The translations under genes were made by a program, and so were the position numbers. The notes under the pieces are model-generated. The model was not told where the DNA came from and did not search any database. It saw only the letters and a program-made list of their open reading frames with translations. From Atractiella rhizophila (Eukaryota), in contig MU271357.1 in assembly GCA_021432655.1 (NCBI GenBank), forward strand, positions 1 to 64,000: a DNA stretch of 64,000 nucleotides. Reading direction: 5' to 3'. Positions within the stretch are counted from its first letter, which is position 1, and each line of letters begins with the position of its first letter. Of this stretch, positions 1 through 64,000 are shown piece by piece.

Positions 1-1841
1 CGCAGCGGCTCGCTTGAGCCTGTTATTCCATCATCATTGAGTTAGAACTCCATACGCGGCAAGGATCAAGAAGTTCCGAGAAGGGGAGGAAACGCACCGA
101 AGATTCTGTCTAACGTCGAGGATGCTCGCTCTCATCTTCAGCTGAATATAATACATGACGATGAGAGTGACGACGATCGTCCCCCCAAAAGTGGTCGCAA
201 AGATGATCCGATCCGACGTCGTCTCCGTCCCATCCGCCGAGCTCTCAAAGATGACACCAGCGTAGACGAAGGGGAGTTTCTGGGGCAAGGAGAGGATGGC
301 GGCGATGGTGAAGGCCCAGAAGCCGGTTCCACAGGTCGAGAATATGGCGGTGGTCAGATGAGAGGGGATGGCGGAGTATCGACAGGCGAGCACGATCTTG
401 AATCCTCCTTCGCGGACGATGTGGGCGAGCAACGCCCATTGCATGTTCTTGCGTTCGTATTTGTCGGCTAGCTTCTGGAGGAGCATGAAGAGACTATGTA
501 CGGGGCAGAGGATATCAGATGGGTGGAGAAGGGAGCAGAGAGATGGGGGATGACGCACTAGAAGTTTCCCAGTTCACCAATCAAAGTCCCTGCGGATGTG
601 ATACCAAATCCAATCCACAGACCCCAAATCAGACCGCTATCCACACCAAATTGATGAGTATCCTGGGGTGAGAAAGGGAAGGAGACAGACATGAGGATGA
701 TGATTATTTCGGCTCCAAACAATGGAGGGAAGGAGAGTACGAAGATGATTCCTATCGGGATAGCCCAGCCTCCAGGTATGCTACCCATCAACCCGTATGT
801 TAGACAAGGTACACAGGGGAAGAGAGGGGAGACGAACTCTCTCAGCTTCTCTCCTACTGGTCTTAAGCCACCCACTACCTGATCCTTGTAATGGTCAAGC
901 ACCAGACTGGCTGCGACGATGACGAGGAGACCGAGCCAAATGCCTGTTCACAAGCCATCAACCATCCAATTCACCCATCCATCGCACCACTCGACAAGAA
1001 AAAAACACTCACGAAGGTTCTTCCAAGTCCCAAACTGGCTCTTAAACAGCTTCCCCCACTCGACATCCTTTCCATATCTCACCTTCTTCAACTGCTGTCT
1101 ATACCCAAGCAGCGGGCCTTCCTTGTCGATTTCCTTGTTGCAGAACGTCTTGTACACCTTCAGCTGCTCCGGTGTCAAGGTTGTCGGGTCGATGGGCTCG
1201 TTCGGACTGAAGACGCGAGGGAGTTGATTTGCGCCGGAGAGTGGAGCGTCCGTTGTTGGTGACTGGGACCGCTTGGGGGATGCGAATCCGGCGGTGGTTT
1301 TGAAGGACGGAGGGGCATGGAGGGGATGGGAATCCGGAGGTGGGTAAGAGGGAGATCTAGGCGACGGCGTTCGTGGAACTGGAGAGGAAGGGAAAGGCGA
1401 GAGGTTGCCTCCATGGTTCGAATGGAGATTTGTGGAGGTGGAAGAGACACGATTCCAGGCCGCATAGTTGTATTCTGACGACCGAATGCTCGCAGCATCG
1501 TCCATCCCCCCGTTTCCGTTTCCGTTTCCATTCCCATTCCCCTTCTCCCACTTCTCTCTTTCCCGGTCCCTCGAACCGTCGTATCCAATGTTGGAGTACG
1601 AAGGCGGATAGCTCCCCTGCCGCTCTCTATTCAGGGAATTCATTCGCCGATGGAGTGTCCTTGGCGAAGGGGAGGTGTGCAGCGTTTCCCGCTCGTCGGA
1701 GGCATATGGGTCGGGGTAAGCGCGGGAGCTGGGGTTCGGGGAGAGCGAAGGGGAGGGCGGGGGCCGCGGAGAGGGCGAGGGCGCTGGCGACGAAGCATAG
1801 GGATAAGAATAGGCAGAAGGCGAATATTGAGGGTTGTGCAT
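1..1841 (-). CDS. TVP38: TVP38/TMEM64 (SNARE-associated Golgi, DedA/VTT) membrane protein; spliced, runs off the window start
   Basis: Pro/Ser-rich N-terminus followed by exons with IPGGWAIPIGIIFVLSFPPLFGAEIII, GFGITSAGTLIGELGNF, RYSAIPSHLTTAIFSTCG and LSLPQ, typical of fungal Tvp38. GT-AG introns join the ORF pieces. Confidence 0.8.
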
Positions 1842-3978
1842 CTTTTAAGGTTGGTTGCGAAGTTGGAGGAAGAGAGAATGAGAATGAGCGTGGAGCCGGC
1901 CGGCAGCCTGCTTTGAAGATGAAGATGGTTCGAATGAAGTGGTTCTACCAAAGAAAGAGGCGATGGATGGCTGCTCAGACGTCGTGACCCCGAGGCTCAG
2001 CTGAGAAGGAAACACACCTCGTCCTCTGGAAGGCTAACAGCTCCCCTGGATATTCCACTTGAGTGCTCCCAGCAGTGCCTATATCCTTCGTGCGAAAGCG
2101 ACTGATGAAAGGGAGAGAAATCGTCGCCAAGTGGTCGATGAAACTTGCTTGGCCTTGTTTGCTCCTCGTACAATATTCATCTGCTTCCGTCGGGTTAATG
2201 TCATCGCAATGACACCTTGTTCACCACTGTCCACCCACACGTTTAAACGTGGAGGACTGTCTGACGATGGTGTGCCGTTGCAGATATACAGGAAGGATTG
2301 GAATCTTAAGCTGGTCCGTTTCTCAGCTCAGTGTGACAAAGGCACGTTATTAGGTAGAGCCTTTGGACTATCCAGATTATTCAAGTTGTTCCTTAAATGA
2401 TGATAAAATGCGATGTGTGGGGCACAAGCCGAGGTCTGCTCCAGCAGAGTGCTTGCTGAGCCTGAGCCTTTCTTGACCTTGGATTGAGGATGTTAAGACG
2501 CCACGAATGCCTTGCAAAGATCAAACATACTTCAGGCTACTGATGGCAATCCAGCCCTGAATATAATGAAGCGCCGTGACAGGAATGCTTTGGCTCACTC
2601 TCATGGTGAAGCGTTTTTAGGCGTATTGTCGTGACTACGATTGTGCCCGCCCCAGTATATTTCCGACTCATTTAGGGCTCATCAGTGTCGACCTGAGGAG
2701 TAAACTCATAGGCGATGTCGTAGTCTTGATGCACCAACCTCAAGGCCCAGACATGGCCCAAAACCCCTTTCTTTGTATGGAGATGAATGAATTCATTCAA
2801 GCAGAGATACCCTGGTCGACACCTCTACAATTCGTGCCAGCAGACGCGGCTCATTTCACAGTTGTGAATGCTCAAAGAAGGCAGACAACGAATTCATGCA
2901 AGGATGACGTCGTGTAAATATCTTTGACCACGCTCGTTCTTGCTGAGAGTGAAGAAAAGCACACAAGCCTCCTCCTCTTCCACAAGTCTCGTCATCAGAA
3001 TGTCAGCTTTTGTGACCTCACTTTCTCAGTGGAAGTGTCTCCTGAGAAGCCTAATAATTTCAATGCCAGTCTTATAGGATCCTGCCGAAGATTCGAATTT
3101 ATGAAGACAGTCTCGGCAACCGATCTTGGGAATAATGGAAGACATGTTGTGAGGCTGGTCAGCGATGACTTTTCGGATGGATCAATACCATCTAGCTCAG
3201 ATGGTAAGCTGCCTCTTATCTTCTCGATACCTCGAAGCAACTGATGATGCGACAGATGACGCATTAAAGCTTGGAGCACTTGCCAACATGAGTGTCATCC
3301 TTTGCTTTTCGGCACTCAGCTAATTGGTTGTTCTTGCAAGCCAACCACCGTATTAAAAATCATTACTGTAGCTCGAATTCTCAAAATGACCTTTTAAAAC
3401 TGATGATAACGCGCTGTCAAAGTCCCAAGCCATTGACGGCTATCGACACGAATACACCTTGGTCTCCAGCTTTCGAGCAGTGTCAATTCAGGCTTCGAAC
3501 CACCGAGCGATACCAGGCATTGATGGATATCTGCCGTGCCAGAAGACCAAAAGGCCCCAATTCACCAGCGGTATGGTACAAGAAGAGACCATATCAACGA
3601 CTGGGTTCAGCTCTTATCTTCGTGCACTGCCTCGTTTTACCGGCGCTCTCGAGTTACGGACTATGCGATACAACATTGGAGGCAGATGTTGACGCCCTAC
3701 CATCGGTGTTAGTGTTAGGGATGGAGACTGAGGATGCTCAAGGGTTGATTTTTTAATGCTGAAGCTGCGAGAGAGCAGGCAAACAGGCTTTTCTTCTCCT
3801 CCCCAATGCCATTATTGCTTGATACATTTCGCCAATGCATAACAATACAGTAAAGATATCGTTCTTCAGATAATTGTGAGCCCATCAATGTTTCAGCACC
3901 TCGTCACAAACATGACTGGTTAAATATGGCTTCATTTCATGAGATACACATCTACTAACTCCTTCCAACACCTTTCTG

Positions 3979-5322
3979 CTACTTTTTACCGTCGACGTAC
4001 TTCTCCTTGTATTCTCTTGCAGCTCCTACAATACCAACATCATCGGCTTTGAAGCCCAATCCAATGGCATAGCTGACATCGAACTCGTAGGGGAACGACA
4101 AAACGAGTCGAGTGTCAATCGGGTTTTCTTCCAAAGAGATCAACTTCGCAGCTCTTCATTTCACTCAGTATAAAATAGCAAGGCAGGTTGGAGAGACTCA
4201 CTCTTCACCTCCAACTTGTCGAACAGCCTCGATCTCGTCACCCTAAGTTTACAATCAGTCATCCCTCATGCAAAGTGACTGTTGAGAACTCTTACGACAG
4301 TCAGCGAGTATCCAGGAAGAATGACCATCCTTGAGTGCTTGGGGAACTTGTCGCTAGCTATCTTGCTAGCGTACACCAGGTTCTCGATGACAATTCTTGG
4401 CGTAGTAATGTAAATCTTGGTATCCGGGGGTACAGGGCAAGTGGCAGGCTTTCCATTGAGCGGTTCGCGAATGATGTCGCTCATAAAGCTCGACGTAGCG
4501 TTTGTTGGTGCGCCAGCTCGAGGAGCGACGGTGGGAAGACGCAAGATGACGGCATCAATGAACCCTCTCCGAGTGTACTCATTCAGAAGAAGCTCGCTCA
4601 TCTGATCTGAAGTGAGCAACACATCACTCTCGGTTTATCTAGCCGAGATCTCACAAATTTTCCCGTGCCGTACGCTCCTCCTGGTGTTGGGAGGGTAGTT
4701 TGGTCCACAACTGGCGGCTGTTTGCAAGCGCTGAGCGTTCAGAGTGGCACGTTCAAGGACAGCGTACTAGTGGCTGTCCAAAGACTCCGATTGAGGAGGT
4801 GAATACAAATCGGATTGGTTTGTCCTTTTTAAGATGTCTCGCTTGATCGGCCAATGCTCGCACAGAATCGAAATTGACCTGGTTGGCACCTAAGCTCAAG
4901 CCATTTTTGGACAATGTCCACTTACACTTATCCCAAAGTCGAAGTCCTGCTCGCTACCCCGGCTCATAATGCCGTGACAAGCATAAATAATATCAGGGAC
5001 TCCATAATCAGTTCTGAATAAGGTCTGAAGCTGATCCGCCTTGGTCAAATCTACGGCTAAAGAATGGGTCCGATCTTTCGCCTCTGGAGGGACTTCAGGA
5101 GCCCTGATGTCGGTGATGATGAACTTGGTAGAGGTCGACTCTTTGACCAGAGATTTGATCAACTATACCACCAAAGTCTTCTCAATTTGAAAGCACCAAG
5201 GACAGGGTGATGAGTACCTCCTCAGCGACCCTGATTTTGCACATCAGCGAGGACATCTCCGAGCGATCTATCAGAGGAAACACGAACCATCCAGCAGCTC
5301 CAGTAACCAGTACAACAGACAT
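3979..5322 (-). CDS. NAD-dependent epimerase/dehydratase (extended SDR, D-erythronate dehydrogenase-like); multi-exon
   Basis: MSVVLVTGAAGW Rossmann start, HGIMSRGSEQDFD, FVFTSSIGVFG, YGTGK (YxxxK), RLPTVAPRAGAPTNATSSFMSDIIREPL. ATG at 5322, TAG at 3979-3981. Confidence 0.85.
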
Positions 5323-5703
5323 ATTGATTCTCTTTCGCGCAATGGAAAAATCAATCGAATCGCTTTGGCTTAAAGAGGGAAGAGCGCCGAACGGATAGCA
5401 GGTGCCGGCCCGTGACACCATCTCGCTGCTTTCTTTCACCATTTTGTACTCATGAATACGTGGACTGTATCCGACTGATACTGTAGCCCTGACTAGAACC
5501 AGTTCTGCATCGTTGGTCCTTCCCTTCTTCTTCTCTCCACATGCCAGATCAAATTGTAGACCATGTCTGCCACTGAGAAACAAGGCAAAAAAGCCAGGGA
5601 GACGAAACCATGATTCATATGAGTCACAGCCGTTCATCGTGCATTTTGATCAGCAACTCTCCCATCCATTCTCATTCTTGACATCGACTGGAACCTCAGA
5701 ACC

Positions 5704-6045
5704 ATGTCTGGGCGACAAGGCGGAAAGGCTAAACCACTCAAGTGCGCCGTTTTCTTGTTACCAACCGTAGCTGATTTCGGGATTTTGGAAGAGCACCAAA
5801 GAAGGAGAAGGTTGAGGATGATGAGGAGACCAAGGCCTTCAAGGCGAAGCAGAAGGTGTGGAGAATCAGTCTAAAGAAACTAGGAGGCTTAAGTTGAGCG
5901 GAATAGGCTGATCAACAAGCTATGAAGGAGGCGGCTGGCAAGGTGAAGGACGGGAAGCCACTGGTGGGTGGCGGCATCAAGAAGTAAGCCTTTTCTTTCC
6001 AGTTTCATCATGGTCAATGGCTGTGCTAGGTCTGGGAAGAAGTGA
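5704..6045 (+). CDS. TMA7: Translation machinery-associated protein 7 (small, 4 exons; absent from the ORF track)
   Basis: Spliced reading gives [64 protein letters not shown], the Tma7 signature. Confidence 0.92.
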
Positions 6046-6242
6046 AATGAACCGCGACCGTTGGAGTTCGATTTTGTACTGTTTGATGTGTGCGCTCTCT
6101 AGTTAACATGGCGAAGAATAGATGACACTATACATACACACTTCTTCGGATTGAGAACCACAGAGAGCTGAGAGAAGGTCAGGAAAGAAAGTATGAGACA
6201 TGAACTGGAAGCAGATTCAGAACAGAAATCATAACCATGCTC

Positions 6243-7005
6243 TCAATCGGTGAGTGGCTGATAGTACCTTGCCAGCTCCTTCTTGAACTGCAGTAATCTC
6301 ATCAACAATCTCATCTTCTAAAGATGAAGAATAAAGATGCCTCACCTCCTCAGGCTTGTTCCACAGCTTGGCAGCATCAACATTGAGGGGCGAGTCGTTA
6401 TTAGGTTCTTCATGGACCAAATCAAACTGTTTGTCCTCCTTTCAACTAGGAAAGAACGCACCTCCCAATAAGCTTTGCAAGCTAGTCAGGATACTCGTAA
6501 CGCTCAGCACTGCGCTCCATTCCTCCTTTAAGATGTCCAAACAAATGTGTCCGCTAGCAAGATCGACATTGGGATGATAACAACGAGTGGTGAATCGGAC
6601 AGTGGGCGGTTTGTAAGGATATGAAGCTGGGAAGTGGAGCGAGACACGGAAGGTCATTCCTTCATACACCGTCCCTGAAGCACCTGATATCTTGCCCACC
6701 TACGCTACGTCAGCTGTCTCGTCGCCACAAAAATTAGAAAACGGCAGACCCATTTGAACATGTTGTTATCACTCTCCGGAAAAGCAGAGACACCCTGAAC
6801 ATTCGACATCATCAGTGACATGAGCTCCTGCGCCAGTCTATCGTAAAATTGGGGATATCAGGCACAACGTTGCTGAGGGCTCGAGGCAAGGGGCTGCTCA
6901 CCGTTTGCTCGCCACTGAGCCGTTCTGTTGATCCGAAGAAGATGACGAAGACTACGAAGACTTGAGGTTCTGAGCAGACGGTTGGGGAGCTGGAAATGCA
7001 TCCAT
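6243..7005 (-). CDS. UBC11: Ubiquitin-conjugating enzyme E2-C (UBC11/UbcH10 type); in-frame TAG in exon 1 as sequenced
   Basis: [68 protein letters not shown] (catalytic Cys), EPNNDSPLN. Confidence 0.88.
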
Positions 7006-7391
7006 TCTGGGTATAAAGCTTTGGGTTGAGCAGAAAAAGGCACGGCTTCGCTGTTTGGATAACTTGCACGCGTATTGTGACACGTGATTTAGTCCTAACC
7101 CTAAGACTCGTCCTTCGATAAATACCACTTTGGAGATGAGGCACGAAAGGGGACGGAAGGACGTTTCAAGTCCGCGTAGAGAGTCGCGCTAGTGTGCTTG
7201 TGGAACTTATCCTGGTCCAACGTTCTGCAGTACTCTACAGTTTGCTTCTACTGTTATGACAATTTGTTGACGTGTCCTTGAAGAAGCATCAATGCCAGGG
7301 TCAACATTATCCATTACGCGCAGCGAACAGTCTTTGAAATCGCCCTGAATGCCTACGATAACAAGGATATTTTGAACTTGATACTTTGACT

Positions 7392-9815
7392 TTAGAGCAC
7401 AAAAGCACTTACTCTGCGAATAAGCCCCATATCTTCCTCAGCTTCAATGCCCCAGGTTGAGCGGTAAAATCTCGTCTCTTCAACCTTAGAAGTAATGACG
7501 GTCTGCTTCATCCTAAACCCGTGTCCTTCCCCTGTCATGCAAAGTTTTCAGCTTTGTGTCCCCGAGGGTGTGATAGAGGAAGAATACACACCCTTAAAGA
7601 GAAACAGTGCGACTCTTATTCCTCGAGATTTCAGCGAGTCTCTCATCTCAATGGCTTGCGGAGGAGGTACGACCTGTTCGCGTCATCAGACTTGTCACTT
7701 TTCGAGTGTATGGAGAAAAGAGTTCCTTATCTTCCAAACCCTGCAGCAAGAGTAACGGCGCATTGATCTTCTCGACGTTAAAAATGGGGCTCCTATCCTT
7801 CCACACCTGTGGAACCTCTTCAGTCGTGCCTCCCACCAGCTTGTCCAAATAGCGAGACTCGAATTTATGCGTGTCTTCCGCCAACTTCCTTAAATCACTA
7901 ACGCCGTAGTAGCTAACACCAACACTCCACCCCTTCCAACCAGTTGCAAGACAGGCGAGAGTCGCGAACCCGCCGGCAGAACCCCCAGTGACACCCACGC
8001 GTGAGGCATCGATGAGGCCAACGCGGGACAGGTGGAGCACGGCATTCTGACAGTCCCGAATATCGACAATACCCCAGTTCCCCTTGAGGCGTTGGCGGTA
8101 CTGTTTGCCGTAGCCCGTGGATCCGCCGTAATCGATATCAAAGACAGCGAAACCTCTATGTACAAAATTTGACAAAATCAGCCTCACTAACGCAGTGGAG
8201 GAATCCTAAAAATTTGTACCGAGTTGTAAAATATTGCACGAGTTGAGCGCTGAAACCTCTTCCTGCAGAGGAAGTAGGGCCACCTGAGAACATTATCAGC
8301 GACACTAGAAGAAGAAATGTGGGAAAGTCATACCGTGACAATGTACAATGAGAGGAGGCTTCTCATCCTCCAGACCGATGAATTTCGGATTCTTTGGAGG
8401 ATAGAAGATACCATGACCCTTCACAATCTTCCCACCCACAAGCCCATTGTCTTCAGTGTCAAACTCGATATCCTTTCCGAAAGACACGTAGCTAGAAGCC
8501 AATACCCTGACCTCTTCGCTCAAAATGTCGATGTCATATTCTGGGATAGGCTTCTCAAAGTCATCATCTGAGAAATCTATGGTTCCGATGACCGGAGGAG
8601 ACAAATGTGAAGAAGCTGAAAAGGCGATTGAAGTCGAAGAGATCCGTCGTAACACAGAAAATCGTGCTAAAGAGGGGTCTGAAGCGCGGAAACTGGATAT
8701 TATGTTTCGTTCGGAGATCGAGAACAGGAGAAACATCGATCCCTGTGTAGCGATGAATGTATCTTCGTCTAGTGGAGACCATTCTGACCTAATGTCTGAA
8801 ATGAGAGTTGTGTGTCATTATGGCAAGTGACACTTACATCCCAATTTGCCATGCAGGACCGCAAAAATCATGTTTAAAGCTTTCTTTAGTTACTGCAAGA
8901 ACATCCTTCGTGCCCTCATCCCAGAAGTAGAAGTTATGGAATCCAGAACGGTCTGACAAGAAGACCAGCGTGTTATTGGCTTGGTTGGAATACGGTTTGT
9001 TGGGCATCCAAGCCGGCTGGCTGACGCTTTCTTGATCTCCAAGTTGACCAGCAATCTTTGTCGGATGCTCCTTCCAAAATGATTGTCCAGAATGCTCCTT
9101 CCAAAACAGATGCCCTGGAAATAGTGTCGATACAGCCCCAACGAAGAGCTCGCTTCCTTCGAACGGCATATCTGGGAAATTCCAAGAGACATAAGAGACA
9201 AGACGCCCGTCTGGAGACCAGCGTGGATAAGTGTAGAAGTCGCGGCCAGACTCAACGATAGTAAAGGAGTTGGACGTGGTATTGATGAGCACGAGGGAGT
9301 TGACCACTTTGGAAGTCGGTGCAGGAATTGTGTGGTCTTCAAGAATGGCGAGCACGAGATGCTTCAGGTACGGGTGGATGTCGAAGTCAGCAAAGCGATG
9401 TACAGTGTTTGCTTCAACACACTTCAGAAGGCAACTAAAGAACTCAGAGAACAATTGGAAACTGACCTTCAAGAATCGTCCTGGGAGGAGACCATTGCCC
9501 CTTTTTTGACCTAAACACCTCGTACACCCCTCCCTCAAAGGTAGTGAATATCGCCCTCCCATCCTCGATTTTCCAGCTACCTCCTCCATACTCATGCACT
9601 CTCGTCCGGATATTCCAGCCCTTTGGTACCACATCTGTTTTCGAAGAGGTGTGAACGATGACTGCCCGGCCACCTTCTTCAGGTCGAGATTGGAGGTGAT
9701 ACACTTGGTTATCAATGTCGACCTGAAGTTCGGGAGTGGCTTCTGAGATTTGAGCTGCAACGGTAGCTGAAAGAGGGGAGGGCCAGGAACCATATGGCTT
9801 TGTTTTGACCTTCAT
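7392..9815 (-). CDS. S9 prolyl oligopeptidase / dipeptidyl- or acylaminoacyl-peptidase family serine peptidase; multi-exon, 3' end approximate
   Basis: PYGSWPSPL N-terminus, PPLIVHCHGGP, DYGGSTGYG, GGSAGG nucleophile elbow, QGLED..VVPP (Asp), GEGHGF (His). Confidence 0.9.
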
Positions 9816-10149
9816 GTTACCAGAGTTAGGATTATGATATAAAGGAAAAGATCAGGCGGGCTTTGTTGCAAGTTGCAATGTGCTCCTCGCGGCCGCTATA
9901 TATGCTGGATCGGATTGTCCGTGTACACTTACATTCTAATATTTCAAATAGTATTTGATGACTCCAAAGATATATATGCCGAATTACAATAATATGGTCA
10001 TTCCGAATAAATAATGGTAGATCTGACAGCAAGATTTACCAGCATTGCACAGGCTCAGAAACAACTTGGATGTCGGACGAGAGGTTTGCGACAGTAGACT
10101 CTTACTGGAGAGTAAGACGTGATCCCCGTTTGTGGTGGAAATTAATTGC

Positions 10150-11070
10150 TTAGTTCCACTTCTCTAACGACAAACCAGCACCACTATACTCCCACTCCCT
10201 CCCCGCTCTCCCCATCTGCAATTCATAGAGGGCAGCCCAAGCCAGAGCCCTCTTTAATGTCCCTCCGTCTGCCGCCTTTGAATCCCCACTTTCCAGCTGT
10301 CGTCTCAGCTCTGCAACAGTCTCCCGTGTCTTCTCGGCAGTTGGAATGCGAGTGAAATTTTCCATGTTCTCAACGGAGAGAGAGAAGCGGTCGTGGAGGA
10401 AGGTGAGAGCTCGAGAAGCGCGATAGGTGACAGCGGAGGAGAGAGAGTCGATAAGACGCGCAGGAAGAGGCAAGGAAGAGGCAGCAGGTGGTGCATGCTG
10501 TGATGTAAATACGGTGTTAGTGAATAATATATGTTTGCAACGAAAGACAGACGAGGATCGGCACAATGTCGCGTTCAATCCGTCTCTTCAGTCCGTCCAC
10601 TTCAATATCCTCTACTTTCTCGCGCTCCGCCTGTTCTCGCAGATCCTCTTCCGTCTCTAACTGCTCCTTCACACCTAGATACTTCGAAATCCATCCCGAA
10701 ATCTCATTACCGCTTAAGAGGTCTCCATCTGTCAAGTGAAGGCAAGGCAGTTTCCCTTGCTTACCGTATTCCATCAAGCCCAACCTAGGTAGCAAATGAT
10801 AGACGTACCATTGACTCCTTGATCGACACTATTACACCATCTTAGGTCCACCTTTCCAAGGAGTCCTTCCAACTTCAAAAACCGCATAAAGGCGCTAGAC
10901 AACCAGTCGGGTGACCAGCCATTCGCATCCTGTGGGCCTAACACCCAGAGTGTTGGCCGCAAAGGGGGATTCACGTAAGCGTCGTTGGCGACATAAGGGT
11001 TGGAAACGGGAGGAAGTAGCAGAAGAGGAAATATGCTGGAGACGCTTTCAAAAGTATATCGCAGAGGCAT
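10150..11070 (-). CDS. Metaxin/Sam35-like mitochondrial outer-membrane SAM complex subunit (putative)
   Basis: IFPL...PTLWVLG...SPDWLSSAFMRFLK...NGKLPCLH..GDLL resembles the metaxin/Sam35 N-terminal domain. Two GT-AG introns. Confidence 0.55.
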
Positions 11071-11664
11071 TGTTGGTTTACGTCGAAAAACAACGTTCAG
11101 CAAGACACTGGTGGTCGCGGAAAATGATCCGAAGTTTGTCTCTTGTTTCACCTTCTCACCACACAATCCTGTCGTCTGGCTTAAAATTTAGCTGATTGAT
11201 TTAGCGGAGAGCGGAACTCTTGGAGAGACCAGAAATATCAAAGTGAGTGCTTCACATGAAAGAAATGCTTAGACCTATGAAGATCCCAAAAAAATATTTC
11301 TTGTCAAGCGACAGACGTCTCGAGTCAACATGCCTAATGGCAGAACTGTTGCGCTGACATTTCTGATGGATCATGATACCACTGATGTTTTCGCCACAAT
11401 CAGTGTATTTGACCTGCAAGAAACTATCCTTTGTGATTTCTGGTCTAATTTTGTGTCGCTGATCAACACCAGCATGACAGAAACATCTCCTTGAACTATT
11501 AGGATGACACTTTAGAGAACTTAAGTCGTTCGAATTTTGTTTAACGTGTACAAAATTTTAGAATGTAGGGTCATTCTGCTCAGTCCCGCCTTCGAGCCAG
11601 CTTGAGCAATGCCCAAGTGTGACGTTTCTATGATATCCACCTCACTAATACGATATCCTACAGA

Positions 11665-14625
11665 ATGCCACGTCCTCCAATCTCCTCAATCCTAGATCTT
11701 CTTCCAGGACTTGACCCTGTCATAACCTCCTACCTCTCCTCCTTTTTATCCGACATAATTGCCTTAGAAACAGACGATCCTGTTGAGACATTTGTCCGTC
11801 CTCTGCTGCAATCCGAACGAGTTTCAACAGAAGATACCGATCGGGTCTGCGAAGAGCTTAGGGGATACGTTGACGATGTCCTCGCTGCGAACGATAAATC
11901 CAAAGCTCCGGAGAAGCGTGTGCTCGACAAATCAGTTTCATTGCGTGGAGATGGTGGACCTGTTCTTGTAGCTGGCGGGGCCACGGTGGATATCTCATCC
12001 ATTGTGAAAGGGAGGACGAGTCAAGTGGATGTCAAAAAGCTTGAGAAGGCGGAGGCGAAGATCAGGGCCAAGATGGAAAGGAGGACAGCTGGACAAAAGC
12101 GTATGGTTGAGTTTGAGAGCTCCAAGCTGGTGGAAGCTATGAAAGCACAAGTACGTCTCTATATCATTAATTAATTACTATGCGAACTGACCATTTGGTA
12201 TGAGCGCAGCAAGCCTATGAGGATATGTTCGTCAAAGTCAATCCACTCACCACAGCCGCAGCGAGAGCGAAATCAAAAGATATTCATCTCGAAAATATCG
12301 ACGTCAGCTTCGGTTCAAATCCCATTCTATCCAATGCGACTCTTACTCTTGCTTACGGGCGTCGATACGGATTGATCGGACGGAATGGAGTGGGAAAGTC
12401 GACACTTTTGAAAAATATGGCTCTTCGAGAGCTTTCCATTCCTCTCCACATCACCATCCTGTACGTAGAGCAAGAAGTCTTACCCTCAACCACAACATCC
12501 GCCCTCGATTCCGTGCTCCAAGCTGATGTTTGGCGTACGCGTTTGATGGCCGAAGAGAAGGAGCTGACAGAGCTCCTGGAATCAACTGAGGTTGAAGCGA
12601 AGAGAAAGGAAGAGGCAACAACTCGACTGGGTGAAGTGCATAAACTCTTGGAAGAAATTGAGGCGGATAAAGGGCCCTACAGGGCGGCTGAGCTACTAGC
12701 TGGTCTTGGATTCTCGCAGGAGGATCAGCAACGTCCTACCGGTAGCTTCTCAGGTGGTTGGAGAATGAGATTGAGTATTGCGAGAGCCCTGTTCTGTAAA
12801 CCGGACTTGTTGCTCCTTGACGAACCTAGCAACAATTTGTGGGTAATTCTTTGTTTCCACGTCTCCTTGCTAACGCAAGAAATAGAGATCTCAACGCTTT
12901 GGTAGGACCATATACGCTTCCGTGACGCCGCTTCTTACAATTATTAGGCCTGGCTGGAAGACTATCTTAAAAACCAGTGGCAATCGACACTCCTCGTGGT
13001 CTCTCACGACCGTACTTTCCGTGCGTAATTTTTCTCACAGATTTCCAACCTCGCTCAGGACGCACATTGAAATCTAGTCGATGAGGTTGCCACCGATATT
13101 GTCTGGCAACACGACAAACGATTAGACTACTTCAAAGGCAACTTCACCCAGTTCTATGCGACCAAAGTAGGGATCCTCTTTCTACCTTGTTCAGTAGCGG
13201 AACCTCATCTCCTTCTTTAGACTGAGCGTACTAAGAACCAAAAACGCGAATACGAGGCACAGCAGCAATATCGCGCACATCTGCAGGCTTTCATCGACCG
13301 CTGGAGATGTAAGTGGACGTAGTCGCCATTAAGGATTCCAAGTGACACCTCAATAGACAATGCAAACCGTGCACCCCAGGCTCAGAGTAGGATAAAGATT
13401 TTGGAGAAGTTGCCTGAGGTTGGTAATTGCTGATGATAGTTTTTTTGGTTGACTTTGAAAGCTGACGGATTGTTTTTGCAGCTCGAGCCACCGGAGGACG
13501 ATGACGTTGTTAAATTCAAGTAAGCCATAGCTTAATCATAACCTGCTTAACTGCTGCCTCCTTCAGGTTTGCCGAAGCGGACAAGATCTCACCCCCAGTC
13601 CTTCAACTCCAAGATGCCACCTTTTCGTATTCCGATGACATGTCTAAAGCGATCCTCAGGGATGTCAATATCAGTGTATCTCAAGACAGCCGCATAGGGG
13701 TCATTGGTCCAAACGGAGGAGTACGCACATCCCTGCTTTGTGGAACATTGCTCACTCTGTAGCGTTGCTAAAGGGAAAGTCCACCCTCATCAAGCTACTC
13801 GTGGGAGAAAATCAGCCACAGTCTGGTCAGGTTAACCGCAATGGCCGATTACGGATAGGATACTTTGCACAGCACCACATCGATCAGCTCGATCTCGACC
13901 TCAATCCTGTGGCTTTCCTAGCAAAAAAGTTTCCTGGAAAGACGGAGCAGGAATACAGATCACATCTCGGTGGTGCGTTTCCTTCTTTTGACCGTACACC
14001 TCATTGCTGAATGCACCTACTTAGGATTTGGCATTACGGTACGACAATGTTGGTTTGAGACCAGCAGCCACTCTGATTGGACGTTTTAATAGGGTACGAC
14101 TGGTCTTCAGAAGTTGCAAACGCTCTCTGGTGGTCAAAAATCCAGGGGTATGATGTCTTGTTCATCATTTGTTGTCGAGGCCGAAATTTCTTTTTTGTTC
14201 AGTTACTTTTGCCGCTCTCTCGCTGGCTCGTCCACACGTTCTCCTCCTTGATGAGGTCAGCTTCCTTCCATCAAACTAGAATCCGGTCTTGATGACTGTT
14301 GTCTAGCCTACCAATCATTTGGATATTGAAGGTCTTGACGCGCTTATGGCGGCGCTGAATAACTGGAACGGAGGTGTTATCCTGATTTCTCACGACTCCC
14401 GGTTTATCGAAACAGTTTGCAAAGAGGTACGCCGCAACATTACGTATCGGGAGATTTTGCTCATCTGAGGATGTTTAGCTCTGGGTCTGCGCTGGAAACG
14501 GTGCCTGCGAACTCTTCAAGGGAGACGTCAAGTAAGTACCCTACCAATTCATAGGATGAAGCTCACTGTCCTTTAGTGCATACAAGAGCTTGATAGTTGC
14601 CAACCAAAAGAACAAACCAACCTGA
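11665..14625 (+). CDS. GCN20: ABCF-family translational regulator Gcn20/ABCF3; many introns including 14-16-nt microexons
   Basis: Two ABC domains (GRRYGLIGRNGVGKSTLL, FSGGWRMR, LLLDEP; GVIGPNGGGKSTL, LSGGQKSR, DEPTNHLD), no TM segments, FIDRWRYNANRAPQAQSRIK linker. Confidence 0.92.
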
Positions 14626-14804
14626 AGAGGAGTGATTTTACTGAAATGTACTTCTCAGTGTTTCTTGGAGTTACCCTGGCCTAGATGTAATCCATTCCCT
14701 AACCTGCCCTCTGAACACACGTGATATCATGAGGATTTCCTGTAGTCCCGCCGTAGTCCATTATACCATTCGTAACTATCCAAGACCACTACTTTCTCCA
14801 TGAT

Positions 14805-17800
14805 ATGTCTGCAGCAGGGCCAGCAGTAGCAGTAGGTGCACGGGTGAATATAGCTGCGTTTGGGGATGGATGGGTTAAATTCTCGGGAACGACAGATTTC
14901 AGTCAGGGGAAGTGGATCGTAAGTCGCCGTCCATCGCTGGATGAGCTTCAGTAATGTAGCTTTTGCAATTTTGGGGAGTATAGGGAGTGGAATTGGACCT
15001 TCCAAATGGGAAGAATGATGGAACAGTACAGGGAAAGCGGTACTTCGATTGCAAGGCGGGATATGGTGTGTTCGTCCGACCAGGACAGATTAAAGTGCTG
15101 CCAACCCCAGCGGCTCCTTCTCCTGTACGCTGTCTGCTCTCGCTCCACAATGGGTTACTGGAAGGAACTGATTACTGCTGGCCGCGTCACTAGAGCCCCA
15201 AACCTTCGGGTCCCGGAGGTCTAAAACGTCCAGCTGCTGGTCTGACGCCTGGCGGAAAGACGCTCCAAAAACCCGCCTCCTCCTCAGGCCGCACCTCCGC
15301 TGCCTCCTCTTCCGGTACCTCGCCGCGTTCTGGCGCTGCGTCACCAGCCAAAGCCTCTCGAATTGCGAGTGCAGCTGGGAGGAAAAGAGAGAGCGTTTCA
15401 TCCATCCCTCCCGTCACTCCAGGGGCAAATGCGGCCCTAAAGAAGACTCTTTCCGCCGGAGAGCATGCGAGGAAAGGCAGCGTATCGTTTGCGACTCCTG
15501 CGGCCCCTTCAGCAGCTGGAGGCGTACCGCGCCCGACGCACACTCCAAAAGGGAGCATCAGTATGACGCCTACGGCTTCGAAGACAGCTGGAGGATTGGA
15601 GAGGAGGAAAAGCCTTAGTCGTCCCCCGCTGCCGTCTAATCTTTCGCAGTCTTCCACTGCCACAGCTCCCGACACTCCACCCCCTCTTCCCTCGATACCA
15701 CAATCTACACCTCGTCCTCGTGGTGCCTCCATCTCTAAGCCTTCCCATGGTATTGGCGTCGGACGACCGCTGAGCATCTCAGGCTTGTCTTCCATAGGTG
15801 GCGGAGGCGTAGGGGCAGGGATTGGAAGGAGCGATAGCTTGCTAATGGAAGAAGAGCTAGTGCGCAGTCCTTCAGACGACGAGAGGGATAGGGAGATGGA
15901 GGAGAGGATCTTTGCTGAGCTTGAAGCTGAAGAGAATGGGCTCTCGCCTACCAAACCTGCCACTATGCCTCGCAGTGTCTCACAATCTGATCCATTCTCC
16001 CTCTCCCGTCCGGCACAAGAAGCCCCACCAACCGTCCCCGCTCAGACAATACGAGGAGCTTCAGACGCGACTTCGGATTCTGGAGACGAAGAGGGGAGAG
16101 GACCGTGAAAAGCTTCGGGAATTGGATAAACTCAAAGAGGAGAGCGAAGAGTTTATGAAGCTGAAACCGAAGCTGATGTCGCGCGTCCAAGACCTTGTGG
16201 GTGAAGTAAAGGACTTGAAGAAGGTGAATCGAGAGGTGGAGGCGGAGAGGGAGAAAGTGCTGGGAAAATATGAGGAGATGACGGACCAGGTGGAAATGGC
16301 GACGCTTGATAAGGAGGTCGCAGAGGAGCAGTTGGAAGAGTGTAAAGCTGAGTTGGAAAGGGAGAGGGAGAGGAGGGAGGAACTTGAGGTTGAGGTAGGC
16401 GTGCTGAAGGAACAGAATGTGAATGTGATGCCGGCGAGGGTGACTAAGGGAGGAGAGGAAGAGGGTGACGGAAGTGGAGGAGGAGGAGGAGCACCGGATA
16501 GTATTGAATTTTTGCAGTTGCAAAAACAGAATGATCGGCTAAAAGACGCACTTATTCGGTTTGTGCCCTTTTGCTCCTCGAATGGCACGATATTGATGGT
16601 TGGGTTACTGTGGAATAGGCTACGTGACCTTACGAGCGAAACGGAAGCGGACTATAGGAAAAAGATTGCTGATCTCGAGAAGGAGTTGGAGCTTACGCTG
16701 GAGCTTCAAAGTCTGGTTTCCCTTGCACCGCATGCAATGACTGTTGTGCTTAAAAGGCTGACTGAGGGTGGCGGTAGATATGTACGATGTCACAGCGAGG
16801 GATCTAGAAGACGCTGAAGCCCAGATTGAGGAGCTTAAAGGTCAGCTGGACGACTCTTCCGAAAGCCAGGAACTACTCGAGAGGCTGACTGAGCGCAATC
16901 TCACTCTCTCTGAAGTACGGTTTTCGACTTTTATGCCACGAGAGGGAGATGGCTGATCTGTGCCAGTAGAAACTAGAGGAGATGCGTATTATCAACGAAG
17001 ACCTTGAAGCGTTGAAAGAGCTGAATGATGAGCTGGAGGAGAACCACATTGAGACGGAGAAGCAGCTGCAAGAGGAAATCGGTACGTGATCCAGTCAGCG
17101 ATTGCTGGTAAACTGAAAATGTGCTTTCTGAGGGCAGACTTCCGAGATATACAAATTCGCGAGCTTAAGAAGCGTCTTGACACCTACGGCCAATCGACAG
17201 TCGATTATGAAAGTACGATTTCGCAGTTCCGCGAGCTAGTCAACAGTCTACAGACGTACGCTTTCTTTATCCATGCAATCTTCTTGACCATAGATCGTTA
17301 TGGCTAGGGACATTGAGCAACTGAGGGAGCAACATCAGGTGCAACAGCATGAGGCGCAACAATTGTCAAGTCAGACGCAGACGATGTTAGACTTGAACAG
17401 AAAGCTTCAGAACTCGAAGCTTAAAAGCCAAGTCAAGGTCATTGATATGGAACTGCGTCGTTTGGAGGCTTTACAGGCTGTAGAGCACCTTAGCATCATT
17501 AAGGTCTGTTCTCCTGCTCCATTTTCTGCCTGCTACGTGACTGACGAAGGATGACTATAGCCATATCTCACACCTTCCTTCTTTGAGAACGACAGCGAGA
17601 GCGTTGACTCCCTTCTTTTCTTCGAACGCCTTGTCTACAAAGCTGAACTAATTTCGTCAATGATCGAGAGCAATCATAATGTTACGGACAATCTTGTAAC
17701 AGTCCCTGAAGAGCTTATCGCCATTTGTGATGTAGGTCTCTACTCCATCTGAAGAATGGGTTTCCTGAAAGAAGTTTGCCTAGACTCGAACCAAGCTGGC

Positions 17801-19798
17801 CAAATTTGCTGCTCTCTCTAAAAGATTTGTAGCCCACTTCAAGAATTGCGGACCTGAACAGTTTTTGCGCATGGGAAGGACTCATCATGAGGTTTTCTGG
17901 AATCGAGAGAAAGTTGGATGGGTTTATCGATGCGCTGAAGAAGGAAGAGCTGAAAGAAACCGAATGCGCAAAGGAGGTTGATGGGTATGACAATTCCTGA
18001 CTGAAGTATCTGTTCTGAGTGAAAGCCAGGTTCATTGCTCAGGCATTACATCTCTCGGAAGTACACCTGTCTTCTCATCAGGAACTAGCTCTCGGAGAAA
18101 GAGAACTAGCACAGGTGACCATCTTCGATCTGGACCTTGACACCATCGCAAGCGCTGTTGGCTTTACAAAGCAGACGCTTGCTTTGATTACTAAATCTAC
18201 CGGTGAGCAGAACGTGTCTCTTCAGACTGATGGCTGATTTGAGATAGATGTCGAGCTCGATATTGGCGAGAGCAACTTAGATGAGGTCCTCTTCAACCCA
18301 CTTCAGTTCATCTTCAACCTTGCTCGCTCGTCCAAGATTTCTTCTTCTAAATTGCTGCGTCGAATGAGGGACCTTGTTAATGACAATGCGGCATTAGCTA
18401 TGGAGCACGCACAAGGTCTGGCTGGCCTGGCCATATCTAGTGAACCTCTCGCCACCTCCACATCAAAAGTTTGTATAATCTTATCTCTGGCCCACAAGTA
18501 TTCACGAAGATTGTTAGATGGCCGGAGACATTTCACGTTACGTTGCTGACGTTCGCGAATCGAAACGTCCATTCCAATTGTCAAGAGTCACCGCTATATT
18601 CGAGGAGGCGCTTCGAGAAATTAATAAAAAGACGCACACTCCGCTTCAAGAGCTTAATAACATGATCACAAACTTAACCCACGAAGTTGTAGCGTCTCTG
18701 CAATCCTCTCTGGAACCAGAGCATGTCATCAAGCGTGAGCATCTCACTCCGCAGTATTTCGCAAAGAAGTAATTCTATCTCGCTGTCCAGTTGTGTACGA
18801 AAAGCCATGGATTGGTCGCGTTCGGGAGTTACAATCAACTGCTGCAGTCAACGTCGACGCTGAACGCAAGATTGTTAAACTTAATGAGGAGCTTAGGGAT
18901 CTGCTTAGAGAGCTCCGTACTAAGGACGAAGTCATTCAGGAGGCAGGAGTCAAGATCGATCTCATGGACAAACGGATGGAAGCCAGTAAGAAGATGGTCA
19001 GTCTATTTAATTAGCCAAATAACCCTGAACTGACCCACTGTAGTCTGATACACTGGCGGAGATGGAAGCGGACCTCGCGAAGACCAAGAAGGAGAGCAAG
19101 GCTTATGAGGAAGCTTTGGAAACCCTTCAGAGCGATCTTGATGCCATGGAGCAAGAGAACACGAAACTGAAGAAGGAAGGCGTGCAACCAGAGAACAAAG
19201 GTCAAACAGGATTTCTTGCTGGTGCAAACAAATGCTGACTTAGAGTGTAGGCAACGGGGTAGCAAGTGCAGCGGAACCGGAAACTAGCACGTCGTATGAG
19301 AATATGGAAACATCTCGGCTCATCGAACAGGTAAGCAATTTCTTGGGTGTTATCCTTTTATTAACGCTGGAACAGCTCGAGGCTCTCAAAGGCGCTGTCC
19401 GATTCCTTCGCTCCGAAAATTCGTTCCTCAAATCCCAAGATATGATAGCAGAACTAAACTCTCTCCCCACCTATGCCGTTCCGCCTCTCACGCCTCCTTC
19501 CTCTCCGAAGCAAAATGGTGAGAATGTAGCCCAGCCAACTGGATCTATCAGCGACAGGCCGTCAGACAGAATACGCTCGCTTGCCCTACAATCCAAGTCA
19601 CTGTTCAAAGAGGCCGTCACTCTTTCCGCCGCTCCGAAAATCGTCGACTTAACCAAGGTCAAACCTGGGAAGTGGATGCCTATGGCTGACAAACCAGAGT
19701 ACCAGCTGAAAGACAGGCGGCAGAGAATCAAGATGTTGAGCAAGAGGGTGAGGGGTCTGCAGGAAGAAATGCCCATGGCGATCCAGTTGACTGCCTAA
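14805..19798 (+). CDS. NIP100: Dynactin p150Glued subunit; multi-exon, apparent +1 frameshift at 16036-16039
   Basis: CAP-Gly motif [25 protein letters not shown], basic/Pro-rich linker, [53 protein letters not shown]. Confidence 0.93.
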
Positions 19799-19963
19799 TC
19801 AGTTGCATGCATTTGTGCTCGTTTCTTTCTCGGGTCAGTCCTTCGAGTTTTCTTGTTCATTCGTTCTTTGCTATCATTTGTCCACGGCGGCAGTGTTTAC
19901 AGAAAGGGTATCGTAGTATTGTAATCTATATATTCCAACGGATGACACAAATGCAACTTCCTC

Positions 19964-22417
19964 TTACTCAAGCTCCTCTTCCTCTTCCTTCTCACTCTCT
20001 TTCCGTCGACCTTTAACCTTCGTTGTCCCCAAACGACCGGCCAGTGTCGCAGAGTGAATTCCGAGACTGAAGAGACTGGGGCTGCTTGATTGCTTCCTCA
20101 TCCTCGCTAGGGATGGTCTCAAACCAGGACTGGGATGTTGTAAGAAAGCAGCATTGAAGGACTTCGTCCAATTCATGCTCTTCAGTTCTATGTCCTCTAG
20201 CCCGCCTCCTTCTTCGACTTCAGAGGACATTGTGCGTTTTGTCTCCCTTTCTAACGTCTTTAGATCCTTGCTCGCGTTGTGAAACCGCCTCTGGATCTTC
20301 TGATAGTTCTCTCCCTCCTCGGCTCGTATGCGAACGACCTCATCTCCCTCGATTTTGAGAACCGGCAAACGTCTGTTTTCGAATTCCAGATCGACTTCGA
20401 GATCCCGTAGAATCTCAGCGAAGGACCCAAGAACGGAAAGCAGCTCGGCGCTTCTCAAAGCTGCAGGAGATGTGGAAGGATGAAGCCGTTGGTGCCTTGC
20501 GAGAGAGGAACGGAGCTTGTCGATGGTATGGATATAGGTTTCTAGCAATTTCAGGGAGGGTGTAGGAGGACGCGATGACGAAGGCAGAGGAGTTGAGGAA
20601 ACGGGAGACGGCGTGCGCTGTGGGAATGGTATCGGCACGCCCTCAGATAGAGTCGACTCGGCGGTGGAAACAAGAGGTGCAGAATCGGGAAGGACGTGTG
20701 CAGAATCTGAGTTGACCTGTTCAGCGGGCGATGGAGATTGAGACTGAGATGATGGCGATTGCACTGCCGCTTCAAGTTCAACCACGACTAGACTTGGACT
20801 TGCTGGACCTGGAGAGACAGGTTCGGAAGTCGGGAACATGACTGGTATGGGGATGGGGACTGGAGAGAGGGGTTGAGACGCTTGCGCGACGGAAAGTGGA
20901 TCTAGTTGCTGCGAAAGAAAATAAGACAAACTGTCACGTCGAAGGTTTGGATCCTGTTCATCTGCTTTGACCTTGAAAAGATCTAGGTTATCGATTCTAG
21001 CCTTCAGAGCTTGCGGTAAGACCTCAAGAGAATATACCTCCTCTAGTAAGGAGGATATCGTATCTTCCCGGTTCAATTGCTCTAGACGCAGGGAAGTTTG
21101 TAACCGTCGATCTTCTTCCTGTGCCTTGTATTTCCTCTCCGTCTCCGCTAGCTTCTTTTGAAGTTGCTCGACCCTGGTCTGCGTTTAACCCGTGAGTTTT
21201 TATAGCTAACTCTGACAAGGAGAAGCGATGCCGGTCAGAAGAGGTTACGGACCTGTTCTTCCAATAGTCCCTTTTGCAGCACATTTAACCGTTCCATCAT
21301 CCCACCCACAGTCTTCGAGTTCCTATCTTTCAGTTTCTCCAAAGTTTTCAACAGGTCCTTTTGTGAGGCCTGCGCGTATTCCATATAGCTAGAAACGAGT
21401 TTATGAGCCGACTTCTCTTCATTACGCAATGCTGTTAACGAGGACTTCGTGTCTTCATGGGCTGATGTTTCTTGGTCGAGCCGATGTGTGAGGATCGCAA
21501 TTTCATCTCTTGCAGCAGAGAGGCCCTCTTGTAACTTTCCCACTTCCTCGGGGTCAGATAACGGTGGTGGTGTGACGACAGAAATAATTGATGGCTCTGG
21601 TGTAGAAGAGCTCATTCGGAGGGAGCTAGAGAATGAGCGGAGGAGAGCTGGGAGAGAAAGGTGAGACTGAGACGAATTGGACAGCTGGTACTCCGTGCTC
21701 CTGATCGAATGTGTAGGTGACGACGGCAGGTCTTCTCCCGATACGCTCTTCTCAGTCTGCATGACTTCTTTCTGTTCCTCTTCCTCCTTCTCCTTCTCGC
21801 GATCCTTCACATCCTTCAACTTCTGCTCCAACGTTCTTACGAGCTTGGCATATTCCCCCACAACCTTCTCAAGCTCCTTTTTCTGCCTCTCTACAACCTC
21901 TTTCTTCTTCATCTCCTTCTTATGCTCCTCGAAAGTCAAACGGTAGTGCTCCTTCTCCCTCAGTGCATCATTCGCCTTCCTTTCGAGTGCATTCAGCTGC
22001 GTTTGGAAGTCTGCAGACGCATCCGTAAGGGTTGAGTGTTGCGCGGTCAATCGAGCGTGCACAAGTGTCAGTTCATTTAGAGACGTGAGGTTGTTAGCAG
22101 CATCTCGTTCAGCAAGCAGACAAATTTGCCTGCATGCGTCGTCAACACATTCCAAATGATCAGTTTTTACTTTATTTCATGAAGTGAGAGTAATACTCAT
22201 ACCTTAGAGCGTCGACTTCATCCTCTACTATCTTCCTGAGGTCGGCTTCGCGCTGCAGCTCGTCTTGAAGCTGCTTTATTCGGTGCTGTTGCAAATCATC
22301 AGAGCTGAATGCCTCAGAGGCTTGAAGCTTTTCAACCGTCTGTTGGAGCGATAAAAGAGCTAGAGTGTATGGATGGTTTGATATCGATGTGCCTGGCGAA
22401 GTGGAAGCCTCAGTCAT
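19964..22417 (-). CDS. Hypothetical coiled-coil protein; multi-exon
   Basis: Three long same-strand ORFs (120, 306, 370 aa) joined by GT-AG introns. Heptad-rich with Ser/Pro linkers; no family recognised. Confidence 0.65.
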
Positions 22418-24131
22418 GGCCGTTGACGAGTGTGTTGCATAGGGTTCGGACAAATAATGCATGTACTGAACCATATGCACACTAACATCGAAGGCGTTTA
22501 AGATTGAATCATTATTCTCCCTTGATAAACCCATAAATTCATGTCTTGCTCTGGTCCTGTTACTCCTAATCTATTTTACATGTGCCTGGCGCTGCCTCTC
22601 GTTCCTGCCGGAAGCACATATTGAGTCTCTTCATTATTTCCATACTAAAGACGGAGTCACTGCGAGAAAGCTAGATTTTCAATGTTTCCACTTTGCTGGA
22701 CTTTAACACAGAGTTAGAAACATCCAACGGAGCCTAGCTACTGAATCGACCTCAGACATTTTGCAGTGTCTTGACTGCAAGGACCCTTTGACGGGAAGCC
22801 ATCCCTATTTTGACGCCATAAGGAACCCTTCCTGACGCAGATGGGTTGCCCTATACAGTTGCATGCTCCAGTCGCTCCAGTCATAGCACCTCTGGGATGT
22901 TTAGCTTGGCAATACTATGTCGAAGACGTTCCAGTTTTATCGAATATATTGACATGTATCCACTAGACATTTTACAACTACATCTTACTGTCCCTCTCAT
23001 TCGCTCTTCTCCAGTATCTGGGGCATTGGAGGAGGTATTAAGAACAATGCTCTTTTGCGTGACTTTGGTTTTAACTTCAAACCTGGCTATGAATGGCTTC
23101 CACTTATGGGACGAGTCGATTTTCTCTTTGAAAAACATCATGGTCTTACGGTGCACCGTGCGCCGGCTTTCTCACATATCATGCTTCAGCCCCTCCCGAA
23201 CCACCTTAGAGTGCTCGAACTAGCTTGTTTAAAAGCCCAGAAACCAAAATTCTGGTCCTAGTCCAACGCACGTGAGTAAGTCACTGAGTCGCGCCGTGAT
23301 CACCAACACTCATCAACCAACCGCTCTCCCAAGCTCTCCCAGAGCTCTCCTTTCAACTCTCTTTGACCGCATCCTCTCTTTGCCCAACCCTCCCTCCACT
23401 GCAGAGCTCAAGCTGTCTCCTACCCCAAATCCCCTAGAGGTGGGGGTGAGCCTTTCGTCTTGCTTACCACCTTGTTTGGGGTCCTTTCAAAGCTCACAAG
23501 CTCTCGTTGGCTCGCAGAACCCTCGCAAGCCAAACCTCAACGCGTGAGCCTAGAAACCAAACACAACCACGGAGCAGTTTGAACACCTGAGTGCTCAGAG
23601 CGTTGGCAAATAGAAAAATGCGTTCGAATTTCATATAGACCTCGACTCACAACTTCGAACGCACTCCCAGTCAGAGCGATACCAGAACTGGATCAGCGTG
23701 CTTGGATGGCCCATTTCCAGCCTAATTATGGTGTGCCCATCAATCAAAGAGTCAAAGAGATGCTCAAATGCCGGGCAAGAAGTTGCAAGAAAATCGCCCT
23801 CGTCTTGGGTCCGCTCGAGAGCAGAAGAGCTTTGAAATTGGACACTTTGGAGCTGTTCTGCCGCCGCCAGGAAGACGTCGATGAAGAGAGGGAGAACAGG
23901 CCACATGTCATCAAAGAAGGTGAATTTAAGGGAGATGAGATGATTGAAGTACGGTCAGTGATATAAACGTTGGGGAATAACCAGAAAATCCGGAGCAGGA
24001 ATTCCAGTAGCAATGCACATTTCTCCTTTCATGGTTCGCTCGAAGTCATGGATAATAACGATATTAGGCAGCATTTACAAGGTTTTGAAAAATAATGCCA
24101 CTTCACCTTCACCCATATTGCACATTATCTA

Positions 24132-24144
24132 CACTGCCAACTGA
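24132..24144 (+). repeat. Left terminal inverted repeat (13 bp)
   Basis: CACTGCCAACTGA preceded by TA. Confidence 0.88.
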
Positions 24145-25021
24145 AAATCTCCTGTGTCTGGCCAAATTTTGAAAATCTGGACACGGACCAAAATTTCGGC
24201 TAGGCGGCCCCATTCTGTCGATGACGACTGCGCACATTGTCGCAGTCGATCCGTGTACGGATCCACTCTCCTCACAACGTCAGTTGGCTTCTGTCAACCT
24301 ATCCGTCTATGCAATGCACACTGCTGTTGTAGACTTACACCGTAAGTCTCAACCTGCCAACTACCTTGTCATTGTAATGCATACAGCTGTTGCCAGCTGA
24401 CACCACCTGTCTCGAGCTAACTGCAACACATTTAGTGGACCGTAAGCGATCACAAGCGCCTACAACTGCCTGCGTATACCTGCTACGTTGCAAATAGTGG
24501 AAGTTATCCAAATCACAACTCTGCAACTCACTGAATGAATCTTGCCTGTTTGATGTCGATACATCATATTGTACGAGAGTACTCCTTAATCTATATTATT
24601 TCATTGTGATTTCAGCTTTGGGTTATATAAACCTTTTACTTATGAATAAGCTGTTTGATGGGAAGAGTGACAAATCAAAATAAAACAGAGACATATGGGA
24701 TCGCGTTGAGTATTCACTTGTCGATTGGAAGAGTAACAAAAAAAATGCAAGTGATATATAGACGAGTGTAACAATGAGAAAACGTAGAGACATCATTGAA
24801 TACGTTGTGAACTTGTCGATAGGGATGTAGACGTTTGTAACTTTGACAAAATGACATATGTTGGAATGGACAGGTTATAAACGATGTAATGAAGAATTGT
24901 TACTTGAAATATTTTGACAGTGCTGAACATCGAATGATAGTAACAAAACGATCAGTGAGAAAAAACAAAGAAACAAAACGATAAAAAAATGAATATGAGT
25001 GTTAAGTCGTTCGAAGATTGA

Positions 25022-26614
25022 CTAGGTGATGGGGGCATTGCGCCTTCGCTTCTTCTGACGCTGATTCTGTTTTGTTTTACGGCAGTTGGAGATACTGCTG
25101 TTAGTTTGCATTACCAGCATGCACATTTCCTTGCTCTCTTCACACGCAATATCCTCGACCGAAGGGAGTTGATCGATGTGTTCTAAGGTCGTTTCATCTT
25201 CATCATTTCCATACCTCTCAAGGTCTTCGCAAATAGTTTCTTCGTAAAACCTTGCAAGCAATCAATCTATGTTTGAACAGGTAACTGAGTACTTACTCTC
25301 GTACCTTATCCGGTTTGGTCTTCTTCAGTTCCATCAGATTGCGCACATTCTTGTCGACCTCAGCAAACCAGTCGTCTGTCCAATCTCCTTTTCCACCGAT
25401 TGGGAGTTCCTCAGATCCCGCGGCACGACGCTGAGATTACTATCAGTAAGGAATTGGCATAGCTATATCATCAATGGCTTACCCAGTGGGCAAAATGTGC
25501 GTACAACTGATAAGTCGGGGTTACAGCGAAAGCGTTGCTGCGCCGTGTTGTAAGGGTGTCCACTAGTTTTGCAAGGGACCATAACTGTTTGACTGAATTG
25601 GCAAGCTAAATATGTGATCGTTATTTTATTTCGTGAGGACATCGAAGCAGGAAGACGGCTTACTATGACTTTAGTTTGACTGCGAAGGTCGTCGAAAGCG
25701 GAATGGGCTACTTTCCTGAACTCTTCGAACGTTGTGGAGCCTACTTCTTGAAGGCACTTTTTGGCCGGTCCCAGTAAATGAGGATGCTTATTGAAGAATG
25801 CCTGGCACACGAAGATATCAGTAGGTTAAGAGTTATAGTGAGGTGGACTTACTTGAAGAGTCCTGAATAGATATGTGTTGTTGGCTGCGAAAGGGAGACC
25901 AGGGGTCCAGAAGACTAAGCAGCACATCTTCCTAATAGTATCCTACTCAGATGTCAGTAATCTGTTCCTTCTTTAGCAGCGAATGATATAACATACAATC
26001 ATGGTTTGGTCGATGTGGACCGCCTGCTGCATGATGCCTTCCATTCTGTCGAATAGCAACTCCGATCGCTCATGTCGATGCAAATTGAGTGCTAAGTCCA
26101 TGACCTCGTGGCGGCGTCGAATGAGGGGTTTAGGCTTCTTTTGAGGTCTCCCATCATCGTCGTATTCGACATATTCTGGATTCACGACCAGCTCGCTCTG
26201 GTATTCTGCATATGATACCTGTATCCTCACATTAGACTTGATGAAAGGATGGTCGAATGAAAGATATATACGTAACGTTTCTTCGAAAGCTTGGAGAAGG
26301 AACCTGCGACTAGGGATTGATAGCTTTTGTCCGCGAGCTATCTCTTCAAGATCGTAAGGAAGCTCCACATCTTGTTCCACAGATAAATCTGAAGAGTTTG
26401 TTTCATTGCGCCCCCGACGAATTCGAGAGGATGTAGCTATGGAGGAGAACGATCCAAAACGAGTTAACGGGTTCGGACCTTCATCGTCTTCATTTTCCTC
26501 CTCCTCCTCATCTTCTCTTCCATCCTCCTCTCCTCCTCCTCGTTCTTCTTCTCCTTCCTGTTCTCCTTCCGTCTGTTTCTCATGTGTCCTAGAGAGGACT
26601 GGTCGAGGAGCCAT
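25022..26614 (-). CDS. Transposon accessory protein (ORF2, possibly TnpA-like); about 6 exons
   Basis: Spliced path MAPRPVLS...HIDQTMI-DTIRKMCCLVFW...-AFFNKHPH...-LANSVKQLW...AHFAHW-...DWFAEVDKN...-LARFYEETICEDLERYG...QKKRRRNAPIT*. Acidic N-terminus and basic NLS-like tail; inside the TIRs. Confidence 0.7.
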
Positions 26615-26786
26615 TGTGATTGAATTGTAAGACGTTGCTTTTGTAAGATGTATTGTTAGAATGAAAGGGGATGTTGATGTTGGACGTTTTTTGGGGGCTA
26701 AAATTCTAGAGACAACTTGAGATGATTTATCAACGTTTAAGCTGTGTCGATATCTTACTCCTCAGACTTCATAATACTAGTCCGAA

Positions 26787-29700
26787 ATGGTTAAGAAACG
26801 TTCAGACATTGTTGTTCCTGAAGATGAGCCTTTCTGTTCATGTCTGCGCTGTTGTTCATACTTTATTGGCACTAGATCTGCAGGCTTTATCCAAGAATTC
26901 ATTCATCTGTAATATCTGCCCTCGTCCAAATGGAGTACGAAAGCATCAGGCATTCCCACGGCATAAAATCAACACTCATCTCAAATCTCCAGCACATCAA
27001 GAAGCTCTACAATCCAAGGCAATCGCTCGATCATTCAATCCTGCAGCAAAATCCGTCTCTGCACCTCAGGGGTCCTCCTGTGTTCCTAAGTCAAAGTCCC
27101 TGAAGAAAGCTGCACCAGCACTGTTCAACGATCCGGGAAATTCTAGCATGATGGGACGACAGGAGCATGAGACAGTGGAGTCTTCAAGTGAACTTAAAGG
27201 AGTCTGTGTTTCCTTCATCCATATGTATCGTTCTCTAAATCTTGCTTCTATAGCCTCTGTTACGAGGTAGAGGGGACCCATTCCTTCCCGATTTATTCGG
27301 GGCGGAACAGGTGTTGTTACCTAACACGGAAGTCAACTCAAACATGTTGAGATGTTTCGATCCTTTTCCTCGTACAGACGACGTAAATGCGAGCGAAGAG
27401 TTGGATGAAGAGAAGGAAGGACTTTCCCTCAGTGATCTCGAGGAAGCAATGGAGCTTTTGGGATATGCGATGAAGACCGCAGAGGGTGTGGATTGGGCAC
27501 CATATAAGGACAAGAATGTAAGCTTTTCTAGCTATGTGAAAGGGTCTTACAACTTGTTATCCGATAGCTATTCCTTGCACATCTTATCAGCGCTATTCCC
27601 CGGCATCCAATGAGTGTCGCAATGTTCAAGCTGGTCTTGAAGTTTGCAGAAGCCATGGGAGCTCCGAATGTCCCAAGTTATTATGCCGTGGAAAACGAGG
27701 TCAGACGGATCAGCGAGTTGGTTGGCCTGCAGGAGCCTCTGCGTCATCTCGGTTTAAATGGGAACATTTTTTATACGGCTAGTTTAGCCAATGTCCTCAA
27801 GAGGGTTTGCAATTTCTTACTGTCTGTATGGCCCTAAAAGAAGGTGGTTAGGAATTTGCGAATCCTCTATGTCGAGAGCACATGTTCCTATATCCACGAC
27901 GCAACAGTGGTCTCTACGAAATCTTTGATGGCGAGTTTGTGAACAAGATCAATCCTGAATCAGTAGCTCCTCCTATGGTCATCCTTCCGAAATCAACGAC
28001 GGACATTCCTTATCACGCCTATGTTCACGAGCCCGTCCTCTTAAGGAATCACTCTCTTGTTTGGACACGTCGTTGGTTCGCTGAGGGAAAAGTACTTTAT
28101 GGAGAAGGCTCCCCCTTTGAAAAGAAGGCAAATGGAGTTTGGCATGTCGATATGTCCAAGCTAGTACGTTTTGACTTGACAGATATTTGCCGAATTGCAT
28201 CAGAGTTCAGTCCACAACTACAACGATCAATTTCTACTCCAAGTTGCGGTTTCTTCTATACTTCACATTGCCATCCCACTGATGTCTATGTTCAGCAGCC
28301 AGGGCCTTCATCAATCCGCTTCGTACAAAGGCCAGCGGTCGTCCTGTCTGGAGCGTGCCTTGGAAGATATTCTGCGACGACTTGTCGGGTAATCGAAGCA
28401 AGAAGTGGAATAAGTTATTCAATATCTATGCCCACAATGCGACCCTCGAATCTAAAGTGCAAGAGCTGGAAGGATTTATTAGGTTTTTGGCCACGTCTGG
28501 AAAAGCATCGCCGCTAGAGATGGCATCTGCTGTCGTCGACGAATTCAAGTAGGTTTATCTAATTCATAGGCATTACTCACATGTCTCCTAGTCACAGTTT
28601 TGCCGAGCCAGTCGAAGTCTACGACGTAAAGCTCAAACAAGTTGTACTCGTCATTCCCTGGATCATCCTCGTCGTTGGCGACAATCCAATGCTAGCTGAA
28701 TTGGCTAGTCACATTGGTTGTATTGCTAACTTCCCCTGCCGTATATGCACTGTTGGAGGACCAAAGAAACACAAGAAGTCAGAGGAAGGATTTGCAGAGC
28801 TGTTGCAAGTTAGTCACTTCTTTTTGTGTACCTACTTTTTCTTATAATTTCTAATCCAGTCAGGTCCTAAACGTTCAAACAAGTACATAATATCCACTAA
28901 CAATCAGTACTTCGAGGCTGCACGATCAGGTATCAAAACGAACGTCAAACGAGTTCAGGAGGAGACGGGTGTTCGAGACGGCATTGCCCACCCATTGGTG
29001 GAAGGACTATTGAAGAAAAGTGTTGGAATGAAGCAGTCAACTGCGAAGGAAAGAGATCAAGAACTTGACAAATGTCTCGACAGTATCTTGGATCAAGCAC
29101 ATCAGAATCCATTCTTAACGCACGTTGAAGGTAAGTATTACAATCTCAATCGCATGATCATTGACTTGTACGAACTGCAGGGTTTGATATAACTCAACAA
29201 ACTCCTGTCGAAATATTACACACCATTCTGCTTGGCATCGTCAAGTATCTATGGGGTCGAACAGTTTATCGGATCCACGACGACTTCAAGAAACGTCTAC
29301 AAATTCAACTTGAAGCTGCCTCCACCGCTGGTCTCGACGCTGGACAAACGATCAACGCGGCATACTACATCCAATACGCTGGTTCTCTGATTGGGAAGGA
29401 GCTCAAGATTCTCATGCAAGTCATGCCTTGGGCATGTCGCCCCCTCGTTGATGATGGTTTGATGAAGGAGGAGATTTGGGAGCTATGGAGGGTGTTGGGC
29501 TCGTTTACATCTCGTCTATTGGTTCCCGGGATTCCCCAAGACGAGATCGAGAGCTATATGGTGTGTATTTAATCCAAAGAATGCATAACACTGATGTTGG
29601 GAGCAGAGGGATCTGGACAACGCTTTGGGGAACCTGTTTTACTCTGCCGCTAGAGTGATTCCAGGAAGTATAACGAGCAAACTGAAATGGCATCTTTGCG

Positions 29701-31530
29701 TCCACATTCGCGACAATATTCAGCACTTTGGACCTGCGAAGGGGTTCAACACTGAAATGGATGAGAAATTCAATGGAGTTGCTCGAAATGCTTTCGTTTT
29801 TTTCGAACCGAATGGCCTACAGTCGTGACACTGCAAGAACGATGGAGGAGCAGGAGGCGATCAGGCATATTATTTCGAATGGGTTTTATTTTGATCCTGT
29901 CACCAATGGGTATCGTCAGCCAGGAAAGGATCTCATTGCCTTTATAGACGGTAATCCAATATGGATCTCCCTTTATGGGCTTCAGAAAAAGCATACTTTG
30001 GTTCCAGGTATGTACTTTCATGATCTGCACCACAAACTAATCTGAAATAGGCACACTATCTTTCAAAAATAAGGCGGAATCGAAAGAGTTCGACTACGAA
30101 GTATTGCAACCTGTGGGATTGACCCCATCTCAGGAGGATATCACTCATTATGGCTTTCGGGAAGCTGACGCACTCATCACTAGGGAACGCGAAAAGTGTG
30201 TCGTAGGAGACTTCGTACACCTCACGACTTGTAAAGGCAATAACACTGTCAGTCGTTGCACTTATCGAACAATAACTAATCAGCTACCTATATTAAGAGC
30301 CAGGAAAATACTTATAACCCCTGCATTGCTCGGATTCGACGCATAGTCAGTTCCCAGCCTCAACAGCAAACACAACTCTCCTATCCATTTGATCAGAATT
30401 TTGTCGAGCTGGAATGCTATCACCTTGTTACAACGGAAGATGAATATTACAAGGCACCTGTGCTTGAACGGTTATCGCGACGAATGGCAGTACCTGTCTC
30501 TGTAAGCTGCTATCTCTTGGTGCAATCAAACTTACACTCAGGCGATAACAATAGGACATTCAGTGCAGGGTAAATGCCAACCACGATTGTCACTCGGCCA
30601 GTTGCTTGATTCAAGAAGACGGTGCAGCTACTCGACAAGAACGAGAGGAGATTGAGACAAGAAGAAAACCCAAAGTACGACACAATGATGAAGGGGATCG
30701 TATTGTTCTCAATCCTGCCATCACCCGCTCGTTTTTCATTCTCAAGCATCTATATCATCCTGTTCCGCAACCGCCCAGTCGTCAAGATATCGCAAAACGA
30801 GCTGTTAGGACCATGGCAGCAAGAGAAAAGGAGGAAGCTGAGAAGGCGAAACTGGATCGGACAGGAGAAAGAAAACGCAAACAGTCGAATCCAGAAGCGC
30901 TTGCTACAGCTAAGAAGCATAGCAAGAACGCAAAACAAGTATACAAGTTCTTTATTATCTGATTGTACTCGCTGACAATGGATGTACACTGCGAAGTCCA
31001 TTGCAGGACAGGCCGCTCCACAAGAACAACCTCCTCTTCCACAGCCGTCTACCTCCTATCAACCACCTCCCTCGGCATCCATGTTGTATAACCATCGATC
31101 TTCTTCTCTATCGTTCACTTCCTACAACCACGGCCACCGACTCTCTCCTCAGCCTTCCTCCTCTCGTGCTCCTTCCCCTCAGCCTTACCTTTTCTTCCGT
31201 CCTTTCAGTAATCAACTGCCTATTCCACCTCGCCCTCCTTTGCCACAGCCGCACCTTGGATTTCGCCCTCTCTCTCAACAGCAACCATCTTCGCACCACC
31301 ACTCTCATTCCCCAACATCAGATCAGGGCATTTATTCTTATACTTACCAGCAAGAATTGGACTCGGGACAAATAGCGAATGATGAGCCAATGCAGGATAT
31401 GGGACACTCTGACGCTGGATCACAGTGGTTTGAAGGGGCATCTACAGGGGAAAATTATCTTGCATTCCAGAGGAGGGCTATGGATATTGAAAGTGAAGAC
31501 GAAGAATATAACTTTCACGAAGATATGTAA
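26787..31530 (+). CDS. CACTA/EnSpm(CMC)/Plavaka-related DDE transposase; multi-exon, one apparent +1 frameshift at 29797-29803; 3' end approximate
   Basis: N-terminal CNIC...HLKSPAH zinc finger, EFANP, KIFCDDLSGNRSKKWNK, VGDNPMLAEL..ANFPCRIC, TPVEILHTILLGIVKY, KWHLCVHIRDNIQHFGP, TEMDEKFN...SNRMAYSRD, VQCRVNANHDC. Confidence 0.85.
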
Positions 31531-31841
31531 GGTAGTGATTTACATTCAATATCATTTGGGCTATTCTGTACTGAACTGATGTTATATGGCGAAATTTCTT
31601 TGCACATAAATTTTCCATACATGTTTGAATGAAATTGAAACAGTTTACGAACTGGTGTTATAACAATCACTTTCCGAGGGAGTTTGTGTGTTGCCTCTTA
31701 TAAGATCGTATCGGAAGGGCAACAACTCACTAATGTCGCTATCTACACTATCCATATCCTCCTCTTGCTCTTCCGGGGATAGTCTGATTTTTTGGGGAAT
31801 GGGGGCTTGATGCTATTCAAAGCAATGATCAAAAACATGAA

Positions 31842-32626
31842 TCAAGGGAGAAGGACGGCGGACCTCATCCCCTTCATCGGACTCCTCTCGCAATCTTTTT
31901 CTACCGCTGCTCACGACTTTGTCCTTATCCACGGTGGTATCACTGTTCGCTGCTCCAGCAGTCGTAGGGGGAGTGACAGGGTCAGGAGGCTATTTCATCA
32001 AACGTTAATATTCAGAATGAAGTGTAGAGTAAGAGAGAGACTTCGAAAGCGACTTACCATGAATAAAGCAGAGAGAATAGGCTTCTTCTGTCGATATTCT
32101 TCTTTCTTCTCAACAGACCATGTTTCCTGACGAACAAAAGGCAGTAAGGATAGAGTGATAATAATGTAACTAAGGAAGGAGCACATACACAACCAGCAAA
32201 CATCCAGTTTTCATCATCCCAATCCCATTCACTAGCATCCGCCCTCTGCTCACTTCCTCCTGTCTCCATAACTATCGCCGCCATTGGGTCGCGCTGAGTA
32301 TCTTGATAGACGTTATACATAGCCACCTCATACTCAGAATCGGTTTCGATCACCTGTATAGCTTATGAAATATGAAAACGCTGAAGGATGAAATCATGCA
32401 CATTGTTATCACCACATTCACTCGAATCCGCGTCCTGATGTAAATCAACTTGATAACCATCCCCATCTTTCAAAATAGTTGAAGGACTTCTATCACTTTC
32501 AAAACTGGTGAGAGTACGGTTAGTGCTGATAGCGAACGAAGAGTCAGCACGATCCACAGCAACAACAGCATTGTTGTCAATAGAATCAGATTCAAGGTCA
32601 TTCCCCTGTTTATCAAGGATGTCCAT
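31842..32626 (-). CDS. Transposon-borne hypothetical acidic protein (ORF3); about 4 exons
   Basis: MDILDKQGNDLESDS...-VIETDSEYE...EWDWDDENWMFAG-...RQKKPILSALFM-PPDPVTPP...GRKRLREESDEGDEVRRPSP* with plausible GT-AG introns; inside the TIRs. Confidence 0.55.
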
Positions 32627-33482
32627 CTCGTTATTACAACTGATGAAGGAGTCAGAGGATTGAGATGTGAATGAGGAATGCTTATTTAAGCTACGTTGAT
32701 TCTTTTGAGGTCATTTGAACCCTCTGGTACAAAGACGTGGTTGCATCGTGAGAAAACAGGTGAGCACCGTTATCTCAGTTGTCATTCCCTCAAGTTCTTC
32801 TAAACTGGCTCTACAGCTCCTGAGTTCGAGCCTCATCCTCCTCTGATTTCTTTCAAAGCAATAACATTGCAGAAGTGAATAATGACCTGATGAAGACGCC
32901 TTTGAAGGTAGTTCACTGAAAAACAACCCCTCCAGATTCTATATATTTTTATTTCTCCAAGCCATTGAAATACATTCCTTTAAGGAGACGCTAACAGACG
33001 CGAGCAGGGCAGAAAGTATCTGCAGACAGAAGAAGGAGAAGCGAGTACGAACGATGTAAGGCGGCTTGGACAGCAAGCGTCCGCCTAAGCTCCAAACTGG
33101 CACTGCTTACATGCTAAGGGGACTGGGTACAATGGGAGAGCTGAGTGGAAGAGGGCCGCGGCAGACTCAAAAGCCTGACCTAGTTTGTGGGAGGAGCTTT
33201 TCAGACTGTGTTGAACCTCAACGGCCGTGCACAGATCAACTCTCGATCAGTGACAATCTGTGACAACTAGTGTGAAGCTTGAATCAAGCCTCCGACCGGA
33301 TGTACGAGTCTTAATCACGAATCATATTGCAGCTGATGCTTATGGGAAAGTCAGATTGACGCTGACTGTTTCCTTCAATAGGCCGAAATTACGGCTCAGC
33401 GCCTGGACTCAGCCGAAACCCAGTGCAGAGAGGTGCGTCCATCTGCTTACTTTCGTGTGTACAGTGCCCTCACGTCTGAAAC

Positions 33483-33495
33483 TCAGTTGGCAGTG
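33483..33495 (-). repeat. Right terminal inverted repeat (13 bp)
   Basis: TCAGTTGGCAGTG followed by TA; exact reverse complement of 24132-24144. Confidence 0.88.
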
Positions 33496-33694
33496 TATAC
33501 AAGTCTGTATCCCCAATTCCGATGTGCTGCAAAGAAACACTAGAGCTGGATGGTTAAATAGTTCGGAGGTTTTTTGGCATTTGGTTTCGGCATGAAATTG
33601 TGAGGTGCACATTGGTCCAGCTTCGAGACAATTGGCATTTGCGACAGTAGCAGCCACTCCGCGTCATGGTTGAAGTTGCGTACTGAGTAGCAAG

Positions 33695-35010
33695 ATGAGA
33701 AGAGTTTCTCATTTGCCACTCCCATCAATGCTTCCAGCCTTCAGAAGCCCAAGTCCTCAGCTTTCGAAAGCGAAATGTTTCTCTACCTCGCCACGGTGTC
33801 GCGATCCTGTGCCGTGGTTGCTTCTGGGTAAAATTGTTGTTGGTGTTCCGGCAGTAGTATGGGCGTATAAGGTCCGTGCTTGTAGCTAATGGGTTTGACC
33901 GCCACTCTAACGAAAATTACTAGTGTGCCGTACTCGTGCTGTTCCAGCGACATTTAATATATCTTGTAAGCCCTAACCCAGTCGTTTTGTTTGGTCCTCT
34001 TTTAAACATTCCTGACAGTCTTACATACCGTGGGGAGTAAAAAAGCAGACTCTGGAAGAGTACCAACGAGAGAATCCAGCTTCGTTCAGAGGAATTCGGG
34101 TCGAAGAACGACTACTTCTCACGTCTTTGGGACGTGAATTGCGAGGCCTTTCTGTGACAAAAAACTCTCCTCAAAAGCCTCCTGCAGACCTAGAGTCAAA
34201 GTTTACGACCTTGTTATATCTGCAAGGTAAGTCGCTCCTCCTACCCTCCACACAACTGATGCATGATTACAGGGAACGCATCCACGCCTCTGTACCGTAT
34301 CCCTGTGTTCCGCTCTCTCATCCTCAGCTCACCCACACCTCTCAGGATCATATCCTATGCTCCACGCTCATATTGGCTTTCAAACCGCAACGGTGGCCCA
34401 TCACAACGCGGCTTCATATCCGATTACCTGACAGTTTACCGCTCCCTCGCTGCTTCAGAGGAGAAGGAGGATGGCCGTATCGTCATTATGGGACACTCCA
34501 TAGGAGCTGCATCCGCAGTAGGACTGGTCGACAATCTCCTAAGTGAGGGCGAAAGTCTTCCCGACGGGGTGATTCTCGAGAATGCTTTCACGAGCATTCC
34601 TCAACTCGTGAAGGAGATTTATCCTAACAAGTGGCTGCCTTATCGCTATCTGGGCTGGGCTGTCCTAGACAAATGGAACGCGGTAAAGTGGATGGAGAAG
34701 AAGAGATCGGATTGGCAACGGATACCGCTGTTGATGATTAGGAGTGAGAAAGATGAAGTTGTGCCGGGATGGATGGGAGAGAGGTGCGGCCAATTCCTCA
34801 CGTCCTTTCCGTGGCATTTTTGACGAGATGTTACGTAGAATCTTCGAATCTGCTCGTAGAGGGAGTGACGGACGTGTCCAGCAGAGAATGGTTGTGGTGC
34901 CAAACGCGCTGCACGACACCGCATATCTTCACTCATCTTTTACTCAGGAAATCCATCGTTTTATCTCAAAACTCCCGCAAAGATCGCAAGGGCAGAAAGG
35001 GTCTGATTAG
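33695..35010 (+). CDS. Bem46/ABHD13-like alpha/beta hydrolase; multi-exon (start 33695 or 33728)
   Basis: LFQRHLIYL, LYLQGNA, GHSIGA (GxSxG), ILENAFTSI, SEKDEVVP, NALHD. Confidence 0.85.
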
Positions 35011-35421
35011 TTCGTATAGGAAGACTGCGATTTTCAAGTACTGATGCGTCATGAATACAATCAACTGATTTCGAAAAAGCAAAAGATAGGGTAATAAGAG
35101 ACATAGAAAGTAGAATAAATGCGACCGTCTCGATATATATTCCTTATCCAGGATAAAAACGAGACGGAGAAATGTTAAGGATCCACAGATGAGTTTGGTG
35201 GTTGCATGTAAGAGGGAATATAGGCACAGACACGATCGAGATTGAAACCAGAAAGAATCGTTTTAGAGGCTATGTTAAGAAGTCGAGCAGTGCTTTGCGA
35301 TGCGTTGGTCGGAAGTACGCTCCACAAGAGAAGAAGCAGCAGAAACCAAAATATGTCTATACTCAACAACTTGGCATCAGCTTAGCGATCTAACAAAGGT
35401 GAACGAATTAAGAACATACAT

Positions 35422-36830
35422 CTAAGCCCCGTCAGCTGTAACTTCGTTTCCAATCGGTCCATAACCTTCCTGTTGAGGACCTTGAGGACCATCTGTTAAC
35501 GATCCATCCAGAGACTGCGCCATATCCTCAGGGTTAGCATCGGCGATGGGAATATCAGTCCCAGGTTGAGCTCCGTCGCCGCCCACCTGTCCCTCATCAT
35601 ACTCTTCAAACGCCTCCTCTTCCCTCAATGGGCTGCCCTCCATCCCAGTCAACAGGTCATCGTTGATCTCGTTCAATCCCCTCCGTCCCCACTTCTTGTG
35701 CTTGACTCCCAACCTCCTCGTCCCAGCTCCTCCAGGCGAGTTTCGCACCTTGCCAGGGTTCTTCTTATTCGTTGCATGACGACGGACTTTGAATACTTCT
35801 TCGCATGAGGACTCCCGCACGAGGAACTCGTGTTGCCACACTTTGGAACCGGTAGGGAAAGGCTCCTCGATGTCCTTTTGTTGAGCTGGTGCTACGCGCT
35901 TGAAACCGTAGATCTGCACGCGCAAATGGAGGTCAAGGCTATGGCTGAGATGAGGGGATAAGATGGCTTACATTCAGCTGCCGCGCCTGCAGTAAAACTG
36001 TATGTCAGGACAGAGAAAGAAATGATGATGGGGTAACGCACGAAGCTGGAATAGTCCTTCTGCTTCCATAGCACGACGACGACTTCTTCAATAAGAATTT
36101 GCTCGTTAGGGATAACTAAATATTTTCCGCTCGGTGACCAATTAATGATATTATTGTGCGGATTAGATAAGATATAACTATCCACGGCAAATCAACACAC
36201 TCCCAAACCCTGCACATCAATCAGAACGAGAGAAACGTACTTCCAAAGCTTCCACAAGAAATTATCCGTCCGCACTCCATCCTTTGTGTACCTCTCCACG
36301 ATGATCTTGCCATTCGCGTCCACAGCAGCGGGTCCGTTCATTGGGATTCCCAATGGCAAGGCATCCATATCGACGTGGCCATGGCTCTCTCCCATATATT
36401 CGACTTCCTCCTCATTCTCCGGCTCAGGCTCATATCTCAGCCCCGCTGGAAGAGCTGGTGCACGAGGTGCACGTCCGCGCGTCGAGTAGGGCTCGTATCG
36501 TGCGGTGCCGTGGTGATGGTAAACTGGCGGCCCTCCGCGATGGGGGGCATGAGGAGGAGGATGGGGATGGGCATAACCATTGGGTGGAGGAGGGAGGATA
36601 TGTGGATGTGGTTGAGGGGAATGGGAGTGTGAGAGATAACCATTTGAGTGATGGGTAGAGGGTGGCGGTGGGGGATAGTGTGGGTCTTGTGCTGGCCGTT
36701 GTGGAGGATACCTCTGCTCCGCGGGAGGATGGTGATGGTAAGGATTCCTCTGAGGTGGAGCGAGCGACGCTGGCACGCCTGGTGGAGGCGGTTGCTCAAA
36801 GTCCCTTGGTCTCTGCTGAGGTGTGTACAT
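35422..36830 (-). CDS. HSF-type DNA-binding domain protein; start uncertain, may extend upstream
   Basis: NFLWKLW..ILSNPHNNIINWSPSGKYLVI...KQKDYSSF-ARQLN-IYGFKRV, with ARQLN on a 15-nt microexon (35972-35986). His/Pro-rich N-terminus. Confidence 0.82.
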
Positions 36831-38545
36831 CTTGTTCCCACTGGCTCCTGTCCCGTCTCTAGCGTTCGTGCTCCCTTCGCCTTCTTCGCTCGTCGTCGTA
36901 TCTCTGATGCCGACGAAATCCTCGAGTTGTATCGCCTGCTCCAGGTCCGCCGCTGAAAAATTGGGCTGATTCTGACTCCGTCGACGGAGATTGAAGAGGT
37001 TTACAGGCGTCACGTTCACTGAATCACATCCGACAAAGGATGAACATAATCCCAAGAAATGGTTAGAAGGGCTCGAGCGACGCTTTGGAGGGGATTGGGA
37101 GAAGGAAGGAAGGACAGCGGACGAAGAAGGCGGAACAAGGCGATGAACAAAACAAAGACGCCTTCGGACCAAATAGCCACTTTCCCTTAATCCAACGAGA
37201 AACAAGGTCACTTACCAACTTCTCTCTAGACTAATACTGCTTGCTCTTGCTCTAAGGATATCAATAAAGACAAAGCAAGAGGGAGGAGTGGTCGTCGACA
37301 ACAGGGCTGGAATCATAAGATGCCCAAGCCAAATTTTCCAATTTTCGTTCTTCTGCGGACCTCAGCAGCAAATGTAATTTTCGCTTCAGAACCGGTTAAG
37401 AATCGAGCAAAACAACTGAAAACAACGTAACCTTTTCACAAGGCACTTTAAAATGCTTCAACATTTTATCACCTCTCTCCGCCCGAAAACTTCGTTCTGC
37501 CTCAACTACTATTCCCTGGGAAAGTTAATTCGTCACACGCAACGATGCTTCAATATCTTTGGAGAAGTGATGTAACCGCTCCTCGCAAACCTTCCTGTGG
37601 AAGCAGGAGAAGGGAACCGTGCCACTGTGCTTTGAAGATGAAACGAAACAGGAGCCACATTCTAATCTAATTCGGTAGATTAATCAAATAATGCTTTCCT
37701 GCAATCAAGCAGACGTGACCTACTTTGGGAAAGAGAAGCACCTCAATTTGCAACCCTGATCCTTCCGCGTTAAAAGCAACATGATATTTTTCAATTTCAG
37801 ACGGTCAAACGCCTTCTATTGTGGCTTTCGTTCACTTCCTATATTTCTCGTGCAGCTGCATAAATAGTGCAACTCGTCTATCGGATGGCAGGTCCAAATT
37901 TGTAGGCGAAAGAATGAAACAGTATTTCCATAATTTGGTATTTCCATAATTTCAAGCTCCTTCTTTCTACCTAATTATCTTAGGAAATGAACATTCAAGT
38001 CTTCAATGGAAAGTCTCTGAATTACTTCCGGTTTGATAACGAAATGGCTCCTCATCAATTCCACGGCCCACTGACAACAACTGTGACTATTAAGGCAGCA
38101 ATCGCAGTCACATGATCCTGTTCAAATTTTCTATTCGCTTCACTTCACATGGGTAAAACAAGCGCTCAAGAATCCAAAAGCGGTCGCCTTGGGCGAGATT
38201 TGGATGGCACACAACAACAAAACAACGAAAACGAAAGATCGGATGCTCACCCATTCGAGCCTTCCAAATCCGCCTTCCGAAAAACTCGTCCAAACAACTT
38301 GATTCCCGTTCCCGCCGGAACGTCTCAACCTCTTTTACCTCCGTCAGTTGGGCAGAATGACTTGTGGAGATGGAGTTCTATAAGGAGGAAGAGTGCCGTG
38401 AAAGGGGGAAAGATAGCTAGATAATAATGTGGCGAAAAGTGGGTTCCGACAAACAGGAGCTTCCTTTCTTGGATGGATATTCACGTGCACCTATGACACG
38501 AAATCGACACTCAACATTGCGAATGTAAAGTTGTAAACCGACCAC

Positions 38546-39244
38546 ATGCGTCCCCAAGCCGTTCTCACCACTTCCCTAATCGCAACCGCCATGTCTGCGC
38601 CGTCAGTGCCGCAATACCTAGCGACATTTACGAAGACGATGTCACAGCAATCCAAGGACTCCGTGATCTCAGCCATCGAGGCTTCCGGAGGGAGGATCGT
38701 CACGATATTCGATGGGATAGTGTACAAAGGCGTTTTGTTCGCTCAGAGCGAACAGGGAGTCGGAATTCAAAGCACAGATGCCTGGAAGTCACACCTTATG
38801 AGTGTAGACTCAGGAGTGGTGGATGTCGAGATGGATCAGGTGGTGCGTTTTGTTCTTTCTCTTGCTCCTTTGGCCCTTGCCTTGCGCTTGGTTATGAGAT
38901 GTCCCTTCCCTTTCTTTGTCTTTGCCTTGCCTTTCGGCGCCAAATCTCCTTGCCCTTCCCCTTTCTGTAACTCATCCGCTTTCATGCCCCTCTGACGAGG
39001 AATAGACCAGTATCTAGTATGCATTATGTTTGCACTGTCTGGTGGGAACCCAGACTACGCATGCTTTACTGTTGTGCTCTCCTGGATGCTTGCTTCTGCA
39101 CTCACATGATTCGACGTTGTTTCCTACATTTCAAAATCCTCCCCCATAACGAAGTACAGTTTGCTCACTATGTGTTGGAAACAGGTATCGATCCGTGAGC
39201 CTTCGACTACTTCCGCCAAGTCGGGTCCTACGCTCTTTTACTGA
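38546..39244 (+). CDS. Peptidase inhibitor I9 (subtilisin-propeptide-like) small protein, possibly secreted
   Basis: YLATFTK...VISAIEASGGRIVTIFDGIVYKGVLF...VVDVEMDQV matches the I9 pattern. Signal-like N-terminus; donor at 38843. Confidence 0.65.
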
Positions 39245-39701
39245 TCGAGATGAGAGCGCAGAACCAATCAGCAACAATAATTAAAGGACTAGAGCTCTGG
39301 TCTTCCTTCCTTCATGCTTCTGTTGGTGAAAGTATGACGAAGTCTTCTTGGTCATTGTTGGACGGTAGATATTCATGTTACTTTATGTACTATTCAAGTT
39401 ATCAATGTAATTTCCTTGTTCTGTGAAACCTGCACTCCGGCCCGCCATCCAAATCACAGGCAAGTTGCGACTTGAATCTGCATGGAACCAGATGGGACAG
39501 TACGGACTAAATGGAATATCTGCTAAGTCGGCTGCTTAGGCTGTTGGGGACATGACGTGCACGCGGGCGAGTGGGGTGGTGCGGGGTACATTGGCGTCCC
39601 TTCGTCCTCAAATAGACCATCAACACCGCCAATACACCGTCGTCTTCTTCAAGCCTTACTGTTGCTTGACCAGTTCTGAAGACTGAAGTGGACCTTGAAC
39701 G

Positions 39702-41550
39702 ATGCGTTGGACTCCTCTCCTCGTCCTGCCACTCGCGCTGGCTCAAGCTCAAGAACTCCCCGCCACCCTCCTCTCCCCACTCATCGCTCAGAAAGTTCTC
39801 CAAGTGGCGACAGAGTATGCGCCAAGGGATCACAGCTCGTTTCCAACTGTACTTCTTCTCATCCCATCCCTTTGAGCAGCAGGTTGATACAGCAATGGGA
39901 TGGGATGACAGACTTTCCCACAATACACGTCTCGAGACAATGGCGCCTGGTTCTACTTCAAACCCGACACTTGGACTTCCTCCTTCTTCCCCTCCCTCCT
40001 TCACCTCCTCGACCAGAGGGATACCATCTGTCCGAATGCTACCGGTGCGCCACAAGGGACAGATTGGAGGGACCTGGAGAACAGTACGTGGATCTGAGTT
40101 TCAGCGCGGGTCTAACGCGTGACGGTACAGGATGGAGTACTTTCATGATAACTAACACCCAACTGACGACGACACACGATGTGGGCTTCTTGTCCTGGGT
40201 TTTTCAAGATCAGTATTCACTTCACAACGACACGGCGAAACAATACGTGTTGGACATGGCCAATAACCTGGCGGCGAGATTCAACCCGGTGGTAGGGTGT
40301 ACGAAGAGTTGGGATAAAGGGGCAGGGGATTTTCAGGTCATCATCGATAACATGATGAATTTGGAGGTTCGATACCATTCACGAGACGAGGGAGCGACTG
40401 ACTGATGCGGCGTAGCTCCTTCTTTTAGCTAGTGACATTACTGGAAACCAAACTTATTACGATATGGCCATCTCACATGCAAACAAGACGATGGCAAATC
40501 ACATCCGAGAGGACGGGGTGTGTTTCTTCCTACATCCGTCTCCTTCCTCTCATAACCCGTGCCCAATGGCCAGAGCACGTTTCATGTTGTGGACTATGAT
40601 CCCACCAATGGAAAAGTTGTGTGGCGAGGGAACGGCACAGGGGTTCAGTAACGATTCGTGAGTCTTTCTTTTCCATTTCCGCTCCGTAATACGGGATTGC
40701 TGATGAATTGGATTGCGAAGGACATGGTCTCGAGGACAAGCATGGGGAATCTACGGTTACACTTCCAGTGCGCATCTCCCCACTCTAATCCATGTAATCT
40801 CTAACTGGATTTTTAAATGCAGTGTACGACTGGACCTCCTTCTTCCCCTACCTAGCCACTGCTCGTTCCCTCGGCCTCTGGTACCTGAGCCACCTCCCCG
40901 AAGATGGCGTACCCTACTGGGACTTCAGCCAAACCACAAACAAGGACTCCTCGAGCGCAACCATCGCGGCATCTGCCTTTTTGCTTCTCTCCAGTATGGA
41001 GTTGAGGAACGACCCCCAGAACATTACTGGAGCCAGCTTTTGGAGACAGGCTGCTGTGGACCTCATCACAGCCACATCTCAGCTCGCCTGGAACGAGGGC
41101 TGGAGCTCTTTGTTGGCGAATGGTACGGTAAACAACAGAGGTATGCCATTCTCCCCTGCAGATCAGGGAGGGATTGATTAAACTTGGCCTTTGTAATGAA
41201 TAGCCAACCCGCCGAATAACAACACAGGAACGATATATGGCGACTACTATTTTATCGAAGCTGGCAACCGTTTCCTCCAACTAGGAATGCTGAATTGCAC
41301 CGACGGCTCCATCGCTGATGGAGCGGATGCCAATCGCACTTCTCTCCCCAGCACCCAGAGCAAGACGAACCCGCCACCCGCGAATTCGAGCCTCTTGGAG
41401 CCGGGAAATGGCGCACCAGCGACTAATGGTACGAGTGAGCCTAGTGGAAGCAATGGAGGCGGTGGATCGGATGCGAGCGCTCTGAAGGCCAACCTTGGTT
41501 CAATCGCCTTTGTTCTGATGTTGGGCACGGGAGTGCTATTTTGGCCATGA
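39702..41550 (+). CDS. Glycoside hydrolase family 88 (unsaturated glucuronyl hydrolase), secreted, GPI/TM-like tail; apparent +1 frameshift at 40628-40630
   Basis: Signal peptide MRWTPLLVLPLALAQA, WTSSFFP, HDVGFL, FQVIIDNMMNLE, HIREDGSTFHVVDYD, WSRGQAWGIYG, YWDF..DSSSATIAAS, YGDYYFIEA. Confidence 0.9.
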
Positions 41551-42086
41551 GGATTTTGTCCTTGCCGCTTAAGTGAAGTGAACACTTCACTTGGAGTGTT
41601 CAGGAAAAGGAGACGACGGACAGGTTTTGCATGTGTGGATATTTTGAGCTCTGTTGTTCTTCAATACCCAAATACCAATTGTGTTCAAACAACGAAATCC
41701 CAGGCAGCGCAAGGCATGGAGGAGCTATGAAGGAGATATGATTGCGCAAACTGTTCGTTATGATAGAAGAAATGGAGTGGTAATGTGTAACCAGTCTTGC
41801 ATCACAATTACAGCCAGCTCCCGCTTCAGAGACAATTTTCTCGCCATTTGTAGTACGTCAGCAGCAGTCAGAAAGCAAGTTAGGAAGCTTAGGTAACCAT
41901 CGATAAATTGTGAGCCACAATTTGTCCGGGGCAAGTTGGGGAAGCATTCTGATTGGCTCCATCTTTATCCGAGACATTTGAAAATGCGTGGCGTGCTCAA
42001 GAAGAATTTTTGATCAACAAAAAGCAACCACCTTCTCGTTCCACGTTCCAGCCCTCCATCAGTTCTCTTCTTCTAGACTTTCAGCC

Positions 42087-43602
42087 ATGGTCGCCAACGG
42101 TACCGCTTCTCGCAAAATCGCGAAATTACCCAACAATCACTTTCTCTTCACTTCCGAAAGTGCGTATTCTTCCCCAGATTTTTCTTTTCTAAGATTCCGA
42201 GCTGACTTTGTGGCGAAAACAGGTGTGGGAGAAGGGCACCCCGACAAGATCGCAGATCAGATCTCAGACTCCATTCTTGACGCTTGTCTCGCCCAAGATA
42301 AATGGTCAAAGGTCGCCTGCGAGACTGCCACCAAGACCGGAATGGTCCTTGTCTTTGGAGAGATTACGACCGCCGCTCAACTCGATTATCAGAAGATCGT
42401 CCGTGATTGTGTCAAGAAGATTGGCTACGACGATTCTGTCAAGGGATTCGATTACAAAACCCTCAATCTTCTTGTCGCCATCGAGCAGCAGAGCCCCGAC
42501 ATTGCTCAAGGTTTAGACAGGGGAAATTTGGAGAACCATGGCGCGGGTGACCAGGGAATCATGTTTGGTAAGCTCTCTACCCTTTACCTTCGAAAGTTTG
42601 GGCAAGGAGGAGATGTACATTGCGCCACCTACTGGCAAATCATGAAAAGGAGATGGCGCAATTACATCAGTTGACATAAATTGATGAACTGTAGTTCATT
42701 GTGTTGGTCAACTGCGAGACTCGGAGTACTCATTACTGATGGCGCTTCACTGCAGGATATGCAACGGATGAAACTGATTCATACATGCCTCTCACCCTCA
42801 CCCTCGCTCACGGCCTCAACCGTCGTATGGCGGACCTTCGACGCGTTCCTGCTTCTGATCCCGATGCTCTCCCTTACCTCCTCCCCGATTCCAAGTCTCA
42901 AGTTACGATCGAATACGAGAAACTTGAATCGGGCGCTGTACGACCCATCCGCGTTGACACTGTCGTCATTTCAGTCCAACATAAAGAGGATGTGGAAGTT
43001 GAGACACTAAGGAAGGACGTACTTGAGAAGGTCGTGAAGAATATTATTCCTAAGAACATGCTTGATGAGAGGACGATCTATCACATTCAACCCACTGGTC
43101 GTTTCGTCATAGGAGGCCCGCAAGGAGACGCTGGTCTGACCGGAAGGAAGATCATCGTGGACTCTTACGGCGGATGGGGAGCGCACGGTGGCGGAGCTTT
43201 CTCTGGAAAGGATTGGTCCAAGGTCGATCGTTCCGGCGCATATGCTGCTCGTTGGGTCGCGAAGTCTCTCGTTGCCGCTGGACTCGCCAAACGTGTCCTC
43301 GTCCAATTCTCGTACGCCATCGGCGTCGCTGAACCCCTCAGCGTCTTTGTCGACTCTTACGGAACTGGATCCAAGACGGATGAGGAGCTCAGTGAGATCA
43401 TCGCGAAGAACTTCGACCTTCGACCTGGTGTGATTGTGAAGGAATTGGACCTTCAGCGTCCTATTTACGCCCAGACTGCCAGCTAGTATGTTTTTCTCTC
43501 CGCTCCCACATGAACACATTTTGAATGCTGAATGCCTTGGATAGTGGTCACTTTGGAAACCCCAATTACCCATGGGAGAAGCCTAAACAGCTTAAATTCT
43601 AG
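42087..43602 (+). CDS. SAM2: S-adenosylmethionine synthetase (methionine adenosyltransferase)
   Basis: [76 protein letters not shown]. Confidence 0.97.
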
Positions 43603-44485
43603 GTCAATCCCTAATGGTGCCCTAGATTCTTCGAGTCAAACATAGCAGTTCTCGGATTTTCTCGTCGTCTCCTCTCAACACTCCTTTTGAGCGTTCGAGA
43701 TCTTTAGACGGATTCAACTTCGTCTTTCGTCAGTATAATCATTATAAAAAGCCCATTTTGTCCCTTCAGCTTCACATTTAGAAGTACACTCCATTTCCTT
43801 TAGAGGATTCCCATTGCATCGTTCTTTTGTCGCAGTCGTTCAATCACGTTCGAGGTAGAGCAAAGAGTAGTAGTACCATACACAAAAAAATACTAAATGT
43901 AATAAAATCACGTCAACCGTGTTTATACGGAACTGGATCCAAGACGGATGAGGAGCTCAGTGAGATCATCGCGAAGAACTTCGACCTTCGACCTGGTGTC
44001 ATTGTGAAGGAGTTGGACCTCCAACGTCCTATTTATGCCCAGACTGCCAGCTAGTGCGTTTTTCTCTCCTCTCCCACATGAACACATTCTGAATGCCTTG
44101 GATAGTGGTCACTTTGGAAACCCCAATTACCCATGGGAGAAGCCTAAACAGCTTAAATTCTAGGTCAATCCCTAATGGTGCTCTAGTTTCTTCGAGTCAA
44201 GCATAGGAGTTCTCGGATTTTCTCGTCGTCTCCTCTCAACACTCCTTCTGAGCGTTCGAGATCTTTAGACGGATTCAACTTCGTCTTTCGTCAGTATGAT
44301 CATTATAAAAAGCCCATTTTGTCCCTTCAGCTTCACATTTAGAAGTACACTCCATTTCCTTTAGAGGATTCCCATTGCATCGTTCTTTTGTCGCAGTCGT
44401 TCAATCACGTTCGAGGTAGAGCAAAGAGTAGTAGTACCATACACAAAAAAATACTAAATGTAATAAAATCACGTCAACCGTGTTT
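43358..44485 (+). repeat. Tandem duplication of the SAM synthetase 3' end (43358-43924 and 43926-44485)
   Basis: Near-identical direct repeat covering the end of the penultimate exon, the last intron, the last exon and the 3' flank. 7-nt indel in the intron. Confidence 0.95.
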
Positions 44486-44781
44486 GCTTGCTGGCGAACC
44501 CACTACAAAGAAAAGCTCTCCACTAGCACTAGTGCTTTTGTGGCAGGCGATGCCTTCCGTTTTCACAGTTTTCATTTCTAATGTGTTAGCCAACACCAGT
44601 TCTGATATAAACCAAAACCATTATTTGCATGCACGTGCGAATCGTTAAGGTACATCAGAGAGTGAGAGCGAAGGGATAGAAACTAGACATTGAATCAACA
44701 GAATCGATGCAACAGAACGACAGAGACCACACAACAGATGAAGGACATTCTGGAAGGAAAGAGATCAATATATCGACATAC

Positions 44782-46108
44782 TTATGCATCGCCGTCCATT
44801 TTCCCTCCTCCCATAGTACCATCTAACACCTGCGCCTTCAATCTGAGACCTCCTACCACTCCTTCTTCCCTCTCTCCAGCAACGAGATGCTCAGGGCTTT
44901 CAAAGTAATCAATCTTCCGCCCCTGCACTTTCTTCGCCCTCAAGGGACTGACGTTCCCTCCCACATCTCCAAGCACGAATGCGGAGCTCCTCCGGACGAC
45001 AGGAGACGGACTGGGGGAACTGTTCCTAGGGCTGCCATGAGAAGAAGGGGTTGAAGCATGGGAAGGAAAGGTGAACATGTTGGGAGATTTGCCAGGAGAC
45101 TTGAACGGAGATCCAAACCCGACAGGTCCGTTCATCGACAGCGATTTGTGATTACCGAATGGAGAAGAAAGCATCTGGGCGTCCCAAGAGGACGAGCTGG
45201 CCTTGGTGGGAGAACTTTCAGTGGAACTTTGACCCGTTTCGTCGCTCGCGTTCCAACGCCTTCTTTCAGTTCCTCGTAATTCATCGCTAACGCTACCTCC
45301 CTTCTCGAAAGGGCTGAGGACACCTTTCTCGAACAGCCCGCTCGTCTCTCCCTCAGTGCCGAAACTTTCGTCTCCATTATCACCGTCTTGAGCCCATCTA
45401 GCCTTAATAGGAGAGATTAACCCGAAATCTCCGAATTGGGTGATGGCGTTGAGAGTTGGTGCCGCGCATTTGCCAGGAGTGGGATTGGGACCAAGAGGAG
45501 ATGGAGGAGGGAAGATGTGAGGGGTGGGGGACAGCTTCCCAGCATACAGCCACCAGGGAGAGGAAGGTGTGGAGGTGGTGAGAGTGCTCCTTGGGGGAGT
45601 AGCTGATGTAGGGATAGTATCCGCATTCGCATTCGTATTTGCATTTGCACTCCCAATCACGTCGTGGAAGAGAACTGTCGGCGTAAGGTCCGAATCGGAG
45701 GAGAAGGAGGACGAAGGGGGTTTCGGCTCTTCTTCCAACGTCAAGTTAGAGCAGAGGGAAAGATCGATCGACGGAATCTTCGAGCCTTGGGCCGCACGAC
45801 GAGATGATAAGGAGCCAGACCTTCCCGCGCGGGTACGTGGCTTCGAAGATGGCGACGCCGCTAACGTGCTCGGATTTGGCGATGGAGGCAACGGGACGTT
45901 GGCAGCAAGGTCTTGGAAACTGTAGATGGAGTGCACTGAAGTCGTATGGTTTCCAGCGATAGACAAGCTCGAAAAGGAAGTGAGGTTTACGTCCACACCT
46001 ATCTCCCCAATTACATTAATTTATAGCCTAAAAGGGCATACATAGGAAGAACGCACGTCCAGAAGGGACCTCAAACTGAGGAACTCCAACTGTGATTGAG
46101 CTTGACAT
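44782..46108 (-). CDS. Hypothetical Ser/Pro-rich disordered protein with many SP/TP sites
   Basis: ATG at 46108, short exon, one GT-AG intron, then a 404-codon ORF. Confidence 0.7.
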
Positions 46109-46695
46109 TACGAAGTCTAGACTGAAGCTACGGCGAACTGACTGGTGACAATTAGCAGAGAGATATTTTATCCAAGAAATGATGTGGAGGACGATGCAAG
46201 GAAGAACACCAGTTCAAGTTTAATATATAGTCGGAGGCAGCTTGTGCGGGAAGAGGGAAGTGAAATCCAAAAAGGGGCTGATAAACATCGACCGCGTCGA
46301 ATAAGTTACGGGACCATCACATTAACCGCCATCTGACAGAGATACCCGCCCATCATGTTCCCACGATCAAATTACGCGCTGTGACGCGTCGAATAAACAT
46401 CCCAAGTCTTTGGGTCGTTCGCACAGTTCATTGAAGGCGAGTGGAGGCAATCGGATAGAGAACAAAAAATGGATCATGAAGGAAACCATCTGTGGCAGCC
46501 TGTGCGGAAAACAGATTCGATTCGAAAGTCAGGGCAGCACAAATTACAGATGACAGTGAATCTGAGTGAGTATCACAGCACAATGAGGAGTAGGGATATC
46601 ACTTGATTCGATTTTGACTGAAGAACATAAGCACTACTTGCCATGCAAGAACCACAAACTGCGCAAATAATGCGAAAATAGATGACGAAGAACAC

Positions 46696-49210
46696 TTAAG
46701 GCTCGTCCTCAGGCCAGTAAATCCAAGGACCAACGGGTGAAGGAGACTCATTCTCGTCGTCTTCAGGATCAAAGGCAGAGCTCCAATTTCCCACAATCCC
46801 AGTCCGCGCACCGATGCCTCCAGGCTGCACACCTTCCGACCTCCATCTGTCCAATCCACCGTATCCCGAAACGAGCGTCCAATGCGGGATCTCCACTGGA
46901 GACTCGTCGCTGGGCTTCGCTAGCCGGACGCAACCGTGAACGCTCATCCCAGCGGTAGGCGCGACAAACGACTTTCGATATCCTTCGAAATAGAGCGTTG
47001 GGTACTTCGAAGAGGTGGAGCCGCCGTACCCGTACCTGCTATTCGAGTGCTGGCGCGAGGTAGGAATAGTGGTCTTCGAAGGCGGTGGAACGAGATGGAG
47101 CTCCATAAACCTAGCACAATGTTAAGCAGTTTCAGTGCAAGAAAAGTTAACGCAAACATGAGGTGTCCAACAGCCTCTGAACAATGCGCCAAGGAGCGAC
47201 TTGAGTTCGGCGAGAAGTTGAAGGCATGAAACATTCGATAGTCGACAAACGCATAAGATCCCAGCCAGATCCCTTCTACCCCAGCCCAATCCCACGCATT
47301 CCACTCCGCTCGCTCCCTGATCTTTCCCTTCGCATCCGTCTTGAGAGCAGAGAGGAATCGCCTGTCAGGATCAATCGTCACGGTTCCTCTCCTCCGGTCT
47401 GACCAGTTTTGAAGCAAGCGAAGCTGCCATTCAGGATCCGACACTTCCTCCTCCTCCTCAGTAGTCGTCTGCCCTCTGAACTTTCTCAAAGATTTCTTGA
47501 ACCCTCCCAGCTCCGCCACTTCGCGTTCCCAGTCCTCCTTCGAATCAAGTGCATTCTTCACCATGGTAGTGTGCAGTCCTTCGACCAAGGTCCAATTGAC
47601 CGTTCCATCAGCATGTAGAGGGGTATACCGATGGTGTCTCCAGGGTAACACGCTCCCTTCCTCCTCCGGTGGATCCGGTTCGACATAATACCTCAAATTG
47701 TATGCCACCTCTCGAAACCTTCCACGATATGGCAACAAATTCCTCGAGAAAACCATCGTCGATCCATTAGTCAACATGAGCGTGAACGTCGGGGCTGCCA
47801 TTCCAGTTTCTCGAAAACTAGGCAGATAAGGTCCGAGGAGGACGTGAACTTGGCTCCGGAGGCTGCTCGAAGGGATGGGTATGTGTGATGGAAAGAAGAT
47901 GGGAGATGCGGCAGGAGTGGTTGAAGGTGAGAAAAAAGGGCTCAAAGCAGGCAGCATAAATTGGTCCATCGGTCCTTCGTCGATTTCTGGCGTTTCATCT
48001 TCTTGTTCTTCGACGCGCTCTCGTGAATTTGATGGAGCTCCGTCATCCTCAGAGCTAGATTCTGGTTCTTGTTCTCGTTTTGGTTTTTGGGATATCGCGC
48101 GGAGGAAATAGAATTGATGGCGCAGGATAGGAGATGAAGCGAACAATGATTCGAGATAAAGGACGTTCTTTGACGGTAGAGGATGTGGAGTAGCGGTTCG
48201 TACAAGCTCCAGTAGCGTGCGCAGGACCGTATCAAAATGTACTAGCTAGAGTCGCTTATCAGCATCGCTCCGTCTATAATTCAATATAAACGCTCTAGCT
48301 TGTCGATAAACGCTCTCCGGTACTTGTCGCAAAAACCAAGGCCAAAAAAACCCGTGGTTCAAACAGAACCCCAAAAAAGAAACAAAAAAGAAGCCCAAAA
48401 CAGGGCAAAAATTGCCCTTAAAACAACAACCCAACGTACAAAAGAAAAACCAATGAGATTAAAGGCAAGGGGACAATGATGACAATCCGAGCATGCCACA
48501 GAAGTCCAAGGACGAGCTCATACACCATGAGATGAGATGAGACAAGAGATTGGTCATATCACTACATCCTCCATATGTTTTCACAATGACTGCTTTCGTG
48601 TAGTAGAGCACCAATGGACATGGCCAATAAATCCACGGAATAAATCGGTTGAACAAGTCGAACTCGCTGACTAGAAAAGAGGAGAACGGAGCATGTTCAG
48701 AGTACCAACGCCATTCGATCAAATAACTTCATCAAGGGTCTACGCGTCTGCAAAGCTGCTCCACCTCGAACGCGCAATGTAAACGGAGGGCGACAGCCAT
48801 TCCTTAAATTATAAGCTGCTTTCAGACGCAGGCATTTCCTTTCTTGGCAACGCCAGATTGCGACAAGTCAAGCAAAGCTAACGAAGGACACTCCCGATTA
48901 TACCTCCCAGAAAGGAAAACAAAATACAATGTACCTTTTCCTCGTCTCCCTCTTCCAAATCGAGCCACCTCTTCACACCCCAGAACCTCTTCACGACCTC
49001 CTTCCATCCCTCCTCCTCCTGCCTCGACTCGCATCCATCGAAATCCCACAACCCCAAAGCGACGTCCCTCCACAGCACGCCTTCCGGTCCAATGAGCGCT
49101 TGTGCATACTTGGATGTGAGGGAGAAGGCGAGGAGGTCGGGTGGACGAAAGGGAGGAGAGGAAGAGAGGATGTGGGTGAGGATTTCGGGGGGGAGCGAGA
49201 GGAGAGGCAT
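46696..49210 (-). CDS. F-box protein; 3 exons, 689-nt first intron
   Basis: LLSLPPEILTHILSS...DLLAFSLTSK...LWR F-box; C-terminal WDWAGVEGIWLGSYAFVDYR and RWRSEGVQPGG...GPWIYW. Confidence 0.82.
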
Positions 49211-50492
49211 TGTGCATGTCTCGGTGCGCTGGGCTGGTTGGAGACTGAAATGGACTGCTGAGTAACGATTGGATCGCGCGACACCGATGGTATGTGGTGA
49301 CAGGCTACACTGAGGCGGAAGATACTGCACAATAGATTGCCCTGGAGGCAAAACAACGCCTGCAGAGAGCAAAACCTCCTTGAAGATGCTGGAAGGACCT
49401 CAAACGAAGTAACGTCGATGATCGAGCTCGCTTGCCTTTGTTTGTCTTCCCCTCCAACGAAATGCGCTGCGTCACATGTTAGCACAGTGGTGAGTCATTA
49501 CTTCCTTTCAGAGAGTGAGAAACGACGGACGCGTCTTGCACGCCACCCTTTTGTTTGACCATTCGCAGATCGTAGAGTGAGATTGGGGCGCTACTGGGTG
49601 GAACGGAGAGTGAAGATAAGGCGGTGAAGAAACTTACAAGGCAGAGCTGTATCAAAGACCAAACAAAGAAGGTGCGTTGCTCTCGCTGTGTGATGGAGGC
49701 TAGAATGGAATGGGAACGGCATTTTAGTCCATACCGCTGAACAATCCATTGGTTATTCTCATCTGTCTCACTTTTAATAGTACCGTGGTGTTATGACCCG
49801 TGCTTGCTTTTGCGGTTTGTTGCAAATCTGCCTTGTTGGCTACAAGATGCAAGACTACACTAGATTCGAATGGAAAGAGGCTACATCAATATCAGCCGTC
49901 TGCTTACACGTGTTCTTTTGAATCAAATAGCAGGAGTGTCTGTTGGACGTTGTATGTATTTTTGAAAGCTCACAATCTGCCTTAATGAAGTCGCGAAGGG
50001 TCGACAATAGCTTTGCATCTGCCCTTGAACGTTATTTTCTGTCTGGAGACCAACAGCGAAGTTGTTTCCCACTGATGTACTTCCAAGGCTGAGTATCGCA
50101 ATTTAATCTGACCTTACGTTGATGGAAATGGAAAGAATCGTCATCCTAACTTCGGTTGATGCAAAAGAAATGTTTGTGGCATTAATTCTTGCGTTGTCTT
50201 TGACATTAGAGACCTCCATCTATGCCATGAGGAGAGTCATGACAGAGTGATATTGTACAAAGCTCAGGGAGGAGTAGCAAGAAGCACTCGCTAAACCCGT
50301 GCCCTGTAGAACCATGTTTGTTAGCCTCTGTTCTACAAACTCATGTATCACCCACTCTCACTACTCCAACTGAGAAACTCTGGCTAACTTTTGTTCAAGC
50401 TTTCCTATCCATCTTGAACATTCCCGTCGTCCAACCTCGAAAATATCGACTACTTCTCGTTATCCAGCCTCCAAGCTCCACACCACCTCAGA

Positions 50493-53290
50493 ATGTCTAA
50501 TCGAGGAGGCGTCGATCTAACACCCGACTACCTCCAACCAGGCTTTGACCCGTCCAAGCTCAAAGTAGCCGAACTTCGTGCTGCGCTTTCAAGGGAAGAT
50601 GTGGAGTTCAACCCATCAGCAAAGAAAGGGGAACTGTTGGAGGTTTTCAAGAAGGAAATAGAGGCGAAGGCTTCCGTCCGTCCTTCCCTTCATCCTTTCT
50701 GTGAATAAAAGAGTGGCCAGCTGATCTGTCGTGCCGGGATAGAAATTGAGAAAGCAGTATCAGAATGTCAAGCCTTCGAATAGGGGAGTGTACGAGATCT
50801 CAGCTAGTGAGACCGAGAGTGTGGACCTTGATGTGAATGGGGACGCAGATGGAGAGGTTTGTATCTTCCTCTTTCCCAGTCACTTTGTGGCTCACTCTTA
50901 GAACCGATAGCTCTCACCCGCAAAGCCGAAGAAGAAAGGGAGAAAGAAGAAGACTTTATATGCTCCTCCTCCTCCTCCTATCCCTATCCCCATTGAAGAC
51001 GAGCTCGGCGACGGAGACAGTACGCTCGAAGTCATAAATGCTACGAAGCCCAAGAAACGAAAGTCGAGGATCTCCGCCGCTGCTTTCGACCTCGATCTTG
51101 CGGACGATGGGGCCGCTGGAAATTCCTCGTTTTCGGATTACAACCCCTTCCAAGGCGGTGGGAGTGCACCGAGCACGCCTGGGGTTGACGAAGCGAGAAA
51201 ACGGCCGAGGAGCAGTTCCCCAACCAAGAGGGGGAGAGAATCGATCGCAACGGAGAGTCCGGTCACTGGTTCGTTGATTCCGGCAGCTTTTCATCCGAAG
51301 GCGAAGGAGACATGGGGAAGGGAGGTGGGAGGTGTCGGTTTGGGATTGGAGAATGAGAACGAGGTTTTTGAGAGCGTTAAGAAGAGAAGGGCGAGGATGA
51401 GCTCTCCATTCAAGAAACCGAGAAGCAGTGAGGTTGAGAGGGAACGACTGCAGAGACAAGTGGAGGACGATGTACGAGATATGGAGGGAGAGATTGAGGA
51501 TGCGGCCCAGATTCATTCACCGAAGTTGGATGGAGGCATAAAACGGAAAGAGAATTCTTTCGTCGGTACTTTGATCTCAGCCCTCTGGATCACGTCGAAG
51601 ACGATCGTCGTCCTTTTGATCCTCGTATGGGGCGGGATTTGGGGATTGGAGAAACAGGCCGTCGGGTTCTGCGATCAATCCTCTCATACCAACTCCCTCC
51701 TCATCCAGCGGATTCAATCTCCTCACCCCTTCATCTCCCCCAAACTCTCTTTCGTCCCTCCAATCACAGACGAATGGAAACCATTTCTCGATCCTTTAGT
51801 CCCTCAGCCAACGTGCACTTTCTGCCCTCCTCACGCCGACTGCTCTGATGGATTCATCAGAAGCTGCAACGCCTCCTCCCCCGACTATGTGCTGACCTCC
51901 CATCCTCTCCAATTCGGCGAAACCCTCCCTCCTCTCCCAGCGTTGGGCATCTTTCCTTCTTGCGAGCCCGACACGGAACGACTGCAGAAAATCGTAGACG
52001 CCACAAATCTTGTAAAGTCGCGCTTGAGGAAGAAAAGAGGAGAGGTCATGTGCAGCTCGTTAAGCTGGGGAACGAGGGAACCGAGTAATTTCGCGGTGAA
52101 GATGGACGAACTTATGGCCGAAGTGGACGAGGATGTGAAGAATGTAGTGAAGGGGGAATTGGAGTTGGATGGTGATATCATCGTTGTGGATCTTGATGGA
52201 TCGAAGGCCTTGGCTAGCGCGAAGGAGGAGCTCCCCTGGAGCTGTTGGATCAGGCAACGAACGTTATCCTGGACTTGGGAAAATAAGTTTTGGTTGATCG
52301 GTTCGTTTCCCTCTGCAGACTTGGGATGCTTGGCTGAATCTTCATGAAGGCATGATTTTTTTGCTCTATCAATTTAACAGCTTGCGGAACTGGATAAATC
52401 GACGGCAGTCTGATCCACCGCTCGTTCAGCGTTTATACAAGGAATCGCTTCAACATATCAAACCTCCCTCCTCTCCCAGCGTTGGGCATCTTTCCTTCTT
52501 GCGAGCCCGACACGGAACGACTGCAGAAAATCGTAGACACTACAAATCTTGTAAAGTCGCGCTTGAGGAAGAAAAGAGGAGAGGTCATGTGCAGCTCGTT
52601 GAGCTGGGGAACGAGGGAACCGAGTAATTTCGCGGTGAAGCTGGACGAACTTATGGCTGAAGTGGACGAGGACGTGAAGAATGTAGTGAAGGGGGAATTG
52701 GAGTTGGATGGCGATATCATCGTTGTGGACCTTGATGGATCGAAGGCGTTGGCCAGTGCGAAGGAGGAGCTCCCCTGGAGCTGTTGGATCAGGCAACGGA
52801 CCTTGGCTTGGACTTGGGAAAATAAGTTTTGGTTGATCGGTTCGTTTCTCTCTGCAGACTTGGGATACTTGGCTGAATGTTCATGAAGGCATGATTTTTT
52901 TGCTGTATCAATTTAACAGCTTGCGGAACTGGATAAATCGACGGCAGTCTGATCCACCGCTCGTTCAGCGTTTATACAAGGAATCGCTTCAACATATCAA
53001 AGAGAATGTCAGTCATTCCTCCTTTATTCTTGATTATTTCTAATCAAAAGAACCAGTCATTCAACAATAGGAAGGACCCATTGCACTACCCATACCCCTA
53101 CATCGTCCCCATCAACATGCGTGACTCGCTCCTTGACGACTATAGTATTCACGAGCGGCAAAGGATATGGAAACAAGTCGAGGCGAAAGTCAGCGGAAAT
53201 TCTAACGTACGATCAGTTCCTCGAGCACATAGAGGTGAAACGGTCAAGATATGGGAATGGGTTGGAGACGACAGCCCACAGTTGAAATAG
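50493..53290 (+). CDS. SRC1: Inner nuclear membrane protein Src1/Heh1 (HeH/LEM plus MSC domains); contains an internal tandem duplication
   Basis: DYLQPGFDPSKLKVAELRAAL..SAKKGELLEVF (HeH), FSDYNPFQ, TM, VGFCD, CTFCPPHADC, PSCEPDTER, second TM, RIWKQVEAKVSGNSNVR..GETVKIWEWVG. Confidence 0.88.
51924..53001 (+). repeat. 539-bp tandem duplication inside SRC1 (51924-52462 and 52463-53001)
   Basis: Direct repeat with scattered, mostly third-position substitutions. Confidence 0.95.
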
Positions 53291-53621
53291 GATGCTGTCT
53301 CTTTCGGTACTTTTTGGATTTGCTCAGTTTTTTCTTTCAGAATGAAAGTAATGTTTATATGCTTTCTGCAATGGCCAATCAGCTTACAACAATCGCTGTA
53401 CATGGCCGCCGCGCTCAGGACGGTTCGTCCTGTTCATTAAAAGAAGCGATCAGTGGGCAGCTATTGCTCTCTTTCCCCGAAGAGTTTCAATGCATCAGCT
53501 ACGTGTGAGCACCATTTAAAGTGCGGAAACAAGTGTTCTCATAGACAGTCCATCTAATAACTGGCGTCCTCAAGGTGATTCCTATTTCACTATACAGGAG
53601 TGGTGGTCTCAGACCTTAGTA

Positions 53622-55324
53622 TTATTTCCCTCGGTAATACATGCTAGGTATACCTCTCTTTCTGGTTGCTGCTACGCCATTCAGTTCAATAACCTAATCC
53701 AGGCGTGTCAATAAGGCTTCATCAAAGAACTTAAGGGCAAACGCACCTCTCCTGTTGCGTCTGAGGTGACGAAAAGTCTCCCTCTCTTGTCGAAGACCAG
53801 CCCTACAGGTCTAGCACACTTCGAGGGGCAGACAGATGTGTTTGGTGCCCAGATCACGTCGTTGTACCCATTTCCAGCGTCAGGAGCAGCTTCTGGTTCT
53901 CTTTCTCCCCAAGAGATGCTGTTCGCATGTCAATATCTCTCTTCAAGCTCAAGGGGAAAGTGTACCGGATAACCTTGTATCCAGTAGGCGGCTGACGATT
54001 CCAAGATCCATGGAAGGAAACAAAAGCATCGTCTCTCCAAAGGCAGGACAAACCAGGTGAATTGCACGTCAAGTCGCGTTGTCCAGCGAGGCGTTGACGA
54101 CCTAAGAATTTAATGTCCAGCGGAGCTGAGTGTGCTTGCATGCTCAGTCTGGGTGGGACATATTTGGAGGTGTCTTGACATTCTTCGTCGGACACGGCAG
54201 TGGTGTTGATTGAGAACACGCTTCCAATCGCGGGTGGTGAAGGTACAGGTCGGGTAGTGCTCGAAGTCACATTCCATACTGTGAGACACCAAGGATATCC
54301 ATGGTTGGGTACGGCTCCTTCGAAAGGAGGCAGAGCTATCAGATTAAGCTCTTCGGCCTGTTATATTCCTTGAGACATGTCAGTCAAACGGTGCATCTCG
54401 AATACTTACAGGATTATCGAAATGAATGTCTCCATAAGCGTCTGTCGCAACGTTGTCGGCAGAGTTCTCAACCTGACGCGCGAGCAACTCTGATCAACCT
54501 CATATCTCCTCAGAGACTACGCTTAGCATACCTCCCAAAGCTGGCCAGCGTCATCAAAACTGATGCCGACACCATTCCTATTTCCCCAGCTAACGAGCTC
54601 TAAGTCGGTAAATGCCTTTACGACGCCTCCTCCTAATTCTGAAACCAGAACTCGTCGAATTTGACTACTTCCAGTATTCGGGTCCAAAGCTTGAGGGTCG
54701 ACGTTTGCCCAGCTTCCACGTGAGATGTAAAGGTATTCCTCATTGTCGTCTAAAAGCAATGTGCGGGTAGAGTGATCACTGATTTTTATTAACGTGATAT
54801 TCTTCGAAGCAATCGAACGGACGTACTCATTGGTCATTCCGTTAATGAGCTTTTCAGCTTCGCCCACTGTGAAAGTAGAAGGATCATATGACCATCGATA
54901 AGCAGACTCTACACTAGATGCATACAACTTGACGTTGGATTTATCAAGCGTAGAGAAACCTGTGAGCTCGATGCCGTGATTCAAGTCTGGCTGATCAACG
55001 AGAAGAGTTCGCTCCCATCCGCCAGGGCATGTTGCAGTATTCTCACGAAGCAAAGATATTCCTGCCCAACATATTGATACTCTCAAACTTGGATAAGTGG
55101 AACAACGAACCAACTCCGCTCTCGACTACGAGAAGGACAGTGTTTGAGAAATCACTATTAAAGTGATCCAAAACGATGCCTCTCGGAGTGGTCAATCCGT
55201 TAGCAGCAATGGAGAGTGATACTTCGGGAGCAGTCGAAATCTCGTGAACAGGCGTGAGAGTGGTCTGACAGGTCTGAGCATCAGTCACAGCCAGGAGCTG
55301 AACAATAAGAAGGAACGGCAACAT
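53622..55324 (-). CDS. Secreted PQQ-dependent glucose/sorbosone (AA12 pyranose dehydrogenase-like) beta-propeller enzyme; 3' end approximate
   Basis: Signal peptide, GLTTPRGIVLD, HSTRTLL, ISRGSWANVD, GNRNGVGI, ENSAD, DNPAEELN, QAHSAPLDIKF, SFHGSWNR, RPVGLVFD..GRLFVTSD. Confidence 0.87.
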
Positions 55325-55849
55325 CCTTCCTGCAGTTGGTGGCAGGCAAGCGAGGAAAGGAGAACTGAGGGAGACATGCGGTTTTTATGAGACGTAAAAG
55401 GAGCAGGCTGAGAATCTTTGCGGGCTCATCAAATGGTGATATATCCCTAGTGTCGGACCTGTCTGCGAAGATGACGCGAGTACGCGTTGAGGCGCGTTGA
55501 GGAGATATTAATCCGCGTGGGTTGATGTCTCCTAGCCTGAGGCATCACCAGCCAATTGAAGTATGAGCAGCTGGATTGGATTGGCTTTGCGTGGAGGAAA
55601 TGGGAGGAGTGGTGGGAGCGGTCCGTAGACGCGCGCTTGCCTTTTCAACTGAGCAGCCCGATGCTGACACTCATCAAATCTGAGCCGCAGTCAGTAAAAT
55701 TCAGCCGGGAAACAGAGAACCAGAGAATAAACAGCAACAACGGGAAGTACGTGTACTGACTGAGCTCAGGGACTAGCGGTAGATACATAGTGTCTTATTT
55801 GGTGCGATTTAGTGGTCTATGTGTACACACGGTATTCGTAATTCAACAA

Positions 55850-57354
55850 TCACACGTCCTTCACTTCAATGGGGAGCTCTTCATCTGATGCATTCGGATA
55901 CGCCACCTCACTCAGAATCCTTTTCACATTTCCGTCCTTCAAGAATTGCAACTCCTGGTCTGTTTTGCTGAGGACCATGCCGAAGAATGGGAGTGAATTC
56001 ATGGAGAACTTCATTCCTTCCCACTCAAAAGATTCCTTTCTTCTCGGGATGAGCGACATGGTGGAATGAGTAAGGAGGAGGTTGTACGAAATCCGTGCTG
56101 GATTTCGAGATACTGTAGTTGTCGAGAAGGTAGTAGACGTAGTCGAGACGGAAGGAGGTAAGGAGCGCACATGTGTTATGGCAGAGTCGAGGAGCTGCAG
56201 GTAGGTCTGGAAGAGATATTGAGCGCGTTGTTTCGTGGATGCCTCCGGAGGGAACAAGGCGACGTGAAAGTTGGCGTACGGAAGACGGGAGATGGAGAAC
56301 ACTAAAAGCATCCCCTCCATCAGCTCGGAGCAGTAAAAGCGTTCAACCATACCTCCCGAAGGGTTCTTGATAGATTCTTGGACAACCATTGAATGTAGGG
56401 TGCTCTCATGCATTTCTGATCCTTCTTCGTCGAACGGAATAAATTGAAAACTATCACTTCTTGAGCGAACGCTCGTGAAATCAATGCCCAAGACTTACTG
56501 TTTATGAGGTTGCCTGTTTTCCATACGTCAACACCTGGTAAGTGGGAAGAAACTGGCGAGAGACGAACGAAGAACCCGACTCGTCACCACAGTTGAAGAA
56601 CGCCAGCCACCTATGACCCTCCCTTTCTTGCATCCGGCATAATACCTCATAGAGGGCTTCAAGCGTCAGGAGAGTTGGAGGCGCGTGTTGTGGCTCAAAG
56701 TCTGCAAAGTGTTTCAGTCAAGATTAAGCACCGAAGGAGAGATATGAACGACAAGCTTTTTGTAGCTAGTATGAAGTGGTTCGGCACAATCGAAAACTTG
56801 TTGAGCTATCAAGGAAAATATCCATCAGTTCCGTATATTTGGAACAGTGAAATTGGGGATTAGAAGGATGAGGCGACTGACGCAAATGATCCACTCTTCC
56901 CGTTCATCCTCGTCCTCTCCCGCGATGGTCTCTACCACCAATCCATCCTGATAAGGCGGAGCAAAAGGGTCAAATGGCTTTTTCTCTTTTTGTGCATCCG
57001 TATCGGGAGACTGGTCGTCTTTCTTCGGTTTCTTTGCTAGCGAAGGAGCATGCCTAATTTGAAACTGACGTCATATAGGTCAAAACTTCTATGATCAAGC
57101 CAGTCATAGGAAGCACGAACGAGTATACCGTCTTCTTTTGCATGGCGTATTGAAGAAGTGGTGAATATCACCCGCCCCTCCTTCAACGCTTCTTGGAATT
57201 TACTCTCAATGAGAGCTGGCGAGAGTGAGCGGAGGTCGATACCCATTGATCTCTTGATATGATAGTGAGGTTGCTGGGAAATAAATTTCTGGCGACTGTG
57301 TGAGAGGCGGTTGTACAGCTGGTTTGAGCAGGCTCTTGAGAAAAATGTTGACAT
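55850..57354 (-). CDS. APA2: Ap4A phosphorylase / ATP adenylyltransferase; multi-exon
   Basis: DPFAPPY, LNKFSIVPNHFILATK, FFNCGDESGSSQPHKHFQF (spliced HxHxQ), SYNLLLT..MSLIPRR, SMNSLPFFGMVL. Confidence 0.88.
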
Positions 57355-57555
57355 TCGTAGTTTTCAATGAAATGAATTTGAAATCAAACAAGGAGCAACA
57401 CGGTACAATACAACTTAACCTCTGAATGTTTCGCCTCCTCTCAATCGCCTGAGTCATTTTTCTCATCAGAGTAATAGCCTATTATATTAAAACAGTTAAG
57501 GGTATGCTGCCATCAACTACTACAACCGCAAATCCAAACTAACTCTTCCCTCGAC

Positions 57556-59926
<2,371 letters not shown>

Positions 59927-60012
59927 GGTTATTTAGTTGCTAGGGATTGCGGATTTGGATTTTTTTGGGAATGGAATTGATTGATGAGCGCTCACCGTGC
60001 TTTTAGTGGGCC

Positions 60013-60102
60013 TTTATACACCCACGGACGAAACCCCGAGAAAATTCAGGAAAGACATCGAAAGTCGAGGAAAAGGTGAGAGTTTTCGGGAATGTTCTGG
60101 AA
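60013..60102 (-). promoter_or_regulatory. HSP70 promoter: TATA box plus two heat-shock elements
   Basis: TATAAA on the minus strand (60013-60018), GAAaaTTCagGAA (60040-60052) and TTCggGAAtgTTCtgGAA (60085-60102), both perfect alternating nGAAn arrays. Confidence 0.88.
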
Positions 60103-60680
60103 CATTGGCTAATATGTTGCGAAGAAGTGCCATTCTCGCATGCTCGCGGATATTGTGCAAATCGCATAAGCATCTCGGCGACAATAAGGGATCACAGAGC
60201 GCAGAAAATTTTGATAAACTGGGAGATTTCGTAAAAGTCATGTGACCAATGTACATTGATCTGTGATGGAAACTTTGCGACTCAGCTTTGATTCCATAAA
60301 CTTCATGCATGTCAGCATAAACTGTTGATGATCATGTACAGGATGAAAAACATAGGACGTGTGAGAGTGAAGGAAATCGTGTATCGTGGTGGGTCGTCAA
60401 CAGAACGCAGTATGAACAGTATGCGCTGCATACGGACAGATGGAATCACTTCTTGCGTACTCGTCCTTTATCTCCTAGCGCAGATCGCGTCTGCAATTCC
60501 AAAGGAAGATTAGGTGTGAACACATATGACATGAAAGGTGAAAAAAACAGACCACCATCTCAAAGCTCCAATCTTCCTTCCCGCTAGCTTCTCCTAGCAG
60601 AGACCAATCCCCGGCTTGCTCTTTATCGTTCCTAAGCATATCGTCGATTTCCTGACTTCTCATTAGCTTTCACGCGGCTG

Positions 60681-62976
60681 TTAAGAGTGACATACCTCTG
60701 GCATCCTGAATGTCACTTTACGCCGTGAAGGTGCCGGGTCTCGCTCTACCGCCTTTCCCTTGTCTTTCCCGTTCGTCTTCATAGCCTCCCGCAACTGCTT
60801 CTCGAGCTCAAGGATCCTCCTTCTCTCCTTCTCCACCCGCTGAGGACACTTGAAATGCTCCTTTTCAAGCTCCGCCTGCGACATTTCAAATCTCGCAAGG
60901 CGTTCTTGTAGATGCGCTTTCTTCCGTGTCTCGTTCTCTAGCTGTGCAAGGAGCTGACGCTTCGTTTCGCCCTTTCCACAACAAGAGTAAGCCAGCTGAT
61001 GCAGCAGGAGGATTGAAGGACTGACAAGCTCTCGGATCACTTTGTCCTTCGCAAGCAATGCCTCCGAGTGAGAGTCAGCGGCTCCTTTCTTATATCCTAG
61101 CAGCTCGGCTTTCAGTCTTGCAAGGTGCATTTGGCTCTGCATTTCGATACGACATTGTCTTGCCGTGAGTTCCGTAAGTTCGGTAAGCTGTCCCAGGTGA
61201 TTTAGCCTCTCCTTGCTGCTTAACAAGCGACAAGAAGAACATACGCGCTGGTTCAATCTCTTCACTCTCTCGCTCGCCCGTCCATCTTCCTTCCTCCCCT
61301 CCGCAAAATTCGAGTCCAACGTCCAGCGTAGACCCTTCAATTCTTCCTCCATTCTGCCCTGATACCTCAGGCCATGCTCCAATTGAACCTTAAGCTGTTC
61401 TTCCCTCGCGATTGATGCTGAAAGGTCCGCACGGAGAATGTCCACACCCTCAAGTTCAGACATAGCTTGAGAGAGCTGTTCGTGTGCGGCGTTGAGCTGG
61501 GCCATCGCAGTGTCTAGGGTGATTGTGTCGGTGGAGAGGTCGCCGCGCTACAGCCATTGAGAAGAGAGTTGGTCTCAGATGGGAGACTGGGGAGAGAAGA
61601 AAAAGGCAAACCCTTGTTGTCCCTCGCTCCAGCTCAGTCTCCAATTCCCCAATGCGAGCTTTTAAGCTCTATGAGAGCATATTCATTAGCAATCCTGTTT
61701 CCACCTAGTAGCAAGTGGGGATGCGCACCTCGATTTCCCCTGTTGTTTCGTCGAGTTGACGCTTCGCACTCTGTGCCAAAGCTTTGAAGTGATCCCGTTC
61801 AGCGTTCAGCTCATCGATATCCTGTTCCTCCTACATTCGTCGTTAAGAACGCTTTGGAATTTGTTCTTATAAACCAAAAGGGACGAACGGGAATGCCATC
61901 AAGACTTAAGGCCGATTTGGATGTCTGCTCACACGGCAATGAGTCGTGAAGGTGTTGCTGATTTATAAGAGACGAACCTTCGCCGCTTGGGATAGATGCT
62001 CCACCTACACACGGAAGGATGAGAGTCTTCGCGAAGGATATGGATTGGGAACGAACCTGCGAGAGTAGATCGGACTTCTCCTTCTCTGTCTTCCTGAGCA
62101 GCACAACCGTCTCTTTAAACTTCTGCTCCCGTATCATTGTCGGTGAGCTTCACAGTCACTCGAATATAACCCAAATCTGAGGGAAAAGGGGTAGGACACC
62201 TACCTCCTCAACCACTTCGCTGCGCAACGACTCGCGTGCGACCTTCTCAATCAGCTCCTCGTTCTCCTTCCAAGCTTTCCTCAATCTGCCCTCAAGTTCT
62301 TTCACTCCCTAGTCCCATCATACTGAATCAGTTTCCCTGCGCTGTATGCCATGTAATAGTGATAGAGAAGCACCTGTTGCAGCTTCAAATTGTCCGCACC
62401 ACTCCCTTTCGCCGCTGGTAGAGCAGCTTCCAGAATAGCATTCCTTTCTTTGAGACGACCGACCTCAGACTGAAGCGCAGCGACCTCATTGTTCTGTACA
62501 ACCAGTCAGAATCATCATCGAGCTTGCACCCACCGGACGATAATTGCATGAGAAGGAGGAGCCTTGCGCACCTTGTCTGCAGCCTTAGCTCTCGTCACGA
62601 ACTTCCTCAATTCCTCAGCTCCATTGCTTGCGACAGGAGGAGTCTTTCTCTTCACTCCCTTTCCTTGACCGATAGTGACAGCTTTCAACTCGGTAACCTC
62701 ATCTCTCGCCTCTTCCCTCTCATCAACAAAAGTCTCATCGGACGCGAAAGAGTCCCTCTTCCAATTACGGTCCTCGTAAACCCTGAACGCAGCCGGCGCT
62801 CTCCTCTTCTCAGGCGACTGATTTACACCTTTCGGAGACAGAGCTCTCCCTGGCGAATGCGAACGGGGTTTGCTTGGCGATTGCTGGAAGTGAACGCGCC
62901 GCTTCTTGGAAGGAGGAGAGAGTGGTCGTGTTGGAGTCGTGGGGTTCGAGGGATTAGAATTGGATCGTGAGGACAT
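60681..62976 (-). CDS. Hypothetical coiled-coil protein with basic NLS-like N-terminus; multi-exon, ends approximate
   Basis: Series of minus-strand ORFs joined by GT-AG introns; PPSKKRRVHF and long heptad stretches. Confidence 0.6.
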
Positions 62977-63434
62977 CTTGGTCGTTCTGCGAGCGAGCTA
63001 GCCGCATTCGGGTGATAATGAGCATAACATTTGGCCAAGTTGGGGATGTTTGGTCGTGTTGACGCATCTCCTGAAACGCGCGCTTGTCACGTGAGTTTTA
63101 TTTGCGAGAAGTTTAGAGTTTGCAAAGAGTCTCTGCTCGTATCAAGCAAAAAGATTAGGAAGCGTCCGTCCAGGACGCCAAAAAGGAGTTGTTGGCTCTA
63201 AGTGGGAAAGGGAAGAATCACGTCGTTTAAGGCTTCATCTGCTCAAATTTCAATGAATGTAGACAATTTGCCAATTTGAGAGATGCCAACGACTGCCAGT
63301 ATATTACTACAATTACTTCATGCACAGAAAATGACAACTTTCCAACGGAAATCTCTTCAACCAAAGACCCAACGGAAAAGCAAACGACTGAAGAGCTCTA
63401 CGACATCACGGCCTAATGCCCAAAACGTACATGC

Positions 63435-64000
63435 TTAACCACGCTGTAATCTATATCAGCATTGCCTTCAAGGGAAAGAAGAAAAAGAGGAGGGCGTACC
63501 AGTTTACCGTTCGCCCTCTCCCTCTGCTGTGCAAGCCAACTCTTCGGCTGCTGCCTCTGCGACGTCCCATTCGCGATACTTTCGCGCATAGATTGGATGG
63601 CCATTCGGTGCCATGCACTAGTGACGAGGCGAACTTCTTGCCTGTAAGTCTTCTCAATTTGATCATTCGTTTCCTTCGTCATTTGCGATCAGTACCAGCA
63701 ATCGTGGAAGTGCAAGAAAGGAGACTCACTTGAAGACGCGTGATTTGGTCTTTAAGTTGTGCGATTTCGGACTGATACACCTCTTCTGCTTGGTCAAAGG
63801 TGCCCTGTTCATTGGTGATGAGCTGGGATAACGGTTTGTAAAGATGAGAATGACCTTTTCAGCCCCTTTCGCTTGCTTCTTCCACAGTTTCTCTTGCTGG
63901 CGAATAAACTGCGCCATTTGATCAGCACCGCTACTGGGACCAAGAGAGGCCGGAGCTCACATCTTTGGCCTGCGCGAGTGTCTTCTCTTGTTTCTTGATT
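63435..64000 (-). CDS. Hook-family dynein adaptor, C-terminal part (gene starts beyond the window)
   Basis: AQFIRQQEKL.., QEVRLVTSAWHRMA and QPKSWLAQQR match the Hook C-terminal motifs. Confidence 0.72.

Follow-up and report, generated by a model that had tools for sequence, protein, structure and literature searches.

Organisation of the locus

The window analysed here, a 64,000-nucleotide stretch of Atractiella rhizophila DNA (contig MU271357.1), harbours a CAC-ended DNA transposon of 9,364 bp (~9.4 kb; positions 24132-33495) with TA on both flanks, the features of which are listed in Table 1. The element contains a transposase gene with ~12 predicted introns, whose first-exon boundaries are uncertain, and a minus-strand open reading frame (ORF) in divergent orientation to it, which is long enough to be notable and is regarded from its sequence as a candidate gene. 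The host is a root-associated fungus, and of its two sequenced chromosome copies just one carries the element. A literature search found nothing on transposable elements of A. rhizophila.

Table 1. Coordinates of the element's features within the window
Feature	Position	Strand	Remarks
Left TA target-site duplication copy	24130..24131		single TA kept in empty-site contig
Left terminal inverted repeat (TIR), CACTGCCAACTGA	24132..24144	+	boundary fixed by empty site
Left subterminal region, multi-copy	24145..24929		depth 400-477 and 620-670 vs 89-139 in core
Orphan ORF, 213 aa from ATG at 26614 (262 aa stop to stop)	25976..26614	-	
Transposase gene, ~13 predicted exons, short GT-AG introns	26824..30962	+	family profile match
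T7 run, one-base frame shift relative to all homologues	29797..29803	+	homologues run straight through
Right internal region, single-copy, short or low-complexity ORFs only	30963..32675		
P/S/Q-rich ORF, 184 aa	30976-31530	+	
Short ORFs in right internal region	32363-32710 and 32054-32362	-	
Right subterminal region, multi-copy	32676..33482		depth 224-375 and 313-464
Right TIR, TCAGTTGGCAGTG on + strand	33483..33495	-	exact reverse complement of CACTGCCAACTGA
Right TA target-site duplication copy	33496..33497		

Element ends and the empty allele

The element has perfect 13-nt inverted ends, CACTGCCAACTGA on the left and TCAGTTGGCAGTG on the right, and the two exact copies of this 13-mer in the 64-kb window are both at the element ends, while the 3-bp flanks are unlike each other (CTA left vs TAT right). 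The sequence-only reading of this DNA had given the same account of CACTG-initiated 13-bp TIRs, TA on both sides and a CTA/TAT mismatch. Taken alone, the 13-nt inverted repeat could be of chance origin and is no proof of the ends, because a second perfect 13-nt inverted repeat (I19) is located in the same 10.7 kb, for which our own estimate of the chance expectation is ~0.85 perfect 13-nt inverted pairs.

The ends are proven by an exact empty site, which is decisive over the 13-mer. One contig in each of two sequencing runs of one sample, which may be the same as the assembly source, joins 24129 directly to 33496, omitting 9,366 bases with two ambiguous letters, a length that corresponds to the element and one TA. 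On its shorter side the joint has 28 letters, just below the 31-letter bridging rule, and 28 + 2 equals k-1, as would be expected of a heterozygous bubble in a k=31 graph. In the two runs, the depth of the empty-site contig is 187.8 and 207, that of the element core 89-97.6 and 136-139, and that of the flanks ~257 and ~360, so that filled and empty alleles together roughly equal the flanks. As the core is covered at about one third of the flank depth, the insertion is hemizygous, with the whole 9,364-bp unit in one haplotype and a single TA in the other. The sequence-only reading had taken this DNA for a complete transposon that begins and ends at these very positions and duplicates 2 bp (TA), and had suggested looking for its empty site on the other haplotype; the joint 24129->33496 bears this out. 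The duplication thus measures 2 bp (TA), and not the 3 bp of EnSpm/CACTA elements or the 5 bp of Transib.

Subterminal regions and other copies in the genome

Depth over the terminal ~0.8 kb of each end is 2-5 times that of the core. A contig of 741 nt, in which 24929 is joined to 32676, represents an internally deleted relative keeping both subterminal regions, while a 2,476-nt contig is ~80-84% identical to the element at 29368-29788. The genome therefore has diverged paralogues and internally deleted derivatives with the same ends as the element. The left subterminal region contains words resembling the TIR core (TCAGTTGGC at 24280 and CTGCCAACT at 24354) as well as TTTCGGC at ~24193, and TTTCGGC-type words are found on the right at ~33383 and ~33413; these subterminal words are candidates for a role in transposase binding.

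The transposase gene and its frame shift

The conceptual transposase comprises 1,200 aa when the frame shift is read through as X, and is matched as one HMM domain, colinear with positions 93-1065 of the 1109-position family profile (E 6.2e-171). It contains a C2H2-like motif (CxxC..HxxxxH) at the N-terminus, upstream of the DDE core, where the candidate catalytic aspartates are found in FCDD (~28370) and GDNP (~28680), followed by CRIC (~28740), HLCVH (~29690) and the glutamate of TEMDEKFN (~29757-29780).

Just 3' of the catalytic glutamate the frame shifts by one base in the T7 run, which is where the annotated protein P0001 ends, and an in-frame stop at 29826-29828 results in an 872-aa product lacking the conserved C-terminal third. 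Logan contigs from both runs show 0 differences over 29470-32723, although they come from the same sample and so provide no independent check. The ORFs had been described as intact, which the transposase frame of this copy contradicts: the uninterrupted frame expected of an autonomous element is not found. If the base call is right, the copy relies on transposase supplied by another copy, and it may be incapable of moving unaided. The copy is young, as judged by its hemizygous state, its identical TIRs and a frame that stays open over ~1,200 codons apart from the one-base shift.

Other ORFs within the element

The minus-strand ORF has an acidic N-terminal half and a candidate GTATGT..CAG intron at 25996->25802. 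No relatives were found for it by a word-based search (lengths 144-459 aa), by phmmer against 1.84 billion representatives (0 matches) or in Pfam, and the best score in Atlas recognition 1669 was 0.85, with no usable lead. Atlas likewise gave no usable match for the P/S/Q-rich ORF, and a comparison of the two accessory parts with all 80 related loci gave 0 matches by either tblastx or blastn. By eye, the minus-strand ORFs shared a MAPR start and ILQRFH-/DDWFAEVDK-like words with the conserved second gene of the relatives; this homology was rejected on tblastn (E 1.7 and 6.4), BLASTP (E 1.8) and exon profiles (best E 0.12 among 2,490 ORF pieces). A nested insertion marked by such words 7 kb apart was also considered and rejected, as no inverted repeat of at least 9 nt occurs at its supposed inner ends.

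Of the three spliced genes counted by the sequence-only reading, the transposase gene is likewise predicted to be multi-exonic and the 213-aa ORF is notable in length, but a third gene in 30963-32675 found no support in the ORF survey, Pfam, Atlas or the related-locus searches. Nor is a gene set of the family defined by this copy, as had been claimed, because both accessory ORFs are orphans, absent from the related elements in the searches made.

Relatives, motifs and predicted fold of the transposase

A word-based search with one 135-aa exon as the query returned 109 homologues, the top one being P0001 of A. rhizophila itself (100% identity) and the second-best sharing 44% identity. All 108 non-self homologues are from Agaricomycetes or are unnamed metagenome proteins, with none from Puccinia or Melampsora. 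In the family alignment of 62 rows, the conserved columns (P0001 numbering) are D17 (56 rows), D103 (55), C122 (53), C125 (54), H345 (55), H349 (60) and E366 (59). The motif set D, D, C(2)C, H(3)H, E by which ESTA and CMCT transposases are recognised is thus present, the columns from D103 to E366 being occupied in 53-60 of 62 rows, and the residues in FCDD, GDNP and EMDEKFN previously put forward as catalytic candidates fall on these columns.

Pfam searches gave no significant family for 23 ORF pieces (E<=0.01) and no transposase family for nine homologues (E<=0.1), in which only three weak unrelated matches under the curated cut-offs appeared; the precomputed Pfam entry is '-' for all 109 homologues. 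Eight further pieces, searched along with these 23 pieces and nine homologues, contain no transposase, TET/JBP or DNA-binding family either. The search for Transposase_21 and Plavaka recommended earlier, which we take to be the Pfam models for EnSpm/CACTA and Plavaka, accordingly gave no match in the 23 ORF pieces and nine homologues. A family-alignment search of proteins of 2,374-5,000 aa found none, and the 62-member family profile has 0 matches among PDB sequences even at E<=10, so that the link to RAG1 is structural only.

In the AF2 model (pLDDT 69, with the catalytic glutamate in a stretch of pLDDT below 50), the strand order is b1-b2-b3-a-b4-b5, where D17 closes b1 and D103 follows b5. 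Foldseek gave 12 matches at E<=0.001, all of them RAG1 complexes (best 6dbt_A, E 3.4e-5), and among the 38 matches listed 36 are RAG1, BbRAGL or HzTransib, the other two being SSU-processome chains at a match probability of 0.08. VIA-align against RAG1 gave Z 10.4 and rmsd 8.3 over 254 aligned residues (model 1-361 vs RAG1 605-976), compared with Z 8.0-8.7 for Transib and 6.8 for the top unrelated row; these matches are to be read with low TM-scores (0.29-0.37) and an rmsd of ~8 A. The transposase core is accordingly modelled as RNase H-like and as closer to RAG1/Transib than to other solved folds. The CMC-like transposase proposed from sequence is upheld by these structural matches together with the conserved motif columns, and the RNase H-like DDE fold on which that proposal depended is predicted by the core strand order and the RAG1 matches.

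Termini of related elements

Homology between copies is lost at TA-CAC..GTG-TA in three pairs of copies on metagenome contigs, L014/L015 (98.6% identity over 7,904 bp), L013/L016 (98.7% over 6,847 bp) and L017/L018 (96.1% over 6,515 bp). Locus L074 ends in TA-CACCGCCAATTG...CAGTTGGCGGTG-TA, the right end GTG-TA is also found in L043/L044, L021/L066 and L025, and TA flanks occur in at least seven further elements. An 11-mer TIR scan of the relatives was too noisy, and a stricter scan of 35 loci of at least 6 kb gave 337 CAC pairs, among which TA-flanked pairs are no commoner than TC-flanked ones (6 vs 6). Support for the ends at the family level therefore comes from the homology breakpoints and not from the pair count; at these breakpoints the homology of relatives stops at the same kind of terminus as that first proposed for this element.

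Assignment of the element

The kind of element to which this copy is assigned was named ESTA ('EnSpm-like transposons with TA TSDs') by Kojima in December 2025 (PMC12730594). That paper gives ESTA termini of CACCACGG / CACCGCGG, with listed families starting CACCACGG, CACCGCGG or CACGCC, a terminus criterion of 5'-CA..TG-3', a length of 7-12 kb and a transposase most like RAG1 by HHpred, and it includes ESTA-1_AB alongside rust families in Data S1; duplications in CMCT lineages range there from 2 to 5 bp (PMC12730594). The element analysed here has the TA duplication, CA..TG ends (CACTGCCAACTGA ... TCAGTTGGCAGTG, of the form 5'-CAC...GTG-3'), a predicted RAG1-like fold (by Foldseek and VIA) and D...C(2)C...H(3)H...E; it also shares with ESTA the length range, a host in the subphylum Pucciniomycotina and the lack of a match to the usual Pfam transposase families. 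It differs in that its termini part ways with those of ESTA after CAC(C/T)GC (the first 5-6 bases), in that no ORF piece has a TET/JBP Pfam match, and in its host class, which is absent from the supplement as far as this is accessible ('Atractiella', 0 occurrences; PMC12730594). The element is likely an ESTA-type cut-and-paste transposon of the CMCT clade (EnSpm/CACTA, Mirage, Chapaev, Transib, Plavaka, RAG1), a membership assigned on shared features and not on a transposase tree.

It is unlikely that the element belongs instead to a separate unnamed CMCT lineage outside the ESTA clade, a Pfam-less family of ~1,100 aa with many members in Mycena, Suillus and other Agaricomycetes, and that TA duplications and CAC ends are common to it and rust ESTA by descent or convergence. 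The Agaricomycete or metagenome origin of every non-self homologue, the zero count for 'Atractiella' and the termini of the element and its relatives (CACTGCCAAC, CACCGCCAAT, CACCGCAAAC, CACACCCAAC), which are unlike the rust CACCACGG or CACCGCGG past 5-6 bases, speak for such a lineage. However, the word-based search with a 135-aa exon is blind to distant relatives. AB in ESTA-1_AB presumably stands for Agaricus bisporus. That family is listed besides the rust families, and every ESTA feature given in the accessible part of the paper is present in the element (PMC12730594).

That the element is instead a canonical member of EnSpm/CACTA or Plavaka, duplicating 3 bp and flanked by TA only by coincidence, is very improbable. 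The CACTG termini, the large multi-exon, intron-rich transposase and the CMCT motif set are common to these groups, many families of which also have a second gene, and the CMC-like elements of Agaricomycetes usually belong to Plavaka (PMC12730594). Nevertheless, exactly two bases are duplicated at the empty site, whereas fungal EnSpm families are given there with 3 bp, the CTA and TAT flanks are unlike, TA flanks recur in the further elements, and no Pfam family is matched, Transposase_21 and Plavaka included.

An element of another TA-targeting superfamily, PHISTA/Harbinger or Tc1/mariner, is scarcely credible, although it would account for the TA duplication at the empty site, and TA-duplicating PHISTA elements are known in Pucciniomycotina (PMC12730594). 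The predicted fold resembles RAG1/Transib and not Harbinger or mariner, the ends are CAC...GTG, no Pfam transposase family is matched, and the C(2)C/H(3)H motifs leave the TA duplication as the sole feature common with PHISTA/Harbinger.

Among known systems, RAG1, Transib and ProtoRAG structures (6dbt, 3jbw, 6b40, 6pqn) are the top matches to the modelled catalytic core, with a colinear D...D...C(2)C...H(3-4)H...E, and the CAC start of the element is found also in the RSS heptamer and Transib TIRs. Identity is nevertheless ~11-14% with no sequence-profile match, the analysed transposase has long extra N- and C-terminal regions, and Transib duplicates 5 bp instead of 2 bp (TA). Mirage, of the CMC superfamily, makes a 2-bp duplication, as does the element, but has animal hosts.

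If it works like RAG1/Transib and other DDE enzymes, the transposase would bind the CAC-initiated ends, and possibly also the subterminal TIR-core-like words, via its N-terminal zinc-finger-like region, and would cut at the CAC termini to excise the element. The excised element would be inserted at TA with a 2-bp stagger, the repair of which would duplicate TA.

Implications

The locus provides an exactly delimited, polymorphic transposon of a RAG1-like, TA-duplicating kind, whose filled and empty alleles both occur in one sample, and it comes from a fungal class absent from the accessible supplement of the paper naming ESTA (PMC12730594). Work on how V(D)J recombination arose gains a broader comparison set from further CMCT lineages that have CAC ends and a core resembling RAG1, a set to which this element makes an incremental contribution by itself. 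A very large set of unannotated Pfam-less mushroom proteins is also tied to a transposase with defined ends. It is conceivable, if rather doubtful as a whole, that the 'hypothetical proteins' of ~1,000-1,300 aa in Mycena, Suillus, Hypholoma and many mushrooms, the Atractiella protein included, form a distinct unnamed RAG1-like lineage with TA-CAC...GTG-TA ends and a divergently transcribed, fast-evolving second gene, the hemizygous Atractiella copy being the sign of a family that still moves and whose deletion derivatives are mobilised in trans. Annotators could mask such mushroom proteins as transposons instead of counting them as host genes.

Element ends and the empty allele

The element (24132–33495, 9,364 bp) is bounded by 13-nt terminal inverted repeats, a pair reported by the repeat finder (I3) whose only exact copies in the 64 kb, by pattern search, are these two. 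The repeat finder also returned a second, unrelated perfect 13-mer inverted pair (I19) from 10.7 kb; such a repeat is thus not rare and is by itself no proof of the ends. Two public runs of one sample (X1 and X2) hold 95% of the element's words, and their contigs were aligned to 21000–36500 at 80% likeness. One contig per run contains the joint 24129->33496, which coincides exactly with the predicted ends and leaves out 9,366 bases (two letters being ambiguous). This equals the length of the element (9,364 bp) and of one TA, and such a contig thus represents an empty site. The anatomy proposed in the sequence-only reading, 13-nt repeats with TA on both flanks, is therefore confirmed by sequence and joint, and the empty TA site that it predicted in the other haplotype exists, with one TA kept. 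As both runs derive from one sample, possibly the assembled one, the empty site counts as one observation, not two. On its shorter side the joint is covered by 28 letters, fewer than the 31 asked for by the bridging rule, and the 28 + 2 letters are probably what a k=31 graph retains of the shorter branch of a heterozygous bubble.

Word depth is 187.8 and 207 for the empty form in the two runs, 89–97.6 and 136–139 for the unique core of the element (27721–32373), and ~257 and ~360 for the flanks; as filled and empty depths together roughly equal flank depth, the insertion is on one of two haplotypes in the sample. The filled and empty alleles are off 1:1 (~93 vs 188 in X1; ~138 vs 207 in X2), possibly owing to unequal nuclei, depth bias of short contigs or some somatic loss.

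The element lies between helicase-like ORFs and an alpha/beta-hydrolase ORF, and is thus intergenic. UvrD_C, a helicase family, matches the middle helicase-like ORF weakly (E 5e-4, under the curated cut-off), and these ORFs may belong either to the host's own helicase or to a mobile element that encodes one. A high-copy repeat of ~477 bp (23230–23706; depth 1,855–4,687 vs ~257–360 in the flanks) lies 0.4 kb left of the element; it is skipped exactly by one contig per run (joint 23229->23707, side 29) and may thus itself be a polymorphic insertion, with no terminal inverted repeat seen at 23230–23706.

Features of the element, its surroundings and its relatives. Residues are numbered as in P0001; their columns are conserved in 53–60 of 62 alignment rows, the others being mostly gaps.
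Feature	Position	Strand	Details
Helicase-like ORFs	19964–22570	-	three adjoining long ORFs: 406, 313, 132 aa
Left TA and terminal inverted repeat	24130–24144	+	...TTATC-TA-CACTGCCAACTGA...
Minus-strand ORF	ATG at 26614	-	213 aa, acidic N-terminal half, possible GTATGT intron
Transposase gene	26824–30962	+	~13 exons from family profile and GT-AG candidates; first junction uncertain
Right internal region	30963–32675		one 184-aa ORF of low complexity; otherwise only short ORFs on the minus strand
Right terminal inverted repeat and TA	33483–33497	read on +	...TCAGTTGGCAGTG-TA-TACAAG...
Alpha/beta-hydrolase ORF	34260–34823
First D	D16/D17		FCDD
Second D	D103		GDNP
C(2)C	C122-x2-C125
H(3)H	H345-x3-H349
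E	E366		TEMDEKFN
Copy pair	L014 6066–13943 / L015 220–8117		98.6% over 7,904 bp
Copy pair	L013 247–7089 / L016		98.7% over 6,847 bp
Copy pair	L017 6591–13085 / L018 151–6660		96.1% over 6,515 bp
Second gene of L074	1790–3211	-	at least six exons

Transposase

Exon 29165–29572, used as query, matched 109 proteins, the first of which (P0001, a partial hypothetical protein of Atractiella rhizophila) is 100% identical and the runner-up 44%; nearly all others are hypothetical proteins of 700–1,300 aa from Mycena, Suillus, Hypholoma, Gymnopilus, Laccaria and others, none of which has a precomputed Pfam domain. Neither 23 ORF pieces from the element nor 9 homologues gave a significant Pfam family. 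Homologue matches in the window are confined to 27568–30905 on the plus strand. The conceptual protein of 1,200 aa (exons joined, with X at one break) matches the family profile as a single domain (positions 93–1065 of 1109, E 6.2e-171), and its N-terminal exon contains a C2H2-like CNIC-x12-HKINTH without Pfam match.

The break is a one-base frame shift at a T7 run (29797–29803, plus strand), so that the transposase frame, described earlier as intact, is not. The frame runs up to ...TEMDEKFNGVARNAFVF, while the conserved continuation lies in the next frame (SNRMAYSRDTA vs SNHLAPSRDIA in homologues), and an intron would not fit in; the in-frame product stops after 872 aa, where P0001 also ends. 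Contigs of both runs cover 29470–32723 with 0 differences, but as they come from the same sample the shift could still be a platform-specific homopolymer error. If real, the frame change is recent, as the rest of the frame is open.

EILH..LLG is invariant in the alignment of P0001 and 61 homologues (62 rows). The AlphaFold model of P0001 (mean pLDDT 69, pTM 0.54; pLDDT <50 around E366) has the order b1 6–17, b2 30–36, b3 51–56, helix 61–77, b4 80–84 and b5 89–99, so that D17 would close b1 and D103 would directly follow b5, as in RNase H-like transposases. At E<=0.001, Foldseek against PDB matched nothing but RAG1 complexes (12 matches; best 6dbt_A, E 3.4e-5, TMq 0.32); among the 38 matches listed, 36 are RAG1, BbRAGL or HzTransib, and the other two are SSU-processome chains with probability 0.08. 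VIA-align aligned 254 residues with RAG1 (Z 10.4, rmsd 8.3 A, model 1–361 vs 605–976), compared with Z 8.0–8.7 for Transib, 7.4 for P element and 6.8 for the best unrelated chain. Searched against PDB at E<=10, the family sequence profile matched no chain, and the predicted link to RAG1 is thus one of fold and motif order only.

Relatives and accessory genes

Depth over the outermost ~0.8 kb at either end is 2–5x that of the core. A full-depth contig of 741 nt (264 and 433 in the two runs) joins 24524–24929 to 32676–32779 (joint 24929->32676) with 82 other letters between, and is an internally deleted, non-autonomous relative elsewhere in the genome. One further contig carries the joint 27657->29193, and a 2,476-nt contig, ~80–84% alike to 29368–29469 and 29688–29788, is a diverged paralogue. 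Among the differences between window and contigs (21000–36500), C>T (91, 100) and G>A (81, 78) are more frequent than T>C (56, 57) and A>G (55, 59). Pooled over all sequence contexts, this excess could point to a RIP-like process or to methylated repeats undergoing deamination.

Scanning metagenome contigs with the family alignment gave 80 loci, 35 of them at least 6 kb. In three near-identical copy pairs with different flanks, homology stops exactly at TA-CAC...GTG-TA. Locus L074 (1362–8869) is bounded by TA-CACCGCCAATTG...CAGTTGGCGGTG-TA, close to the left repeat of the window's element, and GTG-TA right ends also occur in L043/L044, L021/L066 and L025. When pairs of CAC/GTG 12-mers were counted blind, TA flanks were not in excess (6 TA and 6 TC among 337 pairs), and some copy pairs, such as L061/L078, are counter-cases ending without termini of this type. 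The TA-flanked relatives, which are 6.5–7.9 kb long vs 9.4 kb, define the same ends as the window's element.

L074, L014/L015, L033, L010 and L017/L018 carry a second multi-exon gene, which lies upstream of the transposase gene on the opposite (minus) strand and is read divergently from it. This second gene is conserved among these loci, has no Pfam family, and might be the family's TnpA-like partner. The 213-aa ORF of the window has the same position and orientation, and no search linked it to this gene or any other sequence; no relatives were found for the ORFs of the right internal region. Of the three spliced genes of the sequence-only reading, one is established on DNA evidence, the second plausible and the third unsupported, and the three-gene set does not stand.

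Classification and proposed mechanism

The family is not newly defined by this element, as its probable kind is already named ESTA (EnSpm-like transposons with TA TSDs) in PMC12730594. That paper describes ESTA transposases as RAG1-like by HHpred and most ESTA as having CA..TG termini; its supplement lists ESTA-1 to -17 for Puccinia species and Melampsora, plus ESTA-1_AB, of 7–12 kb and starting CACCACGG, CACCGCGG or CACGCC, with no occurrence of 'Atractiella'. Every feature stated there for ESTA is found in the window's element. Canonical EnSpm and Transib, with duplications of 3 bp and 5 bp in contrast to the 2-bp TA, and Harbinger/PHISTA and mariner, whose folds differ from that of the window's transposase, were rejected, as each fails one defining feature.

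The unit is present on one allele and absent from the other, has a 2-bp TA duplication and encodes an enzyme with this fold and these conserved residues. If it works like RAG1/Transib and other DDE enzymes, the transposase would bind the CAC ends, cleave at the element termini and integrate the element at TA through cuts staggered by 2 bp. Extra binding sites may lie in the TIR-core-like words at 24280 and 24354 and in TTTCGGC words close to either end, all of which are candidates only. The element is a genuine, recently inserted, hemizygous transposon with a broken transposase frame and, by its stated features, a probable ESTA member of the CMCT clade, which also comprises EnSpm/CACTA, Transib and RAG1.
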